49,125 nucleotides of DNA. It comes from Gemmatimonadota bacterium. GTDB lineage: Bacteria; Gemmatimonadota; Gemmatimonadetes; JACCXV01; JAHWKZ01. The notes beneath the pieces were generated by a model, which was given only the letters and a program-made list of their open reading frames with translations, made no database searches and was not told the DNA's origin. The position numbers and the translations under genes are program-made. Positions within the stretch are counted from its first letter, which is position 1. Each line of letters opens with the position of its first letter. The DNA lies in the NCBI GenBank assembly GCA_035249945.1, contig DATFFS010000033.1, positions 1 to 49,125 of the forward strand, read 5' to 3'. Shown here piece by piece: positions 1 through 49,125 of the stretch.

Positions 1-435
1 GACCGCGTCCTGCGCGAGGCCGGCCGCGCCGCCGCCGACGCCGGCGTGCTAGCTATGCTGCGGATGCCTCGACGGCACGCGGTCGACGTGGCGCGGGACG
101 TCAACCCGCGCCACCTGCGGAAGGTCCTGATCACGACATACGAGGCGGAGCCACGCGGGTTCGAGGAGCTCCTTGCCGTGCCCGGCGTCGGCGCCAAGGC
201 CGTGCGCGCGCTCGCGCTGCTCGCCGAGATCGTGCACGGCTCCCCGGCCAGCGTCCGCGATCCCGCGCGCTTCTCGTTCGCGCACGGCGGGAAGGACGGG
301 CATCCCTACCCCGTCGACCAGCCCACCTACGACGCGTCGATCGAGTGGCTCAGGGAGGCGGTGTCGCGTGCGCGCGTCGGCCGCACCGATCGCGTGGACG
401 CGCTGCGCCGCCTGGCGCGCTGGCAGGCGAACTAG
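1..435 (+). CDS. DUF763-like protein, C-terminal part (5' end lies outside the window)
   Basis: Frame 1 is open from nt 1 with no upstream stop in the window; stop is TAG 433-435. The stretch VPGVGAKAVRALALLAEIVHG...FSFAHGGKDGHPYPVD resembles the conserved C-terminal region of DUF763 proteins (from memory, not searched). Confidence 0.55.
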   Translation, partial: DRVLREAGRAAADAGVLAMLRMPRRHAVDVARDVNPRHLRKVLITTYEAEPRGFEELLAVPGVGAKAVRALALLAEIVHGSPASVRDPARFSFAHGGKDGHPYPVDQPTYDASIEWLREAVSRARVGRTDRVDALRRLARWQAN

Positions 436-450
436 CGGACCAGGGGGCGG

Positions 451-1056
451 CTACCGGTCCTCCGGGGCCAGGCTCTGGAGCCATTCCCGGACCACCTTGG
501 CGCTCTCCGCCACGTCCAGACCGGGATCGTAGGCTTTCTGGAGCTCGATCCCCGCCATCAATGCGACGATGGCCCGCGCCACTGCCTCGGGGTCGGCGTC
601 CTTGCGAATCCGGCCTGCTCTCCGCTCCCTGCGGACGTAAGCCGCGATCGGCTCCCGCAGGGCCGCCAGCCCGCCGGCGACGATCTTCGCAAGCCGCGTC
701 TGGCCGAGCGCCTCGCCCCACAGGCGGACGTCGAGCGCGATCGCGGTGTCGGAGCCCTCGGCCTCGAGCGATCCCAGCACCTCCACAACCATCCGGCCGA
801 GCGCGCCGGCACCTCCGCCCGGAACCAGCTCCGCCAACGCCTCGCCCTTCTGTTCCTGGCCCCAGGCGGCGAGCGCCTGGATCAGCGCCTCCTTTCCGTC
901 GAAATAACGATACAGCGCACCGGCGCTCAATCCCGCCTCGTCGGCGATCTCCTGCATCGTCGCCTCGCGGAACCCGCGGCGGGCGAAACAACGATGGGCG
1001 GCGACGAGGATCTCGTGGTGGCGTGCGTCGAAATGGGCCTGCGTCACGCGCGGCAT
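451..1056 (-). CDS. TetR/AcrR family transcriptional regulator
   Basis: ORF-track 451..1104 trimmed to the ATG at 1056. MPRVTQAHFDARHHEILVAAHRCFARRGFREATMQEIADEAGLSAGALYRYF is a TetR N-terminal HTH signature. The 16 extra upstream codons run into the AT-rich promoter region. Confidence 0.85.
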   Translation of the reverse strand: MPRVTQAHFDARHHEILVAAHRCFARRGFREATMQEIADEAGLSAGALYRYFDGKEALIQALAAWGQEQKGEALAELVPGGGAGALGRMVVEVLGSLEAEGSDTAIALDVRLWGEALGQTRLAKIVAGGLAALREPIAAYVRRERRAGRIRKDADPEAVARAIVALMAGIELQKAYDPGLDVAESAKVVREWLQSLAPEDR

Positions 1057-1065
1057 TTCACCCTC

Positions 1066-1094
1066 TTGTAAACTGAATGGTGATTCATTATACT
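1066..1094 (+). promoter_or_regulatory. sigma70-type promoter of the serine-hydrolase gene with a TetR-type palindromic operator in the spacer
   Basis: TTGTAA (1066-1071), 17-nt spacer, TATACT (1089-1094). The palindrome TGAAT-ggtg-ATTCA (1074-1087) lies in the spacer. A perfect TATAAT on the opposite strand (1092-1087) faces the tetR gene. This is the only AT-rich patch in the neighbourhood. Confidence 0.5.
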
Positions 1095-1150
1095 GAACGC
1101 TCATTCAATTTGATTCGTCCGCCCATGCTCTGCAAGTACAGGAGGCACGC

Positions 1151-2701
1151 ATGCGCCGCTGGTCGGCAGTCGCCGCTCTCTCCGCGCTCCTGGTCCTGTC
1201 GATGGCCCCGGCCTCCTCCGCGGTCCAGCCGCTGCCGATCGGGGAGCTCGATGGGCGCATCGACGCACTGCGGGAGGCATTCGGCATTCCGGGGCTCGCG
1301 ATCGCCGTCGTCCGCCACGACTCGATCGTCCTGGCGCGAGGCTACGGGATCCGGCGCGTCGGGGAAGCCGGGCGGATCGACGCGGAGACCCTGTTCGCGA
1401 TCGGCTCCACCACCAAGGCGTTCACCTCCACCGCGATGGCGATGCTGGTGGGCGAGGGTGCGCTCGCCTGGGACGATCCGGTCGCTTCGCTCCTCCCCGG
1501 GTTCGCGCTCGAGGACGCATGGCTCACCCGGGAGATCACGGTCCGCGACATCCTCGCCCACCGAAGCGGCCTGCCGATGGCCAACCTCCTCTGGTTGAGC
1601 GGCCTGCACGACACCCGAGAGCTCGTCCGGCGGCTGCGCTTCCTCGAACCCGCCTCCGGTTTTCGCAGCGCGTTCTCCTACCAGAACGTCCTCTACGCCG
1701 CCGCAGGCCAGATCGTGGAGCGGACGACGGGCAGCGCGTGGGGCGACTTCGTCGAGCAGAGGATCTTCGACCCGCTCGGGATGGAACGCAGCACGACCAG
1801 CCTGGCGGATCTCGAGGTTGCCGGGAACGTCGCGTCCCCGCACGTCTCGATCGACGGGGCCGTCCAGCCTGTGCCATACCGCGACATCGACGCTATCGGC
1901 CCCGCCGGTTCGATCCTCTCCTCTGCGGAAGACATGGGCGAATGGCTCCGGTTCCAGTTGTCCGGGGGGCTGGCGAGGGACGGCGAGCTGCTCGACCGCG
2001 AGGCCCTGCTCGAAACACGGCGTCCGCAGATCCTGATCCCTCCCGAGGGGCCGGTCGCTACCTTCTATCCCGATGCGCGATCGCTCGCCTACGGCATGGG
2101 ATGGGTGATCTCCGAGTATCGAGGGCGCACGCTGCTCGATCATGGTGGTGGAATCGACGGGATGACGACGCTGGTCGCGATGGTTCCGGAGGAGGGACTC
2201 GGCGTAGCGATCCTCACCAACCATCAGACCGCGACCCCGCCGTACTGGATCCTGTACCCGGTGCTCGATGTCCTCCTGGGGCACGAGCCCGTCGACCGAA
2301 CCGACGGGTTTCGCGCCATCGCGGATCAGGTCGAGGCGATCCTCCGGGTGGAACCCGCGCGGGTCGACGGGGCCCGGCCCTTGCTCCCGCTGGAATCGTA
2401 CGCGGGAGCTTACGAGAGCACGCCGCTCGGGTCCGCTCGGGTGACGCTCGAGGACGGCCGTCTCGTCTTTCGCTTCGGCCGGTTCACCGGCCCTCTGGCG
2501 GCCTGGCACTTCGACACGTTCCGCGTCGAATGGGAGGATCGCGCGTGGCGCGCGGCGGCCGGCCCCGGGTGGATCACCTTCTGCCTCGATCGTGCGGGGA
2601 CGGTGGAGAGGCTCGAGCTGATCGCGATTCCCGGAGAAACGCCGTGGACCTTCGAGCGATCGAGCGCCGTCAGCGAATCGGAATCCGCAAACCGGCCGTA
2701 A
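1151..2701 (+). CDS. secreted serine hydrolase, beta-lactamase/esterase (class C-like) family
   Basis: 516-aa ORF with a signal peptide (MRRWSAVAALSALLVLSMAPASSA) and an S-x-x-K nucleophile motif (IGSTTKAFT). AGGAGG (1140-1145) lies 5 nt before the ATG. Confidence 0.85.
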   Translation: MRRWSAVAALSALLVLSMAPASSAVQPLPIGELDGRIDALREAFGIPGLAIAVVRHDSIVLARGYGIRRVGEAGRIDAETLFAIGSTTKAFTSTAMAMLVGEGALAWDDPVASLLPGFALEDAWLTREITVRDILAHRSGLPMANLLWLSGLHDTRELVRRLRFLEPASGFRSAFSYQNVLYAAAGQIVERTTGSAWGDFVEQRIFDPLGMERSTTSLADLEVAGNVASPHVSIDGAVQPVPYRDIDAIGPAGSILSSAEDMGEWLRFQLSGGLARDGELLDREALLETRRPQILIPPEGPVATFYPDARSLAYGMGWVISEYRGRTLLDHGGGIDGMTTLVAMVPEEGLGVAILTNHQTATPPYWILYPVLDVLLGHEPVDRTDGFRAIADQVEAILRVEPARVDGARPLLPLESYAGAYESTPLGSARVTLEDGRLVFRFGRFTGPLAAWHFDTFRVEWEDRAWRAAAGPGWITFCLDRAGTVERLELIAIPGETPWTFERSSAVSESESANRP

Positions 2702-2836
2702 CCTGGAGATCGTGTTTGCAGGACCGGCCCATTCCTCGTCCACCCTCACGATGTCGCGGGCTGGCTATATCAGCGTAACGGATATTGCGCGGTTGTCTAC
2801 CGATAGATGGGTACGATCTGACAGATAGCATGACGG

Positions 2837-3814
2837 TCAGCCGGTGACCGCCAGGCCGCGGAGCCAGGCCGGCTCGGGATCGAACGCGGCGACCCGCTCC
2901 CAGATCTGGCCGCTGTCCTCCGATCGATGAACGCCGCGCTCGTCGGCGGCCCAGAGCTCCCCCGGCTCGCGGCCGGCGGTCAGCAGGGGCGCGATCGTCG
3001 CGGGCGGATCGGGCCAGCCCTGCTGCACTCGGCGCCACCGCCCCCTGCCCTCACGGCGATATAGCCGGCCGTCGGACCGGCCCGCCATGTACGCCGAATG
3101 GGGATGCGAGGCCGCCGATACGACAACGACATCCGGATCACCGGGGTCGATCGCGACGCTCCGCAGATAGGTGACGTCGAGGCCGTCCTCGGGCGAATCC
3201 CACGACGCGCCCCGGTCGTCGCTCTCCCAGTACCCGTCGCCGGCCGAAACGCGGAGAGTCGCCGGCCGGTGGGGATGGATCGCGAGCTCGTGCGTGTCGT
3301 AGGGCGCGACCTCCGGGCGATCCTGCCACGTCGCACCGCCGTCGGGCGTCGTCACGAGCGCACCAGCCTCGATCGCGACGTAGAGGCGCCCCGGGCTGGC
3401 GGGGTCGCAGGCGATCCAGCGGACGTGGTGCGTCTCGGGCTTCGGCGGAAAGCTCCAGGTCGAGGACGACGCCAGGTCGAGGAGCCCTTCGGCGCGGTCC
3501 CACGTCGCGCCCCCGTCCGCCGAGCGGTAGAGCGCGCTCGGCTCGGTCCCGGCATAGACGACGGCGCCGTCCGACCCCCGCTCGTTCGGGCTGGCGACGA
3601 TCGCCGTGATCTCCTCGCCCTCGAGCCCTACCCCGGCCCATGACGTTCCGCCGTCGTCGCTCCGGAGAATCCCGTCCGACGTCCCGCACCAGAACGTCTC
3701 CGCCGAGACGTCGCCGGCCAGACACGTGGGCCGCCGGACGGCTGCTCGCTCGACCGCCCCGGTCCCCGGATCGAGCAGCAGGACCTCCTCGCGCGCGGCC
3801 ACGAGGATTCGCAT
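2837..3814 (-). CDS. BNR/Asp-box repeat beta-propeller protein (sialidase/Ycf48-like fold)
   Basis: ORF-track 2837..4348 trimmed to the ATG at 3814 (MRILVAAREE...), which overlaps the vapC stop by 1 nt (TGATG). Five Asp-box motifs are present: SDDGGTSW, SADGGATW, TPDGGATW, SDDRGASW, SEDSGQIW. Confidence 0.75.
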   Translation of the reverse strand: MRILVAAREEVLLLDPGTGAVERAAVRRPTCLAGDVSAETFWCGTSDGILRSDDGGTSWAGVGLEGEEITAIVASPNERGSDGAVVYAGTEPSALYRSADGGATWDRAEGLLDLASSSTWSFPPKPETHHVRWIACDPASPGRLYVAIEAGALVTTPDGGATWQDRPEVAPYDTHELAIHPHRPATLRVSAGDGYWESDDRGASWDSPEDGLDVTYLRSVAIDPGDPDVVVVSAASHPHSAYMAGRSDGRLYRREGRGRWRRVQQGWPDPPATIAPLLTAGREPGELWAADERGVHRSEDSGQIWERVAAFDPEPAWLRGLAVTG

Positions 3815-4206
3815 CAGTACTCGACCCGTGCCACGTCGGTGCGGGCGAGATCTTCCCCCTTGAAGAGGAGCGGCTCGCCCGACGTCTTCGAAAGCGCATA
3901 GGAGAAGCAATCGCCGAAGTTGAGCCCCGCTGGACTCCGCCGCCGGCCCCACTTCCGATACGCCCCTCGCGCCACGTCCGTCAACGCGGCATCGACTGAT
4001 GCGATCTCGATCTGCGCGCGATGCAGGAGCAGGTCGAGCTCCCGCCCGCCCGGCTCCCCATATCGGGTCTCGATCACAATCGAGGCTTCGAGCAGGGAAG
4101 CCGCGGACAGAAGGCGCACGGGGTCCTCCTCGATTGCGATCTCCATCCGTTCCGCTTCGTCCTCGTCGAACAGGATCGCGGTGATTGCGGAGGTGTCGAT
4201 GACCAT
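3814..4206 (-). CDS. vapC: type II toxin VapC (PIN-domain ribonuclease)
   Basis: 130-aa ORF. MVIDTSAI... carries the N-terminal acidic PIN residue and ...LNFGDCFSYALS... the C-terminal conserved Asp. It starts 2 nt after the vapB stop. Confidence 0.85.
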   Translation of the reverse strand: MVIDTSAITAILFDEDEAERMEIAIEEDPVRLLSAASLLEASIVIETRYGEPGGRELDLLLHRAQIEIASVDAALTDVARGAYRKWGRRRSPAGLNFGDCFSYALSKTSGEPLLFKGEDLARTDVARVEY

Positions 4207-4208
4207 TG

Positions 4209-4463
4209 TCAGTGCGGCAGGCCGCGGTCGTCGTAGCCGAGGATTTCGTCCGGCGCACGGGGGTCGAGCACCGGAAGCGCGGCACAGCGCTCACGGATGG
4301 CGCGCAAGTCGTCGCGCAGCGGAATGGACCGGCTGCGGCCGCGGACACGCCGAAGACGTTCGCGCAGCGCGCGGATCACGGTCACCGTGATCGTCTCGCC
4401 GGTCGCCTCGGCGAGCTCCCGCGCGAGTTGATCGGCTTCGGGGTTCTTGATATTCAGCGGCAT
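4209..4463 (-). CDS. vapB: type II antitoxin, VapB family (Rv0623/PSK-like)
   Basis: ORF-track 4209..4880 trimmed to the ATG at 4463 ([37 protein letters not shown]...). 84 aa, with GAAGGAGGA 11 nt upstream. It sits immediately upstream of vapC. Confidence 0.75.
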
Positions 4464-4498
4464 GCCCGATTCGTTCCTCCTTCTGCACGAACAGGATG

Positions 4499-4527
4499 AT
4501 TCTATCCCAGCGTCCTCCGCGGAACAA
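4499..4527 (-). promoter_or_regulatory. candidate vapBC promoter with an overlapping palindromic operator
   Basis: On the minus strand: TTGTTC (4527-4522), 17-nt spacer, TAGAAT (4504-4499). The palindrome GGAAC-N5-GTTCC (4521-4535) overlaps the -35 element. Confidence 0.45.
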
Positions 4528-4628
4528 GGGGTTCCACGGGTTCCGGGGTTGTCGGGTTCCGGACCCAAATCTAGATTTCGCGCCCACTTAGACCGTCCGA
4601 TACGGGACCCCGTCGAAACAGGAGCCGC

Positions 4629-5416
4629 ATGAAGATCCTCGTCTGCATCAAGCAGGTCCCCGAGCGCGACGCGCGGCTCCGGATCGCGCCCGATGGGAAG
4701 TCCGTGGACACGGCAGGGGTCGCGACCGAGATCAACGAGAGCGATCAGTACGCGCTCGAGGCGGGCCTGCGCCTCGCCGAGAAGGCCGGCGGCGAGGTCG
4801 TGGCGCTCCTCCTGGGCCCGGACGCCGCCGAGGAGGCGATCCGCCGGGCGCTCGCCATGGGGGCGGCCCGGGCGATCCACCTGAACGATGCCGCCTTCCA
4901 GGGCGGCGACGCGTCGGCCACCGCGAAGGCGCTCGCCGCCGCCGTCCGGCAGGAGGCTCCCGATCTCGTCCTGGCCGGCCTCCAGTCCGACGACGCCGGC
5001 TGGTCACAGACCGGCGTGATCGTCGCCGAGCTTCTCGGCTGGCCGAGCGCCACCCTGATCATGGAGATCGAGCAGCCGGAGGGCGGCCGGATCAAGGTCA
5101 AGCGCGAGCTCGAGAGCGGCTGGTTCCAGTGGATCACGCTGCCGCTTCCCGCCGTGCTCACGATCCAGTCCGGCATCTATCCGGTCCGCTACGCGACGCT
5201 CAAGGGGATCATGGGCGCCAAGAAGAAGGAGATGAAGAAGGTCGGGCCGGCCGACGTAGGGATCGACGCGCGCCAGGTCGGCGCGGCCGGCCGCAAAGTC
5301 GAGCTCAAGCGGCTCTACGTTCCCGAGAAGACCGCCGCGGCCGAGATCCTGCCGGGTGACGCCGCCACAGCGACGGCCTCGCTCGTCGAGCGCCTTCAGA
5401 AGCAAGCGAAGGTGCT

Positions 5417-5420
<4 letters not shown>
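4629..5420 (+). CDS. etfB: electron transfer flavoprotein, beta subunit
   Basis: [19 protein letters not shown]... is the typical EtfB N-terminus. 263 aa, with AGGAG 6 nt upstream of the ATG. Confidence 0.9.
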
Positions 5421-6409
<989 letters not shown>

Positions 6410-6419
6410 GTCGCGAACC

Positions 6420-7625
6420 ATGGAAGACCTGAAGATCTTCGAGGACGTCTCGCTGGAGTGCGACGAGAAGGGCACGATGCCCTTCCGCGGGGGACATTCC
6501 CACGGCACGATCGGACTGCTCGACGTCCCGTCGGATGGCCCACTGCCCTTCGACGAGTATCGGCGCCTGAGCGCCGCGGAGGGGGCGGAGGCGATCCGCG
6601 CCGCGAAGACCGTGCTCGGCGACCGCCTCGTGATCCTCGTTCACCACTACCAGCGCGACGACGTATACCAGCATGCCGACCTGACCGGCGACTCGTTCAA
6701 GCTCTCCCGCCAGTCCGCCAACGTGGGCGCGGAGTATGTCGTCTTCTGCGGCGTCCACTTCATGGCCGAGTCGGCCGACATTCTCTCGCGGCCCGACCAG
6801 ACCGTGATCCTGCCCGACCTCTCCGCCGGCTGCTCGATGGCCGACATGGCCGACATCGACCAGGTCGAGGAGTGCTGGGATACGCTGGCGGACGCCTTCG
6901 GCGGCGACCCCGACGAGCGCGTGATGCCCGTCACGTACATGAACTCCAGCGCGGCGCTCAAGGCGTTCTGCGGCCGGCACGGCGGCATCGTCTGCACGTC
7001 GACCAACGCGCGCGCCGTCATGGAGTGGTCGTTCGCCCAGCGCCGCCAGGTCCTGTTCTTCCCCGATCAGCACCTGGGCCGAAACACGGCCCGCGCGATG
7101 GCGATCCCACTCGAGCAGATGGCACTGTGGCGGCCGACGGTGAAGGACGGCGGAGTTTCCGCGGCCGATCTCGACGCGGCCCGGGTCATCCTGTGGGAAG
7201 GGCACTGCTCGGTGCACGCGATCTTCCAGCCCGAGCACGTCGACAGGATCCGCGCGGCACGGCCGAACGTCCGGATTCTCGTCCATCCGGAGTGTCGCAT
7301 GGAGGTCGTCGACATGGCCGACGTCGTCGGTTCGACCGAGGTCATCCGCCAGACGATCGAGGAAGCGCCGGCGGGCAGCGAGTGGGCGATCGGCACGGAG
7401 ATCCACATGGTGAACCGCCTCAAGGAGGCGCACCCCGACAAGTTCGTCACCTTCCTCAGCCCGACCGTCTGCATGTGCGCGACGATGTACCGCATCGACC
7501 AGCCGCACCTCGCATGGGCGCTCGAGAACCTGGTCGCAGGCCACGTCGTCAACCGCATCGCGGTCGATCCCGAGGTCGCCCGCTGGGCGAAGCTCGCGCT
7601 CGATCGGATGCTCGCGGTTCGTTGA
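6420..7625 (+). CDS. nadA: quinolinate synthase
   Basis: 401 aa. ...VVFCGVHFMAESADIL...SAGCSMADM...YMNSSAALKAF...GGIVCTS...HPEC... match the three-domain NadA pattern with conserved Cys ligands. Confidence 0.85.
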   Translation: MEDLKIFEDVSLECDEKGTMPFRGGHSHGTIGLLDVPSDGPLPFDEYRRLSAAEGAEAIRAAKTVLGDRLVILVHHYQRDDVYQHADLTGDSFKLSRQSANVGAEYVVFCGVHFMAESADILSRPDQTVILPDLSAGCSMADMADIDQVEECWDTLADAFGGDPDERVMPVTYMNSSAALKAFCGRHGGIVCTSTNARAVMEWSFAQRRQVLFFPDQHLGRNTARAMAIPLEQMALWRPTVKDGGVSAADLDAARVILWEGHCSVHAIFQPEHVDRIRAARPNVRILVHPECRMEVVDMADVVGSTEVIRQTIEEAPAGSEWAIGTEIHMVNRLKEAHPDKFVTFLSPTVCMCATMYRIDQPHLAWALENLVAGHVVNRIAVDPEVARWAKLALDRMLAVR

Positions 7626-8008
7626 AGGCCCGGTTCGCGTCCGGTTCGGGGAAGCCGATCGCGCTGGCGATCGCGCTGGCGATAGTTGCCGCCGGGTGCG
7701 GCGCCAAGCGATTTCTGGGCTTCGGCGGCGACGGCACCCTGCTCGTCCGCCATCACGAGTCCGCTCAGCAGGAGATATGGCTCGACGGCGAGTTCCTCGG
7801 CGTGGTCGACTCGGCAGCGGTGGCCTGCTTCCGCGAGACGCGAACCGGCACCCTGAGGGTCGAGGCCCGCGCCGCGACCGCGGCCTCCGCCCCCGGCTCC
7901 CTCACCCGCGCCACCTCGGTGGTCCTGCCGCCCGATCAGCCGCGCCTCTGGGACATCGACCACGATCAGGTGTTGGACGGCCGGGCCTTCCTGCGGCTCT
8001 GCGGCTAG
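7622..8008 (+). CDS. small hypothetical lipoprotein
   Basis: This is the in-frame tail of shadow ORF 6458..8008. The TTG at 7622 overlaps the nadA stop (TTGA). LKARFASGSGKPIALAIALAIVAAGCG carries a lipobox (VAAGC). No similarity recognised. Confidence 0.4.
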   Translation: MKARFASGSGKPIALAIALAIVAAGCGAKRFLGFGGDGTLLVRHHESAQQEIWLDGEFLGVVDSAAVACFRETRTGTLRVEARAATAASAPGSLTRATSVVLPPDQPRLWDIDHDQVLDGRAFLRLCG

Positions 8009-8074
8009 GTTTCGCGTTCGCAATCGCCTGGCAGCGCGCTGCGACGAAGCGAGGGCTTTCTTGAGGAGGGATCG

Positions 8075-8347
8075 ATGAGCATCGACATCCGGGTTCAGCC
8101 CACCCCGAACCCGAACAGTCTGCTGTTCCACGTCGACCGCACGGTCATCGAGGAGCGGATGAAGCAGTTCAACTCCGCCGACGACGCGGCCGGCTCCCCG
8201 CTCGCTCAGGCGCTATTCGCCATCGAGGGCGTCGCCTCGGTCTTCTTCATGCCGAACTCGATTACGGTGTCGAGGACTCCGGACGGCGACTGGGACGCCA
8301 TCGTTCCCGACGCCGAGGAGGCGATCCGAGCCCACTTCACGAACTGA
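8075..8347 (+). CDS. Nfu/NifU N-terminal-domain (Nfu_N-like) small protein
   Basis: 90 aa. The pattern MSIDIRVQPTPNPNSLLFHVD...PLAQALFAIEGVASVFFMPNSITVSR..DW is typical of the scaffold protein Nfu/NifU N-terminal domain. Confidence 0.7.
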   Translation: MSIDIRVQPTPNPNSLLFHVDRTVIEERMKQFNSADDAAGSPLAQALFAIEGVASVFFMPNSITVSRTPDGDWDAIVPDAEEAIRAHFTN

Positions 8348-8396
8348 CCCACCAGCAAAATCCCCGGCCGAGCGACCGGACGGTACCTTTGCCCGC

Positions 8397-10355
8397 GTGA
8401 CCGAACCTTCGGCTCGCCTTTCCCATCGCCTGTCCGTCGTCTGGTTCACCGACCTCGTGGGCTACAGCAGCCTGGCGGCGCGGGATCAGGACGAAGCCGT
8501 GGCCCTCGTCCAGCGGTTCCAGGCCATCGTCGAGGCGACAGTGCTGCGCGCGGAGGGGCGCGTCGTCAAGTTCATCGGCGACGCCGCGCTCTTGGAGTCG
8601 CCGAGTGCCGAGTCCGCGCTGATCGCTGCGACTGCGCTCCACCGGGAGATGAGCGAGCGTCTACGGACCGGCATCCACCTGGGGGATGTCGCGGTCGCGT
8701 CGGACGGCGACCTCTACGGCGACGGTGTCAATGGCGCCCAGCGGATCCAGACCGAGGCCCAACCCGGACAGATCGTGGTCAGCGAAGACGTCTGGCGGCG
8801 GTTTCGGAACCGGCCCGCCTTCGTCTTCGAGTCCCTCGGCGAGCGGCATCTCAAGGGAATCGAGCCGATGGAGCTCTTCCGGGTCGTAGGGATCGAGGAA
8901 CGGCACGAGTCCGCCGCGTCAGCCACCGCGGTACGGTCGGGATCGAGCGTGGCCGAAGCCTCGCGGGGCGCTTCGCGCTCGGTCGCCGTCCTTCCCTTCA
9001 TGAACATGAGCCCGCAGGCGGACAACGAATACTTTTCGGATGGAGTCACCGAGGAGATCCTGACGCTTCTGACCCGCATCGAGGGCCTCAAAGTGATCAG
9101 CCGCACCTCGGTCATGCAGTACAAGGGCACCGTCAAGCCGATGCGCCAAATCGGTGAGGAGCTGGGCGTCACGACGATACTCGAAGGGAGCGTTCGACAC
9201 GCCGGCCAGCGCGTCCGGATCACGGCCCAGCTAATCGACGCCGCTAGCGACGAGCACGTGTGGGCTGACCGCTACGACCGCGATCTCGAGGACATCTTCC
9301 AGATCCAGTCCGACGTCGCGGAGCGCATCGTAGAGGCGCTACGAGTACGGCTGACCAATCGGGAACGCGCGCGGCTCACCGAGCGCCCCACCGAGAGCGT
9401 GGAAGCCTACGAGGCGTACCTGAAGGGGCGGCACTTCCTGAGCCGGCGGACGGTGGCGGCAATCGCACAAGCGATCGAGCGCTTCCGGGAGGCGGTGACC
9501 ACCGACTCCGGGTTCGCCCAGGCGTGGATCGGTCTGGCCGACGGCCTAATCCTGCGGGTCATATACACCGAAGCTCCGGTGAACGAGGTGATCGAGGAGG
9601 CCCGTTCCGCGGCCGAGAAGGCGCTGGCGCTCGATTCCCGTTTGGGCGAGGCCCATGTCTCGCTGGGCTTGATCGCCCAAGTGGAAGGGAAATGGGAGGA
9701 GGCCGACCGCCGGTACCGCGGCGGAATCGACCTCAGCCCGGGCTACGCCACGGGCTACCACTGGTACGGAACCTTCCTGATGAGCAGGGGCCGGCTCGAA
9801 GAAGCTATTGCGATGATGGGGCGGGCCCTGGAGCTGGATCCACTCTCACTCCCGGTCCACACAGGTCTGGGCCTCGCGCACGTATACGCCGGACGCGTGG
9901 ACGAGGGGATCGGGATCTACCGCAGGATTCTCGAGCTCGATCCGAGCTATGCCGGGGCCCACAACAACATCGCTCAGGCCTATCTGAGTCAGACGCGATT
10001 CGAAGAGGCGCTGGCGTCGCTGGATGCCTTGAGCCGACTGGTCCCGGATCGCCAACCTCCGGAGGTCGTCGAGGAGTTGCGCGCGGGCCATGCGAGGGCG
10101 GGTGGGCCGGGATACTGGGAGGCCATGCTCGAAGAGGTTGCCCCGCGAATCGACGATCTGGGCCTGGATGCCCACGGTGACATGGCTCAGGCCTGCGCAC
10201 AGCTCGGGCGGCCCGACGAGGCGTTCGACCACTTGAAGCGAGTGGTCGAGGGCCATCTTCCCCAGGCGTGGCAGATCGTGATGGATCCATTGCTCGAGCC
10301 CCTGCGCTCCGATCCCCGCTTCGAAGAGATCAAGCGGAGTTTCGGCCTCGCCTGA
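8397..10355 (+). CDS. adenylate/guanylate cyclase domain - TolB-like - TPR repeat protein
   Basis: GTG start. The N-terminal class III cyclase core (VVWFTDLVGYSSL...KFIGDAALL...GIHLGDV...GDGVNGAQRIQ) is followed by VAVLPFMNMSPQADNEYFSDGVTEEIL (TolB-like module) and a C-terminal TPR region. Confidence 0.8.
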   Translation: MTEPSARLSHRLSVVWFTDLVGYSSLAARDQDEAVALVQRFQAIVEATVLRAEGRVVKFIGDAALLESPSAESALIAATALHREMSERLRTGIHLGDVAVASDGDLYGDGVNGAQRIQTEAQPGQIVVSEDVWRRFRNRPAFVFESLGERHLKGIEPMELFRVVGIEERHESAASATAVRSGSSVAEASRGASRSVAVLPFMNMSPQADNEYFSDGVTEEILTLLTRIEGLKVISRTSVMQYKGTVKPMRQIGEELGVTTILEGSVRHAGQRVRITAQLIDAASDEHVWADRYDRDLEDIFQIQSDVAERIVEALRVRLTNRERARLTERPTESVEAYEAYLKGRHFLSRRTVAAIAQAIERFREAVTTDSGFAQAWIGLADGLILRVIYTEAPVNEVIEEARSAAEKALALDSRLGEAHVSLGLIAQVEGKWEEADRRYRGGIDLSPGYATGYHWYGTFLMSRGRLEEAIAMMGRALELDPLSLPVHTGLGLAHVYAGRVDEGIGIYRRILELDPSYAGAHNNIAQAYLSQTRFEEALASLDALSRLVPDRQPPEVVEELRAGHARAGGPGYWEAMLEEVAPRIDDLGLDAHGDMAQACAQLGRPDEAFDHLKRVVEGHLPQAWQIVMDPLLEPLRSDPRFEEIKRSFGLA

Positions 10356-10368
10356 CGGGCCTCAAGGA

Positions 10369-11655
10369 CTATCGATCGATGCGCTCGAGGACGCGCCATG
10401 AACCCGCCGTCAAGGCGATGACCTTTCCCGCCTCGTCCTCCGCGAAGCCGATGTGCGCTCGCCCATCGAGGCTCGCGAAATAGAGCGGACTCACCTCGAC
10501 CCATCGCTCGTCCCAGACAGTGATCGTGCCGTCGTCGTTCGCTTCGACCTCGAAATCCTGCACGTTGGGTCCGCCGTCCGGGCAGGAGTGACAGAAGATG
10601 CTGGCCCTGTAGGTGCCGGCAAATCGCAGGTTGCGGTCTGCAGACCTAGGGTTCGGGGCCGGAATTTCAATCGGCCGCGAATCCGGGAAGTAGCGGTCGA
10701 GGATGGCCCGCCTGACATCGAAACGGAGGTTGCTCCCTTCGAGATGATGGACAACGAAGAAGCCCACGCCCTCGTCCGGCAGCAACGTCATGAGCGTGCT
10801 GAAGCCGCCGATGTCGCCTCCGTGCTCGAGGATGCGGCGTCCATTGAGGTCGTTCTCCTGGAACCCCAGGGTCCAGCCGGGCATCAAGGGGTGCATGGTC
10901 GCCTGCCGGCGGTGCATCAGCTCCATGGCGCTCTCGCTCAGGATATGAGCCTCGCCGTACCGCCCGCCCTGGAGATGCGCGATCATGAACCGACCCATGT
11001 CCTCTGCCGTGCTGACGATCGATGCGGCGGGCGGCGTCTGGTAGATCTCGTAGGGAATGGGCACGAGTTCGACTTCATCCGACTCGTAGGCCGTCGCGAG
11101 ATCGACGCCATTGCCAGTCGGCAGCGTGATCGACGTCCGGGTCATCCCCAGCGGCCCCCAGACGTGGCGTTCGAGGAATTCCTCGAACGGCATCCCGGAC
11201 ACGTCCTCGATCAATAGCCCCGCCAAGGCCATGCCATAACTCGAGTAGCTCGTCACCTCTCCGGGAGGGTGCACCTGAATCAGCCGGTCCGCGAGAAACT
11301 GACCGAGGGGCATGAGCTCAGCGACCGTCCCGACCCGCCGTCCGGGGAGCTCGTCGAAGCCGGCCGTATGGGACAGAAGGTGCCTGGTGGTGACAGGCTG
11401 CGGATAGGTTGGCGGGACGCGCGCCGCCGTGAGGTAGCGATTTAGGTCCGCGTCGAGATCGATCTGTTCACGGTCGACGAGCTGCATGACGCCCGTCGCC
11501 GTGAAGACCTTGCTGATCGAGGCGATCGGGAAGATCGTCTTCTCCGGATTTACGGCCGGGCCGTCGATCCGGCCATGTCCATATCCGCGCGACAAGACAA
11601 CGCGCCCGTTCTGGACGAGAATGAATGCGGCGCCTGGGATCTTCTCCCGCGCCAT
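10369..11655 (-). CDS. serine hydrolase, beta-lactamase family (true start probably upstream at a non-canonical codon, see findings)
   Basis: 428 aa from ATG 11655, with the S-x-x-K motif IASISKVFT. The frame stays open upstream to 11877 and encodes a signal peptide but contains no ATG/GTG/TTG. Confidence 0.8.
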   Translation of the reverse strand: MAREKIPGAAFILVQNGRVVLSRGYGHGRIDGPAVNPEKTIFPIASISKVFTATGVMQLVDREQIDLDADLNRYLTAARVPPTYPQPVTTRHLLSHTAGFDELPGRRVGTVAELMPLGQFLADRLIQVHPPGEVTSYSSYGMALAGLLIEDVSGMPFEEFLERHVWGPLGMTRTSITLPTGNGVDLATAYESDEVELVPIPYEIYQTPPAASIVSTAEDMGRFMIAHLQGGRYGEAHILSESAMELMHRRQATMHPLMPGWTLGFQENDLNGRRILEHGGDIGGFSTLMTLLPDEGVGFFVVHHLEGSNLRFDVRRAILDRYFPDSRPIEIPAPNPRSADRNLRFAGTYRASIFCHSCPDGGPNVQDFEVEANDDGTITVWDERWVEVSPLYFASLDGRAHIGFAEDEAGKVIALTAGSWRVLERIDR

Positions 11656-11988
11656 CCCGGCATCAAATTCGGCGTCTACCAGTGCGCCTAGGCCCGCGAA
11701 ATCGGTCTCCGCGACCCCTTGCGCGGCCTGCTCGGGTTGGGACTCCGCGCACGCCGGAGCGGGTGCGAGGGAGAGGACCCCGAATAGAGTCGTGAGAGCG
11801 ATGCGAAGCAGGGAGCACCTCAGGGGAGAGGGTGAACCACTGGGGACGGACGCAACCTGAACACCTGCGCGCCTTGATCAACGAGCACGGGACTAAGCGA
11901 GGCCGGACAGGGATGGACGCGCGCGTGGCAGGGGCAATTCCTCAACGGCGATACGCTCGGCGTTCGGCCGGCGAGGCGGCGGAACAGT

Positions 11989-12393
11989 TTAGCCGCTGTA
12001 CGTCGCATGCGAGGTGGGGGTCTCCCAGAGCTTGACCGAGGTCACCGGGTATCCCGCCTCTCTGACGTGATCGTAGATCGCTCGCGCGATGTTTTCCGCG
12101 GTCGGGTTGTCGCCCAGCGCCAGGTATGGCTCGCCTTGCTCTGCCAGCCACGCCACCAGTGGGTCGTCCTTCCTGAGGATCATCTGATGGTCCATCGTGG
12201 CGTCGAGCCACGCCTTCACGTCGCGCTTCACGTCGCCGAAGTCGAAGACCATGCCGCGATGGTCGAGCGCGTCGGACTCCAGCGCGATCTCGACCAGGCC
12301 GTTGTGGCCGTGCGGGTGCGCGCACGCGCCCTCGTAGTCCAGCAGCCGATGGCCGTAGCAGAAGTGGATCTGGACCGTCACGCGGTACGTCAT
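11989..12393 (-). CDS. queD: 6-carboxytetrahydropterin / 6-pyruvoyl-tetrahydropterin synthase family
   Basis: 134 aa. FCYGHRLLDYEGACAHPHGHN and GMVFDFGDVK are the His/Cys zinc and catalytic motifs of PTPS/QueD. Confidence 0.8.
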   Translation of the reverse strand: MTYRVTVQIHFCYGHRLLDYEGACAHPHGHNGLVEIALESDALDHRGMVFDFGDVKRDVKAWLDATMDHQMILRKDDPLVAWLAEQGEPYLALGDNPTAENIARAIYDHVREAGYPVTSVKLWETPTSHATYSG

Positions 12394-12433
12394 CGGCCTG
12401 CCTCCATCGCTGTCGGTTCGCTCCGGGCTGCCA

Positions 12434-13168
12434 TCAGGCGATCAGCCTTCCGCCATCGACGACCAGCACGTGCCCCGTCACGAAGTCCGTCATCGCGACC
12501 AGGTAGACAACGCTCTTGGCGACGTCGTCGGGGCTCCCCAGATGCTCCAGCAGCGTGGCCTTGCGGATCCGCTCCGTGGCGGCTGCGCCGAAATCCTCCG
12601 GCAGCATGACCGGCCCGGGCGCGATCGCGTTGACGGCGATTTCCGGCGCGAGCTCCAGCGCCAGGGCCTTCGTCATCGTGATGATGCCACCCTTGGAGAT
12701 CACGTACGGCAGGTAGTTCTTGTAGGGACGCAGCCCCGCCCAGTCGGCGATGTTCACGATCTTGCCGCCGCCTCCCCGCCGCATGAGCGGAACGGCGTGC
12801 CAGGCGGTGAAGAAGGGCGCCTTGAGGTTGACGTCAAGCGTGTAGTCCCACGTCGCCTCGTCGATCTCGTCCCACGGCGTCCGCGGGAAGATCGCGGCCG
12901 AGTTGATCAGCACGTCGAGGCGCCCCCAGCGTGCGTCGATCCCGTCGAAGAGCCCACGCACCTCGAGGAGCTGCGACAGATCGGCCTGGAACGGCTCGGC
13001 TTCGACGCCCATGGCGCGTATCTCGGCCACGGTCTCGTCGGCCGGACCGGCGCTCGCGTGGTAGTGGACCGCGACGTGCATGCCCGTCCCGGCGAGCGCG
13101 AGAGCGATCCGCTTGCCGACCCGCACGCCGGACCCGGTGACTAGCGCGACCTTGCCTGTTGTCTCCAT
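12434..13168 (-). CDS. short-chain dehydrogenase/reductase, pteridine-reductase (PTR1/FolM)-like
   Basis: KVALVTGSGVRVGKRIALALAGTGMHVAVHYHASAG resembles the PTR1/FolM N-terminus. Catalytic Y-x-x-x-K is present (YLPYVISK). 244 aa. Confidence 0.75.
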   Translation of the reverse strand: METTGKVALVTGSGVRVGKRIALALAGTGMHVAVHYHASAGPADETVAEIRAMGVEAEPFQADLSQLLEVRGLFDGIDARWGRLDVLINSAAIFPRTPWDEIDEATWDYTLDVNLKAPFFTAWHAVPLMRRGGGGKIVNIADWAGLRPYKNYLPYVISKGGIITMTKALALELAPEIAVNAIAPGPVMLPEDFGAAATERIRKATLLEHLGSPDDVAKSVVYLVAMTDFVTGHVLVVDGGRLIA

Positions 13169-13191
13169 GGGGCCCGCGTTAGGTTGGCGTC

Positions 13192-13875
13192 ATGATCGAG
13201 GGTCGGAAACGCTGCGTGCTCGCGTCCGGCGGGCTCGACAGCGCGGTGGCGCTCGCCGAGGCCGCGCACGAGGGCCCGGTCGCGCCGGTGTACGTCCGCT
13301 CAGGCCTGGTCTGGGAGTCGGCGGAAATCTATTGGCTGGAGAGGTTCCTGCAAACGATCGGCGCGCCGCCGCTGGTAGTGCTCAACCTTCCGGTGGCCGA
13401 TCTCTATGGCGCGCACTGGAGTCTGACCGGAGACGATCCGCCCGGCGCCGACTCTCCCGACGAAGCCGTCTACCTGCCGGGCCGCAACCTCCTGCTCCTG
13501 TCGAAGGCGGGCGTGTGGGCGGTGGCGAATGGCTGCGCGTCGATCGTCATGGGCCCGCTCGCCGCCAATCCCTTCCCCGACGGCACGCGCGCGTTCTTCG
13601 ACTCGATGGGCGGCGCGATCGGGCTCGCGATGGGGCTCGAAGATCCCCTTCCGGTCGAAACCCCGCTGTCGGGACTATCGAAGACGGAGGTCGTGCGCCG
13701 CGCGGCGGGGCTTCCGATCGAGCTCACGTTCAGCTGCCTGAGCCCCACTCCGGACCATCGCCACTGCGGGGAGTGCAACAAATGCGCGGAGCGACGGCGA
13801 GGATTCGCCGATGCCGGCGTCGACGACCCGACCACGTACGCTTACGGTTCGCGCTCCGGAGCCGGCTCGACGTAG
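13192..13875 (+). CDS. queC: 7-cyano-7-deazaguanine synthase-like (QueC/ExsB family, divergent)
   Basis: PP-loop CVLASGGLDSAV, YLPGRNLLLL, and the C-terminal Cys cluster FSCLSPTPDHRHCGECNKCAERRRGF are typical of QueC. Confidence 0.7.
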   Translation: MIEGRKRCVLASGGLDSAVALAEAAHEGPVAPVYVRSGLVWESAEIYWLERFLQTIGAPPLVVLNLPVADLYGAHWSLTGDDPPGADSPDEAVYLPGRNLLLLSKAGVWAVANGCASIVMGPLAANPFPDGTRAFFDSMGGAIGLAMGLEDPLPVETPLSGLSKTEVVRRAAGLPIELTFSCLSPTPDHRHCGECNKCAERRRGFADAGVDDPTTYAYGSRSGAGST

Positions 13876-14465
13876 AGCTCGAACTCCGTCCCCTCCCGCT
13901 CCGCGCAGCCGCCATCGAGCCGCGTCAGCGTGGTGGGGCCGGCGATCGACTGGCTCCAGATCGAGCGGATGCCGCCTCCTCGATCGAGGACGATCCGGAG
14001 CCCCGCATCCATGCACGCCTCGCACCAGCGGTAGACGACGGTCTCCGCCTCCCGCCAGTCGGGGCCGGCCACCGACCAGCCTCCGTCCGCCGGCAGCAGC
14101 GTCTCCACCGTGGGTCGCGGCCCCGGCGTCCGATCGATGAGAAATCCAAGCGTTCCGTCGAGGGGAAGGAAGATGCGGCTGTCGGAGGCCAACCCGGGCC
14201 ACGCCAAGCCCTCGAGCGGAGCGACCGGGCGCCCGCCGATCCGGCGCGGCTCTCCGACCTCCACGCACATCCGGCCGCCGTCGGCGGTCTCGAACGCCAT
14301 CGAGTCGCCGGCCTCGAGCCCCATCCACGCGAGGAGGCTCGGCGTAGCGGTGGCATCCTGGCCGGGAGCAGGGGATGCCGAGCATGCGAGGAGCGTGGCG
14401 GCGACGACGAGTGGCGCGCGAATGCCCAGCCTTGTCGCGGTCACGTGAAGGCCAGAATCTCTCAT
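13842..14465 (-). CDS. hypothetical lipoprotein
   Basis: 207 aa. Signal peptide plus lipobox (APLVVAATLLACSAS). No recognised domain. Its 3' end overlaps the queC 3' end by 34 nt (convergent). Confidence 0.5.
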   Translation of the reverse strand: MRDSGLHVTATRLGIRAPLVVAATLLACSASPAPGQDATATPSLLAWMGLEAGDSMAFETADGGRMCVEVGEPRRIGGRPVAPLEGLAWPGLASDSRIFLPLDGTLGFLIDRTPGPRPTVETLLPADGGWSVAGPDWREAETVVYRWCEACMDAGLRIVLDRGGGIRSIWSQSIAGPTTLTRLDGGCAEREGTEFELYVEPAPEREP

Positions 14466-14533
14466 CGACGCTCCTACCCCGCGCGCACGGTTCTGCTCCC
14501 CGGCACAGCAGGAGGCCTCGCAACCCGCCCGGC

Positions 14534-15679
14534 TTAGAGCGCGAGCTGCGCCTGGATCCGCGCGGCCGACTCCCGATCCCGCTCATCGCTCTCGGGCGAG
14601 AGCACGTCCACGTTGGCCTGCAGCTTGAACGCCCTGCCGAAGTAGAGGTTCACCAGCGGGGTCCACAGCAGAAACGCGTCGTCCTCGGTGTCCGTGTCGG
14701 GATCGAATCGATCGATTCTTCCGCCCAGACCGATCCCCGTCAGCGCTCCCCTGCCCCGGAACACATACTCGCCCCAGACCTGCAGGCCCAGGAAGCTCGC
14801 GAAGCCGACGTCGTCCCCATCGACGCGCGGCGCCAACGGGTTGTCGCCCGCGACGACGTTGCCCGCGAAGTGGATGCCGGGCGCGGCGTATCTGCCTACC
14901 TCGATCCACCCCTCGAACGCGGTCGCGTACGCCGCATCCTTCGAGATCGCGCTGTCTCCCCCGGCAACGACGAGAGTATCGCGCGGCGATCCGAAGTACC
15001 CGTTCGTCACGACCGCCGCGGCGAGGACGAGCGGGAGCCGCTGTTCGGCGCCGGCCCATGGCTCGAGCTCGAGCCGGGCGGCCAGCTGCTTGCCGTCGTT
15101 GGTCTCCCCGCGCTCTCCCGACCCCACCCAGGCGCCGGCCAGAAGCCGCGCGCGGCCACTGGCAAACCGGGTCCGCGCCATCACGCCGCGCCCGCGGGCG
15201 CTCAACGCGGCAGCGGCGAGCATGCCGGAGGTGGACGTAGAGCTCCCCTGCGTCCCGCGTACTCGCGCACCGGTCTCGATCGCGATCAGGCGATTGGACG
15301 ATTCCATCTCGATCCCGTTGAAGGGCAGCTTGAACTGGCCCGCGCGTACCGAGAGCACGTCGTTCACCCGGCCTTCGAGGAATGCGTCGCGGAATCGGGC
15401 GCGATCGGTCTCGAAATCCATCTGGATACGGCCCGACCAGCGATCCGCGGCCCTGCCGTCCATGGTGACGCGCGCGAGGCGCAGCTCCAGATCCGATCCC
15501 ACGACCGAATCGACCGACGTGGTCGAGGACTGGACTTGCGACAGGACCTCCAGCTCGAGCGCCACGCCCTCCGCGGCGGTGACGTCGCGCCCGTTCTCCT
15601 GGGCCTGGAGGGCCCGAGGCGCCGCGCAGGCCAGCGTCAGCAACGTGACGACGATCCAGTGTGTGCTCAGGCTATTCAC
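14534..15679 (-). CDS. putative outer-membrane porin (OprO/P-like beta-barrel)
   Basis: GTG start and a signal peptide (HWIVVTLLTLACAAPRALQAQ). The rest has the alternating amphipathic pattern of a beta-barrel and loose resemblance to phosphate-selective porins. Confidence 0.5.
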   Translation of the reverse strand: MNSLSTHWIVVTLLTLACAAPRALQAQENGRDVTAAEGVALELEVLSQVQSSTTSVDSVVGSDLELRLARVTMDGRAADRWSGRIQMDFETDRARFRDAFLEGRVNDVLSVRAGQFKLPFNGIEMESSNRLIAIETGARVRGTQGSSTSTSGMLAAAALSARGRGVMARTRFASGRARLLAGAWVGSGERGETNDGKQLAARLELEPWAGAEQRLPLVLAAAVVTNGYFGSPRDTLVVAGGDSAISKDAAYATAFEGWIEVGRYAAPGIHFAGNVVAGDNPLAPRVDGDDVGFASFLGLQVWGEYVFRGRGALTGIGLGGRIDRFDPDTDTEDDAFLLWTPLVNLYFGRAFKLQANVDVLSPESDERDRESAARIQAQLAL

Positions 15680-15787
15680 AAGGGGCCTGTACGATCGTAG
15701 CGGGATGGGGACGTCTGGACTGTCGGGAAGAAACCGCTGCGTCGGGCGGGAAAATTCCCTACACGACGCCGCCCGGCACCGACGTGG

Positions 15788-16654
15788 TCAGATCTCCGGC
15801 GCCGGTCCGAACAGATGGTCCGGGTTGTCCTGAAGGAGCTTGCGCTTGACGTCCTCGGCCAGATCCAGCGCCAGGAAGTCGTCGAGATTCGTCCGCATGC
15901 TGGGAACCATGGGGCCCGGCCAGTCGGTCCCCCAGAGGAGCTTGTCGGCGACGTCGGCGAGCCGCGGGAAGTAGCGCAGGAGGCCCTTCGGCGGGATGCC
16001 GGAGACGTCGCCCCAGAAGTTGGGGTGGCGCCTCAGCAGGAAGAACGACGCGTCGGGCCACAGCGGTCGCCCGAGGTGCGCCAGGATCACGACCAGGCCC
16101 GGGAAGTCGACGCCGACGTCGTCGAGCGGGAGGGGATCCGCGTACACGTTCCGCGCGCCGGGAAAAATCGATGTCCCGGTGTGCACCATGACCGGCATGC
16201 CGAGCTCCTCGGCGCGGCCGTACATGTCGGCTAGCGCCAGCAGCCCGTTCCGGTAGGCGTTGGCAGCCACATCCTGGTGCGGCGGATGGAACTTGATCGC
16301 GCGCACGCCCAGGTCGCGCAGCCGCTCGACGTCGTCGGAGAGGTTCCCGTCCCCGGTCGGGTCGACGCCGCCGAAGGGGATCAGCCGGTCGGGTGCGGCA
16401 CGCGCGAGTCCGGCCACGTAGGGGTTCACCTCGCCGGTGAACCCCATGAGCCCGGGGCTCACGTAGTTGATCACGCCGATCCGCGCAATGCCGGCCGCAT
16501 CCATCACGTCCAGCACGCTGGCCGGATCGCGCATCATCCGCTCGAGCTCGGCGAAATCGGAGCGCCCCTTCGCCATCCGCGCGCGGACGTCGGGCTTCAT
16601 CATGTCCCACGGCTGGACGTGGACGTGAGCGTCCGTGATGCGGAGCCGGTCCAA
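15788..16654 (-). CDS. amidohydrolase-2 family metal-dependent hydrolase
   Basis: ORF-track 15788..16729 trimmed to the TTG at 16654, one nt after the upstream gene's stop, giving MDRLRITDAHVHVQPWD (H-x-H metal motif). The longer form would overlap the Yip1 gene with a low-complexity extension. Confidence 0.7.
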   Translation of the reverse strand: MDRLRITDAHVHVQPWDMMKPDVRARMAKGRSDFAELERMMRDPASVLDVMDAAGIARIGVINYVSPGLMGFTGEVNPYVAGLARAAPDRLIPFGGVDPTGDGNLSDDVERLRDLGVRAIKFHPPHQDVAANAYRNGLLALADMYGRAEELGMPVMVHTGTSIFPGARNVYADPLPLDDVGVDFPGLVVILAHLGRPLWPDASFFLLRRHPNFWGDVSGIPPKGLLRYFPRLADVADKLLWGTDWPGPMVPSMRTNLDDFLALDLAEDVKRKLLQDNPDHLFGPAPEI

Positions 16655-16655
16655 C

Positions 16656-17381
16656 TCAGCCGCCAGGGCTGAACGCGAGGAAGAGCCCCGTGACGAGCCA
16701 CATGGCGACGGCGAAACCCCAGGCCGCACCCTTGCTCATCCTGAGCGCGTGGACACCGGCGATCGCCAGCACGATCGCGCCCCAGATGGCGAAGAAGTTG
16801 ATGTTCGCCAGCAGTCCCCAGAGCAGGGCCGGCATGTCGCCCCGCTCCATGAACAGCGCCAGCCCGAAGGTCGGGGGTCCGCCTTCGCGCGCTACCTGCT
16901 CCGCGCCCTTCAGCGCCACGACGATCGCTTGGGCGATGGCCTGGAGGATCTGGATGACCCCGGTGTAGACCATGGCCGTATACGCGACCTTGTACGTCGG
17001 CTCGCGTGCGCCCGAGATCGCCGCCCATCCCCAGAACAGCAGCGCGAAGAGCGCCGAGAAGACGGCCACCAGGATCGGGCCGGCGATGAGGCCTACGTAC
17101 TTGAAGCTCTCCATCGTCTGGAGCGCCTGCTCCCGCTGCTCGGCCGGCATGTCGCGGGCCATCACCCCCACGCGCTGCATCTCAATGTAGAGGCCCATCA
17201 TCAAGAACGACGTCACCAGCGTGAGCGCCATGATGACGAGCAGGGGAGTCAGCCAGCGCGGGTGCGCGCGGACGTCCTCGAACGTCGCGCTCGGCGCGAG
17301 CACGACGTCGCGCATGTTCTCCCACACGGAACGTCCCGTCGTGGTCGTTCCCGCCCCGCTCACCGGTGTCTGCTCTTCCAT
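16656..17381 (-). CDS. Yip1-domain integral membrane protein
   Basis: 241 aa with five predicted TM segments after a hydrophilic N-terminus. The topology and sequence are Yip1/DUF1282-like. Confidence 0.65.
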   Translation of the reverse strand: MEEQTPVSGAGTTTTGRSVWENMRDVVLAPSATFEDVRAHPRWLTPLLVIMALTLVTSFLMMGLYIEMQRVGVMARDMPAEQREQALQTMESFKYVGLIAGPILVAVFSALFALLFWGWAAISGAREPTYKVAYTAMVYTGVIQILQAIAQAIVVALKGAEQVAREGGPPTFGLALFMERGDMPALLWGLLANINFFAIWGAIVLAIAGVHALRMSKGAAWGFAVAMWLVTGLFLAFSPGG

Positions 17382-17402
17382 TGCGTCCTCCGTGCTAGGG
17401 GT

Positions 17403-18212
17403 TCACCGGCCACGCCATTGCGGCTTGCGCTTCTCGAGGAACGCCGCCACGCCCTCGACCTTGTCCTCGGTCGCGAACGCCAGGGCGAACAGGTCGCGCT
17501 CCTGCTCGAGACCGGCCGACAGCGGCAATTCGTATGCAGCCCGGATCGCGCGCTTGGCGATCGCCAGCGTGACCGGGCTCTTCTCGGCGATCGCGCGCGC
17601 GATCTCCAGCGTCCGCTCCCGCAGCTCGCTGGCCGGCACGACCTCGTCGAGCAGGCCGATCTCGTATGCCGCGACGCCGTCGACGGGCTCGCCGCTCAGG
17701 ATCAGCTGCAGCGCCTTGCCGTATCCGACCAGGCGCGGCAGCCGCTGGGTGGCCCCGCCGCCGGGGATGATTCCCAGGCGGGTCTCGGGCTGACCCAGCA
17801 TGGCGGTGTCGGCGCCAATCCGGAGATCGCAGGCGAGCGCCAGCTCGCAGCCCCCGCCGAGGCACCAGCCGTTGATCATCGCGATCGTGGGGAGCGGCGC
17901 GTTCCAGATCCGATCGAAGACCGTGGGTCCCGCCATCGCCCGCCGCTGCTCGAGCGGCGAGCGACCGGCGAACTCGCCGACGTCCGCGCCGGCAACGAAC
18001 GCCTTGTCTCCCGCGCCGGTGAAGACGAGCACCCGCGCATCCAGATCCGCGATCGCCTGGTCGACCACCGCGCCGAGCTGCTCCCGCACAGCGGCGTTCA
18101 GGGCGTTCCGCTTCTCGGGGCGGTCGATCGTCACGGTCACGATCCCGCCGTCGCGCTCCAGCCGAACCACGCGCTCCTCCGGAACCCGGCCCGCGTTCCC
18201 GGTGTCGGTCAT
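17403..18212 (-). CDS. enoyl-CoA hydratase/isomerase (crotonase) family
   Basis: This is the tail of run-on ORF 17403..19646, trimmed to ATG 18212 (ATGA overlap with the upstream stop). Motifs: RPEKRNALN, FTGAGDKAFVAGADV, INGWCLGGGCELALACDLRI, FLEKRKPQW. Confidence 0.9.
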   Translation of the reverse strand: MTDTGNAGRVPEERVVRLERDGGIVTVTIDRPEKRNALNAAVREQLGAVVDQAIADLDARVLVFTGAGDKAFVAGADVGEFAGRSPLEQRRAMAGPTVFDRIWNAPLPTIAMINGWCLGGGCELALACDLRIGADTAMLGQPETRLGIIPGGGATQRLPRLVGYGKALQLILSGEPVDGVAAYEIGLLDEVVPASELRERTLEIARAIAEKSPVTLAIAKRAIRAAYELPLSAGLEQERDLFALAFATEDKVEGVAAFLEKRKPQWRGR

Positions 18213-19099
18213 CGCGCCTCCACGGCGACCGGCTTGCCGTCTTCCCAGCGATAGAATCCCTGGCCCGACTTCCTGCCGAGCCGCCCCTCCGCGACCATGC
18301 TCCGGAGGAGCCGCGGAGGCTCGAAGCGGCGCTCGTCGAGCTCCCGCGCCAGGTGCTCGGCGATCGCGAGCCGCACGTCGAGGCCGACCAGGTCGGTCAG
18401 CTTGAGCGGGCCCATGGGGTGGTTGTATCCGAGCTCCATGGCGGCGTCGATGTCGGCCACGGCCGCGACCCGGTCCTCGACCATGCGGATCGCCTCGAGG
18501 CCCAGCGCGATGCCGAGCCGGCTGGTCGCGAACCCGGGCACGTCGCGCACGACGATGGGCCGCTTGCCGAGCGACTCGACGGCGCGGCGGAGCGTATCCA
18601 CCACGTCGGGCGCGGCTTCGTCCGAGGCGACGATCTCGACCAGCTTCATGGCGTGGACAGGATTGAAGAAATGGAGCCCTGCCACGCGCGTGGGGCGCGC
18701 GGTTTCGGCGGCGAGGCTGGCGATCGGCAGCGAGGAGGTGTTGCTCGCCAGGATTGCGCCGCCGGGACAGCGCACGTCCAGCTCGGCGAACATCGCGCGC
18801 TTGAGGTCGAGGATCTCGGGGATCGCCTCGATCGCCAGGTCGGCGTCGGCGACCGCCTCGCCCAGGTCGGTTTCGATCCGCAGGCGCTCGAGCGCCCGCT
18901 CCTTCTCCGCCGGGCCGAGCTTCCCCCGCTCGACGCCATTCGCGAGCGTCTGCTCGATCTGCTCGCGCGCGCGATGCGCGGCCTCGGGATCGACGTCGTA
19001 GAGCGTGGCCGCGTAGCCGGCCTGCGCGAACGCCTGCGCGATCCCGCGCCCCATCGTGCCGGCGCCGATCACGGCCACCACGTTCAGCTCGTCGATCAT
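18209..19099 (-). CDS. 3-hydroxybutyryl/3-hydroxyacyl-CoA dehydrogenase (NAD-binding)
   Basis: Trimmed to ATG 19099. Motifs: VAVIGAGTMGRGIAQAFAQAG Rossmann motif, ASNTSSL, GLHFFNPV, GFATSRL, GYNHPMGPL. Confidence 0.9.
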   Translation of the reverse strand: MIDELNVVAVIGAGTMGRGIAQAFAQAGYAATLYDVDPEAAHRAREQIEQTLANGVERGKLGPAEKERALERLRIETDLGEAVADADLAIEAIPEILDLKRAMFAELDVRCPGGAILASNTSSLPIASLAAETARPTRVAGLHFFNPVHAMKLVEIVASDEAAPDVVDTLRRAVESLGKRPIVVRDVPGFATSRLGIALGLEAIRMVEDRVAAVADIDAAMELGYNHPMGPLKLTDLVGLDVRLAIAEHLARELDERRFEPPRLLRSMVAEGRLGRKSGQGFYRWEDGKPVAVEAR

Positions 19100-19776
19100 G
19101 GCTCCATCCTCCGCAAGGCCGCGCGCACGGGCGAGGCGTCGGCGCCGATCCACCTGAGCGGGAAGGCGACCAATGCATAGCGGCCCTGCTCGATCCCGGC
19201 CAGCGCCAGGCTCTCGAGGATCGCGGCCCCCGCGGCCGCCAGCGCGCGATGAGCAGCGAGCGAGGTGGAGTCGGCGGGATCCACCGAGGGCGCGTCCGTG
19301 CCGACGAGCCGGAGTCCGCGCGCGCCGCACCACGCGGCGGCCCCTGCCGAGAGCGCTCGCCAGCTGCTCGGGAAGCCGGCCGACCAGTCGCAGCCGGTTC
19401 GCAGGAGGAGCCGCTCGAGGGAATCGGCGCCGGCGGCGATCTCGATGACGCGGAGGGCGGCTTCGATGTCTTCGGGCTCGATGAGATCGCCATGGCCCGT
19501 GACGTCGACGAGGACGGCGGGTCCGGCGAACGTGTCCAGCGGAAGCGCGTCGATGGCCGCGCCGCCGGGGTCGACGTGGAGCGGGGCGTCGACGTGGGTG
19601 CCGGCGTGGGTCGTCCCCGACACCTCGCCGACGTTCGCCGGGTCACCGCCCGCGATCGACGCGGCGAGCCGGTACCGCCAGGGCGGATCTCCGGGCCAGA
19701 CCGCCGCCCCGTCCGCGAGCGGCCGGCTGACGTCGATCCAGCCGCTGCCCGCGGCCGGCGCGCTCCCCGTGGTCAC
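19096..19776 (-). CDS. cyclase-family protein (kynurenine formamidase/arylformamidase-like)
   Basis: 226 aa. The HAGTHVDAPLH motif (H-x-G-T-H-x-D-x-P-x-H) is diagnostic of the putative-cyclase/KynB family. Confidence 0.75.
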   Translation of the reverse strand: MTTGSAPAAGSGWIDVSRPLADGAAVWPGDPPWRYRLAASIAGGDPANVGEVSGTTHAGTHVDAPLHVDPGGAAIDALPLDTFAGPAVLVDVTGHGDLIEPEDIEAALRVIEIAAGADSLERLLLRTGCDWSAGFPSSWRALSAGAAAWCGARGLRLVGTDAPSVDPADSTSLAAHRALAAAGAAILESLALAGIEQGRYALVAFPLRWIGADASPVRAALRRMEP

Positions 19777-19783
19777 GGTCTCC

Positions 19784-20563
19784 TCAGTCGCCTTCGAAGC
19801 GCGGCGTTTCCTTGCCGCTGAAGGCGAACAGGCCGCGCTTGACGTCCTGCGATTCGAAGCTGACGAGCTGGTTCTCGAGCTCGATCGCGAGCATCGTGTC
19901 GAGGTCCCGGTCGAGGCTCTCCTGCACCGCGCGCTTGATCCTGGCTACCGCCAGCGGTGGACCGGCGGCGAGCTGGCGCGCCCAGGCCATCGCCTCGTCG
20001 CGGATCGCGGCCGCCGGCACGACCCGGTTCACGAGGCCGATCGCCAGCGCCTCCTCGGCGCCCACCATGCGGCCGGACCACATGAGCTCGAGGGCGCGCG
20101 AGGCTCCGACGAGCCGCGGCAGCAGGAAGGTCCCGCCCCAATCGGGATGGAGCCCGATCCGCACGAACGTCTGCCCGATCGACGCGGTGTCGGCCATGAT
20201 CCGGAGATCGCAGGCGAGCGCCAGGTTCGCGCCGCCGCCCGCGGCCGGGCCGTTGATGGCGGCGATCACCGGCTTTTCGGCCGCCCGGATCTCCTGCACC
20301 ACCCGCTCGCCGGCTTCCAGCAGGCGCTGGAAGTCGCGCGCGTTGTTCTCCGCGACGAGCTCGTGCAGGTAGTCGATGTCCGCGCCGGCGCAGAATCCTC
20401 GGCCTTCCCCGGTGATCACGATCGCGCGGATCGACACGTCGCCACCCAGCTGCTCGACCGCGTCGCCGATCATGTCGCGCATCTCACCCGCGAACGCGTT
20501 CAGCTTGGTCGGCCGGTCGAGGAGAATGGTTCCCACCTCGCCCTGCCGATCGACGCGCACCAT
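19784..20563 (-). CDS. enoyl-CoA hydratase/isomerase family
   Basis: This is the tail of run-on ORF 19784..21823, trimmed to ATG 20563 (MVRVDRQGEVGTILLDRPTKLNAF...GFCAGADI...INGPAAGGGANLALACDLRI). Confidence 0.85.
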   Translation of the reverse strand: MVRVDRQGEVGTILLDRPTKLNAFAGEMRDMIGDAVEQLGGDVSIRAIVITGEGRGFCAGADIDYLHELVAENNARDFQRLLEAGERVVQEIRAAEKPVIAAINGPAAGGGANLALACDLRIMADTASIGQTFVRIGLHPDWGGTFLLPRLVGASRALELMWSGRMVGAEEALAIGLVNRVVPAAAIRDEAMAWARQLAAGPPLAVARIKRAVQESLDRDLDTMLAIELENQLVSFESQDVKRGLFAFSGKETPRFEGD

Positions 20564-20571
20564 GGGATCGC

Positions 20572-21786
20572 TCACGCCGCGTTCCTTCCCGCCACTCGCG
20601 CGGCGGCCGCCGATTCTACGCGCTCGACGAGGACGGCGACGCCCATCCCGCCGCTCACGCAAAGGGTCGCGAGGCCGAGGCCCGCGCGCCGCCGGGCCAT
20701 CTCGTGAAGCAGCGTGACCGCGATCCGGGCCCCGGTCGCCCCGATCGGATGCCCGAGCGCGATCGCGCCGCCGTTGGGATTGACCCTGTCGAGATCGAGA
20801 TCCAGGTCGCGCGCCACCGCCAGCACCTGGGCGGCGAACGCCTCGTTCAATTCGATCGCGTCGATCGCGTCGATGCCGACGTCCTGCCGCTCGAGGATCT
20901 TCCGCACCGCCGGCACCGGGCCGATCCCCATGATCGCGGGGTCGACGCCCTCGTTCGCCCAGTCGACGCAGCGGGCGAAGGGCTCGAGGCCGAGCCGCGC
21001 GACGGCCTCCTCGGACGCCACGATCAGGGCTGCCGCCCCGTCGGTGATCCCCGAGGAGTTGCCGGCGTGCACCGTGCCGTCGTCGCGGAATACGGGCTTG
21101 AGCTTCGCCAGCTTCTCGACGGTCGTCCCGGGGCGCGGGTGCTCGTCGGCCTCGAGTACGCCCTCGATCGGGGCGATCTCCGACTCCCAGGCGCCCCGCT
21201 CCCGCGCTGCGTCGTACCGGCGCTGACTCTCCGCCGCGTAGGCGTCCTGCTCGGCGCGGGGGATGCCGTACCGGTCGGCCAGCGTCTCCGCGGTCGCGCC
21301 CATGAGATCGCCGCACAGCGGGCACAGGAAGCCGTCCCGGTACATCCCGTCGACCAGCTCGCCGTGGCCGAGCCGGTAGCCCCAGCGGGCGCGCGGCAGC
21401 AGGTACGGGGTATTCGACATCGACTCGGTGCCGGCCGCCAGCACGACCTCGGCGTCTCCCAACGCGATCGTCTGCCATGCCTGGACGATCCCGACGAGGC
21501 TCGAAGCGCACGCCTGGTTGATCGTGTACGCCGGCACCGAGTCGGGGACTCCGGCGCGATGGCTGATCTGGCGGGCGACGTTGGGACCCGCCCCTGCCTG
21601 CCGGCCGCAGCCTACGATCGTGAGGTCGATGTCGGCGGGATCGATCCCGGCGCGGTCGAGAGCCGCCCGCGCGGCGTGCGTGCCGAGATCGGGCGCCGTC
21701 ATGTCGACGAGCGCGCCGCCGAACCTGCCGATCGGCGTGCGGACGGGAGCGCAGAGGTAGACCGGACGGGGGTAGCGGGGGTTCAC
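20572..21786 (-). CDS. acetyl-CoA C-acetyltransferase (thiolase II)
   Basis: 404 aa with a GTG start. Motifs: APVRTPIGRFGG, active-site Cys context INQACASSL, and the C-terminal GGAIALGHPIGATG and LCVSGGMG. Confidence 0.9.
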   Translation of the reverse strand: MNPRYPRPVYLCAPVRTPIGRFGGALVDMTAPDLGTHAARAALDRAGIDPADIDLTIVGCGRQAGAGPNVARQISHRAGVPDSVPAYTINQACASSLVGIVQAWQTIALGDAEVVLAAGTESMSNTPYLLPRARWGYRLGHGELVDGMYRDGFLCPLCGDLMGATAETLADRYGIPRAEQDAYAAESQRRYDAARERGAWESEIAPIEGVLEADEHPRPGTTVEKLAKLKPVFRDDGTVHAGNSSGITDGAAALIVASEEAVARLGLEPFARCVDWANEGVDPAIMGIGPVPAVRKILERQDVGIDAIDAIELNEAFAAQVLAVARDLDLDLDRVNPNGGAIALGHPIGATGARIAVTLLHEMARRRAGLGLATLCVSGGMGVAVLVERVESAAAARVAGRNAA

Positions 21787-21795
21787 GGGACGGGG

Positions 21796-21823
21796 AATAT
21801 CGCCCGGGCCCCGGGGGTGTCAA
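21796..21823 (-). promoter_or_regulatory. candidate promoter of the thiolase-crotonase-cyclase-HBD-crotonase operon (near-leaderless)
   Basis: On the minus strand: GGTTTGACACC (-35 TTGACA 21823-21818), 16-nt spacer, GATATT (21801-21796). The GTG start lies 9 nt after the -10 element. Confidence 0.3.
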
Positions 21824-21867
21824 ACCGCTACGGCGATCTCACCGGACGTGCCCGGTCCTTGAACGCC

Positions 21868-23226
21868 TCAATGGTCTACCGGCAGTCCGCTCGGCACCTG
21901 GTCGGGCACGATGTTCGACAGGTTCCGGGCCCGCTCGTCGGTCAGCGCGCTCATGAACGCCATCAGCCGGTCGGTGACGCTGTCGGGGAACGCGACCCCG
22001 TCGATGATCGTGTCCCTGGTCGCGAGGATCTGGATGTGATTGGGAACCAGCGTTCCCTGGAGCAAGCCCTCGAGCTGTCCGACGTCGTACTCCTGGAGCT
22101 TCTTCCCCGAGTCGCTGTAGTGATCGATGAAGGCGCGCAGCTCCGTGAATTGTCCGGCGTGGCCGAAGGGGCCCGTCAGCTCCACGTTCCTGAGCGGGGT
22201 CGTCCGGAACTTGTAGATGTCCCTCGGATTTCCCGTCACCCGCTGACGGCCGAAATCGTCGTCTCCCAGGGGGCCGTCTCCCTGCCCCGGACCGAACTGC
22301 GCCAGCGCGACGTTGTGGAACTCGTCATCGCTGAACGTGGCACCGTTGTGGCAGATCGAGCAGCGGATCTCCATGAACACCTTGGCGCCTCGGAGCTGAC
22401 TCTCTGTCATGGCCCGGTCGCTCCCTGCCAGGAATCTGTCCCACGGGGTGTCGTTGAAGGCCAGCCGATCGAGGAGGAAGCCCGCCATCGCGTTCGAAGC
22501 GTGGGCGAACGTCATCTCCTCGAAGGGCGTCCCCGGGTAGGCGGCCTCGAACATCGCCACGTACTCCGGGATCGCTCCCAGGCGTGCCATGATGCCCGCC
22601 CAGATCCCCGGGAAATCCCGATCGTCGATCATTGCGAGCTCGTTCACGATTCCGAAGGCTCGCATCTCCTCCCGCGACGTGACCGGAAAGAGTCCGAGGG
22701 CGGAGATCGCGCCGAACTCGAAGGCCGCCGCCATTCCCGGCGTGATCGCGTCGCCGGCGGGAGTATGGAAGCCGCCCAGGTCGTCGACCTGTACGCGACC
22801 ATCCCAGAACAGGTGCCGGATGGCGTGCAGGTTGAACAGGGGCGGCGCATTCCTGGGAATGAAGAGACCCTCGGGGTGGATGCGGTCCCTACCCAGGCCC
22901 GTCGCTCCCTGGCCGATCGAGAGGCGCCGTCCATCGCCGGTGCCGAATCCGGGCAGGTGGCACGTCATGCACGAAATGTCGCGGTTGCCGCTCAGCTCCT
23001 TGTCGAAGACCAGTGCCTGTCCGAGAACGCTGAGCTCCGGCCGCACGAGCGAAGGCAACGCGAGCGGGACGACATTCCGTCCGGCGGCCAGTTGGCGCAC
23101 GCTGTCGGCCAGCGTGAGCTCTGGCTCGGGCTCGGGGCTCGTGCCCGCGGGGCCCGCGGGCTCCTCGCCACAGGCAGCTGACAGAAATACCAGACACAGG
23201 ATCTGAAGGAACAGGACGATGCGCAT
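21868..23226 (-). CDS. di-haem cytochrome c peroxidase / MauG family lipoprotein
   Basis: Run-on ORF 21868..23730 trimmed to ATG 23226 (MRIVLFLQILCLVFLSAACG lipobox). Two C-x-x-C-H haem motifs are present (CMTCH, CSICH). Confidence 0.8.
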   Translation of the reverse strand: MRIVLFLQILCLVFLSAACGEEPAGPAGTSPEPEPELTLADSVRQLAAGRNVVPLALPSLVRPELSVLGQALVFDKELSGNRDISCMTCHLPGFGTGDGRRLSIGQGATGLGRDRIHPEGLFIPRNAPPLFNLHAIRHLFWDGRVQVDDLGGFHTPAGDAITPGMAAAFEFGAISALGLFPVTSREEMRAFGIVNELAMIDDRDFPGIWAGIMARLGAIPEYVAMFEAAYPGTPFEEMTFAHASNAMAGFLLDRLAFNDTPWDRFLAGSDRAMTESQLRGAKVFMEIRCSICHNGATFSDDEFHNVALAQFGPGQGDGPLGDDDFGRQRVTGNPRDIYKFRTTPLRNVELTGPFGHAGQFTELRAFIDHYSDSGKKLQEYDVGQLEGLLQGTLVPNHIQILATRDTIIDGVAFPDSVTDRLMAFMSALTDERARNLSNIVPDQVPSGLPVDH

Positions 23227-23356
23227 GTTGCCGCCTGTGCGGATGGTGAAGCGGAACGATGGTTCAACGGCGTCTCCCCCTACATACGGAAAACCGAGCA
23301 GCCGTCCGACATCGGCTCTGGCGGGCGGGCCTCTCCGCCCCCAACTTGCGTTGACG

Positions 23357-26065
23357 ATGGACGCGGATCGCTGGCGCCGGGTGCAGCAGGTGCTGGACGC
23401 TGCGCTCACCCGCAAGCCGGGCGAGTGGCCCGCCCTGCTCGATGAGACCTGCAGCGACGACCCCGAGCTCCGCCAGGAGGTCGAGGCGCTGCTCGCCCGG
23501 GTCGACACCGCGCAACGCTTTCTCGAATCTCCTCCCGCCGCGCTCGCGGCCGCCCTGGCCGCTGAGGAGGCCGCGGCGAGCGCCGGCCACATGGGGCGTC
23601 GCATCGGCGCGTACCGTCTCGTAGAGGAGATCGGGCGTGGCGGCATGGCGCGCGTCTTTCTCGCCGAGCGCGCCGACGGCCAGTTCGAGCATCGGGTCGC
23701 GCTCAAGCTCCTGCGTCCCGGCCTGGACACGGAGATCGATCGGGAGCGCTTCCGCGCCGAGCGGCAGATCCTGGCGAACCTCGATCACCCGAACATCGCG
23801 CGGCTCCTGGATGGCGGCGTCACCGACGACGGCCAGCCGTATCTCGTGCTCGAGCTCGTGAAGGGTCGACCGATCGACGTTTTCTGCAACCAGGCTGAGC
23901 TGTCGCTGCGGGAGCGGCTGGACCTCTTCCTGACGGTCTGCGAGGCGACCAGGTACGCTCATGGACGTCTCGTCGTCCATCGCGACCTGAAGCCATCGAA
24001 CATCCTGGTCACCGAGGATGGCGTGGTGAAGCTCCTCGATTTCGGACTCGCCAAGCTCCTCGAGCCGCGAGCGCCTGTGCCATCGATGACGCGCACCGGA
24101 CAGCGCTGGATGACCCCGGAATATGCCGCCCCGGAGCAGATCCGAGGCGAGCCGGTCACCACGCTTACCGACGTCTATCAGCTGGGCATGGTGTTGTACC
24201 GGCTTCTGGTCGGCCAGGCCCCGTTCGCGGGTCGTCGCGCCGGCCTTCACGAACTCGAGGAGGCGGTCTTGCACGAGGAGCCGGAACGGCCGTCGTCGGC
24301 CGCATTCCGCGGCGGCGCCGTCGCGTGGAAGTCCCTTCGCGGTGACCTCGACGCGATCGTGCTGATGGCCATCCGCAAGGAACCCGAGCGGCGATACCCG
24401 TCCGCCGAGGCGATGGCGGCGGATCTCAGGCGATTCCGAGATACACGTCCGATCCTCGCTCGCCCGAACACGCTGCCGTACCGGTTCCGGAATTTCGCGC
24501 GTCGCCACCGCGGCGCGGTCGTGGCCGGAACCGCCGTGGTCCTCACGCTGATCGGGGCCTCGATCTTCTCCCTCCATCAGATGCGCGAAGCGCAGGAGCA
24601 GCGCGATGCGGCGCTCAGGGCGAGTGATCGGGCGGATGCGCAGGTGGAATTCCAGGGCGCCCTGTTGTCCGAAGTGGGCGACAGGCCGATCACTATGCGG
24701 GAGGTCCTGGACTCCGCCCGCAAGGTCCTGGAACGGCGATCCGGGGGCGACCCTCGACTCCAGACCGCGCTTCTGCTCCAGCTTGCAGAGGCCTATTCCA
24801 CACTGCACGACACCCGCAGCCGCGAGAACATGCTGATGCGCGCGGAATCGCTGGCGATGTCCGCCGCACCGGATCGGCTACCCGAGGTTCGGTGCCAGAT
24901 GGCGGACAATCTGCGGCTGGATGGCCGGTACGATGAGGCATGGCGGATGCTCGACGCCGCTGAAGGGTTGCGCCGGAGGGTCGTCCCCGACGACCCGGAC
25001 GTCGAGATCGCCTGCCTCGCCGCGCTTTCGTACCTCGCCAGTGAAGCCGGCGCTGACCGAGGTCGTACCGCGGAAGGCGTCACCGCGGCCCGCCGTGCCC
25101 TGGCGATCAAGGACAGCCTCGGACAGACGCGCGATCTGGCCTACCTGAATCTGTTGGGCGCCCTCGCATGGGCGCTCCATACGGAGGATCGGACGCGCGA
25201 GTCCGCCACGATCTTCCGGCGGGCTATCGCCGTGATGGACAGCGCCGGCAGACAGGGATCGGCCGACTACATGATTCAGCGACACAATCTGGGGGTCGCT
25301 CTGTGGAAGCTCGGCGAAATCGCGGAGGCCGAGCGGATCCTCGGCGAGGTCGTCCAGGCCGCCGAACGGATGGATCCCGGGCGCATTCCCTGGCAACCTG
25401 CGATCCACTACGCGGAAGCGGCCCTGACCACAGGAGATTCGCGATCGGCGCTCGAGTACTTCGACCGCGTGGTCGATCAGGCCGTACGCGATACGAGCCT
25501 CTACTGGGAGGGGCGCGGCTTGTTCGGCGCCGCCCGCGCCCAGATCCAGCTCGGACGGCTGGCGGAGGCTCGGCGCGCGAAGCTCCGGCTGGAGCAGATC
25601 ATTGCCCAGCATCCACAGGTCAAGGGCACGGACGATCAGGTGCCCGACGGACAGACTCTCGACGGCTGGCTCGCCATGGCGGAAGGCGATTGCGCGGAGG
25701 CGAGGGAGTCCTTCCTGGCGTCGCTGCGGGCCAATGGCTATTTCGAGGGGGAGCGCCAGCAACGCCTCCGACCGGTAGTGCTGCTCGCAGGGGAGTGTGC
25801 CCTGGCGCTCGGCGATCCGCAGGAGGCGCTCGACCTGGCCAGGCAGGCGCTCGAGATCGCTGTGATGGACTCGCTCTCGCATGGACGAAGCGCGGCGGTC
25901 GGCGAGGCGCTCCTCCTGGAGGCCCGCGCATTGCAGGCAAGGGGCGATGTTGGAGCCGCGGGCCAAGCTGCGCGCCGCGCTCTGGCCGCACTCCAGTTCG
26001 GGGCGGGCGCGGGCCACGCGCGCACGCGGGAGGCCCAGGCGCTTGTCGTAGCGCTGGGGTCCTAA
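23357..26065 (+). CDS. Ser/Thr protein kinase with one TM segment and a C-terminal TPR-like domain
   Basis: Trimmed to ATG 23357 (MDADRWRRVQQVLDAAL...). Kinase motifs are VALKLL, HRDLKPSNILV, DFGLAK and TPEYAAPEQ. The TM segment is AVVAGTAVVLTLIGASIF, followed by about 480 aa of helical repeats. Confidence 0.85.
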   Translation: MDADRWRRVQQVLDAALTRKPGEWPALLDETCSDDPELRQEVEALLARVDTAQRFLESPPAALAAALAAEEAAASAGHMGRRIGAYRLVEEIGRGGMARVFLAERADGQFEHRVALKLLRPGLDTEIDRERFRAERQILANLDHPNIARLLDGGVTDDGQPYLVLELVKGRPIDVFCNQAELSLRERLDLFLTVCEATRYAHGRLVVHRDLKPSNILVTEDGVVKLLDFGLAKLLEPRAPVPSMTRTGQRWMTPEYAAPEQIRGEPVTTLTDVYQLGMVLYRLLVGQAPFAGRRAGLHELEEAVLHEEPERPSSAAFRGGAVAWKSLRGDLDAIVLMAIRKEPERRYPSAEAMAADLRRFRDTRPILARPNTLPYRFRNFARRHRGAVVAGTAVVLTLIGASIFSLHQMREAQEQRDAALRASDRADAQVEFQGALLSEVGDRPITMREVLDSARKVLERRSGGDPRLQTALLLQLAEAYSTLHDTRSRENMLMRAESLAMSAAPDRLPEVRCQMADNLRLDGRYDEAWRMLDAAEGLRRRVVPDDPDVEIACLAALSYLASEAGADRGRTAEGVTAARRALAIKDSLGQTRDLAYLNLLGALAWALHTEDRTRESATIFRRAIAVMDSAGRQGSADYMIQRHNLGVALWKLGEIAEAERILGEVVQAAERMDPGRIPWQPAIHYAEAALTTGDSRSALEYFDRVVDQAVRDTSLYWEGRGLFGAARAQIQLGRLAEARRAKLRLEQIIAQHPQVKGTDDQVPDGQTLDGWLAMAEGDCAEARESFLASLRANGYFEGERQQRLRPVVLLAGECALALGDPQEALDLARQALEIAVMDSLSHGRSAAVGEALLLEARALQARGDVGAAGQAARRALAALQFGAGAGHARTREAQALVVALGS

Positions 26066-26078
26066 TCAGGAGTCGATC

Positions 26079-26630
26079 ATGAAACCTGACGAGCCAACGA
26101 CCCCTCCGCACGCGAGCGAAACTTCCTTCTCGATCGTCTACGATGAGTTGAAGCGAGTCGCCCGGCGACAACTCCGCGGCCAGGATGCCAACGCGACGCT
26201 CTGTACCACGGAGCTCGTTCACGAGGCGTACATGAAGCTGGGCAGCGCGGATGGCGATTGGGACAGCCGCGCTCACTTCTTCGGGTCGGCTTCCCGCGCC
26301 ATGCGTCAGGTCCTGGTCGACTTCGCGCGCCGGCGCCGAGCGGACAGGCGCGGTGGCTCCTGGCGGCGGGTCTCTCTGAGCGACGTCGGCGCCGCTTTGC
26401 AGATCGAACTGGATGAGATTCTGGCGCTCGACGACGCGCTCGAGCATCTCGACGCGGTGGATCCCCGGCTGCGGGAAGTCGTCGAGCTCCGGTTCTTCGG
26501 CGGCCTCTCCAACGAGGACGTCGGGCGGATCCTCGGTGTATCCCCCCGGACGGTGGAGCGCGATTGGCTGAAAGCGCGGCTCCTCCTGCTGCACGAGTTG
26601 CAACTCGCTCCGGGTTCGGATCCCGGCTAG
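26079..26630 (+). CDS. ECF-type sigma-70 factor (Sigma70_ECF / kinase-associated type)
   Basis: 183 aa. The pattern TELVHEAYMKL...HFFGSASRAMRQVLVDFARRR is typical of this ECF family, with a region 4 HTH (LSNEDVGRILGVSPRTVERDW). It starts 13 nt after the kinase stop. Confidence 0.8.
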   Translation: MKPDEPTTPPHASETSFSIVYDELKRVARRQLRGQDANATLCTTELVHEAYMKLGSADGDWDSRAHFFGSASRAMRQVLVDFARRRRADRRGGSWRRVSLSDVGAALQIELDEILALDDALEHLDAVDPRLREVVELRFFGGLSNEDVGRILGVSPRTVERDWLKARLLLLHELQLAPGSDPG

Positions 26631-26662
26631 CGCGACAGCCAGAGGCTCCCTCTCCGGACCCC

Positions 26663-26696
26663 AAAAACAAGCCGCCCGGCTTTCGCCGGGCGGCTC
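26663..26696 (-). terminator. Rho-independent terminator oriented for the minus strand
   Basis: Minus-strand read: GCCGCCCGGC-GAAA-GCCGGGCGGC, a perfect 10-bp stem extendable to 12 bp, immediately followed by UUGUUUUUGG. Confidence 0.7.
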
Positions 26697-27770
26697 TCGA
26701 CGCGCTGCACGAAGACAGCAAAAAATGAGGATCGGACGGGGCTGCGAGTCGCTTTCTCCTTCGAAGACTCGGCCGGTTCCGGCTTCGCGCGACCGCTCTC
26801 GCGGCCGGCGACTCCTCTCGTGGGGTTGGCGTCCCTTTCAGAGGTCGTACCGGCGAACCGTAGCGCGTCATCGGTTTCGCGCTCCCCCTCCGCCGTCAGC
26901 CACCGAAGTGGCCCCGGCCATGGGGTCTTCCTCGCTCGCCGGAGGCGCGTGGATGTCGAAGACGTCCGCGCACCGCCTCTCCTAGGGTTGGCTTCCCCTT
27001 CAGAGTATTGCCGGGCCGGCTTGCCGGCGCCCTCTCGGGCGCGGCGCCTCCCAGGAGTTCCTGCCCCTACAGCGTATGCAGATGCGGGAGCCCACTCACC
27101 CGGGATTTGCCTCGTCCCGGTTCGGGTGCGGCTGCAGGGTTTCTCACCCTCTTGCCGCGTTACGTCTCCCGCGTCCTTCCGACCGTTTAAGGCCGGTGAC
27201 GCTCATGGGGTTCTCCCCTTCGAAGCTTCTCCCTCCGGACGGAGCCGTGGCGCCTCTCGGCACCCGCTGCCCTCTTGCCGTTGTCGGCACTCGGCGTACG
27301 CAACCTAAGCTACGTACAACCGTTGGCAGACCCGGCTTCAGGGCCTTGCTCCCCGCCGGAGTCCGTCACGTTCGCACGGGGATTAGCCGTGCGGCCGCTC
27401 GCTGCTCCCCTGGGGTTCTCTCGCTCTAGGGCATTCCTCGAAGGCGTTGCCCCCGGCTTCCCGGCGGCTCCCCTCTCAGGCTTCTTCGCGGTTCGGCTTT
27501 CGCCGAGGCGACCGGCCTCCCAGGGTCTCGATCCGCTCTCGCGGTGCTGCGCTCCTCAGTCCGAAGAATGATCGGAGCCGCAACCCTTCTGCGATTTTCG
27601 CACCTCGTTTCCCTTCCGCGCGCTTCGAGCCGCGTCGTCCCGGGCTTGCGCCGAACGGTACCGGTAACATCGCTGTCCCGGATGTCCGTTCCATGGGACG
27701 TCCGTCGAGCTCTCCCGGAGGGCTCGCGGATGGAATGTCGGTGCCAGACTCGGGCCGTCATCCGACCCTC
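26663..27770 (-). ncRNA. candidate large (~1.1 kb) structured non-coding RNA, family unknown
   Basis: Bounded by a near-consensus promoter and an intrinsic terminator, with no credible ORF in any frame. It holds many perfect GNRA- and UUCG-capped hairpins and internally repeated modules. A 12-bp helix pairs nt 1-12 of the predicted transcript with 26738-26727. I found no match to the RNase P, tmRNA or SRP signature sequences that I can recall. Confidence 0.6.
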
Positions 27771-27776
27771 GACGCC

Positions 27777-27806
27777 AGTATACGGGACCCCTTCGCAAGG
27801 TGTCAA
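27777..27806 (-). promoter_or_regulatory. strong sigma70-type promoter driving the non-coding transcript
   Basis: On the minus strand: TTGACA (27806-27801), 18-nt spacer, TATACT (27782-27777). The -35 sits in the loop of the inverted repeat TCGCAA/TTGCGA (27793-27816). The expected TSS is near 27770. Confidence 0.65.
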
Positions 27807-28085
27807 ACCATTGCGAGAAAAAGGGTTACGGGACCGGTCGTCGAACGGCGCAAGGTGCTGGAGCGGGGCGGCTTGGAGTCCGCGAGCTAAACCGCCGGGT
27901 CAACTGATCGCCCCAACTGGGGCGCGTTCATCCGCTTGTAAGACTGCCAACATCGCAGACACGAAGGCTCCACAGGACCGCGCGAATTCTCCACTCCCTG
28001 TCCCCCGATTATCCACAGGTAATTCACACTTCAGGAACGATTCCCGAGGGGATGACTCCATACACGCGCGCAGCGCACGGCGCGG

Positions 28086-29396
28086 TCAGAGCAGATTTGC
28101 GGCGTACTCGGCGAGCTTGGACCGCTCGCCCTTCCGGAGCTCGACGTGCGCGGCCAGCGGCACGGTGCGGAAGTGGCTGACGACGTGATTGAAGCCGTTC
28201 GTGGAGGAGTCGATGTACGGCGTGTCGATCTGCCAGGGGTCGCCGGTCAGGACGAGCTTGGTGTTCTCCCCCACCCGCGTGAGGATCGTCTTGACCTCGA
28301 GGGGCGTCAGGTTCTGCGCCTCGTCGACGAGCATGAACTGCTGGGGGATCGACCGTCCCCGGATGTGCGTCAGCGGCTCGACGGCGAGCGCGCCCTTCTG
28401 GACCAGATCGTCGACGGTGCGGGTGCCGTTCCGCGCCGGCCGGCCGTCGAGGAGGAGCGCGAGGTTGTCGTAGATCGGCTGCATCCAGGGGTTGAGCTTC
28501 TGCTCGACCGAGCCCGGCAGGTAGCCGATGTCCTTCCCCATGGGGAACGTGGGCCGGGAGATGAGGAGGTGCCGATAGGTCGTGCGGTTCAGAACCTGCT
28601 CGAGCCCGGCGGCGAGCGCGAGCAGCGTCTTCCCCGTCCCCGCCTTCCCCATGATCGTCACCAGGACGACCGTCGGATCGAGGAGCGCGTCCAGCGCGAA
28701 GTACTGCTCCTTGTTCCGCGGGCGGATCCCCTGCACGCCCCCGGCGACGTCGATCAGCGCCCGCAGGACGCCGCCGACGGGATCGATCCGCGCGAGGGCC
28801 GTGTTCGACGGGTTCTCGCGGTCCTTGAGGAGCGCGTACTCGTTGGGAAAGAAGTCGCCCTCGGAGACGGGAAGCTGGCCGTTCGCGCGGAAGCGCTCGA
28901 GCTCCTCGGCATCCATCTCGATCTCGGTATGGCCGCTGTAGAGCTCGTCCAGGTCGACGCGGTCGGTCTCGTAGTCCTCGGCGACGAGCCCCATCGCGTC
29001 GGCCTTGATCCGGAGGTTCACGTCCTTCGTGACGAGGATGAGCGGCGTGTCCGGCGCGTCGTCCTGGATGCGCCGCGCGATCTTCAGGATCTCGTTGTCG
29101 ACCCAGCCGTCGGAGCGGGCGATCACCCGCTGCGGGTCGTCGGGGTCGAAGACCACTCTCAGCCGGCCGCCGGCGTCCAGCTCCACGCCGTCGGAGAGCC
29201 GCCCGCGCTCCCTGAGACCGTCGAGGAAGCGGCTGATCCAGCGCGCGTTCTCGCCCAGGCGCGTCAGCTGCTTCTTGAACCGGTCGATCTCTTCGATGAC
29301 GTAGATGGGGACCAGGACGGAGTTGTCCTGGAAGGCGGTCAGGGCCGTGGGGTCGTGGAGCAGGACGTTGGTGTCGAGGAGGTAGCGCTTCCTCAT
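28086..29396 (-). CDS. PhoH2-type protein: N-terminal PIN domain fused to a PhoH-like ATPase
   Basis: 436 aa. PIN N-terminus YLLDTNVLLHDP, Walker A GKAGTGKT, Walker B LVDEAQN, and GDPWQID. Confidence 0.85.
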   Translation of the reverse strand: MRKRYLLDTNVLLHDPTALTAFQDNSVLVPIYVIEEIDRFKKQLTRLGENARWISRFLDGLRERGRLSDGVELDAGGRLRVVFDPDDPQRVIARSDGWVDNEILKIARRIQDDAPDTPLILVTKDVNLRIKADAMGLVAEDYETDRVDLDELYSGHTEIEMDAEELERFRANGQLPVSEGDFFPNEYALLKDRENPSNTALARIDPVGGVLRALIDVAGGVQGIRPRNKEQYFALDALLDPTVVLVTIMGKAGTGKTLLALAAGLEQVLNRTTYRHLLISRPTFPMGKDIGYLPGSVEQKLNPWMQPIYDNLALLLDGRPARNGTRTVDDLVQKGALAVEPLTHIRGRSIPQQFMLVDEAQNLTPLEVKTILTRVGENTKLVLTGDPWQIDTPYIDSSTNGFNHVVSHFRTVPLAAHVELRKGERSKLAEYAANLL

Positions 29397-29412
29397 CAGA
29401 ATACGGGACGAA

Positions 29413-30885
29413 TCATCGCCGCAGGTCGACCCAGACGGCCTTGGTCTCGGTGTAGTTGTCGAGGGCGTGCTTGCCGAGGTCGCGGCCGTAGCCGCTCTGC
29501 TTGTAGCCGCCGAACGGCATGGCGGCGTCGTACAGATTGTAGGTGTTGATCCACACCGTCCCGGCCTTGAGTCGGCTGGCGACGTAGTGGGCCTTCTTGA
29601 TGTCGCGCGTCCAGACCGCCGCCGCGAGGCCGTACGGCGAGTCGTTCGCGCGCGCGATCGCCTCGTCGACGTCGTCGAAGGTCAGCGTCGCGAGCACCGG
29701 TCCGAAGATCTCCTCGCGCGCGATCGTCATCTCGGGAGTGACGCCGTCGAACACGGTAGGCTGGACGAAGTAGCCCGGCTCGAGCTCGGCCACCCGCTCG
29801 CCCCCGGCCACGACCGTAGCGCCCTCGCGCTTCCCGGTCTCGATGTATCGGAGGACGGTCTCCATCTGCTTCTCGGAGACGATCGCGCCGATGCGCGTCG
29901 TCTTCTCGAATGGGTCGCCGACCGTCATCTTGCCGGCCCCCGCGGCGACGGCCGGCACGAGCTCGTCGTGGGCCGCGTTCTCGACGAGGAGGCGGCTTCC
30001 GGCCGCGCAGACTTCGCCCTTGCCGTAGAAGATCCCGCCCACCGCGCCGCGCGCGGCGAGCTTCAGGTCGGCATCGGCGAACACGATGTTCGCGCTCTTG
30101 CCACCGAGCTCGAGCGAGACCCGCTTGACGGTCTCGGCGGCAAGCCCCGCGATCCGCTTCCCGACCGCGGTCGATCCTGTGAACGCTATCTTGTCGACGC
30201 CTTCGTGCTTGACCAGCGCCTCGCCGGCCGTGCGTCCGCCGCCGGGAACGACGTTCAGCGCGCCCGCCGGCAATCCGGCGTCGGCCGCGATCTGGGCCAG
30301 GAGGAGCGCGGTCAGCGGCGTCTCGCTGGCAGGCTTGAGCACCACCGTGCAGCCCGCGGCCAGCGCCGGCGCGACCTTCCACGAGGCGAGGTTCAGCGGG
30401 AAGTTCCAGGGCACGATCGCGCCCACGACCCCCACCGGCTCGCGCAGCGTGTAGCCGAACTGGTTGGGGACCGAGAGCGGGATCGTCTCCCCCTCGATCT
30501 TGGTGACCCATCCCGCGTAGTACTCGAACGTCTCGATCGTCATGTCGACGTCGATCCCGCTCTCGAACAGGGGCTTGCCGTTCTGGAGCGTCTCGACGCG
30601 CGCGACCTCGTCCTTCCGCTCCTCGAGGAGCCGCGCCATGTCCCACAGGATCCGCGCGCGCTTCCGCGGCGGGAGGCCGGGCCAGGCGCCCGAGTCGAAC
30701 GCGAGCCGCGCAGCCGCGACCGCCCGGTCGACGTCCGCCGCATCGCCCTCGGCGACCTCGGTCAGAGTCTCCGCCTTGGCCGGATTCACGACCGCGAACG
30801 TCTTCCCGCTCGCCGCCTCCACCCACTCGCCACCGATGAACAGGCGCCCCGGCGACAGGACCTGCGGCAGCTGTATCGAGCTCAT
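29413..30885 (-). CDS. NAD(P)-dependent aldehyde dehydrogenase
   Basis: 490 aa. Motifs: VPWNFP, FTGSTAVGK, the ELGGKS catalytic Glu motif and the catalytic Cys context GEVCAAGSR. Confidence 0.9.
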   Translation of the reverse strand: MSSIQLPQVLSPGRLFIGGEWVEAASGKTFAVVNPAKAETLTEVAEGDAADVDRAVAAARLAFDSGAWPGLPPRKRARILWDMARLLEERKDEVARVETLQNGKPLFESGIDVDMTIETFEYYAGWVTKIEGETIPLSVPNQFGYTLREPVGVVGAIVPWNFPLNLASWKVAPALAAGCTVVLKPASETPLTALLLAQIAADAGLPAGALNVVPGGGRTAGEALVKHEGVDKIAFTGSTAVGKRIAGLAAETVKRVSLELGGKSANIVFADADLKLAARGAVGGIFYGKGEVCAAGSRLLVENAAHDELVPAVAAGAGKMTVGDPFEKTTRIGAIVSEKQMETVLRYIETGKREGATVVAGGERVAELEPGYFVQPTVFDGVTPEMTIAREEIFGPVLATLTFDDVDEAIARANDSPYGLAAAVWTRDIKKAHYVASRLKAGTVWINTYNLYDAAMPFGGYKQSGYGRDLGKHALDNYTETKAVWVDLRR

Positions 30886-31026
30886 GGCCGTATCACCATC
30901 TCATTCCTCCTTGCGGGACTCACCATAGCGCCCACGCGGCGAGCGGTTCCCTCGCGTCGAACCAAGCCAACCCGCATCCTGCGCGGCCGGAGACCGGGAT
31001 GACATCCGCGAATCGGATCACCGAAA

Positions 31027-31833
31027 CTACTTCCCCGCGAACTGCGGCTTCCGCTTCTCGACGTACGCCGTCAGCCCCTCCTTCGCGTCCTGCGACGCGA
31101 AGAGCTTCGCCTGGAGCTCGCGCTCGATCGCGAGACCCTGCTCGAGCGCCACTTCGGCTCCCGACTGGCAGGAGCGCTTGATGTGGCCGACCGCCATCGC
31201 AGCCTTCCCGGGTGTGGTGAACTGACGCGCGTACTCCAGGACCTGCTCCATGAATGCATCCGTCGAATCGGCTTCGTAGACTTTGTTCACGATTCCCATG
31301 GCGGCCGCGTCGTCCATCTCGAAATTTCCACCTTCGGCCATCAGCTCGATCGCCTTCGACTTCCCGACCAGGCGCGTGAGGCGCTGGGTGCCGCCGGTAC
31401 CGGGGAGGACGCCCAGCGTGACCTCCGGCAGTCCGACCTTTCCGGCGCCCTTCCGCGCAATCCGGATATCGGCCGCCATCGCGACCTCGAGGCCGCCGCC
31501 CACCGTATGCCCGTTGAGCGCCGCGATCACGAGCTTGGGAGTGTGTTCGAGGCGCGACAGGGTCTCGTTTGCGTGGAGGCAGAAGAAGTACTTCCACGTC
31601 GGGTCGGACTTCTGCAGCATGTCGATGTTCGCGCCCGCGCAGAAGAACTTCTCGCCGGCGCCGCGGATCACGACGACCGACACCTCCGGATCGAACCGCG
31701 CGTCGATGATGGCCGCATCCAGCTGTTTCATCATCTCGTGCGTGTAGGTGTTGGCGGGCGGATCGTCGAGCGTGAATACCGCGACCCCGCCGTCCCTCTC
31801 GACCTTGACCAGCGTCTTCTCTGCCATTCCCAT
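31027..31833 (-). CDS. enoyl-CoA hydratase/isomerase family
   Basis: 268 aa. Motifs: GAGEKFFCAGANI, LNGHTVGGGLEVAMAADIRI, YVEKRKPQF. Confidence 0.9.
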   Translation of the reverse strand: MGMAEKTLVKVERDGGVAVFTLDDPPANTYTHEMMKQLDAAIIDARFDPEVSVVVIRGAGEKFFCAGANIDMLQKSDPTWKYFFCLHANETLSRLEHTPKLVIAALNGHTVGGGLEVAMAADIRIARKGAGKVGLPEVTLGVLPGTGGTQRLTRLVGKSKAIELMAEGGNFEMDDAAAMGIVNKVYEADSTDAFMEQVLEYARQFTTPGKAAMAVGHIKRSCQSGAEVALEQGLAIERELQAKLFASQDAKEGLTAYVEKRKPQFAGK

Positions 31834-31854
31834 CCTCCTCGTCGGATCCTCTGG

Positions 31855-33021
31855 TTACTCGAAGGCCGCGATACCCGTGATGTCCTGTCCCACGATCAGC
31901 GTGTGGATGTCGTGCGTGCCCTCGTACGTGAACACGGATTCGATGTTGCACATGTGGCGCATGACCTGGTACTCGGAGTGGATGCCGTTGGCGCCCATCG
32001 CCCAGCGCGCTGTCGAGGCGACCTCGCGCGCCATCATCACGTTGTGCCGTTTGGCGAGCGAGACCTGAGTGTGCTTGTACTTCCCGGCGTCCTTGAGCCG
32101 ACCGAGCCGGTAGGCGAGGAGCTGCCCCAGCGTGATCCGCTCCAGCATCTCGACCAGCTTCTGCTGCACGAGCTGGAAGCTCGCGATCGGCTTGTCGAAC
32201 TGGAGCCGCTCCGTGCTGTAACGGAGCGCCTCGTCGTAGCACGCCATCGCCGCGCCCACCGCGCCCCAGGCGATCCCGTAGCGCGCCTGGGTCAGGCACA
32301 TGAGCGGGCTCTTGAGGCCGCCCGAGCCGGGCAGGATCGCGTCGCCCGCCAAGCGCACGTCGTTGAACACGAGCTCGCTCGTGTCCGAGGCGCGGAGCGA
32401 GTGCTTGCCGTGCATCCCCTTGGCCTCGAAGCCGGGTGTTCCCCTCTCGACCAGGAAGCCGCGGATCTCGTCGTCCGTCTTGGCCCATACGACCGCCACG
32501 TCGGCCATCGAGCCGTTGGTGATCCACATCTTCGATCCGTTGAGCACCCAGCCGTCGCCGTCCTTGAGCGCGCGGGTCTTCATGCCGCCCGGATCGGAGC
32601 CGTGGTCGGCCTCAGTCAGGCCGAAGCAGCCGATCGCCTCCGCCTTCGCCATGGCCGGGAGCCAGCGCCGCTTCTGCTCCTCGGACCCGAACGCGAAGAT
32701 GGGGTACATGACGAGCGCCCCCTGCACCGATACGAACGAGCGCACGCCGCTGTCTCCCCGCTCGAGCTCCTGCATGATGAGCCCGTAGGCGACGTTGTTC
32801 AGGCCGGCGCAGCCGTACTCTTCGGGAAGGTTGGCGCCGAGGACGCCCAGCTCGGCGAGGCCCGGGACGATCTCTTTCGGGAAGCTTCCTTCGAGATAGG
32901 CCTCCTCGATGACGGGCAGGACCTCGGCGTCGACGAAGCGGCGCACCGTGTCGCGCGCCATTCGCTCCTCCGACGACAGCTCGCCGTCCAGGTCCATGTA
33001 ATCGACACCCTTGAACGCCAT
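31855..33021 (-). CDS. acyl-CoA dehydrogenase, glutaryl-CoA dehydrogenase-like
   Basis: 388 aa. GCFGLTEADHGSDPGGMKTRA, WITNG and the C-terminal YEGTHDIHTLIVG resemble GcdH-type ACADs. Confidence 0.8.
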   Translation of the reverse strand: MAFKGVDYMDLDGELSSEERMARDTVRRFVDAEVLPVIEEAYLEGSFPKEIVPGLAELGVLGANLPEEYGCAGLNNVAYGLIMQELERGDSGVRSFVSVQGALVMYPIFAFGSEEQKRRWLPAMAKAEAIGCFGLTEADHGSDPGGMKTRALKDGDGWVLNGSKMWITNGSMADVAVVWAKTDDEIRGFLVERGTPGFEAKGMHGKHSLRASDTSELVFNDVRLAGDAILPGSGGLKSPLMCLTQARYGIAWGAVGAAMACYDEALRYSTERLQFDKPIASFQLVQQKLVEMLERITLGQLLAYRLGRLKDAGKYKHTQVSLAKRHNVMMAREVASTARWAMGANGIHSEYQVMRHMCNIESVFTYEGTHDIHTLIVGQDITGIAAFE

Positions 33022-33060
33022 CCGTTCTCCTTCGTGGTATGGGAATCTAGACCGGGCCCG

Positions 33061-34080
33061 TCAGGAGGTTCTGACTCCGGACGTCACCTCGTCGATGACC
33101 GCGTTGGTGAATTCGGCAGTCGTGGCGTCGCCAGCGAGATCCGGCGTGCGCGCGTCCCCGCGGAGGACCACCCGTTCGACCGCCGACTGGACCCGTGCGC
33201 CGACCTCCGCCTGACCCACGTGCTCGCAGAGCAGCGCGCCGGCCTGGATGAGAGCGGCGGGGTTGGCGATCCCCTTGCTCGCGATGTCGGGCGCCGAGCC
33301 GTGGACGGCCTCGAACATCGCCGCGTCGGCCCCGATGTTGGAAGCAGGCGCCAGTCCCAACCCGCCGACGAGCCCCGCGCACAGGTCCGAGAGGATGTCG
33401 CCGAACATGTTCGTAGTGACGATCACGTCGAAGCGCGTAGGATCCAGCACCAGCTGCATCGCCATCGCGTCGATGATCCGCTCGTCGAACTCGACGTCCG
33501 GGTAGCGCCCGGCCAGCTCGCGCCCGACCTCGAGGAACAGCCCGCTCGTGAACTTGAGGATGTTCGCCTTGTGGACGAGCGTCAGCCGCCGGCGCGGACG
33601 GCTCCGCGCGAGGTCGAACGCGTAGGCGATGACTCGCTCCGACGCCTCGCGGGAAACGATCGTGATCGATTCGGCGAAGTGATGGCGCCGGTCGACGTAG
33701 TGCTCTATGCCGGCGTAGAGTCCCTCGGTGTTCTCGCGAACCATGACGAGGTCGACGTCTGCGTAGCGCCCGCCGAGGACCAGCGTCTTCGACGGCCGGA
33801 CGTTGGCGAAGAGGTCGAACTCCTTCCGCAGCGTCACGTTGACGCTGCGGAAGCCCGTGCCCACGGGGGTGGTCAGCGGTCCCTTGAGGGCGACCCGCGT
33901 CTTGCGGAACGACGCCAGCGTACTCTCGGGGAGGATCTCCTCCCCCGCCTCGAGGGCCGAGAGGCCCGCCAGGCGCTCCTCCCAAGCGATCTCCGCGCCG
34001 GCGGCCTCGAGTACCCGCAGGGCGGAATCGACCACTTCGGGCCCGATCCCGTCCCCTTTGATGAGGGTGACCGATTTCAC
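33061..34080 (-). CDS. isocitrate/isopropylmalate dehydrogenase family, NAD-IDH-like
   Basis: 339 aa. VTLIKGDGIGPEV...IAWEE...LKGPLTTP...NVTLRKEFDLFANVRP...TTNMFGDILSD... is the beta-decarboxylating dehydrogenase signature. Confidence 0.8.
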   Translation of the reverse strand: MKSVTLIKGDGIGPEVVDSALRVLEAAGAEIAWEERLAGLSALEAGEEILPESTLASFRKTRVALKGPLTTPVGTGFRSVNVTLRKEFDLFANVRPSKTLVLGGRYADVDLVMVRENTEGLYAGIEHYVDRRHHFAESITIVSREASERVIAYAFDLARSRPRRRLTLVHKANILKFTSGLFLEVGRELAGRYPDVEFDERIIDAMAMQLVLDPTRFDVIVTTNMFGDILSDLCAGLVGGLGLAPASNIGADAAMFEAVHGSAPDIASKGIANPAALIQAGALLCEHVGQAEVGARVQSAVERVVLRGDARTPDLAGDATTAEFTNAVIDEVTSGVRTS

Positions 34081-34106
34081 GGCGTGAATCTACCCGTGCC
34101 GACCCT

Positions 34107-34820
34107 TCATGGCCCGACGGCACCGAAGTCGTCGGTCCCCGTGCGGGCGAGCCGCTCCAGCCGCGCCGACAGCGTGGAAACCGCCGCGGCCACGGCGTCG
34201 TCGAGGGCGGCCGCGTAGACGTCGGCCGCCGCGCCTGAGGGGGCGTGCTCGTTGACGGCCCCGACGAAGGCGTGCCATAGGACCGTCGCAGAGACTCCGT
34301 CGACGAGCCAGGCGTCGAACGTGGCGCGCACCCGCAGCGGCTCGAGGCGCGTGATCGAGAGTGTCTTCGGCAGGAGGAAGTAGCGCTGTCCGGTCCGGTC
34401 CGTGACGCCGCGCCATCCGGCGGCGGGCCCGCCGAGGATCTCCCCGGCCGAGGAGCCATCGAGGAGCGCCGGCGTCAGCGGATCGTATAGCGCGCGCACT
34501 TCCTCGGCGGAGAGCGACCCCAGCGTGACGACGGCGACCACCGGGCGCACCGTGCGCCCCGCCGCGCCGCCGGTCTCGAGGCCGGTCGCGAGAGCTTCGC
34601 CGGCGCGAAGCGCGAGCGCCTGCGCGAGCGAGTCCGACGGCAGCGAGCCATCCGACTGCGCCACGGCCCCCACCGGCAGGACGACGACCGTTTCCCCCTC
34701 GAGCTGCCGCGCGCCGAACGACGGATGGAGCCACGAGCCGGCCGGTGGAGTGGCGGATCCCGCGCAGCCCGCGAGAACGAGCGCCACCGCGACTGCCGCC
34801 GCCGTTCCGGCTGCCTTCAC
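34107..34820 (-). CDS. hypothetical lipoprotein
   Basis: GTG start overlapping the upstream stop (GTGA). Lipobox AVALVLAGCAGS. No recognised domain. Confidence 0.5.
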   Translation of the reverse strand: MKAAGTAAAVAVALVLAGCAGSATPPAGSWLHPSFGARQLEGETVVVLPVGAVAQSDGSLPSDSLAQALALRAGEALATGLETGGAAGRTVRPVVAVVTLGSLSAEEVRALYDPLTPALLDGSSAGEILGGPAAGWRGVTDRTGQRYFLLPKTLSITRLEPLRVRATFDAWLVDGVSATVLWHAFVGAVNEHAPSGAAADVYAAALDDAVAAAVSTLSARLERLARTGTDDFGAVGP

Positions 34821-35584
34821 GCGTCGGTCCAGTTCGGCTCACGCTTCTCGCGGAAGGCTTCGATCCCTTCGAGCGCGTCGTGGGAGGCCATCAGCTCCCG
34901 CAGATAGATCCGCTCCGCGCGGTCGAGCGCCTCGTGGAAGTCGACGTCCACGCCCGCGTAGTAGGCCTTCTTCGCGAGCTTGAGCGCGATCCCGCTTCGG
35001 GACGCCAGCCGCTCGACGAACGAGGCGGCCTCGCCGGCGAACCCCTCCGCGGGCCAGACCTGGTTGACGAGGCCGATCCGCTGCGCCTCTCGGGCGTCGA
35101 CGCGCTCGCCGGTCAGCATGAGCTCGAGCGTCTTCTTGCCGTGGACGAAGTAGGGGAACGCCGCGGCGGTGACGGGCGGGAACAGCCCCAGCTGGATCTC
35201 GGGCTGACCGAAGGTCGCCTGCTCGGAGGCCAGAACGAGGTCGCAGAAAGCCGCCAGCTCGCACCCCCCACCCAGCGCGTGCCCCTGCACTTCGGCCACG
35301 GTGACGGGCTCGAAGTCGGCGAGCCGCCGGAAGAGTCCGTGGAAGGCGGCGATCATCGGTCCGACCTTCTCGCCGACATGGTCCTCGACGTCGACGCCCG
35401 CAGAGAACACGCGCCCCTCGGCGGCGATGACGAGCGCCCGCAGCGCCGGGCGCAGGGCCAGCCCGTCGACGGCGTCGCAGAGCTCTTTCAGCATGGGGAT
35501 GTTCAGCACGTTCAGCGGAGGTCGCGTGAGCACCAGCCGCGCGACCGAGTCGCCGCGGTTCTCGACGCGGATCGTCTCGTACAT
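34817..35584 (-). CDS. enoyl-CoA hydratase/isomerase family (divergent)
   Basis: 255 aa. Motifs: RPPLNVLN, FSAGVDV, VQGHALGGGCELAAFCDLVL, FREKREPNW. Confidence 0.8.
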   Translation of the reverse strand: MYETIRVENRGDSVARLVLTRPPLNVLNIPMLKELCDAVDGLALRPALRALVIAAEGRVFSAGVDVEDHVGEKVGPMIAAFHGLFRRLADFEPVTVAEVQGHALGGGCELAAFCDLVLASEQATFGQPEIQLGLFPPVTAAAFPYFVHGKKTLELMLTGERVDAREAQRIGLVNQVWPAEGFAGEAASFVERLASRSGIALKLAKKAYYAGVDVDFHEALDRAERIYLRELMASHDALEGIEAFREKREPNWTDA

Positions 35585-35642
35585 CCTCTGCCTCCGGGAA
35601 GTCGCGCGCGCACGATGCGACGCGCCCCCGCAAGCTAGCGAC

Positions 35643-37088
35643 CTACGGGCTCGGGGACAGCGAGCCGAGGCCGAACTCGAGGAAGGCGGCGATCGCCCCG
35701 AGGCCGCGCGGACGGCTGGGCGGCGTCGGCGCGGGAGGCAGGCTCGCCAGCAGGCGGTCGGGAGGCGCGAGGACGTCGGTCCCGTTCACCCACCGCCCGA
35801 AGAAGTGGCTCATGCTTCCCCTCGCCAGCGCGGCCGCGCGCTCGGCGATCTCCGCGTCCGTCCACCGGACGTGGCCCCAGGCGGTGCGCCGGTTCATGTC
35901 GCGCCACAGCGCGGCCAGGTCGATCTCGCCACCCGTCCGGAGCCGTAGCTCGCGGTCGAGCGCGAGCCCGACCAGCGCGCCCTTGCGGTAGCCGAGGTAC
36001 TCGTCGCTGGGGCCGAACGGCGGCGCCTCCCGCTGCTCGTCGGCGAACGTCCATTCCCCCATCCGGGGATGGGAGCGATACACCGCGTCAATCGAGGCGA
36101 GCATCGACGACAGCTCGGCGTCGTCGATCAGCCCGGCCTCGTTCGCCAGGCGGAGTCCCATGTAGTCGTTGACGCCCTCCTGGAACCACATCGGCGCGTC
36201 GAACCGCTGCCACTGATGGACCAGCTCGTGGGCGAGAAGCCGGATGGGTGGCGGGCTGCCGTCCGGCAAGAGATGGACGAAGCCGATCGCGCTGGGGCCG
36301 TTCCTGTTCCCGCTCGTCATCGGGAAGCGCGCCGGCACCAGCGTGACGGCGTAGCGATCGGAGCGGGGCGGACCGAGACGATACCGTGCGGCGCAGGCGA
36401 GCCGCGCCATGTCGCCCGCGATCCGGCCCGGGTCGAACGTCCACTCGCCGTACACCGCGATGTCGATGTCCAGGCCGCACGCGCTCGCTTCGTGGAGCTC
36501 GATGTCTCCGGCCAGGATGTTCGTCTTGAGGAGCTGCCGCGTGCCGTAGAAGACATCCTCCGACCACCCCGTGAATGAGCGCCAGTCGCGGGGCAGATCC
36601 CACTCGACCTGGACGCGGGCGTTGCGCGCGGCGAGGGTCGCCATCGAGGGGAGCAGGAATAGCGCCTCGGAGGGCGCGTACAGCATCTCGTCGTCGAGGC
36701 CGACGCTCCACGCGTTCAGCGGCCGGTGGCTGGTGATCGCCAGCCGGTATCGCACGCGGATCGGGCTCTCCCAGCCTTCCGCGGGCCGCGCGAACGCCCA
36801 CCGCGGCTGCCCGCCGGCGAGGCCCCACTGCCCGCGCTCGGCGCCCTCGACCTCGGGGTCCTTCCCGAGCAATCCGACGAGCGGCCGCGCGCTCGGCCGC
36901 GTCAGGACCAGCGTGTCGCCGCGGAAGCCGTGGATCTCGAGCTCCACGTCGACCACACCCTCCCCGGGGTCCGGCTCGACGCGGTAGGAGAGCTCGCAGC
37001 ACGGCACCTCGCCCGGGAGGGTCGTGGCCAGGACCGGCACGGCCGCCGCGAGCATCAAGGCCCGGAAAATGGATCTGCGAAGGCGCAT
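35643..37088 (-). CDS. secreted zinc metallopeptidase (HExxH; M61/M1-like)
   Basis: Run-on ORF 35643..38036 trimmed to ATG 37088 (MRLRRSIFRALMLAAAVPVLA signal peptide). HELVHQW zinc motif followed by FQEGVNDY. Confidence 0.6.
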   Translation of the reverse strand: MRLRRSIFRALMLAAAVPVLATTLPGEVPCCELSYRVEPDPGEGVVDVELEIHGFRGDTLVLTRPSARPLVGLLGKDPEVEGAERGQWGLAGGQPRWAFARPAEGWESPIRVRYRLAITSHRPLNAWSVGLDDEMLYAPSEALFLLPSMATLAARNARVQVEWDLPRDWRSFTGWSEDVFYGTRQLLKTNILAGDIELHEASACGLDIDIAVYGEWTFDPGRIAGDMARLACAARYRLGPPRSDRYAVTLVPARFPMTSGNRNGPSAIGFVHLLPDGSPPPIRLLAHELVHQWQRFDAPMWFQEGVNDYMGLRLANEAGLIDDAELSSMLASIDAVYRSHPRMGEWTFADEQREAPPFGPSDEYLGYRKGALVGLALDRELRLRTGGEIDLAALWRDMNRRTAWGHVRWTDAEIAERAAALARGSMSHFFGRWVNGTDVLAPPDRLLASLPPAPTPPSRPRGLGAIAAFLEFGLGSLSPSP

Positions 37089-37156
37089 TTCGATCTCTTG
37101 TACGCATGAGACGTGCCGATTGTTCGCGGAAGGCCGGGGAGGCCGGGCGGGACCGG

Positions 37157-38326
37157 TCAGCGACCGGGGATCGGCGCCGCGCCGATCAGGCCGGTGATCT
37201 CCTCGTCGGTGAGGATGTGGTCGGTACGCTTGGCGTGGTCGAAGATGCGATCTACGAGCGCGGGCTCGGCAGGATAGCCCCGCGACTCCAGCCACCACAC
37301 GACGTTCGACTTCCCCGACATGTGGCCGATCTCGATCCGCTGCTGGCGTCCCACCAGGCCGGCCGGAACTCCCGAATAGACCCGGTCCGCCAGCCAGGCG
37401 TCGCCCTTCTTCGCCGCCTTGATCACGGCCGCCGCGTGCACGCCGGTGCCGGTCCGGAACGCATCCTCGCCGATGACGGGATAGTTGGGGGGGAGCGGCA
37501 CGCCGGTCGACTCCGCCACGAGCCGGCAGTAGCGGGGCAGGGACGACAGGTCGCGATCGAGCCAGCCGAGGAGGACGAGGTTGAGGAGAAGCAGGTCCAT
37601 CTCCGTGTTCCCCACGCGCTCGCCGATCCCGAGTGCGGTGGCGTGGACCCGATCCGCGCCCGCCACCATCGCGGCCAGAGCGTTGGCGAGGCCGAAGCCG
37701 CGGTCGCGGTGGCCGTGCCAGTCGACCTTGACGTCGGCGCCGGTCTTCTCGACGAGTCGCTTCGCCCACCGCACGAGGTTCCGCGCGCCGTCCGGTGTCG
37801 CGTGGCCGACCGTATCGGCGAGGCAGATCCGGCTCGCGCCGGCCTCGATCGCGGTCGTGTAGAGCTTCTCGAGCGCCTCCGGCCGCGCGCGCGTTGTGTC
37901 CTCGGTGACGTACATGACCTTCGCGCCCCGCCCGACCGCGTACGAGACCGCCTCTTCGCTGGTCTTGCGAATCCAGTCGAGGTCCCACCCCTCCGCGTAT
38001 TGCCGGATCGGCGAGGATCCGATGAACGTGCAGCATTCGATCGCGATGCCTGTCTTCTGGCTGATCTCGACGACCGGATCGATGTCCGCCTGGAGGGTCC
38101 GTGCCGCGCAGTTGGCGCCGATGGACAGGCGCGCGTCGGCGATCTCCTGCGCCAGTCGAGTGACGTCGGCGGCCGCCCGCGGGCCGGCGCCCGGCAGGCC
38201 GATGTCGGCCGTGTGGATCCCCAGCCCGTCCATCAGGTGGAGGATCTCGATCTTCTGGTCGATGGAGGGATCGGTGACCGACGGCGACTGGAGCCCGTCG
38301 CGCAGCGTCTCGTCGTCGAACTCCAC
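37157..38326 (-). CDS. HMGL-like aldolase: 2-isopropylmalate/homocitrate/citramalate synthase-like (no LeuA regulatory domain)
   Basis: GTG start. Motifs: DETLRDGLQS, ICLADTVGHATP, HGHRDRGFGLANALAAMVAGADRVH, GIGERVGNT. Confidence 0.75.
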   Translation of the reverse strand: MEFDDETLRDGLQSPSVTDPSIDQKIEILHLMDGLGIHTADIGLPGAGPRAAADVTRLAQEIADARLSIGANCAARTLQADIDPVVEISQKTGIAIECCTFIGSSPIRQYAEGWDLDWIRKTSEEAVSYAVGRGAKVMYVTEDTTRARPEALEKLYTTAIEAGASRICLADTVGHATPDGARNLVRWAKRLVEKTGADVKVDWHGHRDRGFGLANALAAMVAGADRVHATALGIGERVGNTEMDLLLLNLVLLGWLDRDLSSLPRYCRLVAESTGVPLPPNYPVIGEDAFRTGTGVHAAAVIKAAKKGDAWLADRVYSGVPAGLVGRQQRIEIGHMSGKSNVVWWLESRGYPAEPALVDRIFDHAKRTDHILTDEEITGLIGAAPIPGR

Positions 38327-38518
38327 GGGCTGGGTGGGCTTTACGAGATCCCCCGCCTCGCGATTCCAGTCGTGAATGAGATCTTCGCTGCGCGGCTCGT
38401 CGCGGTCGGGATCTATCGGCGGCCTCCTCGCTGTGGCGGGTACAGCCGCTAAGCTAGCCGGCGCGCCCCCGGCAGCAACGCGAACCGGGCTTCGGCCGCG
38501 GCATTCGGTGGCGTCCGC

Positions 38519-39469
38519 TCAGCGCTGGTGCTCGAGCAACCAGCCGTACAGCTCGTCTTCCTTGTAGATGTGCGTGAGTTCCCCGTGGTCCACGCCCTGA
38601 TACACCGAGAACGTGACGTCTACGCCCGCCCGCTCGAGTTCCTCGGCCATGGCTTCCGCCCGTGCGAAGGGAGCGACCTCGTCTTCGGTGCCATGGTAGA
38701 TCCGGATCGGCAGGTCCGACAGCGCGGCGGTGATCTGGGGGCTCGGCTCCGGCGTCCAGGCCGCGGCCGGCGCGGCGGCGGCGAAGAGCTCGGGATGCGC
38801 GACCGCCTCCCGCCAGACGCCCCCCGCCCCCATGCTGTACCCGATCAGGTAGATACGCGTGCGGTCGACCGGATAGCGAGCGGCGATGTCACGGACGAGC
38901 GCGGTCAGGCGGTCGGTGTCCGTCCAGCTCTGGTCGCCGGGGAGCTGAGGCGCGACCACGATGAACGGGAAGCTCTCGTCGTCCTGAAGACGGTCCGGCA
39001 GCCCGTAGCGCGTGAGGAGCGAGAGATTGTCGCCGCGGAGCGAGCGACCGTGCAGGTAAACGATCAGCGGCCAGCTCCGGCTCTCGATTCCCTGGGGCAG
39101 GTAGAGCAGATACCCGTGGACGAGAGCCGGATCGGCGCCGGCGTCGAATTCGCGCGGCAGGAGTACGCCGGTCGAGTCGCTCGGCACGCCCGTCGCGAAC
39201 CCGATCGAAGGGGTCGACTCGCTCCCCGCCGCAACCTGTCCCCGATCGACGCTTCCTCGCGCGGTGGTGGACGAGCCCGCGGCGACGCGTGAGCCCTCGC
39301 CGGCCGGCCGCGACAGCGGCACCGCACTCGAGCCGGTCTCCGCGCGGTGCCATCCTTCGGGCTGAGCGGCTTCGCGCCCCTCGTGGCGTCGCTCGGCCCC
39401 CCCGCCGCAGCCCAGGAAGAGGACCACGAGAAGGACGCAGAACGGGAGCAGTCGGGTCAGCGGCTTCAC
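38519..39469 (-). CDS. alpha/beta-hydrolase lipoprotein (esterase/peptidase S9-like)
   Basis: Run-on ORF 38519..39835 trimmed to GTG 39469 (VKPLTRLLPFCVLLVVLFLGCGG lipobox). Nucleophile elbow GYSMG, then HGTEDEVAP and DHG. Confidence 0.65.
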   Translation of the reverse strand: MKPLTRLLPFCVLLVVLFLGCGGGAERRHEGREAAQPEGWHRAETGSSAVPLSRPAGEGSRVAAGSSTTARGSVDRGQVAAGSESTPSIGFATGVPSDSTGVLLPREFDAGADPALVHGYLLYLPQGIESRSWPLIVYLHGRSLRGDNLSLLTRYGLPDRLQDDESFPFIVVAPQLPGDQSWTDTDRLTALVRDIAARYPVDRTRIYLIGYSMGAGGVWREAVAHPELFAAAAPAAAWTPEPSPQITAALSDLPIRIYHGTEDEVAPFARAEAMAEELERAGVDVTFSVYQGVDHGELTHIYKEDELYGWLLEHQR

Positions 39470-39547
39470 GGCATCGGATACCCCCCGCCGGATTCGATGT
39501 TCGATTTCCGGTAGCCCGCGAACCGCCCTCCCTCTAGGCTCCGGCAC

Positions 39548-40513
39548 GTGGATCGCCCGGCCCAGGCCAGTCCCGTCGCGCTCGCCGTCGCCTACGCGCT
39601 CGTGTGCGTGGTGTGGGGCTCCACGTACCTGTTCATCAAGCTGGGCGTCGAGGTCATGCCGCCCTACCTGCTGGGGGGCGTGCGGTTCTCGATCGCGGGC
39701 CCGGTGCTCGTTGCGGCGTGTCTCGCGACCGGGCGCCGCATGCCGCGCGACCGCGCGACGTTCCTGCGCGTCGCGCTCGTCGGCGTCCTCCTCCTCGTGG
39801 TGGGCAACGGACTCCTCAACTTCAGCGAGATCCATCTCTCGTCCGGACTCGCCGCTCTTCTCGTGACCACGTTCCCGATCTGGAACACGCTCCTGGGGAT
39901 GACGGGCGAGAGGGGCGAGCGGCTGGCCCCGGCGGGATGGATCGGGACGGTCGTCGCGCTCGCGGGGGTCGCGATCCTCGTCAAGCCGTTCGAGTCCGGG
40001 GTGGAGTCCTCATGGATCGGCGTCGGCGCGGTGCTGCTGGCGTCGCTTTCGTGGTCGCTCGGCACAGTGTACGCGCGGCGACGGCTGCGGGGTGTCGACC
40101 CGGTCGCCGCCAGCGCGATCGAGACAGCCGTGGCCGGCCCGCTCATGATCGGCATCCACTTCCTGTTCGAGGGTGGCCAGCCGGTGGAATGGGGCGCCCA
40201 GGCGTGGCTGGCGGTCGGGTACCTCGCCCTCATGGGATCGCTCGTCGGATTCACCGCGTTCGCGTTCATTACCGCGCACATGTCGAGCTCGAAGGTCGGC
40301 ACGTACGCGTACGTGAATCCGGTCGTGGCCGTGCTGCTGGGCTGGGCGTTCCTCGACGAGGCCGTTACGGCGCGGCTGCTGCTCGGAGGGATCACGATCC
40401 TGGCAGGGCTTCTGCTGGTGTACTTCGCCCGTGTGCGGGAGTCGACTGCAGCGATCGCGACCGGGCAGACCTTGCCTGCTACAAGAGGACCGGGGTTCAT
40501 CGGACGGGGATGA
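39548..40513 (+). CDS. EamA/DMT-superfamily transporter
   Basis: GTG start. 321 aa with about 10 TM segments and two EamA-like halves (WGSTYLFIKLGV...). Confidence 0.8.
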   Translation: MDRPAQASPVALAVAYALVCVVWGSTYLFIKLGVEVMPPYLLGGVRFSIAGPVLVAACLATGRRMPRDRATFLRVALVGVLLLVVGNGLLNFSEIHLSSGLAALLVTTFPIWNTLLGMTGERGERLAPAGWIGTVVALAGVAILVKPFESGVESSWIGVGAVLLASLSWSLGTVYARRRLRGVDPVAASAIETAVAGPLMIGIHFLFEGGQPVEWGAQAWLAVGYLALMGSLVGFTAFAFITAHMSSSKVGTYAYVNPVVAVLLGWAFLDEAVTARLLLGGITILAGLLLVYFARVRESTAAIATGQTLPATRGPGFIGRG

Positions 40514-40598
40514 CGGAGCCGGCGTCCCTTCGCTCGGCTTTACACGATCCCATGTTCGTCGTACTGTCGAAGGGCCAGCCCCACCTGGAAGCGGTTCT

Positions 40599-41936
40599 AT
40601 GAGCGTTTCGCATCGAACAGTCCTCTGCACGTTCGCGCTCGCCCCGGCGTTTGCGTTCGTCACATGTACGTCCGACACGGGCCCCTCGTCACCCGAGCCG
40701 TCCGGAGACCCTCCCTCTGTCACGGTCGACTTCGATTTTGGTGAGGCCCCTTTGACTGGAACGTTGCGTCTCGTTCCAGCAGATCCCGGTGCGGACTGGC
40801 GGTACCGCGTCGAGACGATTCCTTCCGGTACCCTCGAGCGGGAGGGCTCGGCGGACGGGTTGGTGGCCATTCCCTATCGCTTCGAGGTTCCCGGCGTCCA
40901 TTTCGTCAGGGTCGAGCTGACCGGTCCCAAGGGTGACGTAGTCGTTCAGAAAGCGATCGTCGTCGTCGATCCGGAATCCGACTTCGAGATCCTGGCGCAG
41001 CGACCAATCGATGAAATCTGGCCGAATGGTGAGAACGAGTCTCCCGAAGGGATCGTAATGGATCCGGCTGGACGTTGGCTTTACGCCGCGCAGTACCGCT
41101 CCGGCGAGCTCGTCCGAATCGATCCCGTGACGCTCGAAGTCGTGGGGCGTGTGGTCCTCGGCCCGCAGCTCGAGGGTCTCGCCGTGGACCCCACCGGCGA
41201 TCGACTCTTCGGTATACACAAGAATGCGGGGTTGAGCGTAGTGGATCTCGCTTCGTTGACCACGCTCCATCTTGATGGCTTCAGTGGGTACTACGTCGAG
41301 CTCCTGGGTTCGTCCCAGGCACTGATTGGTGGAAACGGGCTATTGGGACGCGTGAACATCGATACCCGTCAGGTCGACTGGTCGCCTCTAGCGGCTGGCC
41401 ACTTCTCCGTCTTCCCCGACGGTGGTCGCTTCGTATCGCTTGTCTACTCCTCGTCGTCCGGGGTTCCGGAGTACATCTCGCTCGAGATCCTTTCTCTTCC
41501 TGGGCTTGATCCTCTCCTCTCCATCCGGCTGGAGGATCTTCTCGATGCTGTGCACGTCGCCGTCGATCCGACGGGTGATTTGATCTATGCGTTGGGTCAA
41601 GCGGAAACGGGAGTGCGCTTTCTGGCTTTCGATGCCACGACCGGCGAGGTGGTCACTGCCATGTCTGTCGCCGGGAGCCGCTGCGGCAGCTACTGCGTGG
41701 CGAATCCCGTCGTGACGTTCGCCTCTGGCCGGTACGTCGCGTTCGAGCGTGGTGGTGCGGTCATCGTGGTGGACACGGGACTGGATCTGCCGCGCTACCG
41801 GTTCAATCCCGGAGGGTATGACGAACGTGACGTCCTTACGCCCCCCGCTGGCGTCGCCGCCCACCCGGACTCCGACGTGCTTTACGTTCTAGGGCCCGCC
41901 GGGCGTCTGTTCAAGACTCGAATGCGGAATCCCTAG
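40599..41936 (+). CDS. beta-propeller (YVTN-like repeat) lipoprotein
   Basis: ORF 40431..41936 trimmed to ATG 40599 (MSVSHRTVLCTFALAPAFAFVTCTS lipobox). Repeated units such as P-x-G-[IV]-x-x-D-P-x-G-x-x-[LI]-Y-[AV] (PEGIVMDPAGRWLYAA, LEGLAVDPTGDRLFG, VHVAVDPTGDLIYAL). Confidence 0.6.
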   Translation: MSVSHRTVLCTFALAPAFAFVTCTSDTGPSSPEPSGDPPSVTVDFDFGEAPLTGTLRLVPADPGADWRYRVETIPSGTLEREGSADGLVAIPYRFEVPGVHFVRVELTGPKGDVVVQKAIVVVDPESDFEILAQRPIDEIWPNGENESPEGIVMDPAGRWLYAAQYRSGELVRIDPVTLEVVGRVVLGPQLEGLAVDPTGDRLFGIHKNAGLSVVDLASLTTLHLDGFSGYYVELLGSSQALIGGNGLLGRVNIDTRQVDWSPLAAGHFSVFPDGGRFVSLVYSSSSGVPEYISLEILSLPGLDPLLSIRLEDLLDAVHVAVDPTGDLIYALGQAETGVRFLAFDATTGEVVTAMSVAGSRCGSYCVANPVVTFASGRYVAFERGGAVIVVDTGLDLPRYRFNPGGYDERDVLTPPAGVAAHPDSDVLYVLGPAGRLFKTRMRNP

Positions 41937-41963
41937 AGCGGGAACAGCGCGCAGCCAGCCGCC

Positions 41964-43010
41964 CTAGCGAGCGATGCGGTAGGAGATCAGCTTGCCGGAC
42001 GAGTGGTCGCCGTCGAGGTAATCTCCGACGATCAGCAATCGTTCCCTGACCGAATCCCACGCGATCTCGCAACAGTACACCGTGCCCTCGCTCGAAGGAG
42101 TGTCCTCGATCAGGTCCAGGACCTCCCCGCTCCGCGCATCGGCCACCAGGATCCCCTGACGCCCGGGGGCGAAGATCAGGTCGTCCACGCGCACCCAAGG
42201 GTTTCCGTATCCGTATTCGGTCCACGGTACGGATCCGCTGGGCCGCGGAACCGATATCTGCCGGCTGTCGCCCGTGCGCCAATCGACGACCGATGCCGTG
42301 GGGAACTGGCCCTGGGAATCCTCCTCGCCGCTGAGGACGAGCGCCTTGTCCTCGTCGTCGAGCGGTACGACAGCCCAGCACCCCGAGGGGAGAGCTATCT
42401 CTCGCTCCAGGCTGAGATCGATCGGATCGAGAACCAGAAGCGGTCCATCGCCGTTGCCCGCCAGGAGCGCCTGGCCGTCGGCAAGAGCGAGACAGGCGCT
42501 ATCGCTGACGAGGCTGGGGTGAGTGCGGCTCGCCAGGATTTCACCCGTGACGTCATTGAAGCGGAGCACTCCTCCCGCCCCGGGGTCGATTCCATACAGC
42601 GTATTCGGCTGAAATCCTCGTACGAGCGTCCGCGGTGCGGCCGGGAATTGCGCGAGCTCCTCGAGCCTGGGAAGCGCCAGGGACAGTATCCCGTGCCTGC
42701 CGGCGACCCAGACTCGTGCGCCGCCGGGATCGACCGTCATTCCCCAGGGGTTGATCATTCCCGTAGACGCAACCGTTTCCAATGTCTCGGCATCGAGGAC
42801 GAGGATCTCGAATCCTATGTAGGTGGCGATCAGCACGAAGCGGCCGTCGGGGGTCACGGCTATTCCCTGGGGTCGTCCGGGGAGATTTCGCGTTGCCTCC
42901 ACGGTCAGGCGGACCGCGTCGCCGTCCGCTATGGGGCCCGTGACGGGCGAATCGGAGCATCCCAGGGAAAAGGCGAGAAGCAGGAGCGGGAGGGAAGTTC
43001 GTCTGGCCAT
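41964..43010 (-). CDS. beta-propeller (YVTN-like repeat) lipoprotein
   Basis: ATG 43010 (MARRTSLPLLLLAFSLGCS lipobox). Repeats include PQGIAVTPDGRFVLIA and PWGMTVDPGGARVWVA. Convergent with the preceding propeller gene. Confidence 0.6.
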   Translation of the reverse strand: MARRTSLPLLLLAFSLGCSDSPVTGPIADGDAVRLTVEATRNLPGRPQGIAVTPDGRFVLIATYIGFEILVLDAETLETVASTGMINPWGMTVDPGGARVWVAGRHGILSLALPRLEELAQFPAAPRTLVRGFQPNTLYGIDPGAGGVLRFNDVTGEILASRTHPSLVSDSACLALADGQALLAGNGDGPLLVLDPIDLSLEREIALPSGCWAVVPLDDEDKALVLSGEEDSQGQFPTASVVDWRTGDSRQISVPRPSGSVPWTEYGYGNPWVRVDDLIFAPGRQGILVADARSGEVLDLIEDTPSSEGTVYCCEIAWDSVRERLLIVGDYLDGDHSSGKLISYRIAR

Positions 43011-43067
43011 AGCTCCATCATACCACAAACCGACGGCGTCCCGACAAGAATCGATGTGCCGGGCAAT

Positions 43068-43541
43068 CTAAAGGAGGAGCAAGGCTCCCAGCAGCAGCGC
43101 GGAGGTCAGCCAGTCGATCCAGAGGCACGCGGGGGGGAGATATTGCGGCACGGGGCTTCCGGCTGGGTCCTCGCGGTGGTGCCTGGCGTGCGGCTGGTCG
43201 ACGAGCACGGGGTGGACGAACGCGGCGAGGAAGGCGATCGCCCCCGACGCCCGCAGGCTGAGCACGATCGAGCCCTGAATGCCGTCCAGAAGGGCAAAGG
43301 CCACGACGAGAAAGAGGAGAAAATTGATAGCCAGGTCGCGTTTGAGCCAACCGGTGACGCGCGCCGCCGGCAACTCCTGGATCGCGTAGTACGCGGTCGC
43401 CATCAGCATGACGAGCAGTCCCCACCAGATCGAGAGCCGCGCCACCGTGTAGCCGTACGCCACGCCGGGGGTCAATGCGACCCCTGCCGCGAGCCAGACC
43501 ATCGTCAGGACGACGTACCCGAGGACCGCGCGGCGGATCAC
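43068..43541 (-). CDS. hypothetical integral membrane protein
   Basis: This is the tail of run-on ORF 43068..44534. GTG 43541 overlaps the crotonase stop (GTGA). About 4-5 hydrophobic segments. No recognised family. Confidence 0.45.
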   Translation of the reverse strand: MIRRAVLGYVVLTMVWLAAGVALTPGVAYGYTVARLSIWWGLLVMLMATAYYAIQELPAARVTGWLKRDLAINFLLFLVVAFALLDGIQGSIVLSLRASGAIAFLAAFVHPVLVDQPHARHHREDPAGSPVPQYLPPACLWIDWLTSALLLGALLLL

Positions 43542-44338
43542 CGACCGCGGAACTCCGGCCTGCGCTTCTCGAGGAATGCCCCCGTCCCCTCCTTCATGTC
43601 GTCCGTCCCGCACGCCATGCCGAAGAGGGTCGCCTCCATGTAGAGGCCGTCGTCGAGCCCCATGTCGGAGCCGCGCAGTGTCGCCTCGAGCGCGTACTGC
43701 ACGGCGAGGGGGCCCTTGGAGAGGATCTGCCCGAGCAGCTCGCGGGCAGCATCCGGCAGCTCGTCGGCGGGCGCTATCGCGTTCACGAGGCCCCAGCGAT
43801 GTGCTTCCTCGGCGTCCACCATGCGGCCCGTCAGCACCATCTCGAGCGCGCGGCCCATGCCGACGATCCGCGCGAGCCGCTGCGTGCCGCCGTGGCCCGG
43901 GATCAGACCCAGCTGGACCTCGGGCAGCCCGAAGCGCGCGCTCTCGCTCGCGACCCGCAGGTGGCAGGCGATCGCCAGCTCGCAGCCGCCCCCCAGCGCG
44001 TAGCCGTTGACCGCGGCCACGACGGGCTTGGGACACCCCGCGATCCGCGTGAACGTGGTCTGCCCCTGGAAGGCGAACTCCTTGCCCTGCGTCGCCCCGA
44101 GCCCCGACAGCTCCGCGATGTCGGCGCCGGCCACGAACGCCTTTGCGCCTGCGCCGGTCACGACGATCCCGCCGACCTCGCCGTCGTCGCGGAGCTTCAG
44201 GAACACGTCCTGGAGCTCGCGCTCGGTATCCGAGTTCAGCGCGTTCAGCTTCTCGGGCCGGTTGACCGTCACGGTCGCGATCCGGTCGGCTATCTCGACG
44301 AGCAGGTTTTCGTACGTGTATTCCACGCGACTCTCCAT
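43538..44338 (-). CDS. enoyl-CoA hydratase (crotonase, short-chain type)
   Basis: 266 aa. Motifs: NRPEKLNALN, VTGAGAKAFVAGADI, VNGYALGGGCELAIACHLRV, FLEKRRPEF. Confidence 0.9.
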   Translation of the reverse strand: MESRVEYTYENLLVEIADRIATVTVNRPEKLNALNSDTERELQDVFLKLRDDGEVGGIVVTGAGAKAFVAGADIAELSGLGATQGKEFAFQGQTTFTRIAGCPKPVVAAVNGYALGGGCELAIACHLRVASESARFGLPEVQLGLIPGHGGTQRLARIVGMGRALEMVLTGRMVDAEEAHRWGLVNAIAPADELPDAARELLGQILSKGPLAVQYALEATLRGSDMGLDDGLYMEATLFGMACGTDDMKEGTGAFLEKRRPEFRGR

Positions 44339-44461
44339 CCCCGGCTAGAGTGTGAAAGGCCGACGGATTGTAGCGGGGCGTCCGGACGGCCGGCAACACA
44401 CGCGGGAGGGTCGGACGGGGCGGGGGACGGACTTCTCTGTTCCAGTTAGAGTTGGTGTGCC

Positions 44462-44803
44462 ATGGGGCTCCGGCATCACTACCTCGCCTTGTGCGCCCTC
44501 GGGGGGATTCTGCCCTACTCGCAGTTCCTCCCATGGCTGGACGCGCACGGGCTCGACCTGCCGCTATTCGTCTCCGAGCTGTTTTCCACGCGGATCGGGG
44601 CGTTCTTCGGGATGGACGTGCTCGTGTCGGCCGTCACCCTGTTCCTGTTCATGGCCGTGGAGGGACGGCGTCTCGGAATGCGACGGCTCTGGCTTCCGGC
44701 TCTCGCCACGATCGCGGTCGGAGTGTCCCTTGGCCTTCCGCTCTTCCTGTATATGCGACAGGTGGTGCTGGAGCGGAGCCATTCGGGTCCTGGACCCGCC
44801 TGA
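44462..44803 (+). CDS. small membrane protein, DUF2834-like
   Basis: 113 aa with 3-4 TM segments. LALCALGGILPYSQFLPWLDAHGLDL resembles DUF2834 proteins (from memory). Confidence 0.55.
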   Translation: MGLRHHYLALCALGGILPYSQFLPWLDAHGLDLPLFVSELFSTRIGAFFGMDVLVSAVTLFLFMAVEGRRLGMRRLWLPALATIAVGVSLGLPLFLYMRQVVLERSHSGPGPA

Positions 44804-44823
44804 GCGCGAAATGCGGCCAATCC

Positions 44824-45717
44824 TCAGATGTTGAGGTCCGACGGCACGGGCTCGGCGCCCGAATAGTCGTAGAACCCCTTCCCGCTCTTCCGCCCGTGGT
44901 ACCCCGCCAGGTGCATCTTCCGGAGCAGTGGCGGCGCGGCGTACTCGGAATGCTTGTACTCGTCGAACATGATCTCCGCGATCCGGTACGTCGTGTCGAT
45001 GCCGACGAAGTCGAGGAGCGTCAGGGGGCCCATGGGATGGCCGCAGCCGTGGATCATGCCCTTGTCGATGTCCGCGGTGGAGGCGAGCCCGGACTCCAGC
45101 GCCCGGACGGCCCCGAGCAGATAGGGAACGAGCAGCAGGTTCACGACGAACCCCGAGTTGTCCTTGGCCGCGATCGGGATCTTCCCCAGCGACTCGGCGA
45201 AGGACCACGCCCGCTCGAAGGTCTGCTGGCTCGTCGTCACCGCCTTCACGACCTCGACCAGCTTCATGATCGGCACGGGGTTGAAGAAATGGAGCCCGAC
45301 CATGCGATCCGGCCGCGAGGTGGCCGCGGCCATCTCGACGATCGTCAGCGACGAGGTGTTGGACGCGAAGATCGAGTGCGCGGGGCACAGCTCGTCGAGC
45401 TCGGAGAGCATCGCGTTCTTGACCTCGATGTCCTCGACCACGGCCTCGATCACGATGTCGCAGTCGGCGAGGTCCCCGATCTCGGTTGTGCCGCTCATGC
45501 GCTCGAGCGCCGCCTCGCGATCCGCGGCGGTCATCTTCTCCTTCTCGACCGACTTCTGCATGAACCCGCCGATCTTCTCGAAGGCCTTCTTCCAGTACGC
45601 CTCCTCCACCTCGCGCGCGACGACCTGGTAGCCGGCCTGCGCGCAGACGTGGACGATTCCGCTCCCCATGAGTCCCGTCCCGAGGACGCCCACTTTCTCG
45701 ATCTTCTTCTGGCTCAC
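44824..45717 (-). CDS. 3-hydroxybutyryl-CoA dehydrogenase
   Basis: Run-on ORF 44824..46047 trimmed to GTG 45717, preceded by GGAGGA. Motifs: VGVLGTGLMGSGIVHVCAQAG, ASNTSSL, GLHFFNPV, GFVVNLLL, HGCGHPMGPL. Confidence 0.9.
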   Translation of the reverse strand: MSQKKIEKVGVLGTGLMGSGIVHVCAQAGYQVVAREVEEAYWKKAFEKIGGFMQKSVEKEKMTAADREAALERMSGTTEIGDLADCDIVIEAVVEDIEVKNAMLSELDELCPAHSIFASNTSSLTIVEMAAATSRPDRMVGLHFFNPVPIMKLVEVVKAVTTSQQTFERAWSFAESLGKIPIAAKDNSGFVVNLLLVPYLLGAVRALESGLASTADIDKGMIHGCGHPMGPLTLLDFVGIDTTYRIAEIMFDEYKHSEYAAPPLLRKMHLAGYHGRKSGKGFYDYSGAEPVPSDLNI

Positions 45718-46160
45718 TGTTCCTCCTTGCGACGCGAATGGATGCGCTCGGCACGGCGCGCGATGGAATTCAGGATACGCCTGGTGATCATGCGGTGGCC
45801 GCCGCCGCCGATCACGGCCGCCCGGTAGAGCGCTCCCCGAATGCCGGGAAACTCCGCGTGCGTCACGGCTCGGAGCCGAGAGACCGCGCCCGCGGGCTCG
45901 ATCTCGAACGTGAGCCGGTAGCGACTGAAGCGGTGCCGGCCTTCGAGCGCGAGCCGCCGGGGTGGCTCGGCGGCCGCCACCCGGAAGCCGGCCAGCGTTT
46001 CCTCGGGTGCGGCGTCGAACGCGCCCTCGCTCCCCTGATCGTGGCACTCCAGGAGGCGCGCGAAGCGGCGCGCCCGTGGCCGGTCGAACGCCTCGCGAAG
46101 CGCCTCCGGAAGCGCCGCCCAGACGTCTTCGGCCGACGCGGAAGCGGTCACTTCGTGCAT
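45714..46160 (-). CDS. hypothetical protein, possibly SRPBCC-fold
   Basis: This is the tail of run-on ORF 45714..46544, trimmed to ATG 46160 (MHEVTASASAEDVWAAL...). The GTGA overlap with the downstream hbd start suggests co-translation. The family call is from weak memory only. Confidence 0.4.
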   Translation of the reverse strand: MHEVTASASAEDVWAALPEALREAFDRPRARRFARLLECHDQGSEGAFDAAPEETLAGFRVAAAEPPRRLALEGRHRFSRYRLTFEIEPAGAVSRLRAVTHAEFPGIRGALYRAAVIGGGGHRMITRRILNSIARRAERIHSRRKEEQ

Positions 46161-46210
46161 GTCCAGGTACGGGATCGGCTCGGGATCCGGGCCCGACGCG
46201 AACTCCTTCT

Positions 46211-47401
46211 TCAGGCGGCCTCTACGACGACCGTCGATCCCTGTCCGCCTCCGATGCATGCCGAGGCGAAGCCCAGCCTCGCGCCGCGGCGCTTCATCTC
46301 GTAGAGCAGCGTGATCGTGCAGCGCGTGCCGGTCGCGGCCAGCGGGTGCCCGATCGCGATCGCGCCGCCGTTGACGTTCAGCTTCTCGTGGTCCAGCCCG
46401 AGCTCCTTCATGACCGCGACCGTCTGCGGCGCGAATGCCTCGTTCACCTCGTAGAGGTCCATGTCCTCGAGCGTCAGGCCCACGTCCCCGAGCGCCTTCC
46501 GGGTCGACGGCGCCGGTCCGATCCCCATGATCTTCGGGTCGCAACCTGCGATCCCCCAGCCGAGGATCCGCCCGAGAACCGGGCCGCCCGTTTTCTCCGC
46601 CCGCGCGCGCGTGGTCACGAGCACCGCGGCCGCGCCGTCGACGATCCCCGATGCGTTGCCGGCCGTCACGACGCCGTCCTTCTTGAAGTAGGGCGGAAGC
46701 TTCGCGAGGATCTCAGGCGTCGTCGTCGGCCGCGGGTGCTCGTCGGCGGCGAACTCCTGGTGGCCCTTCTTCGTCACCAGCTCGACCGGAACGATCTCGT
46801 CGTCGAACCTGCCGGCCTCGCGGGCGGCCTGGGTCCGCATCTGGCTCTGGTACGCGTAGTCGTCGACCTCGGCGCGGGTCAGGCCGTACTTGTCGGCCAG
46901 GTTCTCGGCGGTCTCGGCCATGGAGAATCCCGCATAGGGGTCGTAGAGCGACTCCCACAGCAGGTCTCCCATCTTCGACTGACCGAGCGGAATCCCCCAG
47001 CGCGCGCCGCGGATCGTGTGCGGCGCCTGGCTCATGCTCTCCGTACCGCCGGCCAGCACGACCTCGCTGTCCCCCACGACGATCTGCCGGCAGGCCTGGA
47101 TGATCGACTCGAAGCCCGAGCCGCAGAGCCGGTTGACGGTCACGGCGGGGGTCTCGACGGGAAGGCCGGCCTTGAGTCCGATGTGGCGGGCGCAGTAGAT
47201 CGCGTCGCCGGAGGTCTGGAGCGCGTTTCCGAAGACGACATGGTCGACGTCCCCGGCGGCGAACCCCGAGCGGTCGAGCGCGGCCTTGGCGGCCACCACT
47301 CCCAAGTCGTTGGCGGACAAATCTTTGAGCGCCCCGCCGAAGGCGCCGAACGGCGTGCGGACACCGGCCACGAGCACGATGTCGTCGCGGTCGAGCTTCA
47401 T
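46211..47401 (-). CDS. acetyl-CoA C-acetyltransferase (thiolase II)
   Basis: Run-on ORF 46211..47902 trimmed to ATG 47401 (MKLDRDDIVLVAGVRTPFGAFGG). Motifs: VNRLCGSGFESI, NGGAIAIGHPLAATG, CIGGGQG. Confidence 0.9.
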   Translation of the reverse strand: MKLDRDDIVLVAGVRTPFGAFGGALKDLSANDLGVVAAKAALDRSGFAAGDVDHVVFGNALQTSGDAIYCARHIGLKAGLPVETPAVTVNRLCGSGFESIIQACRQIVVGDSEVVLAGGTESMSQAPHTIRGARWGIPLGQSKMGDLLWESLYDPYAGFSMAETAENLADKYGLTRAEVDDYAYQSQMRTQAAREAGRFDDEIVPVELVTKKGHQEFAADEHPRPTTTPEILAKLPPYFKKDGVVTAGNASGIVDGAAAVLVTTRARAEKTGGPVLGRILGWGIAGCDPKIMGIGPAPSTRKALGDVGLTLEDMDLYEVNEAFAPQTVAVMKELGLDHEKLNVNGGAIAIGHPLAATGTRCTITLLYEMKRRGARLGFASACIGGGQGSTVVVEAA

Positions 47402-47514
47402 GGTATGGCTCCTGTTCGGATCGGAGGATGAGCGCGCCGGAGAATCGTCGCATGGCGCGCGGGGCGTAAGGGTCGCCCTCGATCCGGAAAGCGTCAACCG
47501 GCTATTGGCACCTA

Positions 47515-47543
47515 TTGCGAATTTGAACTCACAGCGATAGCGT
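47515..47543 (+). promoter_or_regulatory. candidate promoter of the XRE-nucleotidyltransferase pair (leaderless or near-leaderless)
   Basis: TTGCGA (47515-47520), 17-nt spacer, TAGCGT (47538-47543), with the ATG 7 nt downstream. The inverted repeat GCGATA (47534-47539) / TATCGC (47555-47560) brackets the -10 element and the start codon. Confidence 0.3.
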
Positions 47544-47550
47544 TTCTGGT

Positions 47551-47874
47551 ATGATATCGCGCCTGACTCGCCTCGCCCGGAAGCGTGCCGGGTTGACCCA
47601 GCGCGAGCTCTCGGAGCGGACGGGTGTCCCCCAGCCGGCGATCGCACGGCTCGAGTCCGGCCGCGCTTCCCCACGCGCGGCCACGGTCGAGAAGCTGCTC
47701 GCCGCTTGCGGATTTCGCCTGACGATCGAGCCACGGCGGGGAGAGGGCGTCGACCGGACCGCGATCCGCGAGCTCCTCGATCTGACGCCCGACGCGCGTG
47801 CGCGGCTCGCCGCCGAGGAGGCGAACCGCGTCTCGACCGCGCTATCGCGTTCCCGGCGCGGCACGCGATCATGA
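47551..47874 (+). CDS. XRE-family helix-turn-helix protein (antitoxin-like)
   Basis: 107 aa. LARKRAGLTQRELSERTGVPQPAIARLESG is a canonical Cro/C1 HTH. Its stop overlaps the next gene's start (ATGA). Confidence 0.75.
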   Translation: MISRLTRLARKRAGLTQRELSERTGVPQPAIARLESGRASPRAATVEKLLAACGFRLTIEPRRGEGVDRTAIRELLDLTPDARARLAAEEANRVSTALSRSRRGTRS

Positions 47875-48377
47875 GCCCAGCGGCGTTCGATCCGCTGCGC
47901 ATGCTGGAGGCATTGCGCCGCCACGAGGTGCGCTACGTCCTGATCGGAGGGTTCGCGGGGCGGCTTCTGGGATCGCCCACGGTCACCAACGATCTCGACG
48001 TCTGCTACGCCCGCGACGATCGCAATCTGGAGCGGCTGTCCGACGCGCTGCGGGAGCTCGGAGCGCGGCTTCGTGGCGTCGATGACGACGTGCCCTTCCT
48101 TCTGGACGCTCGGACTCTTCGGGCGGGCGATGCCTTCACGCTCGTCACCGATGCAGGCAATCTCGACGTCTTCGCCTATCCATCCGGATCCGGGGGATAC
48201 GAGACACTCCACCGGACGGCGGAGACGTTGGACATCGACGGCCATCCCGTGTCGGTGGCCGCCGTCGAGGACCTGATCCGCATGAAGCTCGCCGCCGGCC
48301 GCCCCAAGGATCGCGTGGAAGTTGAGATCCTCAGCGCCCTCCAGGACGAGATCGAGAGAGGAATCCGCCCCGACTGA
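47871..48377 (+). CDS. minimal nucleotidyltransferase-fold protein (Pol-beta superfamily; toxin-like partner of the XRE protein)
   Basis: ORF 47706..48377 trimmed to ATG 47871. GGFAGRLLGSPTVTNDLDV fits the G-[GS]-x(9-13)-D-x-D NTase motif. 168 aa. Confidence 0.6.
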   Translation: MSPAAFDPLRMLEALRRHEVRYVLIGGFAGRLLGSPTVTNDLDVCYARDDRNLERLSDALRELGARLRGVDDDVPFLLDARTLRAGDAFTLVTDAGNLDVFAYPSGSGGYETLHRTAETLDIDGHPVSVAAVEDLIRMKLAAGRPKDRVEVEILSALQDEIERGIRPD

Positions 48378-48420
48378 GCCGGGAGACTTCAACGCTTCCG
48401 CGCTGGAACGTGTCTTTCCC

Positions 48421-48984
48421 ATGACGATGCCCGGCTGCGACAGAGACCTGGTGCTGGACGCGCTGCGGGGCCGGACGGTCGCCTTCGAGGCCCTCGTGCG
48501 GCGTCACCTGAGGGCGGCCTACGCGGTCGCGCTGGCCCGGACCGGCAGCCCGCACGACGCCGAGGACGTCTGCCAGGACTCCTTCATCGCCGCGCTCGAG
48601 CGGCTGAAGAGCCTGCGCGATCCGGACCGCTTCGGTCCCTGGCTCCTCGAGATCGTTCGCAACCGGGCGCTCAACCTGATCCGCTCCCGGCGCGTGCGAG
48701 AGGCGGAGCCGATCGAGGCGGCCGACCGGCGCGGTGGCGGAACGGATCCGGGGCGCGAGGCCGAGCGCTCGATCCTGCGGGAGGACCTGCTGGACGCGCT
48801 GGAGCGGCTCGACGAGACCCGCCGCGAAGTCGCGCTCCTCCACGACGTCGAGGGGTGGCGGCACGCGGAGATCGCCGAGTGGATGGGAATGCCGGTAGGA
48901 ACGGTCCGCTACCACCTGCACGAGGCCCGGAAGACGCTGCGCGAGCGCCTGGCGATGCGGTACGGAAAGGAGACCCCCGGATGA
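48421..48984 (+). CDS. ECF sigma-70 factor (RpoE-like)
   Basis: ORF 48322..48984 trimmed to ATG 48421. Region 2 is AEDVCQDSFIAALERL...FGPWLLEIVRNRALN. Region 4 is HDVEGWRHAEIAEWMGMPVGTVRYHLHEARKTLR. Confidence 0.85.
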   Translation: MTMPGCDRDLVLDALRGRTVAFEALVRRHLRAAYAVALARTGSPHDAEDVCQDSFIAALERLKSLRDPDRFGPWLLEIVRNRALNLIRSRRVREAEPIEAADRRGGGTDPGREAERSILREDLLDALERLDETRREVALLHDVEGWRHAEIAEWMGMPVGTVRYHLHEARKTLRERLAMRYGKETPG

Positions 48985-49125
48985 ACGACGATCAGGATCC
49001 GACCTGGGCTCCGCTCGATCCCTCGCGGGACCCGGAGCGCTGGGAGTCGATGGTGCGCGGGATCGTCGAGCGCGCAGCGCCGATCCTGGCCGGCTACGCC
49101 GCCCGCGGTCCGGTCGACTTCCTGG
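48981..49125 (+). CDS. probable anti-sigma factor, N-terminal fragment (continues beyond the window)
   Basis: ATG 48981 overlaps the sigma-factor stop (ATGA), and the frame is open to the window end (MNDDQDPTWAPLDPSRDPERWESMVRGIVERAAP...). The call is by position only. Confidence 0.35.
   Translation, partial: MNDDQDPTWAPLDPSRDPERWESMVRGIVERAAPILAGYAARGPVDFL

What the first reader, a model, noticed from the sequence alone, without database searches (positions are those of the whole stretch)
26663..27806. Orphan ~1.1-kb transcription unit with no ORF: candidate novel large structured RNA
Intergenic gaps elsewhere in the window are under 200 nt, but 26631-28085 (1455 nt) has no credible CDS. 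The ORF-track entries here (26820..27308+, 27076..27429+, 27275..27571+, 27447..27890+, 27544..28188+, 27426..27806-, 27476..27694-, 27556..27798-, 26077..26871-) overlap each other in all frames. They translate to Arg/Pro/Ser/Gly-rich strings. Read on the minus strand, there is TTGACA (27806-27801), an 18-nt spacer and TATACT (27782-27777). About 1.1 kb downstream lies GCCGCCCGGC-GAAA-GCCGGGCGGC (26694-26671) followed by UUGUUUUUGG, an intrinsic terminator oriented for this strand only. The interior is dense in perfect hairpins closed by stable tetraloops. In plus-strand coordinates with RNA-sense sequence these include: 27249-27264 GGUGCC-GAGA-GGCGCC; 27027-27042 GCGCCC-GAGA-GGGCGC; 26791-26806 GGCCGC-GAGA-GCGGUC; 27533-27544 CCGC-GAGA-GCGG; 27493-27506 UCGGC-GAAA-GCCGA; and 26899-26912 GCCAC-UUCG-GUGGC. 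There is also a 9-bp hairpin, 27296-27317 GUACGUAGC-UUAG-GUUGCGUAC, and a two-tier hairpin, 27128-27158 GCGGC-AAG-AGGGU-GAGAA-ACCCU-GCA-GCCGC. A dedicated strong promoter plus terminator, a length above 1 kb and many GNRA loops are the hallmarks of the rare large ornate bacterial RNAs (the OLE/GOLLD/ROOL class). I cannot match this sequence to any of them, nor to the RNase P, tmRNA or SRP signatures I can recall.
Basis: partly seen in the sequence, partly recalled or inferred. Interest (0 to 1): 0.88.

Follow-up and report, generated by a model that had tools for sequence, protein, structure and literature searches.

The report
New kilobase-sized structured bacterial RNA
The gene-free gap holds a real gene for a roughly 1,050-nucleotide, intricately folded non-coding RNA that matches no catalogued RNA family, occurs in several bacterial phyla, appears to be made as a discrete abundant transcript, and usually sits right after a gene for an RNA-unwinding, RNA-cutting enzyme.

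Summary
On the minus strand, a near-consensus promoter (27806-27777) drives a non-coding RNA from about 27770 to about 26722. A second hairpin terminator ends at 26663.

Homologues:
- Two capped pattern scans returned 143 loci, and nhmmer confirmed all of them.
- They include 115 sequences below 92% identity, from MAGs labelled Gemmatimonadota, Eisenbacteria, Krumholzibacteriia, Myxococcota, Planctomycetota and Acidobacteriota.

Not a known family and not coding:
- Rfam 15 gives no hit.
- There is no codon periodicity, while the neighbouring gene shows it strongly.

Structure:
- 196 consensus pairs, 159 of them with compensatory changes.
- One domain checked with the counting tool is 96.5% paired, against 83% in shuffles and 36-51% in slid controls.
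- The 5' and 3' ends pair. Four domains follow.
- One module recurs nine times: 4 bp, a 3x3 purine loop (A.A / N.N / G.G, with A.A and G.G covarying), then 4-5 bp.

Expression: about 100 contigs of 1.0-1.3 kb start and stop at the predicted RNA ends, so they look like assembled transcripts.

Context: a PIN-PhoH (PhoH2) helicase-RNase gene lies directly upstream in 25 of 36 informative loci.

Function is untested. My best guess is a trans-acting scaffold or regulator, possibly of PhoH2.

The parts
26722..27770 (-). Mature RNA, about 1,050 nt (RNA 5' end at 27770, 3' end at the U-run near 26722)
   Evidence: Family-wide conservation spans about 27765 to 26725. Short contigs start a median 177.5 nt before anchor 27594 (the window predicts 176) and end a median 34 nt after anchor 26756 (the window predicts 36). 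nhmmer finds a single copy in the window.
27777..27806 (-). Sigma-70-type promoter, TTGACA-18 nt-TATACT
   Evidence: 11 of 12 matches, the only site in 3.5 kb (0.2 expected). TTGACA and TATAMT are conserved in L001-L004 and L007.
27808..27829 (-). Conserved A+T-rich tract just upstream of the -35 box (GTAACYCTTTTT..GCAATGG); possibly an UP element
   Evidence: Conserved columns 297-318 of alignment A1. The UP-element function is inference.
27759..27770 (-). P1 closing helix, 5' strand; pairs with 26727-26738
   Evidence: Pairs 27770-27761 with 26727-26736 are 90-100% standard in 10 Gemmatimonadota sequences, with one G-C to A-U swap. Other subfamilies have closing stems of different sequence that start at contig base 1-4.
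26727..26738 (-). P1 closing helix, 3' strand, followed by A-UUUUUU (26726-26720)
27595..27758 (-). 5' domain, variable between lineages in length and sequence
   Evidence: Divergent homologues align only from HMM position about 200 onward. Helix support here is weaker.
27421..27594 (-). Domain A, closed by module 1 (27594-27583 with 27432-27421); contains module 2 (27525-27515 with 27481-27471)
   Evidence: 93-100% paired with 2-6 pair types per position.
27216..27414 (-). Domain B, closed by module 3 (27414-27404 with 27226-27216); contains helix 27361-27351/27244-27233, module 4 (27344-27333 with 27280-27269) and the GAGA hairpin 27262-27251
   Evidence: Module 3 is 99.1% paired with 77 double-change cells.
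27064..27210 (-). Domain C, closed by module 5 (27210-27199 with 27075-27064); contains hairpin 27196-27179, helix 27176-27166/27090-27080, the two-tier hairpin 27158-27128 and hairpin 27120-27101
   Evidence: Alignment A3 of 70 sequences: 39 pairs, 29 with changes on both sides; 96.5% paired against 83.4% in shuffles (0 of 500) and 36-51% when partners are slid.
26756..27057 (-). Domain D, closed by module 6 (27057-27047 with 26766-26756); contains nested modules 7 (27005-26995 with 26825-26815), 8 (26987-26977 with 26843-26833) and 9 (26925-26915 with 26895-26885), plus GNRA hairpins 27045-27023 and 26811-26785
   Evidence: Long-range pairings are 97-100% paired with 41-151 double-change cells. 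Local-hairpin alternatives are 32-74% paired with 1-30 such cells.
26663..26719 (-). Gemmatimonadota-specific 3' extension with a second intrinsic terminator (hairpin 26696-26669 plus U-run)
   Evidence: The sequence GCAGCGCGTCGAGAGCCGCCCG is invariant in L001-L004 and L007. It is absent from most other lineages (occupancy 0.1-0.3).
27966..28029 (-). Cluster of DnaA-box-like 9-mers about 250 nt upstream of the RNA 5' end; the one perfect TTATCCACA is at 28009-28017
   Evidence: It is the only perfect box in the 49-kb window. The cluster sits at a fixed position in Gemmatimonadota. Such boxes are enriched upstream of the RNA: 1.2 per 350 nt against 0.08 background. They are also seen in L153. 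Whether the cluster belongs to the RNA gene is inferred.
28086..29396 (-). PIN + PhoH (PhoH2-type) gene directly upstream on the same strand; candidate partner
   Evidence: Pfam PIN_4 at 4e-32 and PhoH at 8e-50. The same arrangement occurs in 25 of 36 informative loci, down to 54-61% PhoH identity.

Best explanation
This is the gene for a previously uncatalogued class of large, stable, trans-acting structured RNA.

**Shown or strongly indicated**
- A strong housekeeping-type promoter starts transcription at about 27770.
- The first 10-12 nt pair with the last 10-12 nt before a U-run at about 26722. The mature molecule is therefore a closed particle of about 1,050 nt.
- Inside, a lineage-variable 5' domain is followed by four domains (A-D) joined by 4-7 nt A-rich linkers.
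- The RNA contains nine copies of one module: a 4-bp G/C helix, a 3x3 internal loop with homopurine A.A and G.G pairs, and a 4-5 bp helix. Modules 1, 3, 5 and 6 close domains A-D; the other five lie inside them.

**Inferred**
- The RNA works as a folded scaffold or regulator, not as a message or a cis element.
- The nine identical loops are repeated docking sites, either for several copies of one protein or for tertiary contacts that build the particle.
- The most likely partner is the hexameric PIN-PhoH (PhoH2) RNA helicase/RNase encoded immediately upstream. The RNA would recruit, hold in check or be remodelled by it. This would resemble the way Y RNA genes sit beside Ro protein genes and gate that RNA-decay machine.
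For: **Real, non-coding, structured**
- Promoter and terminator confirmed.
- No Pfam match for the overlapping ORFs.
- No period-3 signal: variability by codon phase is 0.195/0.188/0.193 with a power ratio of 0.3. The adjacent PhoH gene in the same genomes gives 0.114/0.089/0.281 with a ratio of 305.
- MFE z-score of -7.5.
- 196 consensus pairs, 159 with compensatory changes, on 106 sequences with about 70 effective sequences.
- The counting tool on domain C gives 96.5% paired and a covariation score of 0.426, against 0.174 in shuffles (0 of 500) and 0.06-0.09 for slid controls.
- Abundant G-U pairs fix the strand.

**Trans-acting and discrete**
- It has its own promoter and paired ends.
- Contig ends coincide with the predicted RNA ends.
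- Downstream genes differ between loci, and in the window the downstream gene is convergent.

**New family**
- No Rfam 15 hit for the window or for 20 diverse homologues.
- Nothing in phage or plasmid collections.
- Nothing in eight searches of the paper library.

**Repeated module**.

**PhoH2 link**
- A same-strand PhoH gene lies directly upstream in 25 of 36 loci. These include lineages whose PhoH is only 54-61% identical (L031, L140, L153, L005). L153 was found by synteny alone.
- PhoH2 is described as a hexameric RNA helicase with a PIN RNase ring (PMC7390352).
Against: - No experiment bears on function, and the partner is inferred from gene order only.
- Eleven of 36 informative loci lack an adjacent PhoH. 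These include the two Myxococcota MAGs, L045 and L149.
- PhoH genes in Eisenbacteria (L152), Verrucomicrobiales and Chloroflexi loci lack the RNA next to them.
- The synteny could be inherited among related phyla and have no functional meaning.
- That the short contigs come from metatranscriptomes is inferred from their ends. The sample type was not verified.
- All pattern-derived homologues share the 19-nt search motif, so the distribution and the invariance of that hairpin are biased.
- The covariation statistics are not phylogeny-corrected, because R-scape was not available.
Confidence: 0.55

Rival explanations
1. An RNA-only architecture. The nine purine-loop modules and the conserved GNRA loops are tertiary-contact elements. 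They fold the RNA into a compact particle, or into a homo-oligomer like ROOL, GOLLD and OLE. No dedicated protein partner is needed, and the PhoH adjacency is incidental.
For: - Several conserved GNRA-type loops exist: GAGA at 27258-27255 and 26799-26796, and GNGAA at 27145-27141.
- The identical modules all have the same polarity, each next to a G/C helix.
- The RNA occurs without a neighbouring PhoH in Myxococcota and other loci.
- ROOL, GOLLD and OLE form RNA-only assemblies (PMC12286853).
Against: - By eye, none of the conserved hairpin loops is self-complementary, so there is no obvious kissing-loop site. No tool was run for this.
- No loop-receptor covariation could be established. The non-nested MI signals are ambiguous.
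- The model leaves the deep PhoH synteny unexplained.
Confidence: 0.25
2. An RNA antitoxin or inhibitor of the PIN-PhoH2 toxin-like RNase, in the manner of type III toxin-antitoxin systems. The repeated modules would each bind and neutralise one subunit. The small PhoAT protein antitoxin of mycobacteria has no counterpart here.
For: - The RNA is adjacent to PhoH2 in 25 of 36 loci.
- No small ORF lies between the aldehyde dehydrogenase gene and PhoH.
- In mycobacteria PhoH2 is treated as a toxin-antitoxin system with PhoAT (PMC7390352).
- The RNA carries a nine-fold repeated module.
Against: - Type III antitoxins are short tandem sequence repeats placed upstream of the toxin gene and cut by the toxin (my own knowledge). 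Here the RNA lies downstream with its own promoter.
- The repeats are structural, not tandem in sequence.
- The whole 1 kb is under structural constraint.
- The RNA is strongly conserved across phyla and often unlinked to PhoH, which is unlike fast-evolving TA modules.
Confidence: 0.1
3. A large ribozyme, or the RNA subunit of a catalytic RNP with an unknown reaction.
For: - It has the size, extreme conservation of unpaired nucleotides and multi-domain architecture seen in RNase P and the self-splicing introns.
- The same argument has been made for OLE (abstract of PMC11332333).
Against: - There is no similarity to any ribozyme model in Rfam.
- A nine-fold repetition of one simple module looks more architectural than catalytic.
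- No substrate is suggested by the genomic context.
Confidence: 0.07
4. Not an RNA gene: a decayed protein gene, a missed CDS, a mobile element or a cis-regulatory leader.
For: - Long stop-free frames exist, with a median of 203 codons across homologues. This is expected at 63% G+C.
- Public annotations call hypothetical ORFs over the region: 188 aa in L003 and 270 aa in L008.
Against: - No period-3 signal, while the flanking gene has a strong one.
- No Pfam hits.
- Helices covary with G-U pairs on one strand.
- Single copy in the window, with no phage or plasmid matches.
- It has its own promoter and terminators, and the downstream gene is convergent.
Confidence: 0.02

Closest known systems
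OLE, GOLLD and ROOL RNAs (large ornate bacterial RNAs; Rfam RF01071, RF01998, RF03087)
   Same: All are long (0.6-1 kb), highly structured stand-alone non-coding RNAs. All have many conserved unpaired nucleotides and GNRA loops, and biochemical function was unknown at discovery. This RNA is longer than any of them.
   Different: - There is no sequence or structure homology.
- The hosts differ: Gemmatimonadota, Krumholzibacteriia, Myxococcota and others, against Bacillota for OLE.
- It is chromosomal with conserved synteny, not associated with prophages or tRNA islands as GOLLD and ROOL are (PMC12286853).
- To my knowledge, a single module repeated nine times and closing every domain has not been described for those RNAs.
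Bacterial Y RNA with Ro60 (Rsr), which gates PNPase-mediated RNA decay (my own knowledge)
   Same: A non-coding RNA gene lies next to the gene for a ring-shaped RNA-binding protein of RNA quality control. The RNA's 5' and 3' ends pair in a closing stem. This is the functional analogy I propose.
   Different: Y RNAs are about 100 nt with a tRNA-like module. The protein here is PIN-PhoH2, not Ro. No binding has been shown.
Type III toxin-antitoxin RNAs such as ToxI (my own knowledge)
   Same: A repetitive RNA is encoded beside an endoribonuclease gene and could neutralise a multimeric enzyme.
   Different: ToxI-type RNAs are short tandem sequence repeats placed upstream of the toxin gene and processed by it. 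Here there is a single 1-kb covarying fold downstream of the enzyme gene, with its own promoter, and often unlinked to it.
CsrB/RsmZ-type protein-sponge RNAs (my own knowledge)
   Same: One RNA carries many copies of a small purine-rich element, which suggests multivalent protein binding.
   Different: Csr sponges display GGA in hairpin loops on a loosely conserved scaffold of 100-400 nt. Here the repeated element is a 3x3 internal loop embedded in long-range covarying helices of a rigidly conserved 1-kb fold.
6S RNA, RNase P RNA, tmRNA and SRP RNA (housekeeping stable RNAs)
   Same: It has a strong promoter, paired termini and apparent high abundance, and it is a single chromosomal copy. One homologue (L057) lies directly upstream of an SRP RNA gene.
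   Different: No model of any of these matches. It is three to ten times longer than they are, and its distribution across bacteria is patchy.

Membership tests
OLE / GOLLD / ROOL / HEARO / raiA and every other Rfam 15 family | Match to the family's covariance model at or near its gathering score | tested here: not met
   No gathering-level hit in the whole window. In the region only noise appears at E up to 10, best 18 bits against thresholds of 35-88. No hit to the RNA in 20 diverse homologues.
Group II intron (including ORF-less or permuted forms) | A domain V/VI match, flanking exons, an intron-encoded protein or multiple copies | tested here: not met
   No Intron_gpII or D1-D4 model hit. 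The RNA has its own promoter and paired ends and no flanking exons. It is single copy. No ORF has a Pfam match.
tRNA / tmRNA / RNase P / SRP / 6S | Detection by ARAGORN or by the Rfam models | tested here: not met
   ARAGORN finds no gene in the window. No Rfam hit.
Protein-coding gene or pseudogene | Three-base periodicity of substitutions; similarity to a protein family | tested here: not met
   Variability by phase is 0.195/0.188/0.193 with power ratio 0.3. The PhoH control gives 0.114/0.089/0.281 with ratio 305. No Pfam hit.
Riboswitch or cis-regulatory leader | Sits in the 5' UTR of a same-strand gene whose identity is conserved | tested here: not met
   The RNA is followed by a U-run and a hairpin terminator, then a convergent ECF sigma gene in the window. 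The downstream gene is a thiolase in L001-L004, tyrS in L017 and a convergent decarboxylase in L140.
Type III toxin-antitoxin RNA | Tandem direct sequence repeats immediately upstream of the toxin gene | tested here: not met
   Only degenerate two-copy matches were found and no tandem array. The RNA lies downstream of PhoH with its own promoter.
Type III toxin-antitoxin RNA | Processing by, and inhibition of, the neighbouring RNase | not testable with these tools
   This needs biochemistry.
Csr/Rsm-type sponge RNA | Multiple GGA motifs exposed in hairpin loops or single-stranded spacers | tested here: not met
   The purine-rich repeats lie in 3x3 internal loops and in helices that are 97-100% paired.
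Large ornate bacterial RNA (descriptive class, not a homologous family) | Over 500 nt, a stand-alone transcription unit, a multi-domain covarying structure and many conserved unpaired nucleotides | tested here: met
Phage- or plasmid-borne RNA (as for GOLLD and ROOL) | Occurrence in viral or plasmid sequence | tested here: not met
   No match in IMG/VR with the 19-nt motif. No blastn match in PLSDB.

The most novel reading that the evidence does not exclude
A new, phylogenetically broad class of kilobase-sized bacterial RNA is the architectural or regulatory subunit of a PhoH2 (PIN RNase plus hexameric helicase) ribonucleoprotein. Its nine identical purine-loop modules would be docking sites. 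This would be a bacterial RNA-remodelling or RNA-decay machine organised by a giant RNA, with synthesis possibly tied to DnaA and growth state through the upstream DnaA boxes. It would also give PhoH2, a near-ubiquitous protein of unknown role, its first natural RNA partner.
Probability: 0.3. Interest if true: 0.95.

Novelty: categorically new. Interest (0 to 1): 0.9.

Why it matters
- **Rarity.** Only a handful of bacterial non-coding RNAs longer than 500 nt are known. Each has opened new biology: catalysis, membrane RNPs, RNA-only cages.
- **Size and reach.** This RNA is longer than OLE, ROOL and GOLLD, spans several poorly studied phyla and appears highly expressed in environmental samples.
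- **Unusual design.** It has a strikingly regular architecture, with one module repeated nine times.
- **A testable lead.** It gives a concrete hypothesis for PhoH2-type helicase-RNases, which are found across bacteria and archaea and whose function is poorly characterised (PMC7390352).
- **A cryo-EM target.** It has a ready alignment of more than 100 sequences.
- **A warning on annotation.** Gene callers currently place hypothetical proteins over it.

Tried and rejected
1. **Known RNA family.** Rfam 15 was run at gathering level on the window, at E up to 10 on the region, and at gathering level on 20 diverse homologues. ARAGORN was also run. Nothing matched.

2. **Coding or pseudogene.** Pfam and the periodicity tests were negative.

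3. **Local-hairpin reading of the repeated GGGG-loop-CCCC units.** Long-range pairings are 97-100% paired with 41-151 double-change cells. Local alternatives are 32-74% paired with 1-30 such cells.

4. **Kink-turn, sarcin-ricin or 11-nt tetraloop-receptor identity for the 3x3 loop.** I considered these from memory.

5. **Replication origin, because of the DnaA boxes.** Cumulative GC skew runs monotonically through the region with no turning point. There is no A+T-rich unwinding element. Rejected in favour of a regulatory or titration site.

6. **Phage or plasmid origin.** No hits.

7. **Family-wide test of the closing helix with RNAduplex against shuffles.** Uninformative in G+C-rich sequence, with median z of -0.6 to -0.9. 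Replaced by column counts in Gemmatimonadota and inspection of contig ends.

8. **A possible extra pairing in domain C.** Columns 111/183 and 115/184 of A3 covary, but in parallel register and with only two states. This may be lineage coupling and is left open.

9. **Literature.** Eight full-text searches, one of them for the sequence motif itself, found no description. The smtA 'Soda Lake' RNA is unrelated.

10. **PhoH loci of Eisenbacteria (L152), Verrucomicrobiales and Chloroflexi.** No RNA lies next to the gene there.
Full report
**1. What is in the window**

The 1,455-nt stretch 26631-28085 lies between two genes. One is a PIN+PhoH gene (28086-29396, minus strand; Pfam PIN_4 at 4e-32, PhoH at 8e-50). 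The other is a convergent ECF sigma gene (26079-26630, plus strand). The mutually overlapping ORFs inside the gap have no Pfam match.

On the minus strand the consensus scan finds one promoter-like site in 3.5 kb, where 0.2 are expected. The scan also finds the 12-bp GAAA-capped terminator at 26696-26669, followed by GTTTTTGG.

Rfam 15 gives no match at gathering level anywhere in the window. In the region it gives only noise at E up to 10. ARAGORN finds nothing.

**2. Homologues**

Proteins close to the window's PhoH come from Gemmatimonadota MAGs. I fetched loci for relatives at 93, 81, 79, 77 and 75% PhoH identity. Each has a 1.3-1.6 kb stretch right after PhoH that is either gene-free or covered only by a hypothetical ORF with no Pfam match. 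That stretch aligns with the window from the -35 box to the terminator, and compensatory changes are visible. A locus at 61% PhoH identity also carries the element.

I then scanned with a conserved 19-21-nt motif.
- One genome per species (GTDB) returned 23 loci.
- nhmmer confirmed every one of the 143.

The record titles name Gemmatimonadota, Candidatus Eisenbacteria/Eiseniibacteriota, Myxococcales/Deltaproteobacteria, Planctomycetota and Acidobacteriota MAGs. A Candidatus Krumholzibacteriia locus, L153, was found by PhoH synteny alone.

After removing sequences at least 92% identical, 115 distinct sequences remain. None of 20 diverse members hits an Rfam family. The one exception is an SRP RNA gene that happens to lie beside one of them. 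The motif is absent from IMG/VR, and the RNA has no blastn match in PLSDB.

One caveat applies. All scan-derived members contain the search motif by construction. L153 shows the motif is not truly invariant: it has GGGCCAACGAACCC in place of GGGUGAGAAACCC. The real family is therefore larger than sampled.

**3. Not coding**

Across six genomes the region shows no three-base periodicity of substitution. Variability by phase is 0.195/0.188/0.193, and the period-3 power is 0.3 times the median. The adjacent PhoH gene, in those genomes plus L001, gives 0.114/0.089/0.281 and 305 times the median. The family-wide alignment agrees.

**4. Structure**

A MAFFT L-INS-i alignment of 106 sequences has about 70 effective sequences. 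From it I computed an RNAalifold consensus and APC-corrected mutual information.
- The strongest MI pairs fall into nested, mostly long-range helices.
- Of 196 consensus pairs, 159 show compensatory double changes. Most helices are 95-100% paired with 3-6 pair types per position.

I checked domain C (27216-27060) with the counting tool on a fresh alignment of 70 sequences.

| Measure | Observed | Shuffles | Partners slid 1-3 columns |
|---|---|---|---|
| Cells paired | 96.5% | 83.4% (0 of 500 reach it) | 36-51% |
| Covariation score | 0.426 | 0.174 | 0.06-0.09 |

In that domain, 29 of 39 pairs change on both sides. Frequent G-U pairs fix the minus strand as the RNA strand. The window's RNA has an MFE of -543.8 kcal/mol against -474.7 +/- 9.2 for dinucleotide shuffles, z = -7.5.

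**5. Architecture**

The first nucleotides pair with the last nucleotides before AUUUUUU.
- Positions 27770-27761 pair with 26727-26736. Nine of the ten pairs are fully standard in all 10 Gemmatimonadota sequences, and the tenth is standard in 9 of 10.
- Other subfamilies have closing stems of unrelated sequence. They begin at base 1-4 of the contig and end 1-14 nt before its end in most of the contigs where a stem was clear.

After a lineage-variable 5' domain come four domains:
- A, 27594-27421
- B, 27414-27216
- C, 27210-27064
- D, 27057-26756

They are joined by A-rich linkers of 4-7 nt.

Each domain is closed by the same module, and the module recurs inside the domains, nine copies in all. 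It consists of a 4-bp helix (usually CCCC/GGGG), a 3x3 internal loop and a 4-5 bp covarying helix.

In the loop the opposed positions behave as follows.
- A.A lies next to the G/C helix and switches to G.G in a minority of sequences.
- The middle position is N.N and varies freely.
- G.G lies next to the variable helix and switches to A.A in a minority of sequences.

These non-Watson-Crick covariations are among the strongest MI signals.

The units that look like GGGG-loop-CCCC hairpins are in fact the junctions between consecutive domains.

| Pairing model | Cells paired | Double-change cells |
|---|---|---|
| Long-range (modules 3, 5, 6, 7, 8) | 97-100% | 41-151 |
| Local hairpin alternatives | 32-74% | 1-30 |

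I could not match the loop to a named three-dimensional motif.

**6. Evidence for a discrete transcript**

Of the 120 metagenome-collection hits, 103 are contigs of at most 1.4 kb, with a median of 1,109 nt. Their ends are not random relative to the RNA.
- The distance from the contig's 5' end to the anchor column of 27594 has a median of 177.5 nt, and 47 of 84 fall between 150 and 200. The window's predicted start at 27770 gives 176.
- The distance from the anchor of 26756 to the contig's 3' end has a median of 34 nt. The window's U-run gives 36.

The closing stems sit at the contig termini. Together these results indicate assembled RNA molecules of about 1.0-1.2 kb. I could not verify the sample types, so this step remains an inference.

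The hairpin terminator at 26696-26663 and the invariant spacer before it are specific to Gemmatimonadota.

**7. Context**

The gene order in the window is acyl-CoA dehydrogenase, enoyl-CoA hydratase, aldehyde dehydrogenase, PIN-PhoH, then the RNA. Relatives share this order. The ECF sigma plus Ser/Thr kinase pair (23219-26630) is inserted downstream of the RNA in the window only.

Thirty-six loci hold at least 900 nt upstream of the RNA match. In 25 of them a PhoH gene lies on the same strand and ends within about 1.1 kb upstream of the RNA match, mostly 225-400 nt.
- These include lineages whose PhoH is only 54-61% identical to the window's: L031, L140, L153 and L005.
- Exceptions include both Myxococcota MAGs, L045 and L149.
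- Conversely, PhoH loci from an Eisenbacteria, a Verrucomicrobiales and a Chloroflexi MAG have no RNA beside them.

PhoH2 proteins are described as hexameric RNA helicases fused to a PIN RNase. In mycobacteria they are paired with a small protein, PhoAT (PMC7390352). No such small ORF is present here.

**8. Interpretation**

*Shown*
- This is a conserved, single-copy, non-coding transcription unit.
- Its RNA has an extensive covarying secondary structure and paired ends.
- It belongs to no catalogued family.

*Strongly indicated*
- It exists as a discrete and probably abundant transcript of about 1.05 kb in many uncultured bacteria.

*Inferred*
- It acts in trans as a folded particle.
- The nine identical purine loops are repeated docking sites.
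- The best candidate partner is the PhoH2 helicase-RNase encoded upstream. This would parallel the Y RNA/Ro arrangement, a comparison that rests on my own knowledge.

*Confidence*

| Claim | My estimate |
|---|---|
| It is a genuine structured RNA gene | about 0.97 |
| It has not been described before | about 0.75 (subscription-journal papers were not searchable) |
| The scaffold/regulator reading with a PhoH2 link | about 0.3-0.4 |

The rivals are an RNA-only self-organising particle, an RNA antitoxin of PhoH2 and a ribozyme. They are scored separately in this report.

**9. Limits**

- No R-scape or phylogeny-aware statistics were available.
- The alignments are sequence-based, which is conservative for structure.
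- MAG taxonomy labels may be wrong.
- The homologue set is biased by the search motif.
- No experimental data exist.

Noticed in passing
window 27966-28029 (perfect box at 28009-28017); also L002-L004, L007, L012, L013, L019, L020, L022, L045, L065, L089, L153:2410-2450: A cluster of DnaA-box-like 9-mers lies between the PhoH stop codon and the RNA promoter. The sequences are TGTGGATAA / GTGGAGAA / TGTGGAGCC, spaced about 11 nt apart. In Gemmatimonadota the cluster sits at a fixed -250. Boxes are enriched about 16-fold upstream of the RNA across lineages. The window's only perfect TTATCCACA is here. GC skew shows no origin-like turning point, so this looks like a DnaA regulatory or titration site rather than oriC.
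   Followed up: partly
window 23219-26630 (plus strand): An ECF sigma factor (26079-26630) and a Ser/Thr kinase with TPR repeats (23219-26065) sit between the RNA and the thiolase/enoyl-CoA hydratase genes. In all fetched relatives those genes follow the RNA directly. This looks like an insertion specific to this genome, and it makes the RNA's terminator face a convergent gene.
   Followed up: partly
window 26697-26719, and L001-L004/L007 at the equivalent positions: The spacer between the U-run and the second terminator, GCAGCGCGUCGAGAG, is invariant among Gemmatimonadota. The hairpin stem that follows it is also invariant. That is more conservation than a terminator needs. It may be a processing or protein-binding site.
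   Followed up: no
L041, L057, L083, L084, L100 (contigs of 1.3-1.8 kb): These members match only the 3' half of the model and carry about 900-1,100 nt upstream of it. Either a substantially larger variant of the RNA exists, or their 5' half is very divergent.
   Followed up: no
L133:5-503 and 565-1455; L057:1-142: L133 holds two copies of the RNA in tandem. In L057 a bacterial large SRP RNA gene (Rfam RF01854, 60.7 bits) lies directly downstream of the RNA on the same strand.
   Followed up: no
L003:5849-6415, L008:2300-3112: Public gene calls place hypothetical proteins with no Pfam hit on top of the RNA: 188 aa in L003 and 270 aa in L008. These are likely annotation artefacts and will recur in databases.
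   Followed up: partly
alignment A3, columns 111/183 and 115/184 (window about 27125/27095 and 27122/27094): Two strongly coupled column pairs in domain C (C-G/G-C and A-U/G-C) run in parallel register and do not fit the nested structure. They could be a tertiary contact or simply a split between two subfamilies.
   Followed up: partly
L002:1820-2505, L007:1479-2128, L001:1930-2193: PhdYeFM antitoxin genes, with VapC-like PIN toxin genes in L002 and L007, sit just upstream of the aldehyde dehydrogenase-PhoH-RNA block in several relatives. They are absent from the window.
   Followed up: no

What the first reader, a model, noticed from the sequence alone, without database searches (positions are those of the whole stretch)
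26727..27770. 12-bp terminal helix pairs the predicted +1 nucleotide of the RNA with its 3' end
The first 12 nt after the expected start site are GAGGGUCGGAUG (27770-27759), beginning exactly 7 nt after the -10 hexamer. They are complementary to CGUCCGAUCCUC (26738-26727) with 10 Watson-Crick and 2 G-U pairs and no mismatch. The 3' strand is followed directly by CAUUUUUU and, about 30 nt later, by the terminator hairpin. After a 6x6 internal loop a further 6 bp can form, CGAGUC (27752-27747) with GACUCG (26750-26745). This competes with a local 7-bp helix, GAGUCGC (26813-26807) with GCGACUC (26751-26745). An end-to-end closing helix enclosing about 1,044 nt is what a globular folded RNA domain looks like, as with P1-type helices of large ribozymes and riboswitch-like RNAs. 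It also independently supports the promoter-derived 5' end. I have not computed a chance probability for this pairing.
Basis: seen in the sequence. Interest (0 to 1): 0.75.

Follow-up and report, generated by a model that had tools for sequence, protein, structure and literature searches.

The report
Closing helix of new 1-kb RNA
The 12-bp pairing is real: it is the closing stem of a conserved, abundantly transcribed, roughly 1,045-nt structured non-coding RNA that I could not find in Rfam 15 or in seven literature searches, and it occurs in Gemmatimonadota, Planctomycetota, an Eisenbacteria MAG and unassigned environmental contigs.

Summary
GAGGGUCGGAUG (27770-27759) pairs with CGUCCGAUCCUC (26738-26727) without mismatch. 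The helix is in the MFE and centroid folds, and 2 of 5000 shuffles match it near the 3' end.

It is the outer part of an interrupted terminal stem of about 21 bp (P1, P1b, P2). This stem closes an RNA gene of about 1,044 nt on the minus strand.

I found 130+ homologues. Thirteen lie downstream of PIN-PhoH genes in Gemmatimonadota, Planctomycetota and Eisenbacteria. Another 120 are environmental contigs, mostly about 1,055 nt, whose ends coincide with the predicted RNA ends, so they look like assembled transcripts.

The terminal helix is kept in three unrelated sequence versions. In 20 loci its first G lies 6-7 nt after the -10 hexamer, and a U-tract follows in 21 of 21 loci. P2 covaries at every pair.

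The body folds into five arms built from a repeated module of helix, 3x3 loop, helix. It is non-coding.

There is no Rfam 15 match and no literature hit. Function is unknown. My best reading is that the stem seals the ends and defines the 3' end of a stable scaffold RNA, possibly linked to PhoH2.

The parts
27807..27829 (-). Conserved element upstream of the promoter (GTAAC..TTT..GCAATGG), possibly UP-like
   Evidence: GTAACyC-TTT-N-GCAAT(G/A)(G/A) directly upstream of the -35 hexamer is shared by the Gemmatimonadota loci. Its function is inferred.
27777..27806 (-). Sigma-70-type promoter: TTGACA (27806-27801), 18-nt spacer, TATACT (27782-27777)
   Evidence: It matches 11 of 12 consensus positions and is the only site in 1.8 kb, with 0.1 expected. 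Both hexamers are conserved in position in 20 homologous loci.
27759..27770 (-). P1 5' strand, GAGGGUCGGAUG. G27770 is the predicted +1.
   Evidence: (93.8% of cells paired in clade A).
26727..26738 (-). P1 3' strand, CGUCCGAUCCUC. C26727 is the inferred mature 3' end.
   Evidence: In the sister clade, homologous transcript contigs end at the helix.
27754..27756 (-). P1b 5' strand, GGC (pairs with 26742-26740)
   Evidence: Present in the MFE fold and in the duplex fold. A short middle helix at the equivalent place is predicted in every clade A member.
26740..26742 (-). P1b 3' strand, GCC
27747..27752 (-). P2 5' strand, CGAGUC
   Evidence: The P2 sequence differs in each clade A member yet always pairs. 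In clade B all 8 P2 pairs show changes on both sides.
26745..26750 (-). P2 3' strand, GACUCG
27600..27744 (-). Arm D1, closed by P3 (GCACC 27744-27740 with GGUGC 27604-27600)
   Evidence: RNAalifold on 69 homologues gives P3 as 100% paired with 3 covarying pairs, for example GACACC/GGUGU in L006 and L007. This arm is much reduced in the Eisenbacteria homologue L009.
27421..27594 (-). Arm D2, closed by UCGC-AGA-AGGGU ... GCCCU-AGA-GCGA
27215..27415 (-). Arm D3, closed by CCCC-AGG-GGAGC ... GCUUC-GAA-GGGG
27064..27210 (-). Arm D4, the most conserved domain (CCCCAUGAGCG ... AGAGGGU-loop-AAACCCUG ... GCUGUAGGGG)
   Evidence: Covariance model R1 of this arm scores 135.9 bits at window 27060-27218 on the minus strand.
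26756..27057 (-). Arm D5, closed by CUCC..GGAG ... CUUC-GAA-GGAG. It contains two copies of ACUCUGAAGGG..CAACCC..GAGAGG.
   Evidence: (direct repeat D1, 87% identity).
26720..26725 (-). U6 tract one nucleotide after P1
   Evidence: A U-run follows the terminal helix in all 21 homologous loci where the downstream sequence is available.
26697..26719 (-). Conserved 3' trailer, GCUGUCUUCGUGCAGCGCGUCGA, containing a small hairpin (GCUG/CAGC)
   Evidence: Nearly identical across the Gemmatimonadota loci. The hairpin is in the MFE fold. Its role is unknown.
26663..26696 (-). Canonical intrinsic terminator: a 12-bp stem with a GAAA loop (26696-26669) followed by a U-run
   Evidence: The stem sequence GCCGCCCGGC/GCCGGGCGGC is conserved across the Gemmatimonadota loci.
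28086..29396 (-). Upstream gene on the same strand: PIN-PhoH (PhoH2)
   Evidence: Pfam PIN_4 at 4e-32 and PhoH at 8e-50. It is the only neighbour conserved across phyla, in 15 loci.

Best explanation
The 12-bp pairing is the outermost helix (P1) of an independently transcribed, non-coding, highly structured RNA of about 1,044 nt (27770-26727, minus strand). This RNA belongs to a family I could not find described.

Shown:
- P1, a 3-bp P1b and a 6-bp P2 form an interrupted terminal stem. The stem clamps the first transcribed nucleotide to the 3' end.
- The stem closes a junction from which five arms (D1-D5) radiate.
- The arms are built largely from a repeated module: 4-5 bp, a 3x3 purine-rich internal loop, then 4-5 bp.

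Inferred mechanism:
- Transcription starts at G27770.
- When the 3' strand emerges it pairs with the 5' end. The U-tract that follows makes P1 a terminator-like or exonuclease-stop structure.
- Read-through transcripts end at the downstream canonical terminator. They are trimmed back to the base of P1, which leaves a flush-ended RNA that resists exonucleases.
- The mature RNA is an abundant scaffold, either an RNP or an RNA-only assembly.

More speculative: the PIN-PhoH (PhoH2) nuclease-helicase encoded just upstream in many lineages processes or remodels this RNA.
For: The helix is present as described and is in the MFE and centroid folds. It is unlikely by chance: 2 of 5000 shuffles, and 0 of 120 shuffled folds.

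Homologues were found in 13 of 80 PhoH2 loci and in 120 environmental contigs.

The terminal helix is kept with three unrelated sequences, and the matrix of cognate against non-cognate end-pairing energies is block-diagonal. L009 differs from the window by compensatory changes at positions 9-11. In clade B, P1 is 90.8% paired with AU, UA, CG and UG at one pair, and P2 shows both-side changes at 8 of 8 pairs. No shuffle of 500 reaches the observed values, and slid controls give 31-48% paired against 88%. In clade A, P1 is 93.8% paired, and the first ~26 nt pair with the last ~28 nt in every member at -31 to -43 kcal/mol.

The first helix nucleotide lies 6-7 nt after the -10 hexamer in 20 loci, across clades whose helix sequences differ. 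A U-tract follows the helix in 21 of 21 loci.

The environmental contigs have a median length of 1,055 nt, occur in both orientations, start about 11 nt after the predicted +1 and end 0-13 nt before the end of P1. The L116 junction joins the two helix strands directly, with no U-tail.

The whole RNA has z = -7.7 against shuffles, and about 48 helices nearly all covary. It is non-coding: 93 of 122 gaps have length 1 mod 3, and substitutions are even across the three phases.

There is no Rfam 15 match and no hit in the literature.
Against: There are no transcript data for this organism or for its clade. All transcript-like contigs belong to the sister clades, so the mature ends at 27770 and 26727 are inferred by homology.

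That the ~1,050-nt contigs are metatranscriptome assemblies is inferred from their size and boundaries. It is not taken from sample metadata.

Within the window's own clade the P1 5' strand hardly varies. Covariation there is weak: 2 both-side changes, not beyond the shuffle control.

The Gemmatimonadota 3' trailer and terminator stem are unusually conserved. The functional RNA could therefore extend beyond P1.

A helix with a 1-kb 'loop' is not known to terminate transcription, and the presence of a second, canonical terminator suggests read-through.

The PhoH2 link is not universal. L103, L110 and L129 lack it, and 67 of 80 PhoH2 loci lack the RNA.

The function itself is untested.
Confidence: 0.75

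Rival explanations
1. P1 plus the adjacent U-tract is itself the intrinsic terminator, a hairpin whose 'loop' is the entire 1-kb RNA. The RNA would measure its own completion, and the 3' end would be made by termination rather than by trimming.
For: A U-run follows the helix directly in 21 of 21 loci. The base of the helix is G+C-rich. Several Planctomycetota loci (L047, L059, L110) show no obvious second terminator within about 60 nt.
Against: Transcript contigs and the L116 junction end at the helix without a U-tail, whereas termination leaves several U. Gemmatimonadota loci, L084 and L129 carry a canonical terminator 30-60 nt downstream, which implies read-through. The consensus scan does not call it, because its loop limit is 3-8 nt. 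No precedent that I know of.
Confidence: 0.25
2. The RNA is made, at least partly, as a covalently closed circle. P1 would align the two ends for ligation, for example by an RtcB-type ligase.
For: Two of 120 contigs have 123-nt terminal overlaps, the signature of a circular or tandem template. In L116 the 1,048-nt unit is joined exactly at a 20-nt palindrome formed by the 3' and 5' strands of the terminal helix.
Against: Only 2 of 120 contigs show this. L097's 932-nt circle lacks P1, P2 and about 100 nt of the 5' end, so its junction is elsewhere. End-to-end junctions also arise when reverse transcriptase switches template on very abundant RNAs. L104, L115 and L172 show 3'-end-to-internal joins that look like such artefacts. 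Most contigs are linear with ends at the helix.
Confidence: 0.1
3. The region is a long structured 3' UTR or cis-regulatory element of the phoH2 mRNA, not a separate gene.
For: It lies 316 nt downstream of phoH2 on the same strand. The synteny is kept in 15 loci from at least three phyla.
Against: It has its own conserved -35 and -10 hexamers, correctly spaced from the helix start, in every locus. It occurs without phoH2 in L103, L110 and L129. The transcript-sized contigs start at the helix, not inside phoH2.
Confidence: 0.05
4. The 12-bp complementarity is a chance match in a G+C-rich intergenic region or in an unannotated or decayed coding region.
For: In 31% of shuffled sequences the MFE fold has some pairing between the two ends. 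High-GC DNA gives many spurious ORFs and helices.
Against: The shuffle tests, conservation in 130+ homologues with compensatory changes, and the frameshifting indels and flat codon-phase profile.
Confidence: 0.01

Closest known systems
Large 'ornate' bacterial ncRNAs of unknown or emerging function: OLE, GOLLD, ROOL, raiA, HEARO (Rfam families; reviewed in PMC12054373 and 10.1101/2024.12.08.627333)
   Same: The RNA is several hundred to about 1,000 nt, multi-domain and rich in GNRA-type loops. Both sequence and structure are strongly conserved. It has its own promoter and is abundant in environmental RNA. It was recognised by comparative analysis before any function was known.
   Different: No covariance-model match to any of them. 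The host phyla differ (Gemmatimonadota, Planctomycetota, Eisenbacteria). It is longer than any of them as I recall their sizes (about 1,045 nt). It has no phage context and no oap-type genes nearby. Its architecture is distinctive: five arms made of a repeated helix, 3x3 loop, helix module, closed by a flush terminal stem followed by a U-tract.
Helix 1 of 23S rRNA and the central-junction layout of large rRNAs; P1-type closing helices of RNase P RNA and group I introns
   Same: A long-range helix pairs the 5' and 3' ends and closes a junction from which several domains radiate. This is established knowledge of those RNAs.
   Different: No sequence or covariance-model similarity. Here the 5' strand begins at the transcription start itself and the 3' strand abuts a U-tract. 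In rRNA the ends are cut out of a longer precursor by RNase III and other nucleases.
Rho-independent (intrinsic) terminators
   Same: A G+C-rich helix is followed immediately by a U-run, and this is conserved in 21 of 21 loci.
   Different: The two strands are about 1,020 nt apart instead of 3-8 nt. A canonical terminator also follows in the window. Mature homologous transcripts lack the U-tail.
6S RNA, Y RNAs and SRP RNA: stable RNAs whose ends are paired in a terminal stem
   Same: The paired ends form the closing stem of a stable, abundant, trans-acting RNA. The 3' end appears trimmed to the stem.
   Different: Those RNAs are 100-200 nt (SRP RNA up to about 300 nt) and essentially a single rod or rod plus a small domain. 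There is no Rfam match, and no rsr/Ro or other partner gene nearby.
Group II introns (six domains around a central wheel)
   Same: The size range is similar, and several domains radiate from a central junction with the ends close together.
   Different: No match to Intron_gpII or the D1-D4 models even at E up to 10. There is no reverse transcriptase or maturase ORF, and no flanking exons. The RNA has its own promoter at the first nucleotide. A terminal base-paired stem is not a group II feature.

Membership tests
Any Rfam 15 family (4,227 models, including OLE, GOLLD, ROOL, raiA, HEARO, RNase P, 6S, tmRNA, SRP, group I/II introns, rRNAs) | Covariance-model score at or above the family's gathering threshold | tested here: not met
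   No match in the whole window at gathering score. At E up to 10 on 26400-28100 there are only noise hits of at most 18 bits, mostly to the terminator hairpin.
Structured non-coding RNA gene (generic) | Base pairs maintained by compensatory substitutions across homologues | tested here: met
   P2 shows both-side changes at 8 of 8 pairs, and 0 of 500 shuffles reach the observed values. About 48 helices nearly all have covarying pairs. P1 exists in three sequence versions.
Structured non-coding RNA gene (generic) | No protein-coding signature | tested here: met
   93 of 122 alignment gaps have length 1 mod 3. Substitutions are spread evenly over the three phases. No stop-free frame is conserved.
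Structured non-coding RNA gene (generic) | Own transcription signals and evidence of a discrete transcript | tested here: met
   Promoter and terminator are present and conserved in 20 loci. 103 of 120 environmental contigs are at most 1,110 nt with ends at the RNA's ends. The transcript nature of those contigs is inferred, and none comes from the window's own clade.
Intrinsic terminator | G+C-rich stem directly followed by a U-run | tested here: met
   P1 is followed by A and U6 in the window. A U-run follows in 21 of 21 loci.
Intrinsic terminator | Short hairpin loop (3-8 nt), so that the stem forms in the RNA exit channel | tested here: not met
   The strands are 1,020 nt apart. The scan reports only the canonical hairpin at 26696-26669.
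Viroid-like / Obelisk-type circular RNA replicons | Circular RNA with no DNA template, a rod-like fold, and self-cleaving ribozymes or an Oblin ORF | tested here: not met
   The RNA is encoded in MAG chromosome-type contigs behind a promoter. Its fold is branched, not rod-like. There is no ribozyme match and no conserved ORF. Only 2 of 120 contigs are circular-type.
Type III toxin-antitoxin RNA antitoxins (ToxI-like), considered because of the PIN-domain neighbour | Tandem short repeats upstream of, and co-transcribed with, the toxin gene | tested here: not met
   The RNA lies downstream of the PIN-PhoH gene and has its own promoter. Its repeats are dispersed structural modules, not a tandem array.
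Group II intron | Conserved domain V/VI and 5' GUGYG; intron-encoded protein in many | tested here: not met
   No RF00029 or D1-D4 hit at E up to 10. The 5' end is GAGGG or GCGACG and lies at a promoter.
PhoH2-associated element (hypothetical grouping) | Obligate genetic linkage with PIN-PhoH | tested here: inconclusive
   Linked in 15 loci from Gemmatimonadota, Planctomycetota, Eisenbacteria and one unassigned contig. Absent from L103, L110 and L129 and from 67 of 80 PhoH2 loci, even with a covariance model.

The most novel reading that the evidence does not exclude
This is a previously unrecognised class of giant (about 1.05 kb) bacterial RNA. Its five arms arose by duplication of one structural module. 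It senses its own completion through a 1-kb-range helix that pairs the first transcribed nucleotide with the last and triggers termination or end maturation. The flush ends may be ligated into a circle. It may act as a self-assembling RNA scaffold or as a catalytic RNA, together with the PIN-PhoH nuclease-helicase.
Probability: 0.15. Interest if true: 0.92.

Novelty: categorically new. Interest (0 to 1): 0.85.

Why it matters
Bacterial RNAs of this size and degree of structural conservation are rare. Apart from rRNA, the known ones (RNase P RNA, group I and II introns, OLE, GOLLD, ROOL) have each opened a line of biochemistry or structural biology.

This one is longer than those as I recall their sizes, and it spans at least three phyla that are dominant in soil and sediment. 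Judging by the number of transcript-sized contigs, it is among the abundant non-ribosomal RNAs in those communities. Yet it appears in neither Rfam 15 nor the searchable literature.

The terminal helix makes the RNA experimentally tractable, because it defines exact ends (27770 and 26727). This gives a construct for in vitro transcription, probing and cryo-EM, and a simple compensatory-mutation test. It also raises a mechanistic question: can a helix spanning 1 kb act in termination or 3'-end definition?

The repeated linkage with PIN-PhoH offers a first handle on the poorly understood PhoH2 family.

Tried and rejected
- Rfam: searched at gathering threshold on the whole window and at E up to 10 on the locus. 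Only noise was returned.
- tRNA and tmRNA scan: none found in the window.
- Literature: seven full-text searches on PhoH2 plus ncRNA, large structured RNAs in the relevant phyla, and ornate RNAs. Nothing concerns this RNA.
- Phage origin: the pattern scan of IMG/VR gave one chance match and one partial or chimeric contig. Rejected.
- More distant homologues next to PhoH2 in Myxococcota, Desulfuromonadota and other groups: neither a profile-HMM iteration nor a covariance model of arm D4 found any. The same 13 loci came back each time.
- Conserved neighbours other than PhoH2: ORF clustering across 20 loci found only clade-specific synteny, namely an aldehyde dehydrogenase upstream and kinase-family genes downstream.
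- Coding or pseudogene reading: rejected.
This happened because MAFFT does not align the P2 strands in structural register. Per-sequence duplex folding and the clade B mini-alignment settle P2.
- Source record: an exact lookup of the window's PhoH2 protein found nothing on record.
- K-turn, sarcin-ricin and CsrA-site readings of the repeated GAA/RGG 3x3 loops: I compared them with the consensus patterns from memory. None fits, and they were not tested further.
Full report
**1. The observation.**
Read on the minus strand, the locus runs as follows:
- TTGACA at 27806-27801, an 18-nt spacer, TATACT at 27782-27777, then GGCGTC.
- GAGGGUCGGAUG at 27770-27759.
- About 1 kb of G+A-rich sequence without a credible ORF.
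- CGUCCGAUCCUC at 26738-26727, then A and U6 at 26725-26720.
- A small hairpin, then a 12-bp terminator hairpin at 26696-26669 with a U-run to 26663.

The promoter-like site is the only one in 1.8 kb, where 0.1 is expected, and the terminator is the only one on that strand. CGAGUC (27752-27747) pairs with GACUCG (26750-26745).

RNAfold places both helices, plus a GGC:GCC helix between them (27756-27754 with 26742-26740), in the MFE and in the centroid. This holds for the primary-transcript model 26663-27770 and for 26727-27770. The '6x6 loop' therefore resolves into a 2x1 loop, 3 bp, and a 1x2 loop.

**2. Is it more than chance?**
- A run of at least 12 uninterrupted pairs starting at nucleotide +1 is found anywhere in the transcript in 0.9% of 5000 dinucleotide shuffles. 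It is found within the last 150 nt in 2 of 5000.
- None of 120 shuffled sequences has 12 end-to-end pairs in its MFE fold, but 31% have some. End proximity as such is generic, and the single-sequence argument is only moderate.
- The whole 1,044-nt RNA folds at -542.1 kcal/mol against -473.3 +/- 8.9 for shuffles, z = -7.7.

The decisive evidence is comparative.

**3. Homologues.**
The gene upstream on the same strand (29396-28086) is a PIN_4 + PhoH protein, PhoH2. Using it to fetch 80 loci from GTDB species genomes, nhmmer found the ~1.1-kb sequence immediately downstream of PhoH2, on the same strand, in:
- all 8 Gemmatimonadota loci;
- 3 Planctomycetales MAGs;
- 1 Phycisphaerae MAG;
- 1 Eisenbacteria MAG.

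The window is therefore from a Gemmatimonadota genome: L001 has 93% PhoH2 identity and 90% RNA identity.

A profile iteration and a covariance model of the most conserved arm found no further copies among the other 67 PhoH2 loci, and no second copy in the window.

**4. Transcript evidence.**
- The 120 environmental contigs have a median length of 1,055 nt (IQR 1,034-1,087), and 103 are at most 1,110 nt.
- The RNA lies in either orientation in the contig.
- Contig starts cluster about 11 nt after the position equivalent to +1 (10th-90th percentile 7-14 nt).
- Contig ends cluster 0-13 nt before the last nucleotide of the terminal helix.

DNA contigs would not begin and end at the borders of one intergenic element. 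These look like assembled transcripts of an abundant RNA. That is my inference, because the sample metadata were not available. Loss of about 10 nt at the 5' end is what I would expect from second-strand cDNA synthesis (my background knowledge, not tested here).

Many contigs end exactly with the 3' strand of the helix (...CCUCACGUCGC) and carry no U-tail.

One contig, L116, has a 123-nt overlap of its two ends. It represents a 1,048-nt circular or tandem unit whose junction is CUCAUCGUCG|CGACGAUGAG, that is, the 3' strand joined directly to the 5' strand. Whether this reflects a circular RNA or a template-switching artefact, it marks the two termini as the two ends of the helix.

**5. The terminal helix in the family.**
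Three sequence solutions exist.
- Clade A (Gemmatimonadota): -10 hexamer, N6-7, GAGGGUCGGAUG ... CGUCCGAUCCUC, A, U6. The Eisenbacteria homologue L009 reads TAATTT, N6, GAGGGUCGUGAUGG ... CCUCACGACUCUC, U5, with compensatory changes at positions 9-11.
- Clade B (Planctomycetota and most environmental sequences): -10 hexamer, N6-7, GCGACGUUGAGG ... CCUCACGUCGC, U7. Here the helix extends outward from the shared GAGG/CCUC instead of inward.
- L103: GUUGGGCGACACGAA ... UUCGUGUCGCCCAAC, U9, which is 15 perfect pairs of a different sequence.

Duplex energies between cognate ends, and between ends from the same group, are -14 to -32 kcal/mol. Between ends from different groups they are -6 to -15 kcal/mol.

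Counts on the clade B mini-alignment:
- P1 is 90.8% paired, and one pair takes AU, UA, CG and UG.
- P2 (GAUGCUCG/CGAGCAUC) has changes on both sides at all 8 pairs.
- All five measures exceed all 500 shuffles.
- Sliding the partner by 1-3 columns drops pairing from 88% to 31-48%.

In clade A, P1 is 93.8% paired, but the 5' strand barely varies. There are only 2 both-side changes, which is not beyond the shuffles. By contrast, P2 is rebuilt with a different sequence in every member: CGAGUC/GACUCG, GGUUCCU/AGGAACC, CCUGG..CCUG/CAGG..CCAGG and others. The first ~26 nt pair with the last ~28 nt at -31 to -43 kcal/mol in all nine sequences.

In 20 genomic loci the first helix nucleotide is a G lying 6-7 nt after the -10 hexamer, whichever helix sequence is used. 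A U-run follows the helix in all 21 loci with downstream sequence.

It overlaps a different covarying hairpin.

**6. What the helix closes.**
RNAalifold on 69 near-full-length homologues gives about 48 helices, almost all with several compensatory pairs.

Inside P2 the RNA forms five arms separated by linkers of 4-6 nt:
- D1, 27744-27600, closed by GCACC/GGUGC, which becomes ACACC/GGUGU in L006 and L007;
- D2, 27594-27421;
- D3, 27415-27215;
- D4, 27210-27064;
- D5, 27057-26756.

D2 to D5 are each closed by the same kind of module, which also recurs inside them, about nine times in all. The module is 4-5 bp, a 3x3 purine-rich internal loop, then 4-5 bp. An example is CCCC-AGG-GGAGC ... GCUUC-GAA-GGGG.

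The D4 model gives weak secondary hits in D3 and D5 of the same RNAs, and the repeat finder reports an 87% direct repeat inside D5. Both are consistent with growth by internal duplication.

D4 carries the most invariant sequence: CCCANGAGCG, AGAGGGU..AAACCCUG and GCUGWAGGG.

The region is non-coding. 93 of 122 alignment gaps have length 1 mod 3, and substitutions are flat over the three phases.

**7. How it most likely works.**
Shown:
- It is a discrete RNA gene with its own promoter.
- A conserved, covarying terminal stem joins the first transcribed nucleotide to the 3' end.
- A U-tract follows the stem.
- In the sister clades, abundant transcripts have ends at the helix and no U-tail.

Inferred:
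- P1 forms when the 3' strand is made.
- Together with the U-tract it either terminates transcription or, after read-through to the canonical terminator (26696-26663), stops 3'-to-5' trimming. Either route leaves a flush, exonuclease-resistant end, as I recall for other stable RNAs with paired ends.
- The stem also fixes the geometry of the five-arm junction.

The biological function is unknown. I commit to 'stable scaffold RNA (an RNP or an RNA-only assembly)' as the most likely class, at about 0.5. A functional tie to PhoH2, as a processing or remodelling factor or as a regulated partner, gets about 0.3.

The PhoH2 synteny spans at least three phyla. It is absent in L103, L110 and L129, and most PhoH2 genes lack the RNA.

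**8. Comparison with known systems.**
- No Rfam 15 family matches, at gathering score over the window or at E up to 10 over the locus.
- ARAGORN finds nothing.
- There is no phage context.
- Seven full-text searches found no description.

In kind it resembles the large ornate bacterial RNAs (OLE, GOLLD, ROOL, raiA). In layout it recalls 23S rRNA helix 1 with its radiating domains, or the closing stems of 6S and Y RNAs. It is a member of none of these.

The terminator resemblance meets the stem-plus-U-run criterion and fails the short-loop criterion.

**9. Caveats.**
- No expression data exist for the window's own clade.
- The metatranscriptomic nature of the short contigs is inferred.
- MAFFT alignments are not structure-guided, so the per-helix percentages are approximate. 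One search shows how a one-column register shift can hide a real helix.
- The conserved Gemmatimonadota trailer (26719-26697) and terminator stem remain unexplained. They may mean that the functional 3' end lies beyond P1 in this clade.

**10. Verdict.**
The helix turns out to be the handle on what appears to be an undescribed family of very large structured RNAs.

Noticed in passing
L116 (Ga0307927_1013301) and L097 (Ga0115591_1044112): Both contigs have exact 123-nt terminal overlaps, the signature of a circular or tandem assembly. L116 is a full 1,048-nt unit joined at a 20-nt palindrome made of the two terminal-helix strands. L097 is a 932-nt unit that lacks P1, P2 and about 100 nt of the 5' end. 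This could be circular RNA, a reverse-transcriptase template-switch artefact, or a permuted variant.
   Followed up: partly
L104, L115, L172 (3' ends of the contigs): After the mature 3' end (...CGUCGC or ...CUGUCGC) these contigs continue into an internal segment of the same RNA, about 100-270 nt upstream. The join points differ between contigs, so they are probably chimeric cDNA or assembly joins. An RNA-ligation product is not excluded.
   Followed up: partly
window 26697-26719 and 26669-26696 (minus strand): The 3' trailer GCUGUCU.GUGCAGCGCGUCGAGA and the terminator stem GCCGCCCGGC/GCCGGGCGGC are almost invariant across Gemmatimonadota species whose RNA bodies are only 74-77% identical. 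That is more conservation than a spacer and terminator should need.
   Followed up: no
window 27594-26756 (minus strand); nine sites, e.g. 27415-27404 with 27226-27215, and 27210-27199 with 27075-27064: A repeated building block of 4-5 bp, a 3x3 purine-rich internal loop (GAA, AAG, GAG or AGA opposite AGG, GGG, AUG or ACG), and 4-5 bp closes arms D2-D5 and recurs inside them. I could not match it to a named RNA motif; K-turn and sarcin-ricin patterns do not fit.
   Followed up: partly
L009:7990-8060 (Eisenbacteria MAG): This homologue keeps the GAGGGUCG start and the terminal stem, but arm D1 is reduced to about 30 nt (GGCACCGACACCCGGCAUCGCCGGGACGAGGUGC). D1 therefore appears dispensable for the core.
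   Followed up: no
Planctomycetota-type loci L041, L054, L059, L084, L110 (just after the terminal helix): The U-tract is followed by a conserved GCGC(G): UUUUUUUGCGCG. L041 has a second U7 after it. The meaning is unknown.
   Followed up: no
L006:7560-7600: The promoter spacer of this Gemmatimonadota locus contains a second copy of the P1 5' strand start (GAGGGTCGGGTATACT ... GAGGGTCGGACGAC), which overlaps the -10 hexamer.
   Followed up: no
window 23219-26630 (+) and L103:7917-8438: In the window, an ECF sigma factor (Sigma70_ECF) preceded by a Ser/Thr kinase with TPR repeats converges on the RNA's terminator. In L103, which lacks PhoH2, a convergent ORF that looks like an ECF sigma factor from its N-terminal sequence (not scanned against Pfam) also follows the RNA. 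These gene families are large in these phyla, so this is probably coincidence.
   Followed up: partly
L202 (IMGVR_UViG_3300028420_000243, 2,489 nt): A contig classed as viral begins with 148 nt of arm D4 of this RNA and then diverges. It is probably a chimeric or misclassified contig.
   Followed up: partly
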